From the IMG/VR virus record IMGVR_UViG_2737471834_000009: a DNA stretch of 33,255 nucleotides. One strand, 5' to 3'. Shown here piece after piece: positions 1-33,255 of the stretch; the first letter of the stretch is position 1, and the number at the start of each line of letters is the position of its first letter. Origin of the DNA: a virus. Its lineage: Duplodnaviria; Heunggongvirae; Uroviricota; Caudoviricetes. The notes beneath the pieces are model-generated. The model ran no database searches. It was not told the DNA's origin and saw nothing but the letters and a program-made list of their open reading frames with translations. Made by a program: the position numbers and the translations under genes.

Positions 1-1020
1 CTACTTACTGACCACAAGCGGCAAATCCAGTGTTGGTGTGATTTTGGTTTTACGATCGTAAATCAACACCTGATTTTCTGTTTTATGTCCACTGAAAATT
101 TGTTTGTCGCGGCTGCTGCCTTCGTAATCTGAAATCCCTTTGGCTTTTATGTCATGGAAGTTGCACCCAAACGGAGTGCCGGCTTTTTGCTCGGCTGCAC
201 GTTTAGCCTGATTCCACCAGTTGTTCAGCGTCTTAGCTATGACCTTCCCGCCTTTGGTTGTGTTGATCACATACTCGCATGTACTGGAAGATACATTTCT
301 GGCTAACTGGATCGCCGTGCGTAATCGCGGAGACCATTCTTTGATTTGCTTAGTGCCGGTCTTGTTTTGCTCAATGTAGATCCCCTTATCCATAATATCC
401 TGCCATTTCAGTTCGAGCACATCACCAAGCCTTGCCGCACAAAGATAGGATATCTCCATTGCAATGCGTAACTGTGGAGTTGCTTCCGCATATATCGCAG
501 CATACTGTTCATCGGTGATGTAAACAGTACGGGCCTTAAGCGTGAATTTTCTGACTCCTTTGCATGGATTATTTTTCACATATCCACGTTCATATCCCCA
601 TCCGTATACACGGCTCAGGCTTGCCAGTTCATGGTTTGCCTGGGTCTTGCTCTCAAGTCCTCGCTTATCCATGAAAATTCTTACCTGTTCTATTTTTACA
701 TTATCAGCAAGCACTTTTCCGAATACTGCCAGTAATGCCCTTTGATGTTGCCGATAATCTTTTTGAGTTCGTGGTGCCAATTCTGTAAATGCAGGGGAGT
801 CCATAAACATGTGCCATAATTTAGCGACAGTCATTATGTTGTGAAGTTTTGCTTTTTCCAGTTCATAATTTTGCCAGACTTTAGCCACGCTGGTTTCCCG
901 CACTTTTCCGAGCCCTATAGTTCTTGTGCTTCCTTCGGGTTTCCATACATAACTGTAACCATTCGATCTAACACGTGGCGGCAGTGCGTTATCTTTTTTG
1001 TTTTTTCTTGGTCTTCCCAT
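1..1020 (-). CDS. int: phage integrase, tyrosine recombinase family
   Basis: 339-aa ORF with basic N-terminal arm-binding-like region and C-terminal catalytic-like region ending ...HKTENQVLIYDRK; first gene of the prophage, followed by an overlapping small upstream gene. Confidence 0.85.
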   Translation of the reverse strand: MGRPRKNKKDNALPPRVRSNGYSYVWKPEGSTRTIGLGKVRETSVAKVWQNYELEKAKLHNIMTVAKLWHMFMDSPAFTELAPRTQKDYRQHQRALLAVFGKVLADNVKIEQVRIFMDKRGLESKTQANHELASLSRVYGWGYERGYVKNNPCKGVRKFTLKARTVYITDEQYAAIYAEATPQLRIAMEISYLCAARLGDVLELKWQDIMDKGIYIEQNKTGTKQIKEWSPRLRTAIQLARNVSSSTCEYVINTTKGGKVIAKTLNNWWNQAKRAAEQKAGTPFGCNFHDIKAKGISDYEGSSRDKQIFSGHKTENQVLIYDRKTKITPTLDLPLVVSK

Positions 1021-1240
1021 TGTTCAGCGCCTCAAAATCGGGTTCAGCAGAAACCAGTTCAGATACTTTCGACATCGCTTTCAGCCCGTGCGGAACATCC
1101 TGGCGAAGAACTATTGGTTCGTTTTTAGGTCCGACTACAAACGGGATGCCGTGCAGCCTTAGCTGGTGTTGCTGTCTTGTGTATCGCGTGTATCTTGTGA
1201 TCTCTTCAATCTCTGCTGGCGATAGAGTTAATTCGTACAT
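989..1240 (-). CDS. putative excisionase / small DNA-binding protein (assigned by position)
   Basis: Small ORF overlapping the integrase start by 32 nt; internal ATG start gives MYELTLSPAEIEEI...; no clear match to lambda Xis. Confidence 0.45.
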   Translation of the reverse strand: MYELTLSPAEIEEITRYTRYTRQQHQLRLHGIPFVVGPKNEPIVLRQDVPHGLKAMSKVSELVSAEPDFEALNNGKTKKKQKR

Positions 1241-1306
1241 GTGGTCACGTGCCTTACAGCATGACCGCCGCCAATATAATTCGGAGACGGCGATCATGGT
1301 TGAACA

Positions 1307-3748
1307 TTAAAAATCAACCGGATTCGGGATCAGTTTTTGCCAGATAGCTGAAACGTATTTTGCCTGGTAACGAGCGTCATCAAGTGCATTATGGCGCTCA
1401 CCTTCGAATGGAATAGCCGTTCTGGCATCGAAGTCTATGGCTTTCCCCAGCTCAACGATTGTGCGTACATCGCGATCGTTGTAGTAACGCCACGGGCAGG
1501 GGATCCCCTGCCGTTCGTATGAACGGCGCAAAATCGTGTTGTCGAAGTTGGCTCCATTTCCCCAGACCTGAACAAAAAATTCACCGGAGTTTTCGTCGAT
1601 AAATTCCCGCAATTGTAACAGTGCATCATCTAACGGGATTTCATCGGTCATAATGGCAGATTGCGCTTCGCGTGATTGCTTAAGCCACCATTTAATGGTG
1701 TCCCGATCAATGACTCCGCCAGCAGTTTCCAGATCGATAGTCTTACTAAATTCCGGTCCCATATCTCCGGTTTGCGGATCGAAAAATATTGCACCTATTG
1801 AGATGATCGGGGCATCAGGATTTTTTCCCATGGTTTCAAGGTCGATCATTAGATGGTCACACGTCCTGCTGGTGGATGTGATTTCGTGATGACCGTTCAC
1901 CTTAATTGAGTGATCTGCCGTCTCGCCAGTTTTATTATCGCTGGCGTGATGCTGATTGCCGCCAGGGTTCTCCTTGTGTGGATGTTCAGCGCCTTCCATT
2001 TCCTCCGGATCATTTTCCTGAACTTCAACCTGATTCTCTTCATCGAATGTTTCCTGGTATGTTGCGTCGCCCATCACCGCGCCACAATCAGGGCAGTTGC
2101 CGCCACCGCTCTGACCGCAGGCGGTGCAGACTTTTTCCGGTTCCTGTTGCGCTACTGGTTCGGATTGTTTCGTTTCTGGCTCGTTTTGTAACGCATTTGG
2201 GCTGTTTTGTTCCGCTTTTTGGTCGTTCCGTTCCGATTCATGCTGGTTCTGGTTCACAGAATCGCGAGTCTGGATCCCCTTGACCCATTTCGGATCATTA
2301 GGGTCGCTAATCCCCTCAACAAATTCACCACGCGATACAGCAAGTAACTTATCGGCGTCAGGCTGGCTGATATTGGCTGCCTGCATAATTTTGTTTACTT
2401 CGTCAGCGGTGACTTTTACTTGGTTAGCGGAACTCACCTGCGACTGAGCATCCAGCGACTGCGCGTTCTGGCCATGTTCAGTTGTATCCGGTTCCATTGT
2501 TTCAGTTGTTGCCTGTTCACCTGCCATTGCGTCAGATGGTTGTGGTTTTTCTTCTTCTGTTTCACGCTCAGTAACCACCTCGCGGTTAATTTCTTCCAGG
2601 ATATCTTTTTCCGGCGTATGCCGGGCAGCTGTGAGAGTTTCCTTGCTGGGGTTCTCGTGATCAGTTTCCGTCAAATAGGCGTTGATATACCCCTGAAGGC
2701 GTCCCGGGTAGTGATAAAATTCAGGGTGTGCGCTTCGGATAAGTGCAAAAATAGCGGCGCGGGAATAGTCCAGAATACCCGGGGTTGCACGAAGTGCTGC
2801 GGACCATTCTTTGAACGGACTTTCTTTGTTCAGGACTACTTCTTTTGCGCGACGATAAACGCTGCCCGGAATTTCATAAATATTAAAATCCATCGGAAGT
2901 GTGGCTGCTGCAATCTCCACATCCAGTGTGTCGAGGGTGTGTACTAAATTCGGATTGCGATCGGTTTTGTTCCCACCGCCAGCATTAGCACCGGAAGCCG
3001 TGCGGGTGATGCGTGAAACACGATTTCCTTTCATCCACTCTTTTGTCAGCAGGCCGCGATCGGTGTAGTCAGCGTCCAGGTATGCTTCGAAAAAAGCAGT
3101 CATTAATCCCAGACTGGAATTAACGGGATTAGGGAAAACTTTGTCAGTGTCGCGAACCAGTTTGTGGAGGTCGCGAAGTTCCAGTGGGTCGAGCAGGCTG
3201 GTTTTGTGCGAAATAGCCAGGGCAGTAACTGCCGGTAGCTCTTCAGCCCGAGCGATATGTAATGCCTGAAGTTCATCTCTTGAAACGTGTGTTACTGGTT
3301 TTTCGCTGCCGTGTTGAGCAAGCCAACGGATAGCCACCTCCTGACCGGAAACTGGCAGGAGCATGCTCTCCTCAATCTCCGTCATGTCTTCGCCGTTAAC
3401 ATTGGTATTTTCGGTGCTGGCTGGTTTGTTCTGCACAGAGGGAGATGGCGCGGTGAATACCATTGTGATGCCATCTTCACCGCCTTTTTCATAGCGGTTA
3501 CAGAATTCGGTATCAAACACGCCTTCTGGTGGAAGGTCATTCACAACAGGCAAATGGACGCGAACAGGTTTTTTAAAGTCCTCTTCGTCGTAACCAGCAT
3601 CATCCATTGCGACATTACCGCGGGAAACTGCAACAGATAATTTTTTTGCTGTAGTCCAGTAAAAACCGCCTTTAATACCGAGACGTTTTCTGACTTTGTC
3701 ATTTTTGGCTTCGTAATGGAGTGCAATGTCTTGTTTGTCAGTGCTCAT
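1307..3748 (-). CDS. large exonuclease-like protein with C-terminal DnaQ-like (DEDDh) 3'-5' exonuclease domain
   Basis: C-terminus has motifs DLETMG, WGNGANFD and HNALDDARY typical of DEDD exonucleases; central CxxC...CxxC (CTACGQSGGGNCPDCG); long acidic Q/E-rich linker; RBS GAGG before ATG at 3748. Confidence 0.7.
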   Translation of the reverse strand: MSTDKQDIALHYEAKNDKVRKRLGIKGGFYWTTAKKLSVAVSRGNVAMDDAGYDEEDFKKPVRVHLPVVNDLPPEGVFDTEFCNRYEKGGEDGITMVFTAPSPSVQNKPASTENTNVNGEDMTEIEESMLLPVSGQEVAIRWLAQHGSEKPVTHVSRDELQALHIARAEELPAVTALAISHKTSLLDPLELRDLHKLVRDTDKVFPNPVNSSLGLMTAFFEAYLDADYTDRGLLTKEWMKGNRVSRITRTASGANAGGGNKTDRNPNLVHTLDTLDVEIAAATLPMDFNIYEIPGSVYRRAKEVVLNKESPFKEWSAALRATPGILDYSRAAIFALIRSAHPEFYHYPGRLQGYINAYLTETDHENPSKETLTAARHTPEKDILEEINREVVTERETEEEKPQPSDAMAGEQATTETMEPDTTEHGQNAQSLDAQSQVSSANQVKVTADEVNKIMQAANISQPDADKLLAVSRGEFVEGISDPNDPKWVKGIQTRDSVNQNQHESERNDQKAEQNSPNALQNEPETKQSEPVAQQEPEKVCTACGQSGGGNCPDCGAVMGDATYQETFDEENQVEVQENDPEEMEGAEHPHKENPGGNQHHASDNKTGETADHSIKVNGHHEITSTSRTCDHLMIDLETMGKNPDAPIISIGAIFFDPQTGDMGPEFSKTIDLETAGGVIDRDTIKWWLKQSREAQSAIMTDEIPLDDALLQLREFIDENSGEFFVQVWGNGANFDNTILRRSYERQGIPCPWRYYNDRDVRTIVELGKAIDFDARTAIPFEGERHNALDDARYQAKYVSAIWQKLIPNPVDF

Positions 3749-3877
3749 TGTTTTTAACCTCAACTAAGATTAAAATTCCTCCGGAATGATGAATAAATGT
3801 CCCAGGTTCATCATTCTGGCCTGCACTGAGTGCAGGCCTTTTTACCATTCAGATTTCATCTTTTAGTTCTGTCCCAA

Positions 3878-4123
3878 TCAGTGAGGCCAGATACATGTCT
3901 TTTTTTCTGCAGGCAGATTCTTAATGATATGCACCAGACACATTTTTTTAACACCATCGTTAAGTGTTTTAACATTTCCTGAGAAACCGTAGATATCAAC
4001 CACAGTGAATGGGGTTTCTTTATTTTCTGTCTTAATTACGTAGCCAATACGCTTTTCTTCAAGATTAACCTCGTGAACAATATTATCAGCAGTAACAGTA
4101 GTGACTTCATAACTGGTAATCAT
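3878..4123 (-). CDS. hypothetical small protein, distal gene of the dicB operon
   Basis: 81-aa ORF from internal ATG preceded by AAGGAGA; position downstream of ydfD. Confidence 0.45.
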   Translation of the reverse strand: MITSYEVTTVTADNIVHEVNLEEKRIGYVIKTENKETPFTVVDIYGFSGNVKTLNDGVKKMCLVHIIKNLPAEKKTCIWPH

Positions 4124-4207
4124 ATTTTTCTCCTTAATTAAGGTTGAGTGAATCCCTGCCATTGCTGGCATATAAGAATGAAACCGGATATTTATTACGG
4201 AACTGTT

Positions 4208-4399
4208 TTAAAGACCTGCCGGGATTTCGATATTATCCTGGTGAATAACTTTATCGACCGGGTAACAGTTACCGGGAATTTTCTGTTCGGTTGCTGCAGT
4301 CATACACTCCTGCATTGTCCTGTGAACACTGACTGCAATATCAACTGGCTCTCCGGAAACAAGAAAAACTGTCAGAACAAGCGCAAATGCTGAATTCAT
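4208..4399 (-). CDS. ydfD: YdfD-like small membrane protein
   Basis: 63-aa product MNSAFALVLTVFLVSGEP... with hydrophobic N-terminus; start overlaps dicB stop (ATGA); same position and size as Qin prophage ydfD. Confidence 0.65.
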   Translation of the reverse strand: MNSAFALVLTVFLVSGEPVDIAVSVHRTMQECMTAATEQKIPGNCYPVDKVIHQDNIEIPAGL

Positions 4400-4584
4400 T
4401 GTGCACATCCTTTTGGCATCAGACGTAAACGAGCCAGCATTGAAACAATGCATATTTTATTTAATAGCTCCCGTTCTTGTTTTCTCTTGTTAATGGCATC
4501 TTCAGTAAATACAGGGTTACTGATAGTGACACCAATTTCAAAACAACCTTCAGACGTATTAACGTTTGGTAATAACGTTTTCAT
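4396..4584 (-). CDS. dicB: cell division inhibitor DicB
   Basis: 62-aa product MKTLLPNVNTSEGCFEIGVTISNPVFTEDAINKRKQERELLNKICIVSMLARLRLMPKGCAQ matches my memory of E. coli DicB; lies immediately downstream of the DicF sRNA. Confidence 0.85.
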   Translation of the reverse strand: MKTLLPNVNTSEGCFEIGVTISNPVFTEDAINKRKQERELLNKICIVSMLARLRLMPKGCAQ

Positions 4585-4753
4585 TATCGCGTCCTCAACA
4601 ATGAATTTTGTGATGCAGTGCCTGGTGCCTCCAGGTGACGTTAACCAGTTAACAATTAACGCCGGATACAGAGAATCCACCCATAACACTGTTTTTGGTT
4701 TTAACTGTTCCGCGTGCGCTTAGCCGCATTCACCGCATCACAAAATTCACTTT

Positions 4754-4811
4754 AAAAAGGGCGGCAGAGCAGTCACGGAGTAAAACTGATACCGCCAAAC
4801 GTCACCAGAAA
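4754..4811 (-). ncRNA. dicF: DicF small RNA (ftsZ-targeting sRNA) with intrinsic terminator
   Basis: Minus-strand sequence TTTCTGGTGACGTTTGGCGGTATCAGTTTTACTCCGTGACTGCTCTGCCGCCC followed by a T-run; GGCGG...CCGCC terminator hairpin; located between ydfC and dicB as in the Qin prophage. Confidence 0.8.
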
Positions 4812-5152
4812 ATTGATAACAGAGGGCGTTGCAGCGGGGTTGTCACTTAAGCGTATGGTCAACCTGACAACCCGGTGTCCTCAACGGGGGAAGGAATAAC
4901 CCCGCCATACTTACCGCCGCGCCATTTCGCGGATTGCCACAACCGGAAGCGCACGGTCGACGAAAATTTAACGACAGGCTATCTATGAACCAGCTACCTC
5001 GCCGTGCGCTTTCGCGTTATGGTCTGACTTTTCAGGGAAATATCCTTTCAGTAAACTGTCAGTGCCGGATGCTCACCCGTGTCCGGCGCACGCACTCCAC
5101 CTCACCCGTGGAGAACTCCTTAATTACCAACCTTAGCTTCGTTGGTTAGCTA

Positions 5153-5371
5153 TTAACGCGGGTATGTAATCATTCTGGCAATGGTTAATGCCGCTGCTTT
5201 TTCCAGCCTGGTGATATCCTGCTCCAGAGAGGACAGATTTTCAGCCTGCTTAGCCCTGGCTTCATTAGCCCATTTCAGATCCTGCGCTGCATTAATTTTC
5301 TGGTGCATCCACTCATAAAGTTCATCATCGGTATAGTCTGGCGCGATGATGACGGGTTCTCGTTTCTGCAT
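5153..5371 (-). CDS. ydfC: YdfC-like hypothetical protein
   Basis: 72-aa ORF in the expected position and size between ydfB and DicF. Confidence 0.6.
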   Translation of the reverse strand: MQKREPVIIAPDYTDDELYEWMHQKINAAQDLKWANEARAKQAENLSSLEQDITRLEKAAALTIARMITYPR

Positions 5372-5400
5372 ACTGATTCCTCGCGGTGCTGTTTCGCTTA

Positions 5401-5529
5401 TCAGCCGTTAGATTTTGCCGAACTGGAAAGCGCCTGTTTAAATTCGCTGAAGCTGTGAGCTCCTTCGCCTTCGGCAAGGCCTTCGAAGTATTCTTCGTAA
5501 GCCTTTTCCATGATTGTGTCAAAATCCAT
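5401..5529 (-). CDS. ydfB: YdfB-like small protein
   Basis: 42-aa ORF MDFDTIMEKAYEEYFEGLAEGEGAHSFSEFKQALSSSAKSNG translated by hand from the minus strand; below the size cut-off of the ORF track. Confidence 0.65.
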   Translation of the reverse strand: MDFDTIMEKAYEEYFEGLAEGEGAHSFSEFKQALSSSAKSNG

Positions 5530-5530
5530 A

Positions 5531-5686
5531 TCACTCACCTGAGTTTCTTTCCAGCCAGCGACGGGCACCATTTTCGGTTTTAAACGTTTTGCTTTTGGTA
5601 TACGTCATTGCGGTGAAGGTGCCGTCCTGGTTTGGAAACACGCCGTACACCAGAGATTCGTTGTTGCCAAGATCGATAGTATCCAT
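5531..5686 (-). CDS. ydfA: YdfA-like small protein (first gene of the dicB operon)
   Basis: 51-aa product from internal Met MDTIDLGNNESLVYGVFPNQDG...; a start at 5767 is also possible. Confidence 0.6.
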   Translation of the reverse strand: MDTIDLGNNESLVYGVFPNQDGTFTAMTYTKSKTFKTENGARRWLERNSGE

Positions 5687-5865
5687 GCTGACCTCATTTC
5701 CCCTTAACGCCGGGGTAGCGGAACAAAAACCTGCTGCATAGTTATTAAAGTTGAACCCTGCCGTCATGTTCTTACGCCTCGGGCTGGCTACTTAACCCCT
5801 GACCACTGCCGGGTAACTCGAAGTATTGCCTGGCGTTCTGTGGGGCGGGGTGGGTTTATGGATAC

Positions 5866-5895
5866 AATTTACAAATTAAAATTTAACTGGTCAAC
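5866..5895 (-). promoter_or_regulatory. putative pL-like promoter of the dicB operon, overlapped by operator half-sites
   Basis: Minus-strand -35 TTGACC (5894-5889), 17-bp spacer, -10 TAAATT (5871-5866); half-site TTTACAAAT overlaps the -10. Confidence 0.4.
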
Positions 5896-5927
5896 ATGTT
5901 TATTATTAAATTTGTAATTGCGAGCTG

Positions 5928-5962
5928 TTGCATCAGTCCCAAAATGGGACTACTATACAGTT
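5928..5962 (+). promoter_or_regulatory. putative promoter with palindromic operator for the HigB/HigA-like pair
   Basis: -35 TTGCAT (5928-5933), -10 TACTAT (5951-5956), with palindrome GTCCCA-AAA-TGGGAC (5936-5950) in the spacer; predicted start site at or next to the ATG at 5963. Confidence 0.4.
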
Positions 5963-6265
5963 ATGAAGATTATCTCAGTTAAAACACTCAGGGATTTTTG
6001 GGCGGAGAATCCTGATGCAGAACAACCGCTAAGGGCATGGGTGGATGAGGCGGCAAAAGCTGACTGGAAAAGCCCAGCAGACATTAAGGCACAATACCGA
6101 ACGGCCAGTATATTGAAAAACCGGCGCGTGGTATTCAACATAAAAGGTAATCATTACCGTTTAATTGTTGCAATTGCGTATCAGCGAGGATGGGTATTTG
6201 TTAAATTCATCGGAAACCACAAGGAATACGATGCTATTGATGCTGATACCATCGAACTGGAGTAA
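5963..6265 (+). CDS. HigB-like toxin (RelE/ParE superfamily mRNA interferase)
   Basis: 100-aa product MKIISVKTLRDFWAENPDAEQ...VFNIKGNHYRLIVAIAYQ...FIGNHKEYD resembles HigB family proteins from memory; toxin gene precedes the antitoxin as in higBA. Confidence 0.75.
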   Translation: MKIISVKTLRDFWAENPDAEQPLRAWVDEAAKADWKSPADIKAQYRTASILKNRRVVFNIKGNHYRLIVAIAYQRGWVFVKFIGNHKEYDAIDADTIELE

Positions 6266-6267
6266 GC

Positions 6268-6627
6268 ATGAACATCAAACCTATTCGTACAGAGCAAGAT
6301 TATGAAGCCGCGTTGCGTGCTGTTGAACCCATGTTCGACAATGAGCCCGAAATTGACACGCCTGAGGGGGATTTTTTTGAGGTGATGTGTTTGCTAATAG
6401 AGGAATATGAAAAAAAACATTATCCCATTGAGCCACCATCCCCAATTGAAGCTATAAGATTTCGCATGGAACAGCAGGGGCTGACTGTGAAAGATTTGGA
6501 ACCCGCAATTGGGAAAAAAAATCGGGTTTATGAGGTGTTGAATGGTACCAGAAGCCTTACGTTACCAATGATTCGCCGTCTTCATAATCAATTTGGTATC
6601 CCCCTGGAAAGCCTGGTTGGATTATAA
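6268..6627 (+). CDS. HigA-like antitoxin, HTH XRE family
   Basis: 119-aa product with C-terminal helix-turn-helix (LTVKDLEPAIGKKNRVYEVLNGTRSLTLPMIRRLHNQFGIP); starts 3 nt after the toxin stop. Confidence 0.75.
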   Translation: MNIKPIRTEQDYEAALRAVEPMFDNEPEIDTPEGDFFEVMCLLIEEYEKKHYPIEPPSPIEAIRFRMEQQGLTVKDLEPAIGKKNRVYEVLNGTRSLTLPMIRRLHNQFGIPLESLVGL

Positions 6628-6673
6628 AATCTGCTAGTCATTTGCCTGATGCTCGTTCCAGAAAAGGAATGCA

Positions 6674-7072
6674 TCAGGCAGTTTTGTTTTTCTGCCGCAG
6701 TAACTCTTCAAGTTTCCGTTTATAGAAATCGCGTTTTTGCTCCATATCACGAATGATCTGCTCTGCGTCGCTTTGAGGTAACTCATCTAAAAGCGATATG
6801 ATTTTTCGTTGTTGTTCTGTAAGTTGCGGTTGGTTGTCATTACTGGATACAGCCATTTTATCGCCGAGAGTTTCTTCTTCCATAAAGAACCAATGGACGG
6901 GATGTTGTGAGAGCTCTGCTAATTTTTCCAGTTTATCCATTCTTGGCATCACGCCTTTCAACCAACCTTGCACGGATTGGGGTTTTACACCAAGACGTCT
7001 TCCCAGCTCTGACTGGTTTATATTCAATTCCTGCAACACCTGCTGAAGGCGTTTTACAAAGATCATCACCAC
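6674..7072 (-). CDS. DicA-like prophage repressor (HTH XRE family, CI-like position)
   Basis: N-terminal HTH (LNINQSELGRRLGVKPQSVQGWLKG); acidic/basic C-terminal tail resembling DicA; divergent from a cro-like gene across an operator-containing intergenic region. Confidence 0.75.
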   Translation of the reverse strand: MVMIFVKRLQQVLQELNINQSELGRRLGVKPQSVQGWLKGVMPRMDKLEKLAELSQHPVHWFFMEEETLGDKMAVSSNDNQPQLTEQQRKIISLLDELPQSDAEQIIRDMEQKRDFYKRKLEELLRQKNKTA

Positions 7073-7120
7073 CCCTCGTAAACTAGTTCCGCGATCCTAC
7101 AGAAAAAATTGATAAGTGGC

Positions 7121-7162
7121 ATTACAAATAGAAGTTGAAATTTAAATTTAAATTTGTAATTA
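7121..7162. promoter_or_regulatory. putative OR-like operator/promoter region between repressor and cro-like gene
   Basis: Inverted half-sites TTACAAAT (7122-7129) and ATTTGTAA (7153-7160); the same half-sites recur at 5868-5918; candidate -35 TTGAAA at 7134-7139. Confidence 0.45.
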
Positions 7163-7192
7163 TCGGTGTCATCGTAAAGTTCGGAGGGAAAC

Positions 7193-7453
7193 ATGCAAAA
7201 AAGTACTCAAGTGAAAATCCTGTCAATAATGAGCCAATCAGAATTAGGGCGTCGTCTTGGTAAAACACCGCAAACCATAAGTGGGTGGTTTAAAAAACGA
7301 GTGCCAGCGGAGGAGGTTATACCAGCATGTGAGGCGCTTGACTGGGGAGTAACTCCGCATGAATTGCGCCCTGATAAATACCCTAATCCAACCGATGGTT
7401 TACCTGTTGAGTATCAGGCTAACGCACAAGCAGCGGCGGGAGTTGATTCATGA
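7193..7453 (+). CDS. Cro/YdaS-like transcriptional regulator
   Basis: 86-aa HTH protein (SQSELGRRLGKTPQTISGWF) divergent from the repressor; RBS GGAGGG upstream. Confidence 0.7.
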   Translation: MQKSTQVKILSIMSQSELGRRLGKTPQTISGWFKKRVPAEEVIPACEALDWGVTPHELRPDKYPNPTDGLPVEYQANAQAAAGVDS

Positions 7454-7875
7454 AAATCAAGCATGAACACATCCGCATGGCGATGAATGCCTGGGCGCAT
7501 CCAGACGGCGAGAAAGTACCGGCTGCGAAAATTACCAAAGCGTATTTCGAACTGGGTATGACGTTCCCGGAACTGTACGACGACAGCCATCCGGAAGCCC
7601 TGGGCCGTAACACCCAGAAAATTTTCCGCTGGGTGGAGAAAGACACCCCTGATGCGGTTAAAAAAATTCAGGCGTTGTTACCAGCTATCGAAAAAGCAAT
7701 GCCACCTCTGCTGGTGGCCCGAATGCGCAGTCATAGCTCAGCCTATTTTCGGGAACTAGTGGAGACGCGGGAACGACTGGTGAGAGACGCTGATGATTTT
7801 GTCGCAGTGGCGATCGCTGGTTTCAACCAGATGAATCGTGGTGGCCCTGCAGGAAATATTGTGGCTGTGCATTGA
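7450..7875 (+). CDS. YdaT-like protein (CII-position regulator/toxin-like family)
   Basis: 141-aa product beginning MKIKHEHI and ending VH, as in Rac prophage YdaT; start overlaps the upstream stop. Confidence 0.7.
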   Translation: MKIKHEHIRMAMNAWAHPDGEKVPAAKITKAYFELGMTFPELYDDSHPEALGRNTQKIFRWVEKDTPDAVKKIQALLPAIEKAMPPLLVARMRSHSSAYFRELVETRERLVRDADDFVAVAIAGFNQMNRGGPAGNIVAVH

Positions 7876-7946
7876 CTCGCAATATTCATACCGGATCACT
7901 TCCGGCAATTTGTGAGTAAAAAGATTCGGTATCAAAAGAGGTGAGT

Positions 7947-9023
7947 ATGGCTAACGCCTGGCTCAGATTATGGCATGACATGCCAAATGACCCTAAGTGG
8001 CGAACAATTGCCAGGGTGTCAGGGCAGCCAATCGCAACGGTGATGGCGGTTTATGTCCACCTTCTGGTGAGCGCGTCACAAAATGTCACGACATGTCACG
8101 GTGTGTCACGACGAGGTCACGTTGATGTCACGGCAGAAGATTTGGCAAGTGCACTCGACGTGACAGAAGAGGTTATTGATTCAATTTTGCAGGCGATGCA
8201 GGGGCGGGTGCTTGATGGTGATTTAATCACTGGATGGGAAAAACGCCAGGTGTCGAAAGAAGACAATGGCAACATTTCACAAACTGCAAAAACCCCGGCA
8301 GAGCGCAAGAGAGCGCAGCGTGAGAGGGAAAAACAGCGGGAACAAAATGGTGATTGTTGCGGAGAAATATCACGCTATGTCACGGCATGTCACGACGAGT
8401 CACGCATATGTCACGATGAGTCACGACATGTCACGACAGATAAAGATAAAGATCTAAAAGAATTAAACCCCACACATAACGCGCGCGTGCGCGAGAGTGC
8501 TCCGACCAGTAATTCGACAGGCGCACCGTCGCAGACAACGGACCCCGAATACCTGGACGGCCTTAGCGAACCCATCGGGAAATTTCCGATGACTGATGGC
8601 TGGCATCCGTCGCTGGATTTTCGACGACGGGCAGCAGTGTGGGGAGTGTCCCTGCCTGAGCCGGAATTTACACCTGCTGAACTTGCCGCATTCAGGGATT
8701 ACTGGATGGCGGAGGGAAAAGTGTTCACGCAGGTTCAGTGGGAACAGAAATTTGCCCGTCACGTAAATCACGTCAGGGCGCAGGCTAAACCAGTCAGCAA
8801 GGGGGTGAACCATGCAGCAGCACCAGGTGGTACTGCATCACGGGCAGTCCGGGAAATTCGGGCAGCACGTGAACAGTGGGAGCGCGAAAACGGATTTATC
8901 CGCGACGGAAACGGCGTGGAAGCTGTGGGAACTCATGGGGGAGGTTTATTCGAACCGATGGACTCAGAAGAACGGGGCCGCACCGTCGAAACTCTGGATT
9001 GCACAGATTGGCGCGATGACTGA
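7947..9023 (+). CDS. replication initiator, lambda O-like (replisome organizer)
   Basis: N-terminal replisome-organizer-like region; two iteron arrays (TGTCACG repeats) inside the coding sequence followed by an AT-rich stretch; followed by a P-like gene. Confidence 0.8.
   Translation: MANAWLRLWHDMPNDPKWRTIARVSGQPIATVMAVYVHLLVSASQNVTTCHGVSRRGHVDVTAEDLASALDVTEEVIDSILQAMQGRVLDGDLITGWEKRQVSKEDNGNISQTAKTPAERKRAQREREKQREQNGDCCGEISRYVTACHDESRICHDESRHVTTDKDKDLKELNPTHNARVRESAPTSNSTGAPSQTTDPEYLDGLSEPIGKFPMTDGWHPSLDFRRRAAVWGVSLPEPEFTPAELAAFRDYWMAEGKVFTQVQWEQKFARHVNHVRAQAKPVSKGVNHAAAPGGTASRAVREIRAAREQWERENGFIRDGNGVEAVGTHGGGLFEPMDSEERGRTVETLDCTDWRDD
8073..8133. repeat. iteron array 1: five TGTCACG-type repeats at 10-11 bp spacing
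   Basis: Repeats at 8084, 8094, 8104, 8116 and 8126; one inverted copy CGTGACA at 8159-8165. Confidence 0.75.
8369..8470. repeat. iteron array 2 (seven (T)GTCACG repeats) plus adjacent AT-rich region: probable replication origin
   Basis: Repeats at 8369, 8378, 8388, 8399, 8409, 8420 and 8429 with about 10-bp period, followed by AGATAAAGATAAAGATCTAAAAGAATTAAA. Confidence 0.75.
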
Positions 9024-9477
9024 GCAGCAAATCCGGCAGGTCTGCGGACAGTGCATGGACCGTTGCCGGGCGGGTGAAACATGGCCCCCTGACCTGGCTG
9101 AATTTGTGGCGCTGGTTTCGGAAAGCGGAGCCAATCCGTTTGGTCTGACGGTGGATGCCGTGATGGAGGAGTACCGCCGCTGGAGAAATGAATCCTGGCG
9201 ATACGACGGGAGTGATAAATACCCGTGGCCACAGCCTGTGCTGTACCACATTTGCCTTGAGATGCGCACCAGAGGGATTGAACGTCAGATGACCGAAGGG
9301 GAGTTAAAACGACTTGCAGAACGGCAACTGACGAAATGGGCGAAGCATGTTGGTAACGGGATGAGTGTTCCGCCAGTGCGACGACAACTGGAAGGGGCGA
9401 AACACCCGCAAGGGCCAACGCCAATTGAACAACTGAAACAGGAATACGAACGCCGGAAGGCAGCTGGTTTTATTTGA
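8935..9477 (+). CDS. replication protein, lambda P-like (DnaB helicase loader)
   Basis: Collinear similarity to lambda P (WPPDLAEFVALV / YPWPQPVLYHICLEM / MTEGELKRLAERQL versus FLPSPGQFVAWC / YPWKSNAHYWLVTNL / LTDAELRRKAADEL); start uncertain: 8812, 8935 and 9016 are all in frame. Confidence 0.65.
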   Translation: MGEVYSNRWTQKNGAAPSKLWIAQIGAMTEQQIRQVCGQCMDRCRAGETWPPDLAEFVALVSESGANPFGLTVDAVMEEYRRWRNESWRYDGSDKYPWPQPVLYHICLEMRTRGIERQMTEGELKRLAERQLTKWAKHVGNGMSVPPVRRQLEGAKHPQGPTPIEQLKQEYERRKAAGFI

Positions 9478-9510
9478 ATCTGAGAAACGATTTTGTCGGA
9501 GGAAATTTTA

Positions 9511-10236
9511 ATGGAAACCGTATTTGACGCACTGAAAGCACTGAAAAGAGCCTCTTCACAGGTAGTGGCAGCCCGCCTTGGAATCAGCCGTGAAGATGCG
9601 GTCAACGAACTGTGGAAACTGAAGCGTCGTGGGGAAGCTGATAACAAGGGCCCGATGTGGTGGTTGACTCAAACCGACGAAAACGCATCTGTAGCACAGG
9701 CTTCTAAAGTGACAGCGCAAATGCTGATCGAGGCGATTGAACAGCATGGCCCTAAAGCGGCTGATGAACTTGCACTGATATTCAGAATTACTTCCCGCAG
9801 GGTGAACTCATCGCTGGCTATGGCAATCAGCAAAGGGCGTCTGATTCGCGTGAATCAGAACGGTAAATTTCGTTACTGTATGCCGGGCGATAATTTACCG
9901 GCAGAGCCGGAAGCTGCATCCGTAGCGGAAACGGATGGTAAAGCCTTTCCTCAGCCAGCAGGTGTTGCGTTACCAGTCCGGGAAGCGGAAACACAGGAAG
10001 AAATAAAAACGGAAAGTGTGGCGGTCACAGTGCAGTCACAGCCGTCGTTCACCAGAAAACATCCGGATGGTCTGATTTTACCATCGCTGCATGTGGCTAA
10101 CCGCGAGCTGCGCCGGGCAAAAGGTCAGGTTCAGAAGTGGGAGCGTGTCTGCGCCGCGCTGCGGGAGCTGAACAAGCACCGGGATATTGTTCGACATATT
10201 ACGGATTCTTCCCGCCGTGTTGCATCGGAAAAGTGA
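9511..10236 (+). CDS. hypothetical protein with two N-terminal winged-helix-like segments (possibly DUF1627-like)
   Basis: 242-aa ORF, RBS GGAGG 8 nt before the ATG; family assignment tentative and from memory. Confidence 0.6.
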   Translation: METVFDALKALKRASSQVVAARLGISREDAVNELWKLKRRGEADNKGPMWWLTQTDENASVAQASKVTAQMLIEAIEQHGPKAADELALIFRITSRRVNSSLAMAISKGRLIRVNQNGKFRYCMPGDNLPAEPEAASVAETDGKAFPQPAGVALPVREAETQEEIKTESVAVTVQSQPSFTRKHPDGLILPSLHVANRELRRAKGQVQKWERVCAALRELNKHRDIVRHITDSSRRVASEK

Positions 10237-10251
10237 TTGCCGGAGGCGCTT

Positions 10252-10674
10252 ATGGCAAAAGTATTTACACAAGAAGAGCGGGAAAAAATTAAAGGGCAGG
10301 TGGTTGAACTCGTGCGCCAGAGCGGTCGTGAGACGTTACGGCAACTGGAAGCCAAGACAGGTGCGACAAGATATCTGATGAGCGTTCTCGCCAGAGAGCT
10401 GGTTGCCAGTGGCGATGTATATAACTCCGGCTACGGGTTATTCCCGTCAGAACAGGCTCGTAAGGACTGGCAAAATGCCCGCAAAAAACTATCCAGGGCA
10501 AAGGTGAAGAAACCATCTGTGGTTGATCCTGACCTTATCTGGTCATTACCTGACGGAGAAATACGTCGCTACGACAGGAGTATGAACATAATCTGTCACG
10601 AGTGCCGGAAGAGTGAGGTTATGCAGCGTGTACTGGCTTTCTATCAGGGTAATTTTCAGGAGGCGGTACTGTGA
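10252..10674 (+). CDS. hypothetical protein
   Basis: 140-aa ORF starting MAKVFTQEEREKIKGQ with RBS GGAGG; contains CHECRKSE cysteine/histidine motif. Confidence 0.55.
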   Translation: MAKVFTQEEREKIKGQVVELVRQSGRETLRQLEAKTGATRYLMSVLARELVASGDVYNSGYGLFPSEQARKDWQNARKKLSRAKVKKPSVVDPDLIWSLPDGEIRRYDRSMNIICHECRKSEVMQRVLAFYQGNFQEAVL

Positions 10675-10708
10675 GTGAAATTAGCTATCAGGCTTCAATT
10701 ACCGCTGG

Positions 10709-10727
10709 CATTCGCATCAAAGGAGAG
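10709..10727 (+). repeat. junction element copy 1 (CATTCGCATCAAAGGAGAG), carries the RBS
   Basis: Identical 19-mer recurs at 11639-11657 and 12133-12151, each 5-9 nt upstream of a start codon. Confidence 0.8.
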
Positions 10728-10731
10728 GTGC

Positions 10732-11088
10732 ATGGAAATAAAACCAGAAGATGAGTTAAGCAATATCGTTTTATTTCCGGTAAAAGAGGATGACCCTCGT
10801 AATCAGGTTAATTTTCTTTATGAGCCATCGGAAAGACCATATTGCCATCACGCTTCTGTCCGGGTTGACGAAAAAGAGCGTCAGGTCCGCTGTAAAATCT
10901 GCGGTGCAGTTGTGGAGCCATTTGACTGGATGCTCTCTGTGGCGAAAAGAGAAACCAGACTGGCAGATGATGTAAGGCTATTGCGCCAGGAGGAACAGGA
11001 AAGACGGAAAAATATAGAAAAGTTAATTCAGATTGAGCGTAACGCGAAAGCGCGGATACGCAGGGTGACAAAATCCAGAACTGAATAA
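10732..11088 (+). CDS. hypothetical protein (CHH...CxxC motif, basic C-terminus)
   Basis: 118-aa ORF MEIKPEDELSNIVLFPV... preceded by the junction element AAAGGAGAGG. Confidence 0.55.
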   Translation: MEIKPEDELSNIVLFPVKEDDPRNQVNFLYEPSERPYCHHASVRVDEKERQVRCKICGAVVEPFDWMLSVAKRETRLADDVRLLRQEEQERRKNIEKLIQIERNAKARIRRVTKSRTE

Positions 11089-11183
11089 TTAAATTTAGCA
11101 CTGTTAAAAATTCGATCCTTAACCGGAGGGATTTCTGCACCCTCAGAACATCAGGAGGCCGCCCGAAAGGGCGGTAACAAATA

Positions 11184-11660
11184 ATGCAAGAAATCAAAGA
11201 AAATATCAGGCAACAGCTTTACGGGTTTTATATTGCTTATGATTTGTGGCTGAAGAACGGGGCAAAACCCGGCGGAGTGTTTTCTCAAAATTATGGTTTA
11301 TGCGCCAATCTTTTCGATTATCTCACATTAATTGGTACCCCCTGTGAGGCAGCGCTGGAGCAATTACACGCTGATTTCAGAAGTGCCGGGCTGAATGAGG
11401 CGTTGCCGTTTAACGAGGGTAAAGAGCATTACCATGAAGAAAGAGGGCACAACATGTGCCATATGAATCCGGCACGAGTGGCGTGGGTCAGGGCGCAGAC
11501 AGGGCAGCCAGCGCCGGAAGGACTGGTTAAAGCGGTGCGCTTCTATGAACAGGTTAAGCGTGAAAATCCGCCAGTCGAAACCGGAGCATGGAAAGACGCT
11601 GTTGACTGGGTTCTCGAAGAGGCTTGTCAGGCTGTAAACATTCGCATCAAAGGAGAGTGA
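11184..11660 (+). CDS. hypothetical protein ending IRIKGE
   Basis: 158-aa ORF; the last six codons are encoded by junction element copy 2; SD is separated from the ATG by a GAAA-tetraloop hairpin. Confidence 0.6.
   Translation: MQEIKENIRQQLYGFYIAYDLWLKNGAKPGGVFSQNYGLCANLFDYLTLIGTPCEAALEQLHADFRSAGLNEALPFNEGKEHYHEERGHNMCHMNPARVAWVRAQTGQPAPEGLVKAVRFYEQVKRENPPVETGAWKDAVDWVLEEACQAVNIRIKGE
11639..11657 (+). repeat. junction element copy 2 (CATTCGCATCAAAGGAGAG)
   Basis: Encodes the C-terminal IRIKGE of the upstream gene and the RBS of the downstream gene. Confidence 0.8.
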
Positions 11661-11662
11661 GA

Positions 11663-12154
11663 ATGCAAATTTCACCGGTTACTCTTCGTGTTGCGAAGGC
11701 GTTTATATCCAGACATCACCGACACAATAAACCACCTGTTGGGCATAAATTCAGCATTGGTCTGATAAATGATGCCGGAGAATTGATAGGTGTGGCGACA
11801 GCTGGTCGACCTGTTGCACGACATTTGGACGATGGATTAACGCTTGAAGTAAATCGCACATGTACCACAGGAGAACGCAACGCTAACAGCGCGCTTTATG
11901 GTGCTGTCTGGCGAGCAGCAAAAGCTATGGGTTATCAACGTTGTATTACGTACACCCAGGCAGATGAATCAGGAGCATCTCTTCGCGCAGCTGGTTTTGT
12001 TCGTGTGAAAGAGCTTCCTCCAAGAAAAAGCTGGGCGGAATCAAGCGTCGCCTTGCGGAGTAAACGCGATCCGGTCGGAAACGGTGGTGTTCCTCGTGTG
12101 CTCTGGGAAATCAGGAGAATGAGTACCACTGGCATTCGCATCAAAGGAGAGTGA
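11663..12154 (+). CDS. hypothetical protein ending IRIKGE (possible small alpha/beta enzyme-like fold, unassigned)
   Basis: 163-aa ORF MQISPVTLRVAKAFISRHHRHNKPP...; translationally coupled to both neighbours; terminal codons encoded by junction element copy 3. Confidence 0.6.
   Translation: MQISPVTLRVAKAFISRHHRHNKPPVGHKFSIGLINDAGELIGVATAGRPVARHLDDGLTLEVNRTCTTGERNANSALYGAVWRAAKAMGYQRCITYTQADESGASLRAAGFVRVKELPPRKSWAESSVALRSKRDPVGNGGVPRVLWEIRRMSTTGIRIKGE
12133..12151 (+). repeat. junction element copy 3 (CATTCGCATCAAAGGAGAG)
   Basis: Same 19-mer; followed by TGA then ATATG start of the next gene. Confidence 0.8.
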
Positions 12155-12155
12155 T

Positions 12156-12419
12156 ATGGCAACTTTGACAAAAAAGGAACAGGCATGGTTGAGCGAATTA
12201 CAGAACGTTCTTGATCGCTGCCCGTCACCGAAAAAAATTGGTTTTTACACCATTGGCGATAAAAACATTTACCTGTATGACCTACGCCGCATGGATGAAA
12301 TCATGGAGGCTCTTGATAATCGTTCGTCAATGGATTGGTGTGTTGCTGTCCATGATATGAATGCCGGATTTGAAGAAAAGATTTTGTTCCCCTCGTCAGT
12401 TGAAAGCACAGCGGGTTAA
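12156..12419 (+). CDS. hypothetical protein
   Basis: 87-aa ORF immediately after junction element copy 3. Confidence 0.55.
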   Translation: MATLTKKEQAWLSELQNVLDRCPSPKKIGFYTIGDKNIYLYDLRRMDEIMEALDNRSSMDWCVAVHDMNAGFEEKILFPSSVESTAG

Positions 12420-12429
12420 GGAGTAACAC

Positions 12430-13242
12430 ATGACCACTATTACCAAAGAGCGACTGCAATGGCTGGCTAACATTTCTGGCCGTGATGACATTGACGATAT
12501 AGACGGCGGTGAGATTCGTGAACAGGCACGAATTGCTCTGGCAGCGCTGGAAGTCGAGCCGATAGGTTTCCGTTGCAGGCGCAATGATAACCTTGGTGAT
12601 TGGAGTTACGTATATCATCGAGAGCCAGATGATTTTGAGCGCAAACATTTAGTGATAGAGGGCATTTACGCCGCCCCTCCAGCGCCAGTAGTACCGGAAG
12701 AAAAACCAATGCCTAATCCTCTTAGCATGTACGCGGTTGATGCTGTTGCCGCTATTGCAGAGGTGAGAGGCTGGAACGCCTGCCGCGCCGCCATGCTTCA
12801 GTCCGGAAACTTTCGGGAAAACAAGAATTCGTCAACCAATAATTTTCGGGAAATCGCGGAAACGTCAACCAACTCTCCGGTAATTCCTGATGAGGTGTTG
12901 TCCGCAATCCGGGAGGTTGCCAGGATTCGCGCCGATTTCGATGATTTTGACGGTGACAGGCGAGGTATCGGTGATTGTCTGGATGAGGCCGAGCAAGAGC
13001 TTATCGTTACCATTAACAAATATGCCAGTCAGTTGGCAGTAGAGCCGGTAGTACCTGATGACGTTCTGGAACAGACAGTAGCGTCGCCCGCGCCAGGTAA
13101 CCAGGTTAGCGAATTAACAATGTGGGTTAAGCGTCTGGCTCACTCCTTAAAGTACGCCAATAGCTTAAGCAGCTTGCCTGATAAGGCGATGGAGTATCTG
13201 AATCAGAATGGGCTGATAAGTGTGGAGGATGTTTTACGATGA
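12430..13242 (+). CDS. hypothetical acidic protein (possibly Ea22-like; unassigned)
   Basis: 270-aa ORF, acidic with D/E-rich segments, RBS AAGGAG before the ATG. Confidence 0.6.
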   Translation: MTTITKERLQWLANISGRDDIDDIDGGEIREQARIALAALEVEPIGFRCRRNDNLGDWSYVYHREPDDFERKHLVIEGIYAAPPAPVVPEEKPMPNPLSMYAVDAVAAIAEVRGWNACRAAMLQSGNFRENKNSSTNNFREIAETSTNSPVIPDEVLSAIREVARIRADFDDFDGDRRGIGDCLDEAEQELIVTINKYASQLAVEPVVPDDVLEQTVASPAPGNQVSELTMWVKRLAHSLKYANSLSSLPDKAMEYLNQNGLISVEDVLR

Positions 13243-13322
13243 TCTGGCCTGAGGCATTCACAACGGCAGGAATCGCGATGGCGGTGGCGCTGGTGGTGTA
13301 TTCGATTTGCCGTTGGGGTTAA
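13239..13322 (+). CDS. possible 27-aa hydrophobic peptide, translationally coupled to the upstream gene
   Basis: ATGA overlap with the upstream stop; product MIWPEAFTTAGIAMAVALVVYSICRWG; strong terminator immediately downstream. Confidence 0.3.
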   Translation: MIWPEAFTTAGIAMAVALVVYSICRWG

Positions 13323-13330
13323 CAAACAAA

Positions 13331-13358
13331 AACCCCGGATTGATGGTCCGGGGTTTTT
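13331..13358 (+). terminator. intrinsic terminator (CCCCGGA-loop-TCCGGGG followed by T5)
   Basis: Perfect 7-bp stem with a T-run; A-run upstream, so it may act in both directions. Confidence 0.7.
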
Positions 13359-13639
13359 GAAGGAAACAAAACAGAAACAACAATTGCCGTTACCTGTTGT
13401 TACCATGGCAAGTAAACGTATCTCAGGCGAGCGCATTGCGCCGTTCTGACGCAGATAAATTAGCCTGGATAGAAGGTGCTGGCAATAAAAAATAGCGTTT
13501 TCTTATCGGTGTCGGTAAGATTGCTGCGGGTGCTTGAGGCTGTCTGCCTCAGGCATGCCACTGTAAGGCAGACAGAGAAAAGCCCCAGTTAACATTATGC
13601 GTCCGGCAAGACGCTTAACATTAATCTGAGGCTCAATCT

Positions 13640-13852
13640 ATGAACGGCAAATCTAGGTTAGCCTCTTACGCGCCGAAAGGCAAGGAGAAGCAGGCTATGA
13701 AGCAGCAAAAGGCGATGTTAGTCGCCCTGATCGTCATCTGTATTACCGTCATTGTGACGGCACTGGTAACGAGGAAAGACCTCTGCGAGGTACGAATCCG
13801 AACCGGCCAGACGGAGGTCACTGTCTTCACAGCTTACGAACCTGAGGAGTAA
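13640..13852 (+). CDS. Mok-like reading frame (in-frame N-terminal extension of Hok)
   Basis: 70-aa ORF containing the hok frame, as in chromosomal mok/hok loci. Confidence 0.55.
   Translation: MNGKSRLASYAPKGKEKQAMKQQKAMLVALIVICITVIVTALVTRKDLCEVRIRTGQTEVTVFTAYEPEE
13697..13852 (+). CDS. hok: Hok/Gef family type I toxin
   Basis: 51-aa product MKQQKAMLVALIVICITVIVTALVTRKDLCEVRIRTGQTEVTVFTAYEPEE is near-identical to remembered HokD/RelF; mRNA leader has the tac-like hairpin GCTTGAGGCTGTCTGCCTCAGG. Confidence 0.85.
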   Translation: MKQQKAMLVALIVICITVIVTALVTRKDLCEVRIRTGQTEVTVFTAYEPEE

Positions 13853-13995
13853 GAGACCAGGCGGGGGAGAAATCCCTCGCCACCTCTGATGTGTCAGGCA
13901 TCCTCAACGCACCCGCACTTAACCCGCTTCGGCGTTTTTTCCGTTGATTAACTCTAGTTATTAGAGAACCGAACTTTTATTGATGGGGCAGGGAG

Positions 13996-14388
13996 ATGAA
14001 GAAACTTGTTTTAGTCGCAGGTGTAATGATTGCAACAGTAATGTTGGGAGGGTGTGCAGCAAAGGTCGATCCAGCGTTGAAAGCAGAAGCAATGAAGCCA
14101 CTAACATGTAATGATGAAAAGCAATGTGACTTTTATTGGAAACGAGCGCAATTCTGGTTGGCTAATAATTCCTCATGGAAAATTCAAACGGCGACAGACA
14201 CGCTAATTTCCACTTATAATCCCTCTCCAAATAGTCCATTCCTCGCTTATCAAGTGAGTAAAATGCCAAATGAAGATGGATCCTCAAGAATTTTCATCAA
14301 GCCTTTTTGCGATAATATGTTTGGCTGTCAACCAAACCCCTATCAGGCAGTTGTTTCCTTTAAAAACTTCGTTAAAACAGGGCAGTAG
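13996..14388 (+). CDS. putative lipoprotein (moron)
   Basis: Signal peptide with lipobox MLGGC, four further cysteines; followed by an intrinsic terminator. Confidence 0.7.
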   Translation: MKKLVLVAGVMIATVMLGGCAAKVDPALKAEAMKPLTCNDEKQCDFYWKRAQFWLANNSSWKIQTATDTLISTYNPSPNSPFLAYQVSKMPNEDGSSRIFIKPFCDNMFGCQPNPYQAVVSFKNFVKTGQ

Positions 14389-14586
14389 TGTATAGCTTGG
14401 ACGATAAATTATTAGTGAAAACGCCGTAAACCCTCACCCAATGTGGACTAAGCCTATCAAACATGACTGTGATGATTAGTCCGTAGTTGTTGCCTATGAA
14501 ATCTGGATTGAGTCAGGGTTTAATCCAATAATTATTCTATCGTTCCTTTACAAGTCCGGTATATTACTTTCAGTTTGTTTTAGCAT

Positions 14587-14612
14587 ACCCGCTTCGGCGG
14601 GTTTTGTTTTTT
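14587..14612 (+). terminator. intrinsic terminator (ACCCGC-TTCG-GCGGGT plus T-run)
   Basis: Perfect 6-bp stem, TTCG loop, TTTTGTTTTTT. Confidence 0.7.
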
Positions 14613-14684
14613 CCTGGCATTCTGGTTTACAATTCGCACGCCAGCCTGAACAACTGGCACCTGCTGCGCCAGCAGAGACAACCG

Positions 14685-14963
14685 ATGGCGCACGATACCA
14701 AATTACACAATTCTGATGATTCTGCCGTCTTTGCCAGCAGGTGCGGACGGCGTTTTCATGCATTCAAATCGGACTGGTTCCAGCATCCACCATGCACTGA
14801 AGAGCAGGCTGAATGGATAATTCAGTGTTACCGCAGGCGCGGATACGAGGTTAAAAAAGCCCTTAGCCTCGACTACCGTCACTGGATAATCTCAGTCAGA
14901 TTGCCTTACTCCGAACGCCCACCGCGTCCGTCCCGCACATTCCAGCAACGCATCTGGAGGTAA
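14685..14963 (+). CDS. hypothetical protein
   Basis: 92-aa ORF from the first ATG downstream of the terminator; stop is 1 nt before the next gene. Confidence 0.45.
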   Translation: MAHDTKLHNSDDSAVFASRCGRRFHAFKSDWFQHPPCTEEQAEWIIQCYRRRGYEVKKALSLDYRHWIISVRLPYSERPPRPSRTFQQRIWR

Positions 14964-14964
14964 C

Positions 14965-16023
14965 GTGCGGGTATTACTTCGACCTGTTCTGGTACCGGAA
15001 CTCGGGCTGGTGATCGTTAAGCCGGGCCGTGAATCCATGCCGGTATTCCACAATACCCGGTTACTGGTGGAGCCGGAACCGAAAAGCATGCGTAATCTGC
15101 CGTCCGGGGTCGTTCCTGCCGCTCGCCAGCCGCTGGTGGAAGACAAAACATTGCTGCCGTTTTTCAGTAACGCACGGGTGATTCGTGCTGCTGGTGGTGC
15201 TGGTGCATTGTCTGACTGGCTGTTGCGCCATATTAAATCCTGCCAGTGGCCACACGGCGATTATCATCACAGCGAAACCGTCATTCACCGTTATGGTACC
15301 GGCGCAATGGTGTTGTGCTGGCACTGCGACAACCAGCTGCGTGACCAGACATCAGAATCACTCGAGCAACTTGCTCATCAAAACTTGTCAGCATGGATGA
15401 TTGACGTCATCCGTCACGCAATCAGCGGTACGCAGGAGAGGGAGTTATCGCTGGCTGAATTATCCTGGTGGGCGGTCTGCAATCAGGTGGCTGATGCGCT
15501 TCCGGAGTCTGTATTGTGTCGTTCACTGGGATTACCGGTGGAAAAAATCCGCTCCGTATACCGTGAGAGTGACATCGTACCGGGAGAACAGACTGCCACC
15601 AGCATACTGAAGCAGCGCACAAAAAATATTGCGCTGCCACTTCACGTCCACCAGCAACAGCCCCCACTCCAGGAAAAGACGTTAGTAAGCATCGCCGTTG
15701 ATCCGGAGTCTCCGGCTCAGTATCTCCAGCGCCAGAAACCACAACGGGAAGAGATGCCTGTATACACGCGCTGGGTAAAAACGCAGAAATGCATGACGTG
15801 CGGTAATCAGGCAGATGATCCGCATCACATCATTGGTCATGGACTGGGAGGGATGGGAACAAAGGCTGATGATTTGTTTGTTATTCCGCTGTGCCGTAAA
15901 TGTCATAACGAACTGCACGCCGGGGTAAAAGATTTTGAAGAAAAACACGGCAGCCAGCTGTTGTTGCTGATTCGTTTTTTAATGCACGCGAGAAATTCGG
16001 GTGTCCTGAAGTGGAAAGCATGA
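14965..16023 (+). CDS. DUF968/YdfU-like protein with C-terminal HNH-like zinc-finger motif
   Basis: 352-aa ORF, GTG start with RBS GGAGG; C-terminus CMTCGNQADDPHHIIGHG...CRKCHNELH; same size and position as Qin prophage ydfU next to Q. Confidence 0.7.
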   Translation: MRVLLRPVLVPELGLVIVKPGRESMPVFHNTRLLVEPEPKSMRNLPSGVVPAARQPLVEDKTLLPFFSNARVIRAAGGAGALSDWLLRHIKSCQWPHGDYHHSETVIHRYGTGAMVLCWHCDNQLRDQTSESLEQLAHQNLSAWMIDVIRHAISGTQERELSLAELSWWAVCNQVADALPESVLCRSLGLPVEKIRSVYRESDIVPGEQTATSILKQRTKNIALPLHVHQQQPPLQEKTLVSIAVDPESPAQYLQRQKPQREEMPVYTRWVKTQKCMTCGNQADDPHHIIGHGLGGMGTKADDLFVIPLCRKCHNELHAGVKDFEEKHGSQLLLLIRFLMHARNSGVLKWKA

Positions 16024-16389
16024 ATGACTGAACGCATAGAATTTGTTTTGCCTTACCCGCCGACGGTGAATACCTACTGGCGACGTCATGGCAATACGTA
16101 TTTCATCTCGGAGGCCGGAAAGCGTTATCGCCGTGATGTGGCGCTAATTGTTCGCCAGCAGCGGCTGAAATTAAACCTGTCCGGAAGGCTGGCGATAAAG
16201 ATTATTGCAGAGCCACCGGATAAGCGCCGTCGTGACCTGGACAATATCCTGAAAGCACCACTGGATGCGCTGACGCATGCCGGACTTATCATAGACGACG
16301 AGCAGTTTGATGAAATCAATATTGTGCGCGGTCAGCTCGTTCCTGGTGGGCGGCTGGGGATAAAAATCACAGAACTGGAGTGCGCATGA
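16024..16389 (+). CDS. rusA: Holliday junction resolvase RusA
   Basis: 121-aa product with RusA hallmarks (LPYPPTVNTYWRRHG...DKRRRDLDNILKAPLDALTHAGLIIDDEQ); ATGA overlap with upstream stop. Confidence 0.9.
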   Translation: MTERIEFVLPYPPTVNTYWRRHGNTYFISEAGKRYRRDVALIVRQQRLKLNLSGRLAIKIIAEPPDKRRRDLDNILKAPLDALTHAGLIIDDEQFDEINIVRGQLVPGGRLGIKITELECA

Positions 16390-17075
16390 ATAACCAGTAT
16401 TTACAGTTTGTGCGTGAGCAGCTCATTATCGCCACCGCTGATTTGAGTGGGGCAACAAAAGGTCAGCTTGAAGCCTGGCAGGAGAATGCCATGTTCGATA
16501 CAGGGCGTTACAGGCGTAAAAAAATCCGGTACCGAGATGAAGTGACCGGAAAAATGATTACGCGGGATAATCCACCAATCCCGGGAAAACAATCACTGGT
16601 GAAAGGCTCATCAATTGCCCTGGTCAGCCCGGTTGAGTTTTCGACATCATCGTGGCGGCGGGCTGTTTTGTCTCTTGAAGAACATCATAAAGCCTGGTTG
16701 TTGTGGAGTTACAGCGGGAGTATTTGTTGGGAATATCAGATCGCGATAACACAGTGGGCGTGGAATGAATTTAATACTCAATCAGGTACCAGAAAAATTG
16801 CAGGGAAAACGCAGGAACGCCTGAAAAAATTAATCTGGCTGGCGGCGCAGGCAGTAAAAGCAGAACTTTTTGGTGGGGAAGGTTATGAATACCAGGAGCT
16901 GGCATTACTGGCGGGAGTGACAACTAAAAACTGGTCCAAAACATTTACTCGTCACTGGGTTGCAATGAAACACATTTTTCAACGACTGGATAGTGAGGCT
17001 TTATTGTTTGTAATGAGAACACGTTCAAAACAAAAGGCGGCATTTTCAAAGCAAAGTGTTGCAAAAGTAGATTGA
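16386..17075 (+). CDS. late gene antiterminator Q-like protein
   Basis: About 230 aa, immediately upstream of a promoter and short terminated transcript and then the lysis genes; start overlaps rusA stop. Confidence 0.7.
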   Translation: MNNQYLQFVREQLIIATADLSGATKGQLEAWQENAMFDTGRYRRKKIRYRDEVTGKMITRDNPPIPGKQSLVKGSSIALVSPVEFSTSSWRRAVLSLEEHHKAWLLWSYSGSICWEYQIAITQWAWNEFNTQSGTRKIAGKTQERLKKLIWLAAQAVKAELFGGEGYEYQELALLAGVTTKNWSKTFTRHWVAMKHIFQRLDSEALLFVMRTRSKQKAAFSKQSVAKVD

Positions 17076-17087
17076 AAGGCATATATT
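17059..17087 (+). promoter_or_regulatory. putative late promoter pR'-like
   Basis: -35 TTGCAA (17059-17064), 17-bp spacer, -10 TATATT (17082-17087), overlapping the 3' end of Q. Confidence 0.5.
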
Positions 17088-17141
17088 TCATGCAAATCTG
17101 ATATTTTGCCGATTTTGTACGTGATGGCAAAAGCAAACAAA

Positions 17142-17165
17142 ACCCGCCCACAAGCGGGTTTTTTT
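17142..17165 (+). terminator. intrinsic terminator tR'-like
   Basis: CCCGC-CCACAA-GCGGG followed by T7, about 55 nt downstream of the predicted pR' start site. Confidence 0.7.
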
Positions 17166-17247
17166 GTGCCACTTATCTCGGATAGAAATGGTGAATGCGC
17201 TGGTGGAGGAGCTAAGGGTGATTTTTAACCAGGTGATTTTTGAATGC

Positions 17248-17276
17248 TTGCAACATTGATTTCGTAACGTTATTAT
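17248..17276 (+). promoter_or_regulatory. putative sigma70 promoter for the tRNA cluster
   Basis: -35 TTGCAA, 17-bp spacer, -10 TATTAT, ending 10 nt before the first tRNA. Confidence 0.5.
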
Positions 17277-17285
17277 CCTGCGCCC

Positions 17286-17361
17286 GGCCCTTTAGCTCAG
17301 TGGTGAGAGCGAGCGACTCATAATCGCCAGGTCGCTGGTTCAAATCCAGCAAGGGCCACCA
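17286..17361 (+). tRNA. tRNA, anticodon CAU (ileX/ileZ-like tRNA-Ile2; tRNA-Met not excluded)
   Basis: Manual cloverleaf: acceptor GGCCCTT/AAGGGCC, anticodon loop CTCATAA, T-loop TTCAAAT, CCA encoded; close to remembered ileX. Confidence 0.8.
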
Positions 17362-17362
17362 A

Positions 17363-17439
17363 CCGCCACTAGCTCATCAGGAAAGAGCGTCAACCCTTTA
17401 AGTTGAGTGTGCGAGGTTCGAGTCCCCGGTGGCGGTCCA
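17363..17439 (+). tRNA. atypical tRNA, anticodon loop CCTTTAA (anticodon UUU, Lys-like, with C at position 33)
   Basis: Manual cloverleaf: acceptor CCGCCAC/GTGGCGG (C1-G72), D-loop with GG, T-loop TTCGAGT, CCA encoded; isotype uncertain. Confidence 0.55.
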
Positions 17440-17441
17440 GT

Positions 17442-17517
<76 letters not shown>

Positions 17518-17520
17518 TAT

Positions 17521-17595
<75 letters not shown>

Positions 17596-17601
17596 GTTAG
17601 A

Positions 17602-17647
17602 GTCTTTCAGTCTGCGATGATGGGAAATCCCGGAGTGACTGAAAGAC
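17602..17647. repeat. perfect 11-bp inverted repeat (GTCTTTCAGTC / GACTGAAAGAC) with 24-nt loop
   Basis: Directly after the last tRNA. Confidence 0.7.
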
Positions 17648-17654
17648 GTTTAAG

Positions 17655-17727
17655 TTATGAATGATCGCCTTTTTTTGCAAAATTGCTGTGCAGAAATACT
17701 AACCTTCGGGCAGGCGATCATTCATAA
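17655..17727. repeat. perfect 15-bp inverted repeat (TTATGAATGATCGCC / GGCGATCATTCATAA) with 43-nt spacer
   Basis: Read directly from sequence; no ORF of appreciable size inside. Confidence 0.7.
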
Positions 17728-17801
17728 GCACTCTGCTTTTATTCCGATTAACTGTGGGTGGTTTGTTGGATAGAGTGCTTTCCTTTCTGTATATATCGTT
17801 T

Positions 17802-17826
17802 CGCCCGCTTTTGCGGGTTTTTCTTT
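17802..17826 (+). terminator. intrinsic terminator-like hairpin upstream of the lysis cassette
   Basis: CGCCCGC-TTTT-GCGGG followed by a T-run. Confidence 0.55.
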
Positions 17827-17887
17827 TCAAATCCCTTTCATTTCTCAGTGTAAAACTACGCCATCCGTTATTTGCGGAGGTGAGGCT

Positions 17888-18103
17888 ATGAAATCCATGG
17901 ACAAAATTTCAACGGGCATTGCCTATGGCACCTCCGCAGGCAGTGCTGGCTACTGGTTTTTACAGTGGCTTGATCAGGTCAGTCCGTCACAGTGGGCTGC
18001 GATTGGTGTGCTGGGGAGTCTGGTTCTGGGCTTCCTGACTTATCTGACAAATCTGTACTTCAAAATCAGAGAAGACAAGCGTAAGGCTGCACGGGGAGAG
18101 TAA
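17888..18103 (+). CDS. class II holin (phage 21 S-type pinholin) with dual-start motif
   Basis: 71-aa product [28 protein letters not shown]...; two TM segments; Met1/Met4 dual start. Confidence 0.9.
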
Positions 18104-18107
18104 TTCA

Positions 18108-18458
18108 ATGACTCAAAACTATGAACTGATTGTGAAAGGGATCCGCAATTTTGAGAATAAAGTTACGGTAACTTTAGCGTTACGGGACAAAAAACGCTTT
18201 GACGGTGAAATTTTTGACCTGGACATCTCGCTGGACCGTGTTGAAGGTGCCGCGCTGGAGTTTTATGAGGCAGCAGCCAGAAGGAGCATCAGACAGGTCT
18301 TCCTGGATGTTGCTGCCGGGTTATGTGAAGGGGATGAGCAGTCGCCGGAAAAGCGCCCCGTAATTTTAGATGCGCAGAATGTGTGGATAACCTACAAAGG
18401 AAAGCTACCAGGAAGAATTACTGGTTCTCTGAAGACTCCTCCGGAATCACAACCTTAA
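18108..18458 (+). CDS. hypothetical protein between holin and endolysin (YdfR-like position)
   Basis: 116-aa soluble ORF; the same position in the Qin prophage is occupied by ydfR. Confidence 0.55.
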   Translation: MTQNYELIVKGIRNFENKVTVTLALRDKKRFDGEIFDLDISLDRVEGAALEFYEAAARRSIRQVFLDVAAGLCEGDEQSPEKRPVILDAQNVWITYKGKLPGRITGSLKTPPESQP

Positions 18459-18521
18459 GTCACTGACCGGAACAGATAAACCTGTCCGTGGGCAGAAACC
18501 GATAAATCCTGATAAATATCC

Positions 18522-19055
18522 ATGAACGCAAAAATCAGATACGGCCTGTCGGCTGCCGTTCTGACACTGATTGCCGTCGGTGCGCCCGCGCCTGATATTC
18601 TCGACCAGTTTCTGGATGAAAAAGAGGGTAACCACACAACGGCATACCGCGATGGGTCCGGCATCTGGACCATCTGTCGGGGTGCCACGATGGTGGATGG
18701 AAAACCCGTTTTTCCCGGTATGAAACTGTCGAAGGAAAAATGCGACCAGGTCAACGCCATTGAGCGTGATAAGGCGCTGGCATGGGTGGAGCGCAATATT
18801 AAAGTACCACTGACCGAACCACAAAAAGCGGGTATCGCGTCATTTTGTCCCTATAACATTGGCCCCGGTAAGTGTTTTCCGTCGACGTTTTATAAGCGGC
18901 TGAATGCCGGTGATCGTAAGGGCGCATGCGAGGCGATTCGCTGGTGGATAAAAGATGGTGGGCGCGATTGCCGCATACGTTCAAATAACTGCTATGGACA
19001 GGTTATTCGTCGTGACCAGGAAAGCGCATTAGCCTGTTGGGGGATAGATCAGTGA
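18522..19055 (+). CDS. SAR endolysin (lysozyme, phage 21 R / P1 Lyz type)
   Basis: N-terminal signal-anchor-release segment ([17 protein letters not shown]) and lysozyme catalytic region (E-x8-D-x5-T: [16 protein letters not shown]). Confidence 0.9.
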
Positions 19056-19519
19056 GCAGAGTCGCCGCGATTATTTATGCTCTGGTTATCTGCATCATCG
19101 TCTGCCTGTCGTGGGCGGTCAATCATTACCGTGATAACGCCATCGCCTACAAAGAACAGCGTGATAAAAAAGTCAGTGAGCTGAAGCTGGCGATCGCCAC
19201 CATCGCTGACATGCAGCAGCGTCAGCGTGATGTTGCTGCGCTCGATGCAAAGTACTCGAGAGAATTAGCCAATGCGCAAGCTGAAAATGAAACTCTGCGC
19301 GCTGATGTTGCCGCTGGCCGTAAGCGCCTGCGGGTCAATGCCAGTTGCTCCGCAGCCGTGCGTGAAGCCACCGGACCCACCAGCGTGGATAATGCAACCA
19401 TCCCCCGACTGGCAGACACCGCTGAACGGGATTATTTCACCCTCAGAGACCGATTGATGACGATGCAGATGCAACTGGAAGGGGCGCAGGAATATATCCG
19501 CACTCAGTGCATTAAGTAG
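19052..19519 (+). CDS. Rz: i-spanin Rz
   Basis: GTG start overlapping the endolysin stop; N-terminal TM followed by coiled-coil; product [31 protein letters not shown]... Confidence 0.85.
19272..19457 (+). CDS. Rz1: o-spanin Rz1 (lipoprotein), embedded in the +1 frame of Rz
   Basis: Lipobox LAVSAC, proline-rich mature region ([21 protein letters not shown]); entirely within Rz. Confidence 0.8.
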
Positions 19520-19561
19520 CCTTTTTATCGTGGTAAACATTTCGCAGGGTATGAGGTATTT

Positions 19562-19912
19562 ATGCCATCACGAATCCCACGCGCCTGCCGTAAGCGTGGA
19601 TGTGCAGGTACAACCACAGACAGTTCTGGTTACTGCGATAAACATCGTGGCGAAGGATGGGTACAGCATCAACGCGGACTGAGCCGCCACCAGCGTGGCT
19701 ATGGCTCGAAATGGGATGCCATACGTGCGCGCATACTGAAGCGTGATAATCATCTGTGTCAGAACTGCCTGCGCAATGGGAGAGCCGTTGAAGCCAGAAC
19801 TGTGGACCACATCATTCCGAAAGCTCATGGTGGCACGGATGCAGACAGTAACCTGCAGAGTCTGTGCTGGCCCTGTCATAAAGCAAAAACAGCGCGCGAA
19901 CGCATCAATTGA
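19562..19912 (+). CDS. HNH endonuclease (terminase-associated)
   Basis: CxxC...H-N-H...CxxCH motifs (CQNCLRNG...DHIIPKAHGGTDADSNLQSLCWPCHKAK); directly upstream of the terminase genes. Confidence 0.85.
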   Translation: MPSRIPRACRKRGCAGTTTDSSGYCDKHRGEGWVQHQRGLSRHQRGYGSKWDAIRARILKRDNHLCQNCLRNGRAVEARTVDHIIPKAHGGTDADSNLQSLCWPCHKAKTARERIN

Positions 19913-20059
19913 TAACAGTTCCCATCTGTAGGGGAGGGGCGGGTCAAATCTCTGCAACCCTGGCTGCTCAGTACCGCCGCCTGACCTTTCCTCACATCGC
20001 CGCAGGTTCGAAAACTTTTTTTGGAAATGTGAACAAACGATTGATAGGTAAAACCGATT

Positions 20060-20542
20060 ATGTCTGGACCCCCGAAAACCCCGCCACGCCTGCATTTGAT
20101 ACGAGGCAACCCCTCAAAGCGCCCCGTTAAAGACTCAAAAAAAACCGCTAAAAAGGATGAAAAAGGTCTCCCTAAAATTCCGCAACATTTAGGGGCGCAG
20201 GGGAAGTACTGGTTCAGGCGAATGGCAGAAGAACTGAATGCGGAAGGGATCATTTCTCAGCTTGATGCGCGTGCACTCGAGTTACTGGTGGAAGCCTACA
20301 CCGAATACCGGCATCACTGCGAAACCCTCGATGTTGAGGGATATACCTACCGCACGGAAACGCAGAACGGTGATGTGCTGATTAAGGCACACCCCGCGGC
20401 GGCAATGAAAGCGGATGCCTGGAAGAGGATCAGGGCGATGCTTGCAGAGTTTGGCATGTCACCGGCAAGCCGGGCTAAAGTAAATATCGCCGGACCTGAT
20501 GATGTCGATCCGCTGGCGGAGCTTTTAAAAGCGAGAGACTGA
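20060..20542 (+). CDS. terminase small subunit (P27/HK97 gp1-like family)
   Basis: 160-aa basic N-terminus; immediately precedes and overlaps the terminase large subunit (TGATG). Confidence 0.75.
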   Translation: MSGPPKTPPRLHLIRGNPSKRPVKDSKKTAKKDEKGLPKIPQHLGAQGKYWFRRMAEELNAEGIISQLDARALELLVEAYTEYRHHCETLDVEGYTYRTETQNGDVLIKAHPAAAMKADAWKRIRAMLAEFGMSPASRAKVNIAGPDDVDPLAELLKARD

Positions 20543-22299
20543 TGGCAAAAGTGGCTGACGGGATCCGCTACGCCGAACGTGTTGTTGCAGGAGAAATTGT
20601 TGCTGGCGAATTTGTCCGTCTGGCCTGCCAGCGTTTTCTTGATGATCTGAAGTACGGCGAGAAGCGGGGGATTTATTTCAGTGAACCCCGTGCGCAGCAC
20701 ATCCTGAATTTCTACAAATTTGTACCCCATGTGAAAGGGGCGCTGGCAGGCCAGCCCATTGAGTTGATGGACTGGCATGTATTTATCCTCATTAATATTT
20801 TTGGTTTTGTCATTCCGCTGGTCAATGAAGAGACCGGGGAAGTTGTCATGCGCAGCGATGGCAGCGGACGTCCGGTGATGGTGCGCCGGTTCCGGACGGC
20901 GTACAACGAAGTCGCCCGTAAAAACGCAAAATCAACTCTGTCATCGGGTATCGGCCTGTATATGACGGGGGCAGATGGTGAAGGCGGAGCTGAGGTGTAT
21001 TCAGCCGCAACCACGCGTGACCAGGCCAGAATCGTGTTTGAAGACGCCAAAAATATGGTCAGAAAAGCCCGGTCGACACTCGGGCGGTTGTTTGATTTCA
21101 ACAAGCTGGCGATTTACCAGGAGCAGAGCGCATCAAAATTTGAACCGCTTTCTTCGGATGCAAACAACCTGGATGGTCTGAACATCCACTGCGCCATTAT
21201 TGATGAGCTGCATGCACATAAAACCCGTGACGTGTGGGACGTTCTGGAAACGGCAACCGGTGCTCGTCTGCAGTCCCTTTTATTTGGTATCACCACGGCA
21301 GGGTTTAACAAGGAAGGGATTTGTTACGAGCAGCGTGATTACGCCATCAAGGTATTGCGTGGCTATAACAGCGACGTGGAGGGCGCGGTAAAAGACGACT
21401 CCTACTTTGCGATTATTTACACCCTCGATGAGGGAGATGATCCGTTTGATGAAACGGTCTGGCAGAAAGCGAATCCCGGCCTGGGCATCTGTAAACGCTG
21501 GGATGATCTGCGTCGCTTGGCGAAAAAAGCGAAAGAACAGGTCTCTGCACGGGTGAATTTTTTTACCAAACACATGAATGTGTGGGTAACAGCAGAGTCT
21601 GCCTGGATGGACATGATTAAGTGGGAGAAGTGCGAATACATTGCCCCACGACATGAGCTGAAAACGTATCCCATGTGGGTCGGCGTTGACCTTGCTCATA
21701 AGATTGATATCTGTGCGGCGGCAAAACTCTGGCGAACGGATAACGGGCATGTTCATGCCGATTTTAAATTCTGGCTCCCGGAAGGACGGCTGGAACGATG
21801 CTCGCGGCAGCAGGCAGAACTTTACCGGAAGTGGGCGGAGATGGATAAGCTGATTCTGACGGATGGTGATGTTATCGATCATGCTCAGATAAAAAGTGAC
21901 TTACTGGAATGGATTGGTGGTGAAAATCTCAGGGAACTGGGATTTGACCCGTGGAGCGCGATGCAGTTCAGCCTGGCACTGGCTGAAGAAGGGATACCGC
22001 TGGTGGAGGTTCCGCAGACGGTTCGCAATCTGTCAGAGGCCATGAAGGAAACGGAATCACTGGTCTATGCCGGGCGTTTCCATCACAGCAATCATCCGGT
22101 CATGAACTGGATGATGTCTAACGTTACGGTAAAACCGGACAAAAACGACAACATCTTCCCGAATAAATCCACGCCTGAAGCCAAAATCGACGGCCCTGTT
22201 GCACTTTTTACGGCCATGAGCCGCTTTCTGGTAAATGGCGGGGACGTGAATGACTTTCTGTCCACGCTTGATCCTGATGAGGACCTGTTAATTCTGTGA
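20542..22299 (+). CDS. terminase large subunit
   Basis: 585-aa ORF at the head of the head-gene module; ATPase and nuclease acidic motifs visible. Confidence 0.9.
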   Translation: MAKVADGIRYAERVVAGEIVAGEFVRLACQRFLDDLKYGEKRGIYFSEPRAQHILNFYKFVPHVKGALAGQPIELMDWHVFILINIFGFVIPLVNEETGEVVMRSDGSGRPVMVRRFRTAYNEVARKNAKSTLSSGIGLYMTGADGEGGAEVYSAATTRDQARIVFEDAKNMVRKARSTLGRLFDFNKLAIYQEQSASKFEPLSSDANNLDGLNIHCAIIDELHAHKTRDVWDVLETATGARLQSLLFGITTAGFNKEGICYEQRDYAIKVLRGYNSDVEGAVKDDSYFAIIYTLDEGDDPFDETVWQKANPGLGICKRWDDLRRLAKKAKEQVSARVNFFTKHMNVWVTAESAWMDMIKWEKCEYIAPRHELKTYPMWVGVDLAHKIDICAAAKLWRTDNGHVHADFKFWLPEGRLERCSRQQAELYRKWAEMDKLILTDGDVIDHAQIKSDLLEWIGGENLRELGFDPWSAMQFSLALAEEGIPLVEVPQTVRNLSEAMKETESLVYAGRFHHSNHPVMNWMMSNVTVKPDKNDNIFPNKSTPEAKIDGPVALFTAMSRFLVNGGDVNDFLSTLDPDEDLLIL

Positions 22300-22316
22300 A
22301 ACAGCTTATTACTGAT

Positions 22317-22457
22317 ATGACCGGGCTGATCGGTTTCGGTCTGCTCACTGCTGGTGTTTATCTGTATGCAGGTCTGCCAGCGTCTCTGATGCTGTCTGGC
22401 TGTTTGTTGCTGCTTTATGCACTGGTGGTGTCCATGAGGAGAAAACATGCTTCTTGA
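22317..22457 (+). CDS. possible 46-aa hydrophobic peptide between terminase and portal
   Basis: Hand-translated MTGLIGFGLLTAGVYLYAGLPASLMLSGCLLLLYALVVSMRRKHAS; overlaps the portal start; no RBS evaluated. Confidence 0.25.
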   Translation: MTGLIGFGLLTAGVYLYAGLPASLMLSGCLLLLYALVVSMRRKHAS

Positions 22458-23673
22458 TGCTCTGTTTCGCAGTGAGCCTCTGGAAAATCCCTCGGTTCCG
22501 GTAACCGGAGAGGCCGCTGAGACGGATAATATTTTTGCCCGGGATGTGTATGTCAGTCCGGAAACATCCATGAAGCTGGCTGCTGTCTATGCCTGTATTT
22601 ATGTTATTTCATCCAGTGTGGCTCAGATGCCCCTGCATGTGATGCGAAAAACGAATGAGCATGTTCAGCCGGCACGCGATCATCCGTTGTTCTGGCTCGT
22701 TCATGATGAACCTAATGCCTGGCAGACCAGCTATAAGTGGCGGGAACTGAAGCAGCGTCATGTGCTGGGGTGGGGCAATGGTTATACGTGGGTAAAACGT
22801 AATCGTCGTGGTGAGGTTACCAGCCTTGAATGCTGTATGCCATGGGAAACCACGTTACTTAACACCGGTGGGCGTCATACTTACGGGGTGTATAACGAAG
22901 AGGGGGCATTTGCGGTAAGTCCGGACGACATGATCCATATCAGGGCGCTGGGAAACAATCAGAAAATGGGACTGAGTCCGATCATGCAGCATGCTGAAAC
23001 CATTGGTATGGGAATGAGTGGTCAGCAGTATACCAGTGCTTTTTTTAACGGTAATGCCCGTCCTGCCGGGATTGTTTCTGTGAAAAATGAACTGAACGAA
23101 CAGAGTTGGAGCAGGCTCAAGAATATGTGGCAGCGGGCGGTGACAGCGCTTCGCAGTCAGGAAAATAAAACCATGCTGCTGCCTGCGCAACTGGATTACC
23201 GTGCCCTGACAGTTTCTCCGGTGGATGCTCAGATCATTGATATGACCAAGCTGAACCGGTCGATGATTGCCGGAATTTTTAATGTCCCGGCGCACATGAT
23301 TAATGACCTGGAAAAAGCCACATTTTCGAATATTACACAGCAGGCGATTCAGTTTGTTCGCTACACGATGATGCCCTGGGTTGCGAACTGGGAGCAGGAG
23401 CTTAACCGTCGCCTGTTTACCCGCACAGAACGGGCTGCCGGGTATTACGTTCGTTTCAACCTTACAGGATTGCTCCGCGGGACTCCGCAGGAGCGTGCGC
23501 AGTTTTATCACTTTGCCATTACAGATGGCTGGATGAGCCGGAATGAAGCGAGGGCATTTGAGGACATGAACCCGGTTGATGGTCTGGATGAAATGCTGGT
23601 CAGCGTAAATGCAGCAAATCCGTTGAATGATTTTAAAGATACGAAAGGCAAAGAGGAAAAGAACGATGAATGA
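22447..23673 (+). CDS. portal protein (HK97 family)
   Basis: 408-aa ORF following the terminase, followed by prohead protease and major capsid. Confidence 0.9.
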   Translation: MLLDALFRSEPLENPSVPVTGEAAETDNIFARDVYVSPETSMKLAAVYACIYVISSSVAQMPLHVMRKTNEHVQPARDHPLFWLVHDEPNAWQTSYKWRELKQRHVLGWGNGYTWVKRNRRGEVTSLECCMPWETTLLNTGGRHTYGVYNEEGAFAVSPDDMIHIRALGNNQKMGLSPIMQHAETIGMGMSGQQYTSAFFNGNARPAGIVSVKNELNEQSWSRLKNMWQRAVTALRSQENKTMLLPAQLDYRALTVSPVDAQIIDMTKLNRSMIAGIFNVPAHMINDLEKATFSNITQQAIQFVRYTMMPWVANWEQELNRRLFTRTERAAGYYVRFNLTGLLRGTPQERAQFYHFAITDGWMSRNEARAFEDMNPVDGLDEMLVSVNAANPLNDFKDTKGKEEKNDE

Positions 23674-24265
23674 CCGTGAAACGCGCTGTTACAGCGGGGA
23701 AGTGCGGGCAGAACAATATGATAATGCCCCGACTCATATTTTGGGGTATGGCTCGGTATTTAACAGTCGTTCAGAACCTCTGTGGGGATTTCGTGAAATC
23801 ATCAAGCCGGGGGCTTTTGACGACGTGCTGAATGATGATGTACGTGGATTGTTTAATCATGATCCTAATTTCATTCTCGGACGAAGTTCTGCCGGCACGT
23901 TGTCATTATCAGTGGATGAACGTGGTTTGCGTTACGACATTGTTGCACCGGATACGCCGACGATTTGTGACCTGGTGCTGTCACCAATGTTGCGTGGTGA
24001 CATTAATCAGTCCTCGTTCGCGTTTCGCGTCGCTCGTGATGGAGAGAGCTGGTATGAAGACGACGAGGGGATTGTTATCCGGGAAATCACGCGCATTTCT
24101 CGTCTGTATGACGTCAGCCCGGTGACATATCCGGCCTATCAGGACGCAGACTCTGGTGTCCGCTCAATGAAAGCCTGGCAGGAAGCGCGGGCGAGTGGTG
24201 CGCTGAAGAAAGCTGTTAACGAACGAATGGCGCGTGAGCGTCTTTTGACCCTTCTTAATGCATAA
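23666..24265 (+). CDS. prohead protease (HK97 family)
   Basis: About 200 aa, start overlapping the portal stop; position between portal and capsid. Confidence 0.85.
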   Translation: MNDRETRCYSGEVRAEQYDNAPTHILGYGSVFNSRSEPLWGFREIIKPGAFDDVLNDDVRGLFNHDPNFILGRSSAGTLSLSVDERGLRYDIVAPDTPTICDLVLSPMLRGDINQSSFAFRVARDGESWYEDDEGIVIREITRISRLYDVSPVTYPAYQDADSGVRSMKAWQEARASGALKKAVNERMARERLLTLLNA

Positions 24266-24279
24266 GGATACTACTGACG

Positions 24280-25497
24280 ATGAAACTTCATGAGATGAAG
24301 CAAAAACGAAACACCATTGCAAAGGATATGCGTGCACTGCATGAAAAAATTGGTGATAACGCATGGACTGATGAGCAACGGGTAGAGTGGAACAGGGCGA
24401 AAGCTGAGCTGGATGCGCTGGATGAGCAAATCGCCCGTGAAGAAGAGTTGCGCCGTCAGGATCAGGAATATGTGGATGAGTCCGGGCCGGAAGAGCGCCA
24501 GAATAATGAGGCGGAGAACGGGAAAAAGGCGGTGGAAGAGAAGCGCGCTGCGGCATTTAACCGTTTTCTGCGTGCCGGATTTGCAGAACTGAATGCTGAA
24601 GAGCGTAATCTGATGCGTGAACTGCGGGCTCAGAGTGTAACAACGGATTCTCAGGGCGGATATACGGTGCCCACGCAGATGCGTAACAAAATCATTGACA
24701 CCATGAAGGCTTATGGCGGGATTGCCAGTGTGGCGCAACTTCTGACCACATCAACCGGGCAGGATATCACCTGGTCAACGTCTGATGGCACGACTGAAGA
24801 GGGCGAACTGCTGGCGGAAAATACAGCCGCAACGGAACAGGATGTGACGTTCGGGACCGCTATTCTGGGGGCTAAAAAGCTGTCATCAAAAATAATTCGT
24901 GTGTCCAATGAGCTGCTCCAGGACAGTGGGGTGGATATTGAATCTTATCTGGCAAACCGTATTGCCCAGCGTATTGGTCGTGGAGAGGCAAAATATCTGG
25001 TTCAGGGGACCGGAACGGGATCACCGTTACAGCCAAAAGGGCTTGCAGCGTCGGTGACGGGAACCATCCAGACTGCAGCCTCTGCCGCTTTCACCTGGAA
25101 AGAAATGAATGCCCTGAAACATGCCATTGATCCGGCATATCGTGGTGGGCCGAAATACCGCTGGGCATTCAATGATGCCACATTGCAGACTATTGAAGAG
25201 ATGGAGGATGGACAGAAACGCCCGTTATGGCTGCCGGATATTGCAGGCGGTACGCCGGCTACTGTGCTGGGGATCCCTTATGTTATTGATCAGGCTATTG
25301 ACGGGATTGGTACCGGGAAAAAATTCATTTTCCTTGGGGATTTCAACCGATTTATCATTCGCCGCGTTACTTATATGGAACTGAAACGTCTGGTTGAGCG
25401 TTATGCTGAGTTTGATCAGGTGGCATTTCTGGCTTTCCATCGTTTTGACTGTGTGCTGGAAGATGTGGCAGCCATCAAGGCGCTCACTGGCAAATAA
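24280..25497 (+). CDS. major capsid protein (HK97 fold) with N-terminal coiled-coil delta domain
   Basis: 405 aa; charged heptad-rich N-terminal 100 aa followed by the capsid body; terminator immediately downstream. Confidence 0.9.
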   Translation: MKLHEMKQKRNTIAKDMRALHEKIGDNAWTDEQRVEWNRAKAELDALDEQIAREEELRRQDQEYVDESGPEERQNNEAENGKKAVEEKRAAAFNRFLRAGFAELNAEERNLMRELRAQSVTTDSQGGYTVPTQMRNKIIDTMKAYGGIASVAQLLTTSTGQDITWSTSDGTTEEGELLAENTAATEQDVTFGTAILGAKKLSSKIIRVSNELLQDSGVDIESYLANRIAQRIGRGEAKYLVQGTGTGSPLQPKGLAASVTGTIQTAASAAFTWKEMNALKHAIDPAYRGGPKYRWAFNDATLQTIEEMEDGQKRPLWLPDIAGGTPATVLGIPYVIDQAIDGIGTGKKFIFLGDFNRFIIRRVTYMELKRLVERYAEFDQVAFLAFHRFDCVLEDVAAIKALTGK

Positions 25498-25518
25498 CCA
25501 CACGTTGTTCAGTTACAG

Positions 25519-25542
25519 ACCGCGCCGACGCGGTTTTTTTTA
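25519..25542 (+). terminator. intrinsic terminator after the major capsid gene
   Basis: ACCGCG-CCGA-CGCGGT followed by T8. Confidence 0.7.
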
Positions 25543-25574
25543 TGCCCGCACAGTGTTGCGGGCAGGAGTTTCTG

Positions 25575-25892
25575 ATGGCAGCAATAGTGGAAAAACTCAG
25601 GGCACAGTGCCGTATTGATACAGATGATGCAACTGATGATGAGTTACTGATGCTGTATTTCCGGGCGGCCTGCCGCAAGGCAGAAAATTTTATCAACCGT
25701 AAGCTTTATGAGGAGACGGTGCCGGAAGGTGATCCTGAAGGGGTGCTTATAGCTGATGATGTTTTGCTGGCGCTCATGTTGCTGGTCGGACACTGGTACG
25801 AAAACCGGGAAAATTCCTCAGATGTCAGCAAGGCACCAGTCCCGTTTGGTTTTTCTTCTCTGCTGGAGCCTTATCGTTTTATTCCTTTGTAG
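25575..25892 (+). CDS. head-tail connector protein (gp6-like)
   Basis: About 105 aa, first gene after the capsid terminator, RBS AGGAG. Confidence 0.65.
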   Translation: MAAIVEKLRAQCRIDTDDATDDELLMLYFRAACRKAENFINRKLYEETVPEGDPEGVLIADDVLLALMLLVGHWYENRENSSDVSKAPVPFGFSSLLEPYRFIPL

Positions 25893-25900
25893 GAGGAGGC

Positions 25901-26239
25901 ATGCAGGCGGGCAGATTACGTGATCGCGTAATTATTCTGAATGTCACCACCGCCCGCTCTCCGTCAGGGCATCCGGTGGAGACGGTGACGGAGGGAGCTA
26001 CCGTATGGGCAGAAGTCAGGGGGATCAGCGGCAGGGAACGTATGTCTGCTGGTGCAGAAACAGCGCAGGCTACGGTGAGAGTCTGGATGCGTTTCCGGCG
26101 TGATGTGACGGCCGCTTCGCGTCTGAAAGTGCTGACGGGGGCTTATAAGGGAACCATTTTGCATGTTGACGGGCCGCCGATCCCCGATACCAGGTGCAGG
26201 CGGCTTGAATTACTGTGCAGTGTTGGAGGTAAAGGATGA
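25901..26239 (+). CDS. head closure / head-tail joining protein
   Basis: 112-aa ORF with RBS GGAGGAGG; conserved position. Confidence 0.65.
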   Translation: MQAGRLRDRVIILNVTTARSPSGHPVETVTEGATVWAEVRGISGRERMSAGAETAQATVRVWMRFRRDVTAASRLKVLTGAYKGTILHVDGPPIPDTRCRRLELLCSVGGKG

Positions 26240-26685
26240 CGGATTTCACCCTGGATTTTTCTGGTCTGGATGATATTGCCAGAGATCTGGAACTTCTCAG
26301 CAGAGCGGAAAGCAATAAAGTACTGCGTGATGCCACCCGTGCAGGTGCTGAAGTTATCCGGGATGCGGTTGTCGAATGTGCGCCGGAGCGAACCGGGAAA
26401 CTGAAGAAAAATGTGGTTGTTCTGACGAAGCGTTCAAAGCGTCGCGGGGAAATTATTTCTGGTATCCACATTCGTGGTCGGAACATGCGAACCGGTAACA
26501 GTGATAACAGCATGAAAGCCAGCGATCCGCGAAATGCGTTTTACTGGCGCTTTGTGGAACTGGGCACGGTAAATATGCCTGCTCATCCGTTTATTCGTCC
26601 GGCCTTTGATACGACAGAGGAACTGGCCGCACAGGTTGCCATACAGCGAATGAATCAGGCTATTGATGAGGTATTAAGTCAATGA
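26236..26685 (+). CDS. tail component (HK97 gp10-like)
   Basis: 149-aa ORF, start overlapping the upstream stop. Confidence 0.65.
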   Translation: MTDFTLDFSGLDDIARDLELLSRAESNKVLRDATRAGAEVIRDAVVECAPERTGKLKKNVVVLTKRSKRRGEIISGIHIRGRNMRTGNSDNSMKASDPRNAFYWRFVELGTVNMPAHPFIRPAFDTTEELAAQVAIQRMNQAIDEVLSQ

Positions 26686-27026
26686 GGGAGGCCACCCTGT
26701 ATTCCCTGCTGTCGGAACTGGCCGGAGGACAGGTTTATCCTTATGTGGTCCCGCTGACGGAGGGAAAGCCTGCGGTATCTCCGCCGTGGCTGGTGTTTTC
26801 TGTGGTATCTGATGTTTCTGCGGATGTGCTGGGTGGTCAGGCGGAATCAAGAATGACGGTACAGATAGACGTCTGGGCAGATGGACCCGATCTGGCGCGT
26901 GAAATCCGGGAACAGGCGATGTCTGCCGTTCGTCCGCTGGCCCCGTTTGCTGTCTCCCAAACCCAGGGATACGATTCTGATTCTGGCCTTAACCGGGCCA
27001 CGCTGGAATTTCAGGTGATGTATTAA
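26682..27026 (+). CDS. tail completion protein (gp11-like)
   Basis: 114-aa ORF immediately before the major tail gene. Confidence 0.6.
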   Translation: MREATLYSLLSELAGGQVYPYVVPLTEGKPAVSPPWLVFSVVSDVSADVLGGQAESRMTVQIDVWADGPDLAREIREQAMSAVRPLAPFAVSQTQGYDSDSGLNRATLEFQVMY

Positions 27027-27028
27027 TG

Positions 27029-27054
27029 ACCCGCTGCTGGCGGGTTTTTTCTTT
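27029..27054 (+). terminator. intrinsic terminator-like hairpin between tail completion and major tail genes
   Basis: CCCGC-TGCTG-GCGGG followed by TTTTTTCTTTT. Confidence 0.6.
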
Positions 27055-27067
27055 TCAGGAGATGTAT

Positions 27068-27784
27068 ATGCCATCTAATTATGAACGATCCCAGTTGACG
27101 CAGGTGATGATTTCATCCGCTCCCGTAAGGCCTGAAACCGTGGAGAAAGCGGAATACCTGCGTCTGGACTGTACCATCAAGGAAGTCCAGTTTACTGCGG
27201 GTCAGAAACAGGATGTTGACGTGACAACGCTTTGCTCCACAGAACAGGAGAATATCAACGGCCTTGGATCTCCATCCGAGATTTCAATGTCGGGTAACTT
27301 CTTTATGAATCCTGCACAGAACGCCCTGCGTGATGCGTATGATAATGACAGTGTGTATGCATTTAAGGTGCAGTTTCCGTCCGGACGTGGGTTTAAGTTT
27401 ATGGCAGAAGTACGTCAGCATACCTGGTCTTCCGGCACTAATGGCGTGGTGGCTGCGACTTTTTCCCTGCGTCTGAAAGGGAAGCCTTCGCTGTATGTGG
27501 TACCACTGGATTTTGTGCGTAACCTTCCGGAAGCGCATGTGGTGACGACAGGATCATTACTGACGCTGTCTGTTGCGGTCAGTGGAGGTACTCCGCCTTA
27601 CAGCTATACCTGGTATAAAGACGGTAAGGCTGTGGCTGACCAGACTACAGACACGTTCAATAAAGCCGGTGCGCAGACGGAGGATACTGGCGAGTACACT
27701 TGTACGGTGATGGATTCGGCGAATCAGCCTCTGAGTGTCACATCACTGGCGTGTCAGGTGATGGTGAATGCGGTAACCGGATAA
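27068..27784 (+). CDS. major tail protein with C-terminal Ig-like domain
   Basis: RBS AGGAG before the ATG; C-terminal segment with Ig-like signature (TLSVAVSGGTPPYSYTWYKDGK...GEYTCTV). Confidence 0.8.
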   Translation: MPSNYERSQLTQVMISSAPVRPETVEKAEYLRLDCTIKEVQFTAGQKQDVDVTTLCSTEQENINGLGSPSEISMSGNFFMNPAQNALRDAYDNDSVYAFKVQFPSGRGFKFMAEVRQHTWSSGTNGVVAATFSLRLKGKPSLYVVPLDFVRNLPEAHVVTTGSLLTLSVAVSGGTPPYSYTWYKDGKAVADQTTDTFNKAGAQTEDTGEYTCTVMDSANQPLSVTSLACQVMVNAVTG

Positions 27785-27793
27785 GGAAATGTC

Positions 27794-28165
27794 ATGGAAA
27801 AAGATTTAAAAACGCTGGCGCTGTCAACGATGGCGGGGTTTCGTCATAAGACAGTGGTGGTACCGGAATGGGACGGTGCTACGGTAGTGCTGAGGGAGCC
27901 GTCAGCTGAAGCCTGGCTACGCTGGCAGGAGATAGTCAGACAGGAAAAGGGGGAAACGCCGTTGTCCGTTTCGGTACGGGCCCGCCGGGATCTGGAAGCC
28001 GATGTTGAGTTGTTCATTGATGTTTTGTGCGATACCGGGATGAAAAAGGTATTTTCTGCGGGTGATCGGGAACAGGTACTGGCAGTGTATGGTCCTGTGC
28101 ATACGCGACTATTGCGGCAGGCGCTGGAGCTGGTTACTGATGCCGGTGAGGTTAAAAAAAAATAG
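27794..28165 (+). CDS. tail assembly chaperone (lambda G-like)
   Basis: 123-aa ORF ending in the A-run slippery site; followed by an ORF in the -1 frame. Confidence 0.8.
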   Translation: MEKDLKTLALSTMAGFRHKTVVVPEWDGATVVLREPSAEAWLRWQEIVRQEKGETPLSVSVRARRDLEADVELFIDVLCDTGMKKVFSAGDREQVLAVYGPVHTRLLRQALELVTDAGEVKKK

Positions 28166-28467
28166 CCATGCCGGGGATACGTTTTCTGATGATGCTGGCG
28201 CTCCGGATGGGGCGCACATTGTCAGAATTACGCCGGGAAATGTCCGCATCAGAAATCATGATGTGGGCAGAATTTGACAGGTTCAGTCCGCTGGGTGACG
28301 AGCGGGCTGATATCCGGGCTGCCCAGATAGTTTCTGCGGTTTACGGTGCGCAGGGTGTCAAAGTATCACTGAATGATGCGCTTCTTCAGTGGGAGAAGGA
28401 GCAGACAGAAGGCACCTCAGATCCATTTGCCGGACTGGAAAATGCGCTTTTAACCGTATCTCAGTGA
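28150..28467 (+). CDS. tail assembly chaperone frameshift extension (lambda T-like; expressed as G-T fusion)
   Basis: -1 frame ORF continuing from the slippery site; canonical position between the chaperone and tape measure genes. Confidence 0.7.
28154..28162 (+). other. programmed -1 ribosomal frameshift site (A9 slippery run)
   Basis: GTT AAA AAA AAA TAG at the end of the G-like gene; downstream ORF (28168-28467) is in the -1 frame. Confidence 0.7.
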
Positions 28468-28475
28468 GTCGACAT

Positions 28476-28497
28476 AACCGCTTCGGCGGTTTTTTTT
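28476..28497 (+). terminator. intrinsic terminator-like hairpin before the tape measure gene
   Basis: AACCGC-TTCG-GCGGTT followed by T7. Confidence 0.55.
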
Positions 28498-28507
28498 CGT
28501 CCGGAGA

Positions 28508-31500
28508 ATGAGAATGGCGACATTACGTGAACTGATTATTAAAATTTCGGCAAATTCCCGGTCATTCCAGTCAGAGATCGCCCGGGCTTCACGTATGGGG
28601 CAGGATTACTACCGCACCATGCAGAACGGAGGCCGACAGTCTGCTGCTGCATCCCGTGAAATGCGGCGGGCGCTGGCAGAAGTGACGGATCAGATAAATA
28701 CGGCTAAATCTTCGGCACTGAGTATGGCGGGAGCATTTGCCGGGGTTTTTGCCACCGGGCATCTGATTTCCCTTGCCGATGAGTGGAATTCAGTCAATGC
28801 CCGTCTGAAACAGGCGACACAATCCAGTGATGATTTTCAGGCATCACAGCGTGAATTAATGGCAATCAGCCAGAGAACGGGGACGGCGTTTTCTGATAAC
28901 GCCAGCCTTTTTGCCCGCTCTGCAGCTTCCATGCGGGAGTATGGCTACAGTTCTGAGGAGGTCCTGAAAGTCACTGAGGCGATTTCCACGGGGCTGAAAT
29001 TATCCGGTGCCAGTACAGCAGAAGCCAGTTCGGTGATCACGCAGTTCAGTCAGGCTCTGGCGCAGGGAGTGCTGCGCGGTGAAGAGTTTAACGCTGTGAA
29101 TGAGAACGGCGATCGTGTTATTCGTGCTCTGGCTGCGGGAATGGGAGTTGCCCGTAAGGATCTAAAGGCCATGGCGGATAACGGAAAGTTGACCGCCGAT
29201 AAGGTTGTTCCTGCACTGATTAGTCAGCTTGGGGCATTACGTGATGAATATGCGGCAATGCCTGATACGGTTTCATCCTCTGCAACCAAAGTTGAAAACG
29301 CCTTTATGGCCTGGGTTGGTGGTGCGAACGAGGCAAGCGGAGTGACGAAGACGCTCTCCGGTGTGCTGAATGGTATTGCAGGCAATATTGACACCGTGGC
29401 AACCGCTGCCGGTGCTCTGGTTGCCGTCGGGGTAGCCCGATATTTTGGCAATATGGCGTCGTCTGCTGGATCTGCAACTGCCGGATTAATTACTGCAGCC
29501 AGAAACGAAGTGGCTCTTGCTGAAGCGCAACTTCGGGGGACACAGATAGCAACCGCCAGGGCGCGTGCGGCGGTTTATCGTGCGCAACAGGCGGTTGTTG
29601 CTGCTCGCGGTACCGAAAGGCAGGCCGCAGCAGAAGCGAAGCTGACAGCTGCCCAGGCGTCACTTACCCGTAATATTGCGGCCAGAACAGCGGCACAGAC
29701 AACGCTGAATACTGTCACGTCAGTGGGGAGTCGTCTGTTAAGTGGTGCGCTGGGGTTGGTTGGTGGTGTGCCGGGACTCGTCATGCTGGGGGCGACGGCC
29801 TGGTACACGATGTATCAGAATCAGGAGCAGGCCAGAGAATCTGCACGCCAGTATGCCGCAACAATCGACGAAATTCGCCAGAAAACGTCGGCAATGTCGC
29901 TTCCTGAAGCGTCAGATAATGAGGAAAAGACGCGGCAGGCACTTGATGAGCAAAACAGGTTAATTGACGAGCAGAAAAGTAAGATTAAATCCTTACAGGA
30001 AAAAATTGCTGGCTATCAGTATGTGCTGGCAAACCCGGGCTGGACAACCGATAACGGTTTTATGATTAACCACATGACGTCGGTAAAAACTGTCACAGAA
30101 GGGCTTGCAGAAGCAACAAATCAACTGGCAGTTGAACAGTCCCGTCTCACACAAATGCAGGGCAAAGCGCAATCCATTCAGGATGTGCTTGCCGGGCTGG
30201 AGGAGCGACGGGTGGCGTTGATCCGTCAACAGGCCGCGGAACAAAACAAAGCGTATCAGTCCCTGTTGATCATGAATGGGCAGCATACCGAGTTTAATCG
30301 CCTTCTCGGGCTCGGTAATGAATTACTTCAGCAGCGACAGGGGCTGGTGAATGTACCGTTACGTCTGCCACAGGCAACCCTGGATGATAAACAGCAGGAC
30401 GCACTGAAAAAAAGCCAGCAGGCGCTGGAGTTGTCCCGTCTCAAAGGCGAGGCCAGAGAACGCGTGCGTCTCGGATATGCTGCTGATGATCTTGGCTTTG
30501 TCGGCGACAAATATCAGACTGCACGCCAGGAATTCATCAGTACAGGGATGGAGACCTGGCGCAATAATGAGGCGAATAAGCCGAAGAGAAAAGGGCCAAA
30601 ATCGGAAGCTGAAAAAGCAGAAGATGTTTACAACAGGCTGATTAAACAGCAGAAAGAACAGCTTGCACTGGCAGGACAGAATACCGAACTGGCGAAAATG
30701 AAATACCAGGTCAGCCAGGGTGAGCTGACCACCCTTTCGTCTGCACAGAAGCAACTTTTGCTACAGAATGCGGCGCTGATTGACCAGAAAAATATCCGGC
30801 AACAGCTTGCCGCATATGAAGCTAATCTGGCCGATGAGAACGCCAGCCGTCGGTCATCGTATCGGGAAGAACTCACGGGTTACGGTCAGGGTACGCGGAT
30901 GCGGGAGCGCATGCAGGAGGCGTTACGTATTCGTGAAGCGTTTTTGCAAAAAAATCAGGATTTACAAAGACAGTATCAGTCCGGGGATATTACGGAGGAA
31001 CTGTTCCGTCAGGAGAAGGCGCTGAACGCGCAGTACCTGAGCGAGCGTCTGAAGGACAACGCTGAATTTTATGCAGCGCTGGATCAACAGCGCAGTGACT
31101 GGATGGCGGGAATGCGTGAAGGTCTGGCGAACTGGGCTGACAACGCGTCGGATTATGCCGGTCAGATGGCGTCTGCTGCAGGGACTGCAATGGACGGTCT
31201 GGTGAATAATATAACCGAAGCCCTGTCAGGTAACCTTGTGGCATGGCGTGACTGGGCGGCGGCTGTCCTGAAGGAGATCTCCGGAATTCTGATGAGTGTC
31301 GCCATTGTGAACGGTCTGAAATCACTGGCCGGGTCAATGTCTGGTATGGGCGGACTGGCCGGTGGTATTGGTAACTGGTTGTCCGGCGCACTGAAGAATG
31401 CCAGAGGTGGCGTTTACGCATCCGCAGGTCTGAGCGCTTACAGTAACAGCATTGTCGATACACCAACGTATTTCGCTTTTGCGAAAGGGATCGGCCTGAT

Positions 31501-31756
31501 GGGCGAGGCCGGGCCGGAGGCCATCATGCCGCTGGCACGGACGGCTGACGGCTCTCTGGGAGTACGTGTTGCAGGTAATGCCGGCAGTACGGGAGGATTT
31601 GTCTATTCTCCGGTGTACAATATCGCCATACAGAACGATGGCAGCAGTGGGCAGATTGGTCCGGAGGCAGCGAGTGGTCTGGTTGGTCTGATTGACCAGC
31701 GTGTGCGTGCAGTAATGCTGTCCATGCGACGTGACGGGGGGATGCTGAGTGACTGA
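28508..31756 (+). CDS. tail tape measure protein
   Basis: 1082-aa, alanine/glutamine-rich and largely helical; position after the G/T chaperone genes. Confidence 0.9.
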   Translation: MRMATLRELIIKISANSRSFQSEIARASRMGQDYYRTMQNGGRQSAAASREMRRALAEVTDQINTAKSSALSMAGAFAGVFATGHLISLADEWNSVNARLKQATQSSDDFQASQRELMAISQRTGTAFSDNASLFARSAASMREYGYSSEEVLKVTEAISTGLKLSGASTAEASSVITQFSQALAQGVLRGEEFNAVNENGDRVIRALAAGMGVARKDLKAMADNGKLTADKVVPALISQLGALRDEYAAMPDTVSSSATKVENAFMAWVGGANEASGVTKTLSGVLNGIAGNIDTVATAAGALVAVGVARYFGNMASSAGSATAGLITAARNEVALAEAQLRGTQIATARARAAVYRAQQAVVAARGTERQAAAEAKLTAAQASLTRNIAARTAAQTTLNTVTSVGSRLLSGALGLVGGVPGLVMLGATAWYTMYQNQEQARESARQYAATIDEIRQKTSAMSLPEASDNEEKTRQALDEQNRLIDEQKSKIKSLQEKIAGYQYVLANPGWTTDNGFMINHMTSVKTVTEGLAEATNQLAVEQSRLTQMQGKAQSIQDVLAGLEERRVALIRQQAAEQNKAYQSLLIMNGQHTEFNRLLGLGNELLQQRQGLVNVPLRLPQATLDDKQQDALKKSQQALELSRLKGEARERVRLGYAADDLGFVGDKYQTARQEFISTGMETWRNNEANKPKRKGPKSEAEKAEDVYNRLIKQQKEQLALAGQNTELAKMKYQVSQGELTTLSSAQKQLLLQNAALIDQKNIRQQLAAYEANLADENASRRSSYREELTGYGQGTRMRERMQEALRIREAFLQKNQDLQRQYQSGDITEELFRQEKALNAQYLSERLKDNAEFYAALDQQRSDWMAGMREGLANWADNASDYAGQMASAAGTAMDGLVNNITEALSGNLVAWRDWAAAVLKEISGILMSVAIVNGLKSLAGSMSGMGGLAGGIGNWLSGALKNARGGVYASAGLSAYSNSIVDTPTYFAFAKGIGLMGEAGPEAIMPLARTADGSLGVRVAGNAGSTGGFVYSPVYNIAIQNDGSSGQIGPEAASGLVGLIDQRVRAVMLSMRRDGGMLSD

Positions 31757-32090
31757 AATAAAAACGCTTCACCTGGCGCCACGTGAGGGAATGCAGGTAA
31801 CAGAAAAGCCTTCCGTTCTTACAGTGAAATTTGGTGATGGTTATGAGCAGCGTCGACCGGCAGGACTGAATGCGCAACTGAAAACGTTTCAGGCGGTGTT
31901 TCGCGTCACTGATGATGACACACGTCGGTGGTTGTCTGATTTTCTGTCGTGGCACGGAGGATACCGGGCGTTTTTGTGGCGACCGCCAAAGCATAACCGG
32001 ACCCTGCGGGTCGTGTGCCGTGAATGGAGTATTACGGATCATGCTGTATACAGCGATTTTAACTGCTCTCTGGAGCAGGTGGTGAACTGA
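31749..32090 (+). CDS. minor tail protein M (lambda gpM-like)
   Basis: Collinear with lambda M (FGDGYEQRRPAGLNAQLKT...FLWRPP...EQVVN). Confidence 0.9.
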   Translation: MTEIKTLHLAPREGMQVTEKPSVLTVKFGDGYEQRRPAGLNAQLKTFQAVFRVTDDDTRRWLSDFLSWHGGYRAFLWRPPKHNRTLRVVCREWSITDHAVYSDFNCSLEQVVN

Positions 32091-32788
32091 TGCAGAATAT
32101 CCAACAGGAAACACTGAATGAATGCACCCGTGCGGAGCAGTCGGCCAGCGTGGTGCTCTGGGAAATCGACCTGACAGAGGTCGGTGGTGAACGTTATTTT
32201 TTCTGTAATGAGCAGAACGAAAAAGGTGAACCGGTCACCTGGCAGGGGCGGCAGTATCAGGCGTATCCTGTCAAAGGGGCGGGGTTTGAGCTGAACGGGA
32301 AAGGTGCCAGTGCCAGACCGTCTCTGACGGTTTCTAACCTGTACGGCATGGTCACCGGGATGGCGGAAGATCTGCAGAGTCTGGTCGGCGGAACGGTGGT
32401 CCGGCGTAAGGTTTACGCCCGTTTTCTGGATGCGGTGAACTTCGTCAACGGAAACAGTGACGCCGATCCGGAGCAGGAGGTGATCAGCCGCTGGCGCATT
32501 GAGCAGTGTAGCGAACTGAGCGCGGTGAGTGCCTCTTTTGTACTGTCCACGCCGACGGAAACGGATGGCGCCGTTTTTCCGGGGCGCATCATGCTGGCCA
32601 ACACCTGCACCTGGACTTATCGCGGTGATGAGTGTGGTTATAGCGGACCGGCAGTCGCGGATGAATATGACCAGCCGACGTCCGATATCACGAAGGATAA
32701 ATGCAGCAAATGCCTGAGCGGCTGTAAGTTTCGCAATAACATCGGTAACTTTGGCGGCTACCTTTCCATTAACAAACTTTCGCAGTAA
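32090..32788 (+). CDS. minor tail protein L (lambda gpL-like)
   Basis: Near-identical to remembered lambda L (MQNIQQETLNECTRAEQSASVVLWEIDLTEVGGERYFFCNEQNEKGEPVTWQGRQYQ...). Confidence 0.95.
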   Translation: MQNIQQETLNECTRAEQSASVVLWEIDLTEVGGERYFFCNEQNEKGEPVTWQGRQYQAYPVKGAGFELNGKGASARPSLTVSNLYGMVTGMAEDLQSLVGGTVVRRKVYARFLDAVNFVNGNSDADPEQEVISRWRIEQCSELSAVSASFVLSTPTETDGAVFPGRIMLANTCTWTYRGDECGYSGPAVADEYDQPTSDITKDKCSKCLSGCKFRNNIGNFGGYLSINKLSQ

Positions 32789-32793
32789 ATCCC

Positions 32794-33255
32794 ATGACAC
32801 AGACAGAATCAGCGATTCTGGCGCACGCCCGGCGATGTGCGCCAGCGGAGTCGTGCGGCTTCGTGGTGAGAGCACCGGAGGGGGACAGGTATCTTCCCTG
32901 TGTGAATATCTCCGGCGAGCCGGGGGATTATTTCCGGATATCGCCGGAGGACTGGCTGCAGGCAGAGATGCAGGGTGAGATTGTGGCGCTGGTCCACAGC
33001 CACCCCGGTGGTCTGCCCTGGCTGAGTGAGGCCGACCGGCGGCTGCAGGTGCAGAGTGATTTGCCGTGGTGGCTGGTCTGCCGGGGAGTGATTCATAAGT
33101 TCCGCTGTGTGCCGCATCTCACCGGGCGGCGCTTTGAGCACGGGGTGACGGACTGTTACACGCTGTTCCGCGATGCCTATCATCTTGCAGGTATCGATTT
33201 GCCGGATTTTTACCGACATGATGACTGGTGGAAATCAGGTCAGAATCTCTATCTG
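32794..33255 (+). CDS. minor tail protein K (lambda gpK-like, JAMM/MPN plus NlpC/P60), 3'-truncated by window end
   Basis: Hand-translated open frame MTQTESAILAHARRCAPAESCGF...VHSHPGG...; no stop before the end of the window. Confidence 0.85.
   Translation, partial: MTQTESAILAHARRCAPAESCGFVVRAPEGDRYLPCVNISGEPGDYFRISPEDWLQAEMQGEIVALVHSHPGGLPWLSEADRRLQVQSDLPWWLVCRGVIHKFRCVPHLTGRRFEHGVTDCYTLFRDAYHLAGIDLPDFYRHDDWWKSGQNLYL

Follow-up and report, generated by a model that had tools for sequence, protein, structure and literature searches.

The tRNA cluster of phage T4 encodes, besides its tRNAs, rnaC and rnaD (species 1 and 2), stable RNAs that are co-transcribed with the tRNAs and whose function is unknown; to our knowledge, a function has never been established for these tRNA-cluster RNAs. 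Both are structured, with lengths of 139 and 119 nt, and they share the strand of the last tRNA, which they immediately follow. In glyW-cysT-leuZ of E. coli, the RNA between the last tRNA and the terminator, 3'ETS-leuZ, is released by tRNA processing and acts in trans. The put RNAs of phage HK022, with a putL-like RNA in phage HK639, are two-hairpin structures that act in cis upstream of terminators.

Small RNAs have also been described from the interval between the antiterminator gene Q and the lysis genes, including the Pas sRNAs of EPEC, for which Hfq dependence has been shown (PMC8550237) and which occupy the same slot as the element described here (PMC8550237; 10.64898/2026.05.13.724894). 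More specifically, PasD adjoins Q (10.64898/2026.05.13.724894), while PasA, PasC and the AsxR/AgvB-type sRNAs are found at the holin-lysozyme operon or downstream of Q/pR' (PMC4104026; 10.64898/2026.05.13.724894).

The present element, which we refer to as SL1-P1-P2 after its three hairpin domains, lies between Q and the lysis genes of the window (the whole 33,255-nt stretch of DNA analysed), a lambdoid prophage. An initial annotation, made from the letters alone, had noted palindromes following the last tRNA at a position that holds toxin cargo in Stx-type phages, and had suggested that they could mark where RNA is processed, encode a small structured RNA or be left over as a scar from cargo exchange. 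These options are considered below in the light of homologous loci.

Layout of the locus and its hairpin domains

The late region of the window carries genes for DUF968, RusA and antiterminator Q (16380-17075) upstream of a tRNA array, and a pR'-like promoter together with a tR'-like terminator (17139-17165) between Q and the tRNA unit. The array comprises four tRNA genes on the + strand (17286-17595), recognised by ARAGORN, the Rfam tRNA model and RefSeq as CAU, Lys-UUU-like, Thr-UGU and Gly-UCC; the CAU tRNA is annotated as Ile in the RefSeq record of an identical prophage, and the second tRNA has a hypervariable anticodon loop. A putative sigma-70 promoter on the same strand (TTGCAA-17 nt-TATTAT, 17248-17276; 9 of 12 matches in a consensus scan) ends 9 nt upstream of the first tRNA. 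At the distal end of the interval is a predicted intrinsic terminator, also on the + strand (17803-17826; GCCCGC UUUU GCGGG followed by UUUUUCUUUU), situated 62 nt before the start codon of a class II holin gene (17888-18103) that is followed by a DUF1327 gene, lysozyme and Rz. The terminator hairpin proposed earlier ahead of the holin gene is present, spanning 17803-17818 with a T-run to 17826 and a holin start at 17888.

Three perfect inverted repeats lie between tRNA-Gly and this terminator. The first (IR1, 17602-17612/17637-17647), an 11-bp repeat with a 24-nt loop, begins 7 nt past the end of tRNA-Gly (17595), as the initial annotation had described. The second (IR2, 17655-17670/17712-17727) had been given as 15 bp with a 43-nt spacer and is indeed perfect, but measures 16 bp with 41 nt between its arms, and a third repeat of 9 bp (17726-17734/17772-17780) had not been recorded. 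No other perfect inverted repeat of the window whose loop is at most 60 nt reaches the length of IR2, and two of the four perfect repeats of at least 11 bp in the 33 kb fall inside the 235-nt stretch 17596-17830. The RNA fold of the + strand reaches -83.6 kcal/mol (z = -5.96), a stability matched by none of 200 shuffled sequences, compared with only -65.8 kcal/mol for the - strand, a difference of 18 kcal/mol in favour of the + strand. The palindromes noted initially are real and far in excess of chance.

The three repeats form the outer stems of three consecutive hairpin domains on the + strand. SL1 (17597-17653), an optional module built on the 11-bp stem 17602-17612/17637-17647, has a conserved internal loop (UGCGAUGA/GGAGU) and an apical GGG-NNNN-CCC stem whose loop is variable. 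P1 (17655-17727) is closed by the 16-bp outer stem of IR2. Inside it are a small CC-NNNN-GG hairpin and the inner helix P1a (17672-17696), whose apical loop of 9 nt, AAAUUGCUG (17680-17688), is almost invariant. P2 (17726-17780) consists of an 8-9-bp outer stem (GCACUCUG/UAGAGUGC) plus inner helices, and its invariant strand is GGGUGGUUUGUUGG (17756-17769). Both UUUUUGCAAAAUUGCUGUG and GGGUGGUUUGUUGG are nearly invariant in all types of the element, and conservation is higher in the loops than in the stems. Two further readings of the fold are not put forward, namely a kink-turn or C/D-box in the SL1 internal loop, suggested by tandem G-A pairs seen by eye, and a claim on the CC-NNNN-GG mini-hairpin in the P1 junction, which is conserved but too weak at 2-3 bp. 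As a separate observation, MAFFT placed SL1 against tRNA-Gly, which hints that SL1 may have come from the anticodon and T arm of a decayed tRNA.

Distribution, modularity and covariation

Of 5426 complete E. coli genomes, 540 contain the 292 nt from tRNA-Gly to the holin gene, always on the chromosome and for the most part with 95-100% identity; in the 40 E. coli records listed, the matching stretch is unannotated throughout. The window type is also present in four phage records, and phage HK639 has a version with 76% identity, while pattern scans of viral contigs, metagenomes and representative genomes yielded about 170 more copies. The genome scan extended the distribution to six genera, with carriers including Shigella flexneri, Citrobacter sedlakii, Enterobacter hormaechei, Yokenella regensburgei and Phytobacter ursingii; in addition, a Salmonella plasmid holds a whole copy and Salmonella phage Fels-1 a partial one. 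The window and HK639 types share about 76% identity over SL1-P1-P2 and are unalignable beyond the end of P2, where HK639 has a terminator of other sequence in the same place. Aligning the Q-to-lysis interval across related prophages therefore reveals palindromes that are conserved, in an element under purifying selection whose flanks, including the terminator sequence, get replaced. The earlier suggestion of a scar of cargo exchange is not supported.

The surroundings of the element are modular throughout. Besides the window, 11 of 15 related loci have a TTGCRT-17-TATCAT/TATTAT box that ends 8-9 nt ahead of the first tRNA, and the loci sharing this promoter-like box otherwise have unrelated upstream DNA. 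Upstream Q genes belong to PF06323, PF03589 or PF06530/DUF1133, and downstream are holins of PF04971 or PF16931 and endolysins of PF00959, GH19 or GH108, the lysis genes lying downstream on the same strand in every locus in which lysis genes are recognised. By strict criteria, a terminator follows P2 at a distance of 12-41 nt in 44 of 63 distinct homologues, and most of the homologues failing these criteria have a weakened copy of the terminator with a G-to-T slip. At least five terminator sequences, unrelated to one another, are in use, and in a few loci the full core continues into an ORF or another element without a terminator.

The combination of putative promoter, tRNAs, structured RNA and terminator resembles classical moron anatomy, with the difference that the predicted products are RNA only. 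Consistent with this, the unit has its own terminator and is flanked by unrelated modules; upstream there is a promoter match that is conserved in position and sequence. The expectation of a cargo slot at this site was broadly correct, a moron slot lying between Q and S. This slot is not empty, its cargo being the tRNA array and the RNA. The two parts of this cargo are not equally maintained. In HK639 and three further loci (L212, L168 and L071) the tRNAs have decayed to fragments but the structured core is intact, which indicates that conservation of the RNA is independent of the tRNAs, and in Fels-1, where the tRNAs are also fragments, the structured RNA is retained as the partial copy.

The hairpins are moreover separable from each other. 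SL1 is missing from several loci, in which P1 starts 2-3 nt past the CCA of tRNA-Gly, so that a helix begins 2-7 nt past the tRNA CCA whether SL1 is present or not. Small-protein morons are inserted between SL1 and P1 in two contigs (L096 and L077) and in Fels-1. P1 occurs alone in one contig (L121) and in Fels-1, with either a terminator or unrelated DNA behind it, and in Fels-1 it stands after an ORF stop codon. Some 20 further phage contigs have P2 alone, in most cases ahead of the lysis genes, with the signature UAAY-NN-GGGGUGGUUUGUUGG closed by a type-specific outer stem. Its position in different contigs is directly after the pR'-tR' terminator, 12-25 nt upstream of the ribosome-binding site of an ORF, just ahead of the holin gene with a terminator of its own, or after the lysis cassette. 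One P2 subtype is not in the late region at all but precedes a small ORF in what appears to be an early operon. The closure of the same inner motif by at least eight different outer stems provides independent covariation support for P2.

Base pairing within the element is maintained by compensatory change. RNAalifold, applied to a plain MAFFT alignment of 44 distinct cores, recovered 39 pairs, 10 of them with compensatory changes. In an alignment of 68 distinct sequences, which is fitted to the covariance model R1, standard pairs occupy 98.4% of cells, and sliding the partners by 1-3 columns drops pairing to 41-49%. Changes on both sides affect 21 of the 39 pairs in the same alignment, with much of this covariation stemming from the split between the window and HK639 types, so that the independent events are fewer than the numbers of cells would imply. 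Several pairs nevertheless show three pair types. In 500 shuffles of the columns, the observed value was not reached once on any of five measures. Both-side changes were seen in 7 of 14 outer-stem pairs and 6 of 8 P1a pairs in P1, and in 5 of 8 outer-stem pairs in P2. In SL1, for which 26 distinct copies were compared, stem pairs 2 and 3 swap between CG and UA, and at pair 8 there are 10 distinct copies with A-U and 15 with G-U.

The alignments also identify the strand. G-U pairs are abundant on the + strand while A-C combinations, equivalent to G-U on the other strand, are rare, which indicates that the folded molecule is the + strand, the same as that of the tRNAs and late genes. Among the options in the initial annotation, a small structured RNA is therefore the one supported: SL1, P1 and P2 covary over about 63 distinct homologues, G-U pairing is confined to the + strand, loops are conserved beyond stems, and a putative promoter and predicted terminator enclose the unit. 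We conclude that SL1-P1-P2 is very probably a functional structured RNA of the + strand.

Possible functions of the structured RNA

For the way in which this RNA works, we favour, with confidence that is about evenly balanced, a discrete stable RNA of about 230 nt that would be released from the tRNA operon and act in trans. The tRNA promoter would transcribe the unit, plausibly also in lysogens, and Q-modified polymerase from pR' would transcribe through it during lytic growth. Ordinary tRNA 3'-end processing would cut just past the CCA of tRNA-Gly and thereby generate the RNA of about 230 nt, which should be stable given its strong 5' helix and 3' terminator hairpin. The nearly invariant loops AAAUUGCUG and GGGUGGUUUGUUGG may be the working surfaces of the molecule, binding an RNA or protein partner in trans, and the terminator may shield the holin gene from read-through from the constitutive tRNA promoter. 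Small-RNA units with their own terminators have precedents in the same interval, since STnc100 units stand beside the element in HK639 and Fels-1. Weighing against this reading, the full core of a few loci has no terminator behind it, and no target emerged within the phage: complementarity to the rest of the window is at chance level, the best antisense runs to the loops being G-U-rich 12-16-mers.

Alternatively, the hairpins could be cis-acting processing or stability modules of the late transcript with no free functional RNA involved, either as RNase III or RNase E cleavage marks or as a shield of the 5' end left by tRNA excision, through which the mRNA for lysis and structural proteins would survive. 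We consider this reading, which takes up the processing sites suggested initially, to be the main rival, though less likely than not. The separability of the hairpins and their location at gene-module boundaries in mRNAs (P2 after tR', before ribosome-binding sites or after the lysis cassette, and P1 alone after an ORF in Fels-1) are points in its favour, and single hairpins inside mRNAs without a terminator fit a cis-acting role at least as well as one in trans. A strong helix is always found 2-7 nt past the tRNA 3' end, and the element is compatible with any type of Q or lysis gene, as a generic signal of RNA metabolism would be. RNase III accepts long, nearly perfect helices, and those of the element (11, 16+8 and 9+6+4 bp) would by analogy be of a suitable size. 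However, generic nuclease or stabiliser hairpins need no invariant loops, and here the loops exceed the stems in conservation. Most full copies furthermore have a terminator within 12-41 nt, so that for polymerase not modified by Q the hairpins end a transcript rather than head one, and in HK639 several hundred nt and further terminators lie between the element and the holin gene.

A cis-regulatory RNA, be it an attenuator, a riboswitch-like or a put-like element, would decide between stopping and reading through into the lysis genes. The layout of a structured conserved domain followed by a terminator and then lysis genes is what such a mechanism would look like, and HK639, a carrier of the element, does have a put-like antiterminator RNA elsewhere in its genome. 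We nonetheless regard this reading as improbable, firstly due to the absence, on inspection of the alignments, of any conserved alternative pairing between P2 and the terminator, and secondly because terminator sequences differ and the spacer of 12-41 nt is variable and unconserved. Some copies of P2 lack a following terminator, the putL-like RNA of HK639 shows no similarity under the covariance model, and the presence of Q means that late antitermination is already provided.

A feature acting at the level of DNA, such as a protein-binding palindrome, a single-stranded DNA hairpin or a recombination boundary or scar, is in our view very improbable. The repeats are perfect in the window, and the morons inserted between modules in relatives do mark module borders as recombination points, yet duplex sites require neither compensatory pairing nor G-T (G-U) pairs on one strand. 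The orientation is the same as that of the lysis genes wherever these are recognised, and the element lies inside a putative promoter-to-terminator unit.

Contrary to the initial description, the region is not devoid of ORFs, given that a 38-codon ATG ORF on the + strand (17657-17773) lies within P1 and P2 and that further ORFs of at least 30 aa overlap on both strands. The 38-codon frame is kept in many copies and is entered as a hypothetical protein in two phage records. It lacks a Shine-Dalgarno sequence, however, and its ATG sits inside the 16-bp stem. In copies that are 98-99% identical, T-run indels of 1 or 2 nt leave an ORF of just 13-23 codons or join it with another frame. The HK639 type has TTG instead of ATG at the aligned start and variable stop positions, giving lengths of 6, 7, 11, 12, 14, 18, 27, 31, 38 and 43-55 codons, or no stop in the stretch examined. 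A search of the protein collection for the 38-aa product returned only 7 contigs, all from genome assemblies and none transcript-like, and PGAP did not call the gene in any of the 40 E. coli records listed. With neither frame, start nor ribosome-binding site conserved, we judge that this ORF is not a gene and dismiss the coding hypothesis.

Beyond its mode of action, SL1-P1-P2, and especially the free-standing P2 with its invariant UAAC...GGGGUGGUUUGUUGG face, might represent a new class of phage RNA effector or a lysis-timing factor, a suggestion that we offer as speculative and on balance unlikely. Such an effector, travelling with a tRNA array whose second member is hypervariable in its anticodon loop, would have a particular protein or RNA of the host or phage as its partner and might, for instance, serve as a decoy against RNA-targeting defence. 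The Q-to-lysis interval of lambdoid phages would then be a dedicated RNA arsenal and more than a site for protein cargo. Should lysogens produce the RNA, it would constitute a lysogenic-conversion factor consisting of RNA alone and would join the few sRNAs of the Q-to-S slot (STnc100/PasD, PasA/C and AsxR/AgvB). The placement of P2, mostly upstream of lysis genes and across differing antiterminators and lysis cassettes, points to a general, undescribed RNA signal in late transcripts. Roughly a tenth of complete E. coli genomes carry the unit unannotated, as do prophages of at least six other enterobacterial genera, and a covariance model such as R1 would allow annotation pipelines to label the region and drop the spurious 38-aa ORF.

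Comparison with described phage RNAs

A search of positions 17596-17800 against Rfam 15 found no family even at E <= 10, and the sole match nearby, to anti-hemB, scored 13 bits against a gathering score of 49.5 and is a chance match to the terminator. Scanning the window and HK639 at gathering scores returned only tRNA, sok, DicF and STnc100, all of them elsewhere. At permissive thresholds the stand-alone P2 loci likewise matched no Rfam family, nor did the element in HK639 and Fels-1, and a text search of about 8 million papers for the conserved motifs retrieved one unrelated primer only.

STnc100 resembles SL1-P1-P2 in being a co-oriented small-RNA unit with its own terminator in the Q-to-holin interval. 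The STnc100 family (RF02076, threshold 47 bits), to which PasD is related, has no match in the window, and where STnc100 accompanies the element it forms separate adjoining units, one in HK639 (L001, 2754-2959) just past the terminator of the element and three in the Fels-1 interval. When R1 was run with filters off across the Q-to-lysis region of E2348/69 PP2, which carries PasD2 and PasA, nothing scored above 10 bits, and of the Pas sRNAs considered (PasA, PasC and PasD) none was accepted as a relative. The published Pas seed contexts are also unrelated to SL1-P1-P2. PasA, PasC and the AsxR/AgvB-type sRNAs are convergent with the late operon, with a length of about 80 nt and one seed each, whereas SL1-P1-P2 is co-oriented, has a predicted length of about 230 nt and three hairpin domains, and shows no sequence match to them.

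The cis-acting phage RNAs differ in place as well as in sequence. The put RNAs are located just downstream of pL and pR, in contrast to SL1-P1-P2 in the late region, and R1 gave no match to the annotated putL-like RNA of HK639, so that a put-type antiterminator was rejected. An RNA of the phi80 M3 type was rejected in the same way, R1 having no match to the M3-like RNA that follows cII in HK639 (37910-37969).

Two RNAs adjacent to tRNAs offer the remaining comparisons. 3'ETS-leuZ is short and has little structure apart from the terminator, unlike SL1-P1-P2 with its 125 nt of conserved helices. The best analogy is with rnaD and rnaC of T4, and it is one of position: rnaD begins 2 nt after tRNA-Arg and SL1 begins 2-7 nt after tRNA-Gly, although R1 with filters off gave no match over rnaC/rnaD. 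T4 is also a virulent phage, and its tRNA cluster, unlike that of the window, is not in a Q-to-lysis moron slot. SL1-P1-P2 is thus a new, previously unannotated RNA family that joins the non-coding RNAs which phages and prophages encode in tRNA clusters and in the moron slot between Q and the lysis genes, and it provides a tractable temperate-phage counterpart to the tRNA-cluster RNAs of T4.

Decay and variation in the tRNA array

The tRNA arrays located 5' of the structured RNA (hairpins SL1, P1 and P2) are often reduced to fragments in related loci, each cited here in its own coordinates, including L001 (phage HK639; 2440-2480), L212, L168, L071 and L280 (Salmonella phage Fels-1). In HK639 (2440-2480), for example, the array has been reduced to the 3' half of tRNA-Gly. 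Where the upstream arrays are degraded, the promoter box is still intact, as is the structured RNA.

The second tRNA gene of the array in the window (17363-17439) was called as Lys-UUU with an Rfam tRNA score of only 44 bits, and its anticodon loop reads CCUUUAA, in which C replaces the U33 that is universal in tRNA anticodon loops. In eight relatives (L008, L115, L020, L046, L077, L107, L177 and L029) the acceptor, D and T arms are retained but the anticodon loop is hypervariable, often with only 4-5 nt left (UAAAU, UUUAU, AUAG, UUGG, CAGG); one relative carries a canonical Arg-UCU loop. The second tRNA is either in decay or a tRNA-like decoy.

Gene and RNA content between Q and the holin gene

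Some E. coli assemblies (L306, L307 and L310; 850-2364, - strand) carry an insertion of three reverse-strand genes, none of which has a Pfam match, that separates a PF06530-type Q gene from the tRNA-RNA unit. The insertion is another sign that the Q-to-lysis interval is an insertion hot spot. In L257, L263, L168, L183 and L005, the 150 nt 3' of the core hold another conserved non-coding stretch (...GGCATGCTAGGTAAGGGAAATTAAAATGAGAAAAAAGACGAGGGACTTTACAGGCGACATCACATCCCTCGACAAAAGATTCCC...) rather than a terminator. Approximately 90 nt 3' of the core, L047 (2729-2917), L219 (2734-2922) and L177 (2743-2943; all locus-context coordinates) encode a conserved ORF of 62-66 aa (MQEGFYWIKHVDSVQVAYF...), which has a good ribosome-binding site and no Pfam match.

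Matches to known regulatory RNAs in the prophage and its relatives

STnc100 sRNA units, all of which possess a terminator of their own, form stacks adjoining the new element within the Q-to-holin interval of HK639 (2754-2959) and Fels-1 (1273-1486, 1687-1809 and 2810-3028), and four terminators were annotated from Q to the holin gene in HK639. In the window, gathering-level Rfam matches were obtained for sok, the hok/sok antitoxin RNA (13528-13702, + strand; 111.7 bits), and for DicF (4759-4810, - strand; 76.7 bits). Aside from its tRNAs, the prophage thus encodes two or more known regulatory RNAs. A pR'-like promoter (17059-17087) overlaps the 3' end of Q and is followed by a tR'-like terminator (17139-17165); the RNA of approximately 70 nt between them gave weak, sub-threshold Rfam matches (22-25 bits) to IsrK and IsrJ, two sRNAs of Salmonella prophages.

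Follow-up and report, generated by a model that had tools for sequence, protein, structure and literature searches.

A ydfR-family gene between pinholin and lysozyme in a Qin-type lysis cassette: a possible accessory gene with RNase E or RNA as candidate target

Introduction

The lysis genes S21-R21-Rz-Rz1 of phage 21 are the prototype of the cassettes that combine a pinholin with a SAR endolysin. The holin gene has a dual start, annotated in the phage 21 record as the antiholin S21-71 and the holin S21-68, Rz1 is embedded in Rz, and R21 directly abuts S and uses a ribosome-binding site (RBS) embedded in it. While phage 21 has no ydfR, the cryptic prophage Qin of Escherichia coli K-12 carries this gene between holin and lysozyme (essQ-ydfR-rrrQ-rzpQ/rzoQ), an arrangement that is already known and annotated in RefSeq and in phage records. 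Stx2-86 and the Stx1 and Stx2c phages have ydfR at the same junction, while 933W lacks it.

Several phages encode small cytoplasmic or accessory regulators of lysis, such as T4 RIII, P1 LydB and the Mu gp25 releasin, which are small non-enzymatic proteins encoded beside a holin or a SAR endolysin. Phage-encoded modulators of RNase E are also known, namely T4 Srd, T7 gp0.7 and phiKZ Dip. Lysis by phage Mu has been covered elsewhere (PMC9239132).

The only functional data on YdfR concern the K-12 protein, for which binding to the N-terminal half of RNase E and copurification of RNA have been described (PMC13232886, 2026). In this single study of a cryptic-prophage orthologue, based on two-hybrid assays and copurification upon overexpression, residues 1-72 were sufficient for a signal with Rne(1-597), Rne(1-597) was the only construct with which the full-length protein interacted, and Rne(1-598) and DNase-resistant nucleic acid copurified with Strep-YdfR (PMC13232886). 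Overexpression was not toxic and changed few transcripts (PMC13232886).

Results and discussion

Organization of the cassette

Positions 17888-19519 of the window, i.e., the whole stretch of 33,255 nucleotides analysed here, hold a Qin-type variant of the lambdoid pinholin/SAR-lysozyme/spanin lysis cassette, with all features discussed here on the plus strand. The layout proposed in the initial annotation was recovered in full, with every ORF lying where it had been placed. The label of "phage-21-type" given to the cassette holds for the holin and the spanins, but not for the lysozyme, which is of the RrrQ/933W type and only 34% identical to R21; judged by identity, only S (99%) and Rz (73%) are phage-21-like.

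The gene order is that of Qin, where the ydfR ATG likewise follows the S stop after 4 nt, which bears out the earlier statement that the inserted ORF occupies the position of ydfR in Qin. Identity to the K-12 cassette is 82% for S, 93% for the lysozyme and 81% for the N-terminal domain of YdfR, while the YdfR tails are unrelated (103 aa in Qin, 116 aa in the window). Besides, the ydfR stop overlaps the rrrQ start in Qin, whereas a spacer of 63 nt separates the two genes in the window; RzpQ is annotated as DUF2514, whereas Rz of the window belongs to PF03245; and csp genes lie 5' of the Qin cassette where the window has tRNAs. The cassettes of 933W and other Stx phages share an S21-type holin (73-77%) and an RrrQ-type lysozyme (about 91%) with the window. 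The YdfR of Stx phages has an N-domain of a divergent class (50-54% identical) and long tails (263-268 aa), and the Stx phages with ydfR carry extra ORFs before R.

Holin, lysozyme and spanins

The holin gene S (17888..18103) encodes 71 aa opening with MKSM, matches PF04971 ("Bacteriophage P21 holin S"; E 1.4e-35, 121.5 bits, cut-off 26) and differs from S21 of phage 21 at a single residue (70/71 identical). Both Met1 and Met4 (17897) are present, in agreement with the dual start noted initially, and by analogy with S21 they would yield a 71-aa antiholin and a 68-aa holin, respectively. Only TMD2 reached a Kyte-Doolittle value of 1.6 or more (windows 35-40), and TMD1 is rich in Gly, Ala and Ser. 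The near-identity to S21 suggests the behaviour of a two-TMD pinholin, in which TMD1 would exit from the membrane and small holes would form.

The lysozyme gene R (18522..19055) encodes a GH24 enzyme (PF00959, E 1.4e-24) with the triad motif E35-x8-D44-x5-T50, 93% identical to RrrQ. Residues 8-26 form a weakly hydrophobic segment (Kyte-Doolittle maximum 1.99) with 47% Gly, Ala, Ser and Thr, and this composition is consistent with the SAR-like N-terminus that had been proposed. Over the SAR region, no alignment with R21 was obtained; the enzyme matches the crystal-structure sequences of R21 (3HDE) and RrrD (4ZPU). The i-spanin gene Rz (19052..19519; PF03245, E 1.3e-46) encodes an N-terminal TMD (Kyte-Doolittle 3.2) and a protein 73% identical to Rz of phage 21. 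It most likely starts at the GTG at 19052, as in RefSeq, rather than at the TTG at 19037, and this GTG overlaps the R stop (GTGA). The o-spanin lipoprotein gene Rz1 (19272..19457; PF06085, E 4.7e-18), with the lipobox LAVSAC, is entirely enclosed by Rz and read in the +1 frame relative to it (frames 2 and 0), as previously described.

Late leader

The region upstream of S resembles the late leader of phage 21, which has the same order of pR', terminator, tRNAs and S. A candidate pR'-like promoter (17059..17087, TTGCAA-17 nt-TATATT), recognized by a consensus scan and its sequence, overlaps the stop codon of Q, whose ORF ends at 17075. It is followed by a putative tR'-like intrinsic terminator hairpin (17139..17166, CCCGC...GCGGG followed by T7), so assigned by comparison with the terminator annotated in phage 21; the scan flagged its palindrome on the minus strand, and the T7 run is on the plus strand. 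Four tRNA genes (17286..17595; CAT Met/Ile2, Lys-TTT, Thr-TGT and Gly-TCC) were identified with ARAGORN, Rfam and the RefSeq annotation of a near-identical prophage, and a second terminator-like hairpin with a T-run (17803..17828) lies about 60 nt 5' of S. The consensus scan revealed no internal promoter within S, before ydfR or before R. Considering this and the terminators upstream, ydfR would be expressed only late, and the cassette would be transcribed only within the Q-antiterminated late operon.

The YdfR protein

The ORF between holin and lysozyme (18108..18458) encodes a protein of 116 aa that the HMM search suggested in the initial annotation assigned to DUF1327/YdfR (PF07041; E 1.4e-42, 144.3 bits, cut-off 25), a family of unknown function. 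Identical or near-identical copies of the gene in E. coli chromosomes are labelled "YdfR family protein" in RefSeq. No role in lysis has been assigned to it in the literature searched, as had been stated at the outset, and this search found no lysis study of ydfR. The protein is soluble, as first noted, with a Kyte-Doolittle maximum of 0.91 (15-residue window), and it is probably cytoplasmic since it has neither a TMD nor a signal peptide.

Residues 1-72 form a conserved beta-beta-beta-alpha domain, and residues 73-116 a swappable tail, here called module B. In an AlphaFold2 model built on an alignment of 30 sequences, the N-domain reached a pLDDT of 64-84 and the tail remained below 50, i.e., unpredicted. 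Over residues 1-74, identity between the window protein and K-12 YdfR is 81%, and the region that reportedly binds RNase E in the latter (residues 1-72) is thus conserved. The dN/dS of the N-domain, at approximately 0.2-0.4, indicates that it is under purifying selection; between close alleles, values rise to as much as about 1. A mosaic breakpoint lies within the gene near codon 72, and the C-terminus has been extensively shuffled, with protein lengths of 103 to 287 aa. We considered selection as the source of module B conservation, but mostly recent recombination accounts for it instead, nucleotide identity being 89% compared with 60% in the N-domain.

Searches for relatives pointed to no function. 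The PHROG matches (phrog_2091, 406, 1085, 2735 and 34145) are all of unknown function, no lysis-category family matched at E <= 0.1, and neither NCBIfam nor the PDB (sequence search of all chains, E <= 10) gave a match. The fold searches returned no informative relative, and PADLOC, whose library covers defence and not anti-defence, had no model matching the window protein or four longer members of the family. An exhaustive HMMER search of 1.84 billion proteins found 65 representatives, in Escherichia and Shigella only; the similarity to a 3128-aa protein with G2F repeats (P0162) was judged to be a repeat-driven chance similarity.

Distribution of ydfR

N-domain DNA of ydfR is present in 4348 of 5426 complete E. 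coli genomes (~80%), with up to 10 copies per genome, and in 101 phage records, all of E. coli or Stx phages. An S21-type holin occurs in 438 phage records, of which only 101 carry ydfR. Where present, the ydfR ATG follows the stop of an S21-type holin by 3-4 nt in about 92 of 92 loci, with an RrrQ-type lysozyme always 3' of ydfR. The gene is intact in the window and in 80 of 80 IMG/VR loci; in the nearest chromosome match, the A6 run (18189-18194) is longer by one A and the gene carries a frameshift annotation.

S alleles of 77-100% identity lie next to one and the same YdfR allele (98.6-100%), and a co-divergence of S and YdfR, which would have hinted at a physical partnership, was therefore discarded. 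These combinations indicate that holin and ydfR alleles recombine freely. Besides, the same holin type occurs without ydfR, with S directly abutting R, in phage 21 (S 99%), 933W (S 76%, R 91%) and DLP12, so that ydfR can be regarded as accessory. These natural cassettes show that ydfR is dispensable for lysis.

Translation signals at the junctions

The final codons of S carry the Shine-Dalgarno sequence (SD) GGGGAGAG (18093-18100; duplex energy -8.1 kcal/mol), which is used by ydfR. In 933W and phage 21 this S-embedded SD serves R, and its use by ydfR thus leaves the lysozyme gene without an SD. In the window, R is preceded by the spacer and lysozyme leader (18459..18521), the last 15 nt of which, TCCTGATAAATATCC (18507-18521), are conserved in the sampled alleles of 116, 114, 183 and 268 aa, while only the R-proximal ~10-13 nt recur in K-12-, mEp460- and L009-type junctions. 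Neither the alignment of upstream regions nor the anti-SD duplex energies revealed a Shine-Dalgarno match in the sampled R leaders (0 kcal/mol in the three alleles with the full leader that were scored; -2.8 kcal/mol at a distal site in K-12). In every ydfR-bearing cassette, the R ATG is directly preceded by an A/U-rich ATAAATATC(C/T) stretch. Translation of R with the ATAAATATCC leader is predicted to drop relative to that from the S-embedded SD. The ydfR-R spacer showed no significant regulatory RNA structure (z = -0.68).

Possible roles of ydfR

Based on the near-identity of S to S21, we propose that S would build up in the inner membrane, trigger and depolarize it, that the membrane-tethered lysozyme would then be released and activated, and that Rz-Rz1 would act last, by disrupting the outer membrane. 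YdfR would be made late, as a soluble protein of the cytoplasm, from the SD in the last S codons, and would travel with the cassette as an accessory passenger, not as part of the lysis machinery. Its 72-residue beta3-alpha N-domain would most likely bind a cytoplasmic target of the host, the best current candidates being RNase E, through its catalytic N-terminal half, RNA, or both, and YdfR may thereby influence how RNA is processed or degraded late in infection, with the variable C-terminal tails adding allele-specific properties. If the interaction of K-12 YdfR with RNase E holds in infection, YdfR would share its host target with T4 Srd, T7 gp0.7 and phiKZ Dip. We favour this combination of an accessory gene with an RNase E or RNA target as a tentative reading that falls somewhat short of being probable. 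Two observations run against it, i.e., the synteny with S21-type holin and RrrQ-type lysozyme genes, which would fit a lysis-linked role as well, and the Keio ydfR deletion, which scored in the CPRG envelope-permeability screen.

A modulator of lysis timing or dosage, specific to pinholin/SAR-lysozyme cassettes and acting as a protein or in cis, would be rather unlikely in our judgement. The protein might act, for example, on the C-terminal tail of S21 or on the lysozyme before its release, in a logic like that of T4 RIII and P1 LydB; to these and to the Mu releasin YdfR has no sequence relationship, and the likeness would be a functional analogy only. In cis, the capture of the S-embedded SD and the displacement of R to an SD-less, A/U-rich leader would lower the lysozyme-to-holin ratio. 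The fixed junction in all loci examined, the use by ydfR of the strong SD that serves R elsewhere, the absence of a strong SD match for R in every ydfR-bearing cassette, and the overlap of the ydfR stop with the R start in K-12 all argue for such a role. The Keio phenotype does so too, but may reflect polar read-through into rrrQ. On the other hand, viable phages with the same S and R types (phage 21, 933W) work without ydfR, S and ydfR alleles assort freely, YdfR has neither a match among lysis-category PHROGs nor a membrane segment, and its overexpression caused no growth defect (PMC13232886).

The very narrow range of the family, its relatively fast evolution and the domain shuffling of its C-terminus, with a mosaic breakpoint at codon ~72, would also fit a late-expressed moron for counter-defence or another form of host takeover, aimed at a target that has to do with neither RNase E nor lysis, and other accessory genes (ant, bor and reverse-strand ORFs) occur in the same cassettes. 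The S/R junction would then be a permissive recombination boundary with a ready-made RBS. We regard this as unlikely, since positive evidence for a defence-related partner is lacking and PADLOC, within the scope of its library, gave no match, and most known anti-defence genes act earlier than the late-only expression of ydfR would allow. That ydfR has no function, as filler or as a decaying remnant hitch-hiking with the lysis genes, seems very improbable: frameshifted or truncated copies do occur (e.g., the A7 allele in NZ_CP101920 and many fragmentary clusters) and natural cassettes can do without the gene, but the N-domain appears to be under purifying selection, the strong RBS and the fixed junction are kept, and ydfR is intact in the IMG/VR loci and in inducible or viable phages.

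A further reading, which we consider quite improbable, is that YdfR is a late-phase regulator dedicated to pinholin/SAR-lysozyme cassettes and links lysis to the RNA metabolism of the host. Through contact with the catalytic half of RNase E, the late mRNA or both, YdfR would adjust the stability or the translation of a lysozyme message that lost its SD through the insertion of ydfR itself. If true, the lysozyme-to-pinholin ratio and the lysis clock would be set in this way.

Implications

As a genomic finding, the window is one more copy of a known and annotated arrangement. New here, on a small scale, are the capture of the S-embedded RBS by ydfR, a lysozyme leader that lacks an SD and the mosaic structure within the ydfR gene. 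Few uncharacterized prophage genes of E. coli are as widespread as ydfR, which Stx1 and Stx2c phages also carry, and its host cassette controls lysis, and therefore the release of toxin and virions. A defined function for ydfR, either in RNase E modulation or in the tuning of lysis, would thus be useful to phage and STEC biologists.

The lysis cassette and its prophage setting

Every element of the cassette described in the initial annotation was found at its coordinates by ORF listing and reading of the sequence. The holin gene S (17888-18103, +) begins with MKSM and matches PF04971 ('Bacteriophage P21 holin S', 1.4e-35), and its product shares 70 of 71 residues with S21, for which the phage 21 record annotates a dual start (S21-71 antiholin and S21-68 pinholin), in line with the dual-start holin proposed earlier. 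The 116-aa ORF that follows (18108-18458, +) had been described as soluble, and the hydropathy scan detected no hydrophobic segment; the HMM search suggested for its product returned DUF1327 (1.4e-42), far above the gathering score. The R lysozyme (18522-19055, +; PF00959, motif E35-x8-D44-x5-T50) matches the crystal-structure sequences of R21 and RrrD, and its weakly hydrophobic, Gly/Ala/Ser/Thr-rich N-terminal segment would agree with the SAR-like N-terminus assigned to it. Rz (+; PF03245) most likely starts at the GTG at 19052, overlapping the R stop and in agreement with RefSeq, while Rz1 (19272-19457, +; PF06085, with a lipobox) is contained entirely in Rz, in the +1 frame, as had been read. 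The label 'phage-21-type' holds for the holin (99% identity) and for Rz (73%), but not for the lysozyme, which is 34% identical to R21 versus 93% to K-12 RrrQ.

The window is a lambdoid prophage that carries an integrase, dicB/DicF, hokD/sok, replication genes, the Q antiterminator and the lysis cassette, followed by an HNH endonuclease with a P27-type small terminase, an HK97-type head and lambda-like tail genes. Rfam confirmed the DicF sRNA adjoining dicB (4759-4810, -) and the sok antitoxin RNA adjoining hokD (13528-13702, +); these are Qin-like early-region features in a prophage that otherwise looks complete. The HNH endonuclease (19562-19912) lies directly upstream of the P27-family small terminase (20060-20542) and the HK97-type head module then follows, the usual HNH-terminase cos-cleavage arrangement.

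Downstream of Q, the late leader comprises in this order, on the + strand, a pR'-like promoter candidate overlapping the Q stop codon (17059-17087), a strong tR'-like hairpin with a T7 run (17139-17166), both read from the sequence, four tRNA genes (17286-17595; ARAGORN, Rfam, RefSeq) and a second terminator-like hairpin between the tRNA cluster and S (17803-17828). The annotated leader of phage 21 has the same layout (pR', terminator, two tRNAs, S). The first tRNA of the cluster is tRNA-Met (CAT) according to ARAGORN, and the identical gene is labelled tRNA-Ile in RefSeq, which implies the lysidine-modified Ile2 type. Since a consensus scan found no promoter-like site inside S or upstream of ydfR or R, we infer that ydfR expression would be confined to late-gene transcription.

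Synteny and distribution of ydfR

The position of the inserted gene, compared earlier with ydfR of Qin, agrees with the K-12 order essQ-ydfR-rrrQ-rzpQ/rzoQ. Many E. coli chromosomes carry the 2-kb cassette at 99.5-100% identity, with 'YdfR family protein' as the RefSeq name of the gene; the gene bears that name in induced-prophage records too. Because Qin has the same order and the gene is named in RefSeq, the arrangement was already known and annotated. About 92 loci were drawn from GTDB genomes, IMG/VR contigs and phage records; in every one of them 3-4 nt separate the holin stop from the ydfR ATG, and an RrrQ-type lysozyme (88-100% identical) lies downstream at a distance of -83 to +511 nt. 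One YdfR allele (98.6-100%) neighbours holins of 100, 98.6, 95.8, 87.3 and 77.5% identity, and thus S and ydfR recombine freely and do not co-diverge. Small reverse-strand ORFs, one annotated DUF1823, lie between ydfR and R in two long-spacer Stx-type cassettes (L011, 3317-3631, -; L012, 2958-3218, -), together with a GC-rich hairpin; as judged from these sequences, they represent a second accessory insertion inside the lysis cassette.

A survey of 5426 complete E. coli genomes located DNA for the N-domain of YdfR in 4348 of them, in up to 10 places per genome. Of 50,697 phage records, 101 encode a YdfR relative, all of them E. coli, Stx1a, Stx2c or Stx2 phages, and 438 encode an S21-type holin. 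The family is very small and narrow in taxonomic range, with 313 clusters at 90% identity and 65 representatives in a set of 1.84 billion proteins. Among species-representative genomes it is limited to Escherichia and Shigella, apart from two MAG contigs (L007 and L009, labelled Veillonella parvula / Bacillota) that carry ydfR cassettes at E. coli-level identity and most likely reflect contamination of these Firmicutes bins by E. coli prophages. The representative search also returned a giant G2F-repeat protein of 3128 aa (P0162), six stretches of which align with residues 7-58 of YdfR (32% identity, E 2.4e-8); this resemblance between beta-rich segments is probably due to chance, driven by the repeats.

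Domain structure and mosaicism of YdfR

The N-domain consists of 72 conserved residues with a strongly conserved motif R-x-EGA-x-LEFYE, and AlphaFold2 models it as three beta-strands and a long helix (pLDDT 64-84), with an unconfident prediction for residues 69-116. The C-terminal parts of YdfR are swappable modules, with product lengths of 103, 104, 114, 116, 129, 169, 176, 183, 206, 263-268 and 287 aa, and such modules (coiled-coil-like extension, 268-aa form) are traded among N-domain classes. Comparison of the window gene (18108-18458) with three other ydfR loci (L011, L089, L095) showed ydfR to be an intragenic mosaic; nucleotide identity between the window and Stx2-86 alleles is 60% in the N-domain versus 89% over the next 40 codons, so that a breakpoint of the mosaic falls at about codon 72. 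The window allele is intact, with an A6 homopolymer at 18189-18194; the copy in NZ_CP101920, identical apart from A7 at that run, carries the annotation of a frameshifted pseudogene, and the extra A may stem from slippage at a hotspot or from an error in sequencing that assembly.

Possible roles of YdfR

[quoted passage not shown] In that study overexpression of YdfR was non-toxic and altered few transcripts; an overexpression screen gives a three-fold increase in streptomycin MIC. Our preferred, still tentative reading makes YdfR a cytoplasmic accessory protein of the late phase, whose N-domain would engage a host cytoplasmic target and not the lysis machinery; RNase E and/or RNA would be the leading candidate target. 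Modulation of lysis timing or lysozyme dosage seems a rather doubtful alternative. The gene sits between S and R, and a CPRG screen for envelope permeability had the Keio ydfR deletion among its hits (PMC3879167 supplement), a phenotype that we suspect to be read-through into rrrQ. On the other side, the same holin type occurs without ydfR in the cassettes of phage 21, 933W, Lambda_ev203 and K-12 DLP12, and ydfR is therefore dispensable for pinholin / SAR-lysozyme lysis; a PHROG search gave only matches of unknown function and none in annotated lysis families, consistent with the earlier statement that the gene has no known role in lysis.

A counter-defence or host-takeover moron unrelated to RNase E or lysis is unlikely; the PADLOC defence-system models gave no match. 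NCBIfam and the sequences of PDB chains likewise gave none, and in EcoCyc-style reviews ydfR is still among the uncharacterised genes. That the gene is functionless filler is highly improbable: N-domain dN/dS is 0.2-0.4 between diverged alleles (Nei-Gojobori), so ydfR is a real, constrained gene.

Ribosome-binding sites at the S, ydfR and R junctions

The last codons of S contain a strong Shine-Dalgarno sequence, GGGGAGAG (window 18093-18110 region), with a predicted anti-SD duplex energy of -8.1 kcal/mol. This S-embedded SD serves R, which abuts S, in phage 21 and 933W, which lack ydfR; in ydfR-bearing cassettes it serves ydfR instead. A strong SD match before R was absent in every ydfR cassette examined, which might lower lysozyme dosage; the anti-SD energy of R is 0 kcal/mol for each of three scored alleles and -2.8 kcal/mol at a distal site in K-12, where the stop codon of ydfR overlaps the start of R. 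The junction sites compared were window 18093-18110 and 18507-18524, L015 2700-2725 and L097 2706-2716. Ahead of R, the 116-, 114-, 183- and 268-aa alleles share a conserved A/U-rich leader, TCCTGATAAATATCC (window 18507-18524 region), whose R-proximal ~10-13 nt recur at other junction types as a shorter ATAAATATC(C/T) stretch. RNA structure in the ydfR-R spacer is not significant (z = -0.68), with the R AUG in an open loop.

Overall, the window holds a Qin-type variant of the S21 pinholin cassette with a known, annotated accessory gene, ydfR; the cassette finding is accurate but ordinary. The small new point is the use by ydfR of the ribosome-binding site at the end of S, which leaves R without a strong SD.

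Follow-up and report, generated by a model that had tools for sequence, protein, structure and literature searches.

The window, by which we mean the whole 33,255-nucleotide stretch of tailed-phage DNA that was analysed, carries an HNH endonuclease gene that closes the late region, following a holin-endolysin-Rz cassette and directly preceding the terminase genes. A preliminary description of this DNA had placed the HNH gene next to the terminase across a gap of 147 bp, and these coordinates hold when checked against the ORF, stop and start positions and against Pfam matches to HNH and Terminase_4. Portal, protease and capsid genes lie further downstream, and no packaging or head ORF of the window is truncated, as judged from the translations and Pfam matches:

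19562-19912, plus strand: HNH endonuclease gene, an intact ORF of 116 aa with a TGA stop at 19910-19912
19913-20059, plus strand: intergenic putative cos region, 147 bp, between the HNH TGA and the ATG at 20060
20060-20542, plus strand: small terminase (TerS), P27 family (Pfam Terminase_4, E 1.1e-25; PHROG 83, E 2.5e-55)
20542-22299, plus strand: large terminase (TerL), ATPase and RNase-H-like nuclease (Pfam TerL_ATPase, PF03354, and TerL_nuclease, PF20441)
22447-23673, plus strand: portal (Pfam Phage_portal, E 2.1e-100)
23627-24265, plus strand: S78 prohead protease (Pfam Peptidase_S78, E 1.9e-40)
24280-25497, plus strand: HK97-fold major capsid protein (Pfam Phage_capsid, E 2.1e-70)

The HNH-terminase pairing had been described as typical of HK97-type packaging, in which the HNH protein stimulates cos cleavage. 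The characterised relatives bear this out, and HK97 gp74, an HNH protein, is reported to stimulate cos cleavage (PMC9410871; PMC13595911). HK97 and the window have in common the gene order HNH, cos, TerS, TerL, portal, protease and HK97-fold capsid. The features of an HK97-type module that are present are the upstream HNH gene, a TerL related to gp2, the downstream portal, protease and capsid genes, and a cos homologue in the gap; the one that is absent is a TerS homologous to HK97 gp1, the window TerS being P27-type. Because the window TerS shows no detectable similarity to gp1, the module is, on sequence grounds, HK97-like in TerL, HNH, cos core and head genes and P27-type in TerS. The same module was found in 1055 of 5426 complete E. 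coli genomes (~19%), and the HNH-cos-terminase arrangement as such is ordinary and already known.

The HNH protein and its proposed part in packaging

Read off its translation, the HNH protein has an N-terminal zinc ribbon (C9-x4-C14 ... C25-x2-H28) and an HNH core made up of D82-H83, N97 and H106, with C66-x2-C69 and C102-x2-C105. It matched Pfam HNH (PF01844, E 1.9e-16), HNH_5 and PHROG 144 HNH (E 1.2e-41), was 91% identical to L34 of phiP27, and aligned to the HNH nickase of Bacillus phage Gamma (N.phiGamma) with 37% identity over 120 aa (E 1e-15). A full-length match to the HNH endonuclease of PDB entry 5h0m covered residues 1-114 (E 2.4e-15). N.phiGamma and GVE2 HNHE have the same domain layout as the window protein, an N-terminal zinc ribbon followed by a C-terminal HNH with [CxxC]2, and this layout together with full-length homology makes the window protein a probable member of Group 1 of the zinc-ribbon HNH nicking endonucleases as defined by Xu and Gupta 2013 (PMC3592412). 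HK97 gp74 is homologous in the HNH core (37% over 70 aa) and differs in being without the extra N-terminal zinc ribbon.

Several near-identical phage records label the HNH gene 'homing endonuclease', and HK97 gp74 and the lactococcal HrdP cleave non-specifically in vitro (PMC3592412), both of which would suit a free-standing selfish homing endonuclease beside an ordinary gap, with the packaging signals elsewhere or packaging by headful. We regard this as scarcely credible, given that the HNH-gap-TerS-TerL synteny and the gap motif are conserved across phyla, that relatives have defined cohesive ends at the homologous spot, and that gp74 is reported to be essential in vivo for HK97 packaging (PMC13595911). 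The window TerL belongs to the same Pfam families as its HK97 counterpart, gp2, and aligned to it with 28.5% identity over 466 aa (E 8e-42). Its only sequence relative in the PDB is a 'Terminase large subunit' chain, 6z6d (E 2.5e-36), which we identify as the cos-type HK97 TerL, and which also speaks against a homing enzyme set in a headful system. The characterised relatives HK97 and SfI, along with phiP27 by record annotation, are cos phages.

Predicted cleavage core and cohesive ends

Alignment of the gap with the ends of related phages placed two features on a C-rich core:

19973-19984, plus strand: predicted cleavage core AC|CGCCGCCTGA, from gap-free alignment with the relatives' ends
19975-19984, plus strand: predicted 10-nt 3' cohesive end CGCCGCCTGA, by homology, about 30 bp downstream of the G-rich segment

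The annotated cos-site of phiP27, CGCCCGCCCC, aligns column for column with the window core; this evidence is a GenBank feature (AJ298298, 21806-21815) located in the homologous gap. Comparison with the HK97 cos sequence, which the preliminary description had put forward as a check, agreed with it: the annotated cos site of HK75 and the end of the HK97 record, CGCCGCCAAA, fall without gaps on the column of the window core. The SfI end, TGCCCGCCCC, aligns to that column without gaps as well. The 10-nt ends of SfI were determined by run-off sequencing of virion DNA (PMC3636060), and HK97 has 10-nt 3' overhangs (PMC11331095; PMC9410871). The record end of Geobacillus virus E2 was tried as a further comparison and proved uninformative, as that record is not linearised at cos. 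The HK633 record ends in ...GAC with most of the overhang absent, as a recessed bottom strand could explain; its junction (ACT) is odd, so it was not relied on.

From these alignments we infer a bottom-strand nick opposite 19974|19975 and a top-strand nick after 19984. Every cut position predicted for the window prophage, like the polarity of the end, is transferred from its relatives by homology. Positions -13..-4 carried 1.73 bits per column among 8 non-redundant phage lineages, and the last three overhang bases and the first bases past the overhang were not conserved in the alignment of phage cos regions. Because these bases are unconserved, the predicted top-strand nick could be off by at least one base. 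The annotated ends of D3 and phi105 are 9 nt and 7 nt long, starting one base after AC|C. Bacillus phages of the Wbeta type that share the core are reported, from PhageTerm, to have 5' rather than 3' overhangs (PMC8878798), which, if right, would make the strand assignment of the HNH nick wrong for those phages. The record of phage Gamma ends in G-box-N24-AC|CGCCGCC, as in the window; the systems of the Gamma-group nickases differ in their Gram-positive hosts and in a 9-nt overhang, reported as 5' in one paper (PMC8878798).

Zinc-ribbon HNH enzymes encoded next to terminases nick CG^GT / AC^CG (PMC3592412), and a CG^GT site on the bottom strand at 19973-19976 sits at the dinucleotide step of the predicted bottom-strand nick. 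By analogy with those enzymes, the window HNH protein would make the bottom-strand nick at 5'-CG^GT-3'. This agreement between a predicted bottom-strand nick and the specificity measured for related HNH nickases is a lead that is only mildly new.

The G-rich string quoted in the preliminary description is present in the gap (GTAGGGGAGGGGCGGGTC at 19928-19945), and the proposal made there that the gap holds the cohesive ends stands in its location, the relatives' ends aligning within it, and fails in taking the G-rich segment for the end. This segment is the most conspicuous and best conserved motif of the gap, but in HK97, HK75, SfI and phiP27 the C-rich core, where the mapped or annotated ends lie, is reached 27 nt after the homologous G-box stops (-37 to -10), and the Gamma and D3 records terminate at that core rather than at the box. 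It is thus very improbable that the DNA is cut, or the cohesive end formed, within 19928-19945 itself. This E. coli-type prophage almost certainly has its packaging cut within the gap 19913-20059, most likely about 30 bp downstream of the G-rich stretch.

A conserved box at fixed distance from the core

Upstream of the core lie a box of conserved sequence and a spacer of conserved length:

19931-19948, plus strand: conserved G-rich box (G-box) GGGGAGGGGCGGGTCAAA, -54..-37 from the predicted top-strand cut, overlapping 19928-19945
19949-19972, plus strand: spacer with a constant length of 24 nt and a variable sequence, bounded by TCAAA on its left and the AC of the predicted nick site on its right

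Across 8 non-redundant phage lineages the G-box carried 1.73 bits per column compared to 0.86 in the adjoining spacer, and the spacer was exactly 24 nt long, gap-free, in 11 of 11 aligned phage cos regions and in phage Gamma. The box-spacer-core layout was seen in phages of Escherichia, Shigella, Klebsiella, Morganella, Pseudomonas and Bacillus. In Pseudomonas phage D3 and Bacillus phage Gamma, whose records both end at the C-rich core, the box stands at equal spacing, the D3 box being at the matching distance (35 nt) from the record end when its 9-nt end is allowed for. HK97 likewise has the G-box, the 24-nt spacer and GAC|CGCCGCC, and differs in the last 3 nt of the overhang and in the entire TerS-side sequence. 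A fixed 24-bp phasing despite unrelated spacer sequence argues for a protein site on duplex DNA that is tied to cleavage, and we infer that cos function requires the G-box as a subsite, recognised by TerL and/or the HNH protein.

The composite motif GGGTCRAA-N24-ACYGCC occurred once in the window against 0.01 occurrences expected from shuffles, and its place is kept in related loci, so its presence in the gap is beyond chance. Its position was retained in 80 of the 80 related IMG/VR loci examined, exactly in 66 and with one TCAAA substitution in 14, indicating either that the TCAAA part is not strictly required or that those 14 prophages are decaying. When genomes were scanned for the motif, an HNH ORF lay just upstream in 40 among the 120 matches listed, and these loci had TerS and TerL downstream on the same strand wherever the locus extended far enough. 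The 40 HNH-linked matches span Gamma-, Beta- and Alphaproteobacteria and Bacillota and were conserved at positions outside the pattern too; the other 80 listed were without such conservation.

Substitutions in TCAAA among some relatives, and the extreme abundance of the module in E. coli chromosomes, where many such prophages are cryptic, could also mean that the window is a relic, a defective prophage whose cos is no longer used. We think this unlikely, since the packaging and head ORFs are full length, the cos motifs of the window are the exact consensus, and the region is shared at 94-97.5% identity with records deposited under phage names, which we assume to have been isolated as virions. 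Near-identical deposited phage records are vB_EcoM-606R7, with 97.5% DNA identity over HNH-cos-TerS, and phi467; a cos site is annotated in neither of them, nor in the record of mEp235.

The G-box might instead have nothing to do with packaging and serve to control transcription or translation of the terminase operon, or form a G-quadruplex, or a hairpin with the C-rich core. It does lie on the late transcript upstream of terS, and it pairs with the C-rich core in the minimum-energy fold of the gap. That fold is no better than those of shuffled sequence (z = 0.5), on which ground a structured single-strand element was rejected, and the 24-bp phasing from box to nick is constant across lineages with unrelated spacers, making a role outside packaging decidedly unlikely. 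A G-quadruplex was rejected by inspection, as just three runs of three or more Gs are present and their pattern changes from lineage to lineage. Searches for a sigma-70 promoter or a terminator in 19913-20059 gave no match, and Rfam gave none of note, a single SAM_alpha hit at E = 1 inside terS being noise. An IHF site was considered for GTCAAATCTCTG and dropped, its fit by eye to WATCAANNNNTTR being poor. The only repeat in the gap is an 11-nt inverted pair of 82% identity (19987-19997/20027-20037), for which there is no conservation argument.

The small-terminase side and a model for packaging

Sequence downstream of the core sorts with the small terminase:

19994-20022, plus strand: TerS-type-specific block ACATCGCCGCAGGTTCGAAAACTTTTTTT, +10..+38, predicted small-terminase recognition site (cosB-like)

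The window TerS matched Pfam PF05119 (Terminase_4) at 90.3 bits, compared to a cut-off of 24.7, over profile positions 2-97 of 98, and RefSeq annotates its gene as 'phage terminase small subunit P27 family'. BLASTP gave no alignment between this protein and HK97 gp1, which falls in PHROG 5601 with no Pfam match, whereas the window TerS falls in Terminase_4/PHROG 83; a sequence search of the PDB found no solved relative of the window TerS. The block at 19994-20022 is common to mEp235, Klebsiella phage 1 LV-2017 and Morganella phage IME1369_02, whose TerS proteins are 57-75% identical to that of the window, and a different block takes its place in phiP27 and SfI, whose TerS proteins are 18-24% identical. 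The minimal site of HK97 TerS lies at +15..+29 and contains an A-tract (PMC11331095). The block thus tracks TerS type, which is consistent with the HK97 site and predicts that the window TerS would bind there; because the window TerS and gp1 belong to different families, this assignment is an analogy backed by covariation.

The two halves of the gap have separate closest relatives. In the Stx2e phage phiP27 the left half, up to the cleavage core, is nearly identical and TerS belongs to the same Pfam family, whereas TerS is 18% and TerL 37.5% identical, its overhang reads CGCCCGCCCC where the window has CGCCGCCTGA, and the downstream blocks of the two are unrelated. mEp235 (Hendrixvirinae, Nochtlivirus) agrees nearly exactly in the downstream block, and its TerS and TerL are 74% and 87% identical to those of the window, whereas its HNH protein is 74% identical and its G-box and spacer belong to a different subtype. 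In natural recombinants a left half of phiP27 type meets a right half of mEp235 type, the junction falling in the final 2-3 nt of the overhang, and by these alignments the predicted cohesive end is a recombination joint between the HNH and terminase modules.

We judge it highly probable that a lambdoid prophage, whose head and packaging module is of HK97/P27 type, has its cos in the gap 19913-20059, and we read this cos as laid out in four parts: the G-box at 19931-19948, the 24-bp spacer, the core AC|CGCCGCCTGA with staggered nicks, and the TerS-type block at 19994-20022. The architecture, its conservation, the fixed spacing, the alignment to the relatives' ends and the covariation of block and TerS were all observed. 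For the steps of packaging we propose that TerS would bind the downstream block on concatemeric DNA and position or arrest TerL there, that TerL and the HNH protein would jointly make both nicks, and that packaging would then proceed rightwards into the procapsid up to the next cos.

This layout resembles the three-part logic of lambda cos (cosQ-cosN-cosB), in which a core cut by staggered nicks is flanked upstream by one element and downstream by the region that binds the small terminase. By its position, the G-box may be compared with cosQ. Lambda differs in its 12-nt 5' overhangs and in having no HNH protein (PMC9410871), and its terminase names, gpNu1/gpA, are unlike the HK97 set (PMC13595911). 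The window is not of the lambda terminase type, its Pfam terminase matches being Terminase_4 and TerL_ATPase/TerL_nuclease only and the mapped ends of its relatives being 10-nt 3'.

A broader reading, which we offer tentatively and with rather less than even confidence, is that every HNH-dependent cos site has the G-box as a phase-locked subsite, where HNH would make the bottom-strand CG^GT nick and TerL the top-strand nick. The box would then stand exactly 24 bp upstream of AC|CG, putting about three helical turns between box and nick, in phages from Enterobacterales to Pseudomonas, Alphaproteobacteria and Bacillus, and TerL would cut 9-10 nt from the HNH nick. A link between box-N24-AC|CG and the HNH nick was not found in the open-access papers searched; key older papers fall outside that scope, and the link may already be published there. 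A literature match for the string GGCGGGTCAAA returned only unrelated primer sequences. If true, the universal-subsite reading would give a sequence-level division of labour between the two enzymes, a matter treated as open in the HK97 literature consulted, and cos ends would be predictable from prophage sequence alone.

For the window itself the wider import is small, as it is a standard lambdoid prophage element with an HK97/P27-type cos packaging module. Base-level predictions of its virion ends help annotation, the choice of linear genome start, and the assessment of specialised versus generalised transduction potential. Beyond the window, a G-box-N24-AC|CGCC signature located between HNH and terS genes could serve to find cos in many unannotated prophages; it also points to an assignment of the two nicks, one to HNH and one to TerL, that can be tested.

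Packaging genes and class of the element

The window is a lambdoid prophage in which an HNH gene sits beside the terminase genes across a 147-bp gap, with every one of these features lying where the preliminary description had placed it.

17286-17595, four tRNAs (Met-CAT, Lys-TTT, Thr-TGT, Gly-TCC), directly upstream of the lysis cassette
17888-18103, holin
between holin and endolysin, YdfR-like ORF
18522-19055, endolysin
19037-19519, Rz, with an embedded Rz1-like ORF
19272-19457, embedded ORF in the +1 frame within Rz, containing the lipoprotein-signal-like LAVSACGS
19562-19912, HNH ORF
19913-20059, HNH-TerS gap, 147 bp
20060-20542, TerS
20542-22299, TerL
22296-22457, hydrophobic 53-aa ORF between TerL and portal
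downstream of TerL, portal, S78 protease and HK97-fold capsid, followed by the tail genes, one ORF of 1082 aa among them

By its sequence and its location inside Rz, the ORF at 19272-19457 looks like a typical Rz1 o-spanin. The deposited phage record vB_EcoM-606R7 is 97.5% identical to the element at the DNA level over HNH-cos-TerS, and only Thr and Gly tRNAs are annotated in it at the position of the four-tRNA cluster. Of the ORFs matched to 22296-22457 by position only, the phiP27 one is labeled 'putative integral membrane protein' and the 606R7 one 'head-tail joining protein W', a label that appears mistaken. Compared at the Rz-HNH junction (~19519-19562), several close relatives (ON470586, ON470621, ON470612 and others) align to the query region as two separate segments and are ~0.8-1.1 kb longer there than the window; their additional genes carry the labels 'virulence determinant', DUF4347 or hypothetical. 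Because the HNH-TerS gap is contiguous in these relatives, the cargo insertion site seemingly lies upstream of HNH.

The HNH protein matches Pfam HNH (E 1.9e-16), and its translation contains an N-terminal zinc ribbon (C9xxxxC14, C25xxH28) and a C-terminal core (D82-H83, N97, H106 and two CxxC pairs). Its identity is 91% with phiP27 L34, 74-75% with the HNH proteins of mEp235 and SfI, and 37% with both HK97 gp74 (core only) and the Bacillus phage Gamma HNH nickase (full length); its best solved relative is an 'HNH endonuclease' chain, PDB 5h0m. TerS belongs to the P27 family (Terminase_4) and shares 74% identity with mEp235 TerS but only 18% with phiP27 TerS. Sequence comparison detected no similarity between it and the HK97 TerS, gp1, which has no Pfam family and falls in a different PHROG. 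TerL carries TerL_ATPase and TerL_nuclease domains and shares 87% identity with mEp235 TerL and 28.5% with HK97 gp2. Its sole solved sequence relative is a 'Terminase large subunit' chain, 6z6d, which we take to be HK97 TerL.

The element is an HK97-type HNH-assisted cos packaging system with a P27-family TerS, closely matched by deposited phage records such as 606R7 and by phiP27, a relative with an annotated cos; lambda-type packaging was rejected. The finding first described is correct and ordinary.

Position and anatomy of the predicted cos site

Megablast of the region recovered the phiP27 record, which annotates a 10-nt 'cos-site' (CGCCCGCCCC, 21806-21815) between its HNH and TerS genes, in the gap homologous to that of the window; its aligned counterpart in the window is CGCCGCCTGA at 19975-19984. 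Further reference points, each independent of phiP27, support this placement. The HK97 and HK022 records stop at the same base (HK97 ends ...GAC CGCCGCCAAA). The HK75 record also stops there, its last 10 nt annotated 'cos site', and the SfI record ends in TGCCCGCCCC, the 10-nt stretch absent from run-off reads of SfI virion DNA (PMC3636060). HK97 ends have been reported as 10-nt 3' overhangs (PMC9410871; PMC11331095). PMC9410871 is inconsistent on this point, giving HK97 a 10-nt 3' overhang in the Figure 1 legend and, in the Discussion, 10-nt 5' for lambda and 12-nt 3' for HK97; the Discussion lengths appear swapped. We adopted 10-nt 3' for HK97, in line with PMC11331095 and the HK75 annotation. 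When 11 cos regions were anchored on the top-strand cut, predicted after 19984 in the window, they aligned with zero gaps from -70 to +50. The cos site very probably lies in the gap at 19913-20059, and its exact end is likely 19975-19984 with 3' polarity.

Information content was calculated over eight non-redundant lineages (HK97, SfI, phiP27, the window, mEp235, Klebsiella 1 LV-2017, Morganella IME1369_02 and Klebsiella phi12.4). Most of it resides in two blocks, listed here with the bottom-strand step at the predicted nick.

19931-19948 (-54..-37), G-rich box (G-box), 1.73 bits per column
19972-19981 (-13..-4), nick block TACCGCCGCC, 1.73 bits per column
19973-19976, bottom strand, CGGT, coinciding with the predicted nick

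The spacer from TCAAA to AC is a constant 24 nt in these lineages yet holds just 0.86 bits per column. Sequence varies over the final three bases of the overhang and at the start of the left end. The preliminary description had pointed to a G-rich string in the gap (GTAGGGGAGGGGCGGGTC, found at 19928-19945) and taken the gap as the likely site of the cohesive ends; the placement of cos in the gap is supported, and the segment, real and conserved, is a flanking box rather than the end itself. Fixed phasing to the nick, at about three helical turns, argues that the G-box is recognized by a protein on duplex DNA, and we somewhat favor its being a required cos subsite. A single copy of the composite motif is present in the window, where 0.01 would be expected. 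Promoter and terminator scans of the gap at 19913-20059 gave no match, Rfam gave no family of note, and the fold of the gap was not significant.

Candidate roles of TerS, TerL and HNH

Downstream of the cut, a block at 19994-20022 (+10..+38; ACATCGCCGCAGGTTCGAAAACTTTTTTT) is near-identical in four phages whose TerS proteins are mutually 57-75% identical, and a different block, A[CT]ACCCGCGAAA..., takes its place in phiP27 and SfI, which form a second TerS group. In HK97, the minimal site for TerS lies past the cut at +15..+29, with an A-tract adjoining it (PMC11331095). This position, together with covariation with TerS, makes 19994-20022 the best candidate TerS site. The G-box and nick block are common to all lineages, including HK97 with its unrelated TerS. 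Since TerL and HNH are the proteins shared by all lineages, one or both presumably read these two blocks.

Xu and Gupta showed strand-specific nicking at CG^GT (AC^CG) by zinc-ribbon HNH enzymes encoded beside terminase genes, N.phiGamma and that of GVE2 among them, and did not connect this specificity to cos (PMC3592412); we found no statement in the open-access papers searched linking it to the predicted cos nick. With a 3' overhang starting after AC, the bottom-strand break in the window falls at 5'-...GGCGGCG^GTAC-3', a CG^GT step. The conserved AC|CG fits this nickase specificity, as does the AC|TG of SfI, which is reported as a star-site type. Both the break position and the conserved AC|CG support the literature model that divides the two nicks between HNH and TerL, one strand each (PMC11331095). 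In the window, HNH would nick the bottom strand at CG^GT and TerL the opposite strand. However, Wbeta-group ends were reported as 5' overhangs by PhageTerm (PMC8878798), the D3 and phi105 end annotations begin one base later, and gp74 and HrdP seem non-specific in vitro (PMC3592412 and further literature). We propose the HNH nick at this step only tentatively.

Exchange at the cohesive end and breadth of the layout

In the window, the phiP27-like part comprises HNH and the left half of the gap, and the mEp235-like part comprises the right half, TerS and TerL; the recombination joint is at the cohesive end, within 19973-19993. The box is present at unchanged spacing in all 80 IMG/VR loci that encode this HNH, 14 of which have single substitutions in TCAAA. 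Among the other 66 loci, typed by left and right half, 55 have the window combination with overhang CGCCGCCTGA; eight join a phiP27-type left to an mEp235-type right with the switch in the last 2-3 nt of the overhang (CGCCCGCCAA or CGCCCGCCTA), two are phiP27-type on both sides and one is SfI-type on both. That modules are exchanged at the cohesive end is consistent with a functional boundary at this point.

The same layout and spacing end the records of Pseudomonas phage D3 (...GGGGTGGGGCGGGTCAAA-N24-CC GCGCCCCCA) and Bacillus phage Gamma (...GGGTAGGGGCGGGTCGAAA-N24-AC CGCCGCCCC), whereas phi105 differs in having a C-rich box and a 23-nt spacer. A scan for GGGGNGGGTCRAA-N24-ACCGCC, with one genome per species, returned at least 120 sites. 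Among the 120 matches listed, 40 are preceded closely by a same-strand HNH ORF and, wherever the locus is long enough, followed by TerS and/or TerL, as judged by small HMMs built from sequences in hand, which may miss distant true positives. These 40 span Gamma-, Beta- and Alphaproteobacteria and Bacillota (Pseudomonas, Proteus, Providencia, Xenorhabdus, Citrobacter, Klebsiella, Kushneria, Salinicola, Neptuniibacter, Xanthomonas, a Burkholderiales MAG, Sphingomonas, Novosphingobium, Martelella, Bacillus and an Oscillospiraceae MAG). They show extra conservation at positions the pattern leaves unspecified, which is absent from the other 80 listed sites; those, mostly in high-GC MAGs, are probably chance matches. 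The module is present in 1055 of 5426 complete E. coli genomes. The G-box-N24-AC|CGCC layout may offer a general signature for calling cos sites.

Follow-up and report, generated by a model that had tools for sequence, protein, structure and literature searches.

Two tail assembly chaperones, G and the longer GT, are made by phage lambda from overlapping frames that lie between the genes for the major tail and tape measure proteins, by a low-level −1 shift on the heptamer G_GGA_AAG for which no stimulator is required (PMC5009743, which summarizes Levin et al. 1993 and Xu et al. 2004, 2013, 2014). The lambda G:GT ratio is about 30:1 and is required for assembly, and the T domain has to be attached to G in order to act (PMC5009743). 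Phage HK97 encodes the pair gp13/gp14, recorded as a joined CDS "translated due to a -1 frameshift", in which the shift takes place on ...G_GAA_AAG..., 15 nt before the G stop and within a 52-nt overlap. In a 41-member HK97-like cluster labeled "phage tail assembly chaperone", reporter assays on two of the genes measured frameshifting at 6% and 7% (PMC3711429).

Runs of lysine codons serve as slip sites in other settings as well. Escherichia coli dnaX combines A_AAA_AAG with an upstream Shine-Dalgarno (SD) element and a downstream hairpin, whereas Thermus thermophilus dnaX uses a run of nine and transcriptional slippage, and the pair shows that a one-base difference (A6G versus A9) can shift recoding from the ribosome to RNA polymerase (PMC5009743, PMC1088944). 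IS1 and IS3 elements produce a fusion of the transposase frames orfA and orfB in low, set amounts (PMC4066793). The natural −1 heptamers that dominate there are A_AAA_AAA and A_AAA_AAG, which together account for 72%, and the former has been proven to work in IS elements as a site of ribosomal −1 shifting (PMC4066793). The tetramers on which such sites depend follow a hierarchy that runs from A_AAG, by far the strongest, down to A_AAA (PMC4066793), and replacement of AAG by AAA lowers ribosomal shiftiness in E. coli (PMC5009743).

Here, we analyze a 33,255-nt stretch of viral DNA (hereafter the window) that matches, at 100% identity, a prophage of E. coli GXU-23-25-310. The original prediction for this DNA was a programmed −1 shift of the G/GT type at a run of A residues, fusing two tail-chaperone frames. 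Homology and comparison with relatives back that proposal, and the locus very probably serves as G/GT recoding site in the tail module of an HK97-like siphophage that is integrated in E. coli as a prophage.

Results

Gene order and protein families

The genes of the window follow the order major tail, G, T, tape measure (Table 1), which places the two small ORFs where a G/GT pair is found. Lambda M- and L-like minor tail proteins, identified by Pfam and PHROG matches, come after the tape measure gene, and the head and tail genes around G and T are intact. Pfam PF06222 (Phage_TAC_1) matches the G-like ORF with an E value of 1.4e-52 (177 bits against a cutoff of 25), and PF06223 (Phage_tail_T) matches the T-like ORF with an E value of 3e-20 (72.8 bits against a cutoff of 25.9). 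Both halves are significant profile and sequence matches to the HK97 gp13/gp14 family, with 59% identity to HK97 over the 224-aa fusion (residues 1 to 224), and gene order, direction of the shift, and aligned shift position relative to the T domain are the same as in that phage. The G-like ORF also matches phrog_344, "tail assembly chaperone", and, at an E value of 5e-45, PDB entry 2OB9, deposited as "Tail assembly chaperone", which we take to be an HK97 protein. Among the PHROG matches of the T-like ORF, phrog_337 is a T-only family. The profile of phrog_14766 spans 224 positions, of which G covers 2 to 121 and T covers 127 to 221; this is a family built from annotated fusions, and its length is exactly that predicted for GT. 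No NCBIfam model matches G, T, or GT.

The window also differs from HK97. Its A_AAA_AAA abuts the G stop within a much shorter overlap of 10 nt, and where HK97 carries the moron gp15 between gp14 and the tape measure gene, the window keeps only a terminator-like hairpin. The likeness to lambda lies in the two-product organization and in the T domain, which is homologous (Pfam describes Phage_tail_T as "Minor tail protein T"); the G of the window is placed by Pfam in Phage_TAC_1. On the E. coli GXU-23-25-310 prophage, PGAP names G a "phage tail assembly chaperone" and calls T as a gene apart, a 92-aa "phage tail assembly protein T" beginning at ATG 28189, without a slippage feature.

Table 1. 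Features of the G/T locus, in coordinates of the window
Feature	Coordinates	Strand	Basis
Major tail (tube) protein with C-terminal Ig-like domain, upstream of G	27068..27784	+	phrog_158 "major tail protein", E 1.5e-98; Pfam Ig_3, Ig_2, I-set; PGAP coordinates
G-like ORF for a tail assembly chaperone, zero frame, 123 aa, C terminus GEVKKK*	27794..28165	+	Pfam, PHROG, and PDB matches; PGAP product
Lineage-specific hairpin of 11 bp and −14.5 kcal/mol whose loop holds the A run	28143..28174	+	z −3.47; 0/200 shuffles as stable
TAA stop in the −1 frame, 5′ limit of the shift window	28153..28155	+	−1 frame translation
A9 run at the 3′ end of G, exactly nine bases, three in-frame AAA Lys codons	28154..28162	+	Sequence; identical in L001 and L012-L017
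Slippery heptamer A_AAA_AAA (X_XXY_YYZ), sole place for a −1 G-to-T join	28156..28162	+	Lines up column for column with A_AAA_AAG, G_GAA_AAG, or xxA_AAG of relatives
T-frame (−1) segment predicted to follow the shift, ATA GCC ATG CCG ... TGA, 101 aa (IAMPGIRFLMM...TVSQ)	28162..28467	+	Pfam PF06223, phrog_14766, translation
Zero-frame TAG directly 3′ of the heptamer, 3′ limit of the shift window, possibly a "shifty stop"	28163..28165	+	Sequence; stop right after slip site in most relatives
Lineage-specific ATG, 2 nt past the G stop, possible re-initiation codon for free T	28168..28170	+	Weak SD pairing 14 nt upstream; in 3′ arm of hairpin
Conserved Met codon (F-L-M motif), PGAP start of 92-aa "tail assembly protein T"	28189..28191	+	Weak SD pairing 11 nt upstream; kept across most of the family alignment
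Tape measure protein, 1,080 aa, HK97/lambda type, downstream of T	28514..31756	+	Pfam Phage_HK97_TLTM, E 4e-93; TMP_3; Tape_meas_lam_C; PGAP

Anatomy of the proposed frameshift site

The G-like ORF ends exactly as had been described, with GTT (28151-28153), AAA AAA AAA (28154-28162), and TAG (28163-28165), and the run consists of nine A's. The T-like ORF, with an ATG at 28168 and its TGA stop at 28465-28467, lies in the −1 frame relative to G, in agreement with its translation. The proposal that it lacks a ribosome-binding site of its own is supported: the candidate starts at 28168, 28189, and 28192 pair only weakly with the anti-SD sequence, 11 to 14 nt upstream. Because the −1 frame is closed by the TAA at 28153-28155, it is open only from 28156, and the overlap between G and T is limited to 10 nt, namely A_AAA_AAA and the TAG. 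Neither this TAA nor the ATG that lies 2 nt past the TAG of G was part of the original prediction. The heptamer A_AAA_AAA is in the correct phase and fills the only position at which a −1 join is permitted. A fusion made there is predicted to comprise 123 + 101 = 224 aa, with the junction ...GEVKKK-IAMPGIRFLMM....

The presence of an A9 run is not unusual by itself, at least one such run being found somewhere in 56 of 100 shuffles of the 33-kb window; it is the phase and position that matter. With one phase and one position permitted, we calculate the chance that a random 7-mer in that place would have the form X_XXY_YYZ at about 1/256.

Conservation of the −1 arrangement

We compared the locus with 136 others, drawn from annotated phages, from IMG/VR contigs, from assemblies with an identical G protein, and from a set of one genome per species; they represent phages, viral contigs, and 40-odd bacterial species. 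At 134 of these loci T follows G in the −1 frame, and the slippery sites share the same columns of an ungapped alignment anchored on the T domain. The expectation of a conserved G/GT arrangement is thus borne out, with the −1 relation in nearly every related locus and the slip site at a fixed aligned column, and the arrangement is kept among homologues despite their divergence in sequence. The two loci scored in the zero frame are not real exceptions to the −1 rule. One (L115) has an indel inside G, and the other (L122) belongs to a degraded symbiont prophage in which one extra A (A9G, where the sister L110 has A8G) joins the two genes in frame, and the junction is the predicted one (...AKKK-VTQPGMQFLM...).

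Outside the lineage of the window, AAG occupies the slip-site codon at 116 of 130 loci. A_AAA_AAG followed by a stop was found at 95 loci and the HK97-type G_GAA_AAG at 9, and 12 loci, of the Klebsiella and Pantoea types, have a stop after xGC_AAG or xxA_AAG; G_GGA_AAG or G_GAA_AAG placed 3 nt upstream of the slip column was found at 9. All of these other lineages have A8G, A7G, A6G, or no run. The T-frame residues V/I-x-x-P-G-x-x-F-L-M are kept upstream of the first ATG in the sister lineage, in HK97, and in the Stx phages, and the Burkholderia phages Bcep176 and KS9 are annotated with joined CDSs.

The closest relatives of the window are a sister lineage of E. coli prophages (phages Evi, phi467, and vB_EcoS-xxxR), with a 78% identical G, A_AAA_AAG TAG, and a 10-nt overlap, followed by the Stx-converting phages, with a 65% identical G, A_AAA_AAG TAG, and a 25-nt overlap. 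Both share with the window the stop directly after the heptamer. They differ from it in keeping the highly shift-prone AAG, in having a run of A8 or A6, and in having no ATG after the stop.

Origin of the A9 allele

The same A9 junction is present in six other assemblies (L012-L017) and in RefSeq NZ_CM171611.1, and one of the A9 assemblies carries a G that is only 98% identical. Neither A8 nor A10 variants of this lineage were found among viral contigs and assemblies, and a metagenome scan for variants of the A-run length found nothing at all. The run is therefore real and stable rather than a sequencing artefact, being concordant in seven assemblies with no A8 or A10 variant. Its length is fixed at A9 in this lineage and is not shared by other lineages that have the two-ORF organization.

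The sister lineage, which occurs in approximately 900 of 5,426 complete E. coli genomes, reads GTT AAA AAA AAG TAG at the same place. As judged from this comparison, A9 is the derived allele: one G-to-A change turns the A_AAA_AAG of the closest relatives into A_AAA_AAA and creates the run of nine. The change, at 28162, is synonymous in G (Lys) and conservative in T (GTA Val to ATA Ile).

One part of the original prediction found no support as far as ribosomes are concerned, namely that nine A's make a more extreme slippery site than the heptamer of lambda. The open overlap takes in no more than seven of the nine, and the published E. coli data, in which A_AAG far exceeds A_AAA, rank A_AAA_AAA below A_AAA_AAG (PMC5009743, PMC4066793). 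The extra length of A9 matters only for possible slippage by RNA polymerase.

Search for stimulatory elements

No consensus pairs were returned by RNAalifold for 30 diverse family members. For the fold of the 100 nt after the heptamer, the z score is −1.5 in the window, and in the sister lineage it is −1.0; the corresponding fold is more stable in the Stx phages (z −2.5) and has a z score of 0.05 in HK97, and the structures differ. A downstream stimulatory structure was rejected on these grounds, namely the absence of consensus pairing, the weak z scores in the window and its sister lineage, and the different fold of the Stx phages. The nearest stable stem begins at least 21 nt 3′ of the heptamer, over conserved codons. 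A GC stem about 35 nt downstream (GCGCUCC/GGGGCGC) was likewise discarded as a stimulator, as it is too far away and overlaps the conserved LALRMGRT codons, as was an upstream SD stimulator, since the GAGG there stops 3 nt short of the heptamer and relatives do not keep it. The window thus departs from the dnaX-type cassette in having A_AAA_AAA rather than A_AAA_AAG, no SD approximately 10 nt 5′ of it, and no stable hairpin 5 to 9 nt 3′ of it. The IS1/IS3 sites, which share its heptamer, also differ from it in their usual downstream hairpin or pseudoknot and in the biology that they serve.

The hairpin that holds the A run in its loop (Table 1) has a less stable equivalent in the sister lineage (−10.2 kcal/mol, z −0.42) and none in the Stx lineage. 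It is probably incidental to the shift, because a ribosome or polymerase that occupies the run keeps it from forming. The hairpin buries the ATG at 28168, and it may disfavor de novo initiation there.

The stop directly 3′ of the slip site is kept in most relatives, and the TAG that follows the heptamer of the window may aid the shift by slowing A-site decoding, in the manner of a "shifty stop".

Discussion

From the anatomy of the site, the homology of both halves, and the conserved frame relation and slip position, we infer that a shift occurs at this locus and that its products would serve as tail chaperones; the low efficiency and the routes given here are part of the same proposal. Most ribosomes would make the 123-aa G, stopping at the TAG at 28163-28165, and a minority would enter the −1 frame on A_AAA_AAA (28156-28162). 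The slip could follow either of two routes: two tRNA-Lys on AAA-AAA might re-pair one base back, or a peptidyl-tRNA-Lys might slip while the slowly decoded UAG sits in the A site. Shifted ribosomes would then read ATA GCC ATG CCG and continue to the TGA at 28465-28467, giving a GT of 224 aa. Part of the GT would likely also come from mRNAs that carry an extra A through RNA-polymerase slippage and would encode the same protein. By analogy with lambda, many copies of G and a few of GT would coat the tape measure protein through the G domain, the T domain would recruit the major tail protein, and neither G nor GT would stay in the virion.

A GT fusion is the best explanation of the locus, and on the comparative evidence we consider it highly likely. 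Several observations count against a shift at this site. The AAA of the window replaces an AAG that is otherwise family-wide, there is no conserved stimulatory RNA structure and no SD at the dnaX-like distance of approximately 10 nt, and PGAP and most depositors give T a gene of its own. A collection of 15 billion sequences does not contain the fused protein of 224 aa.

The annotation of a separate T corresponds to an alternative in which no fusion is made, T is translated alone, either by termination-reinitiation at the ATG at 28168 (TAG CC ATG) or by initiation at the ATG at 28189, and the A run is simply the Lys-rich C terminus of G. This lineage does have an ATG 2 nt past the G stop, PGAP chose the conserved Met codon at 28189, databases hold T-only proteins, of which the 92-aa form is found on 138 contigs, and phrog_337 covers T only. 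Against this, the position of the ATG at 28168 holds CTT in the sister lineage and has no ATG in HK97 or the Stx phages, yet the T-frame peptide that precedes the first ATG is kept in all three. The candidate starts of the window have their SD-like pairing 11 to 14 nt away, compared with 0 to 8 nt for 10 of 11 other starts tested in the operon, and the ATG at 28168 is enclosed in a hairpin of −14.5 kcal/mol. The HK97 annotation and the reporter data from its cluster favor a shift (PMC3711429), and the lambda T domain works only as part of GT (PMC5009743). Separate translation of T cannot explain the −1 relation at 134 of 136 loci or the slippery motif at a fixed column, and we regard it as very unlikely, although some free T may arise in this lineage, by re-initiation at 28168 or from a start at 28189, as a minor by-product. 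Less probable still, indeed scarcely credible, is that the nine A's are an artefact or a switch at the DNA level, whether a homopolymer sequencing error, a frameshift that split an ancestral single GT gene in a decaying prophage, or a phase-variable tract subject to replication slippage. Homopolymers are prone to error and mutation (PMC1088944), and the extra A of L122 fuses G and T in just such a degraded prophage. The same A9 is nevertheless found in seven independent assemblies, one of them with a 98% identical G, the viral contigs showed no A8 or A10 variant, the two-frame state is conserved in 134 of 136 loci, and the neighboring head and tail genes are intact. Sequencing error, pseudogenization, and phase variation of the DNA are excluded by this concordance of the assemblies together with the intact surrounding module.

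A different question is which machine slips. GT in this lineage might be made mainly by RNA polymerase slipping on A9/T9, with A10 (or A7) mRNAs placing T in frame with G, in which case the G-to-A change would have switched recoding from translation to transcription, as between E. coli and T. thermophilus dnaX. A homopolymer of nine lies at the ORF junction (28154-28162), exactly that long and stable over seven assemblies, and at nine A's the RNA polymerase of bacteria slips efficiently in vivo, the nine-base run of T. thermophilus dnaX yielding approximately 50% alternative product (PMC5009743, PMC1088944). In many genomes, A/T runs in coding sequence come under negative selection from nine nucleotides upward (PMC1088944), and E. 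coli coding sequence has only one AAA_AAA_AAA (PMC5009743). The A9 allele also drops the AAG that makes the ribosomal site efficient, and by sequence logic an A10 mRNA would yield exactly the junction VKKK-IAMP, comparable to that of L122. Because such a message encodes the same GT, the protein product cannot tell the ribosomal route from that of the polymerase. The relatives, however, manage without a long run, on A6G, G_GGA_AAG, or just A_AAG, which argues that the mechanism of the family is ribosomal, and A_AAA_AAA already acts as a ribosomal −1 site in IS elements (PMC4066793). A high level of polymerase slippage would, moreover, generate A8 mRNAs that enter the +1 frame, open to 28277, and give a wasteful third product, and it could push GT well above the low ratio that lambda requires. 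A literature search found no tail assembly chaperone that relies mainly on transcriptional slippage for its long form. We therefore treat a predominantly transcriptional origin of GT in this lineage as a doubtful, if serious, alternative, and the more specific proposition that a single G-to-A transition handed most of GT synthesis over from the ribosome (A_AAA_AAG) to the polymerase (A9) seems to us somewhat less likely again.

Under the preferred reading of a GT fusion, the pair is a member of the HK97 gp13/gp14 family of G/GT chaperones with lambda-like logic, and so a known kind of system with a minor variant of the slip site. It shares a poly-A Lys-codon slip site with dnaX of both E. coli and T. 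thermophilus, but the dnaX proteins are unrelated and their alternative product is truncated, whereas that of the window would be a longer fusion. What is new is a slip-site allele whose fused product is missing from the protein collection searched.

The finding calls for a correction of annotation to a joined CDS for a 224-aa GT, where PGAP and most phage records call a separate T of 92 aa from an internal Met. Correct annotation of GT matters for calls of prophage completeness and for phage engineering. A9 and the very common A8G allele of the sister lineage form a natural pair for measuring ribosomal versus transcriptional slippage at a Lys homopolymer, and the same pair can show how far tail assembly tolerates the resulting G:GT ratio. 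If the polymerase were to prove dominant in the A9 lineage, these two alleles, closely matched with a G that is 78% identical, would show how the G:GT ratio survives a change in the level at which recoding takes place.

RNA structure at the junction and neighboring features of the tail operon

The nine-A run at the end of the tail assembly chaperone gene G lies in the loop of a hairpin whose stability was equaled in 0 of 200 shuffles and whose 3′ arm covers both the TAG stop codon of G and the ATG at 28168. The substitutions that change GCG CTT to GCC ATG create this ATG and at the same time strengthen the hairpin, the counterpart of which is weaker in the sister lineage of E. coli prophages and absent from Stx phages. 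Translation in the open +1 frame, whether from a transcript one A short or after a +1 shift, would lengthen G by a predicted ~38 residues (NSHAGDTFSDD...). No conservation of this frame was evident, and in the sister lineage it stops at a different place.

Features in the vicinity of the G/T junction (window coordinates)
Feature	Position	Remarks
Major tail (tube) protein gene with in-frame C-terminal immunoglobulin-like domain	27068-27784	Pfam Ig_3, Ig_2, I-set
Terminator-like hairpin, T-rich tail	27028-27056	Shortly upstream of the PGAP major tail start
+1 open frame	28044-28277	Overlaps the end of G; part from the TAG onward, 28163-28277
11-bp hairpin with the A run as loop	28143-28174	-14.5 kcal/mol
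Terminator-like hairpin AACCGC-TTCG-GCGGTT, then T8	28476-28497	Between T stop and tape-measure start, within the late tail operon

Two terminator-like hairpins lie in this region. The downstream one may be a vestige or mark an unoccupied moron site; HK97 carries a moron (gp15) and a putative terminator at the matching position. The upstream hairpin would fall inside the major tail gene if translation started at ATG 27026, as in the mechanical ORF list, rather than at the PGAP start. The immunoglobulin-like domain occupies residues ~167-234 of the 252-aa ORF; PGAP names the major tail protein only "immunoglobulin domain-containing protein."

G/T junctions in related proteins and loci

The G proteins P0003 and P0006 share a 90%-identity cluster (cluster 1, 793 members) with the T protein of the window, the two unrelated halves presumably being joined by a fused GT sequence among the members. 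A fusion is present in the DNA itself in L122 (1540-1600), a locus of Candidatus Symbiopectobacterium endolongispinus, where the junction reads GCC AAA AAA AAA GTA. This A9G has one A more than the A8G of the sister locus L110 and thus places G and T in one frame, with the product ...AEIAKKKVTQPGMQFLM... across the junction. Because the N-terminal part of G is disrupted as well, L122 looks like a decaying prophage within the symbiont genome.

The heptamer is absent from L006, L105, L109 and L111 (Klebsiella/Raoultella) and from L116-L119 (Pantoea/Erwinia/Kalamiella). The junction in these loci consists only of GCA AAG and then TAA, an A_AAG tetramer adjoining the stop codon, and the overlap is 10-37 nt; in the Klebsiella/Raoultella loci an ATG again follows soon after the stop. 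If GT is made in these relatives, the route would be single-tRNA slippage at a "shifty stop."
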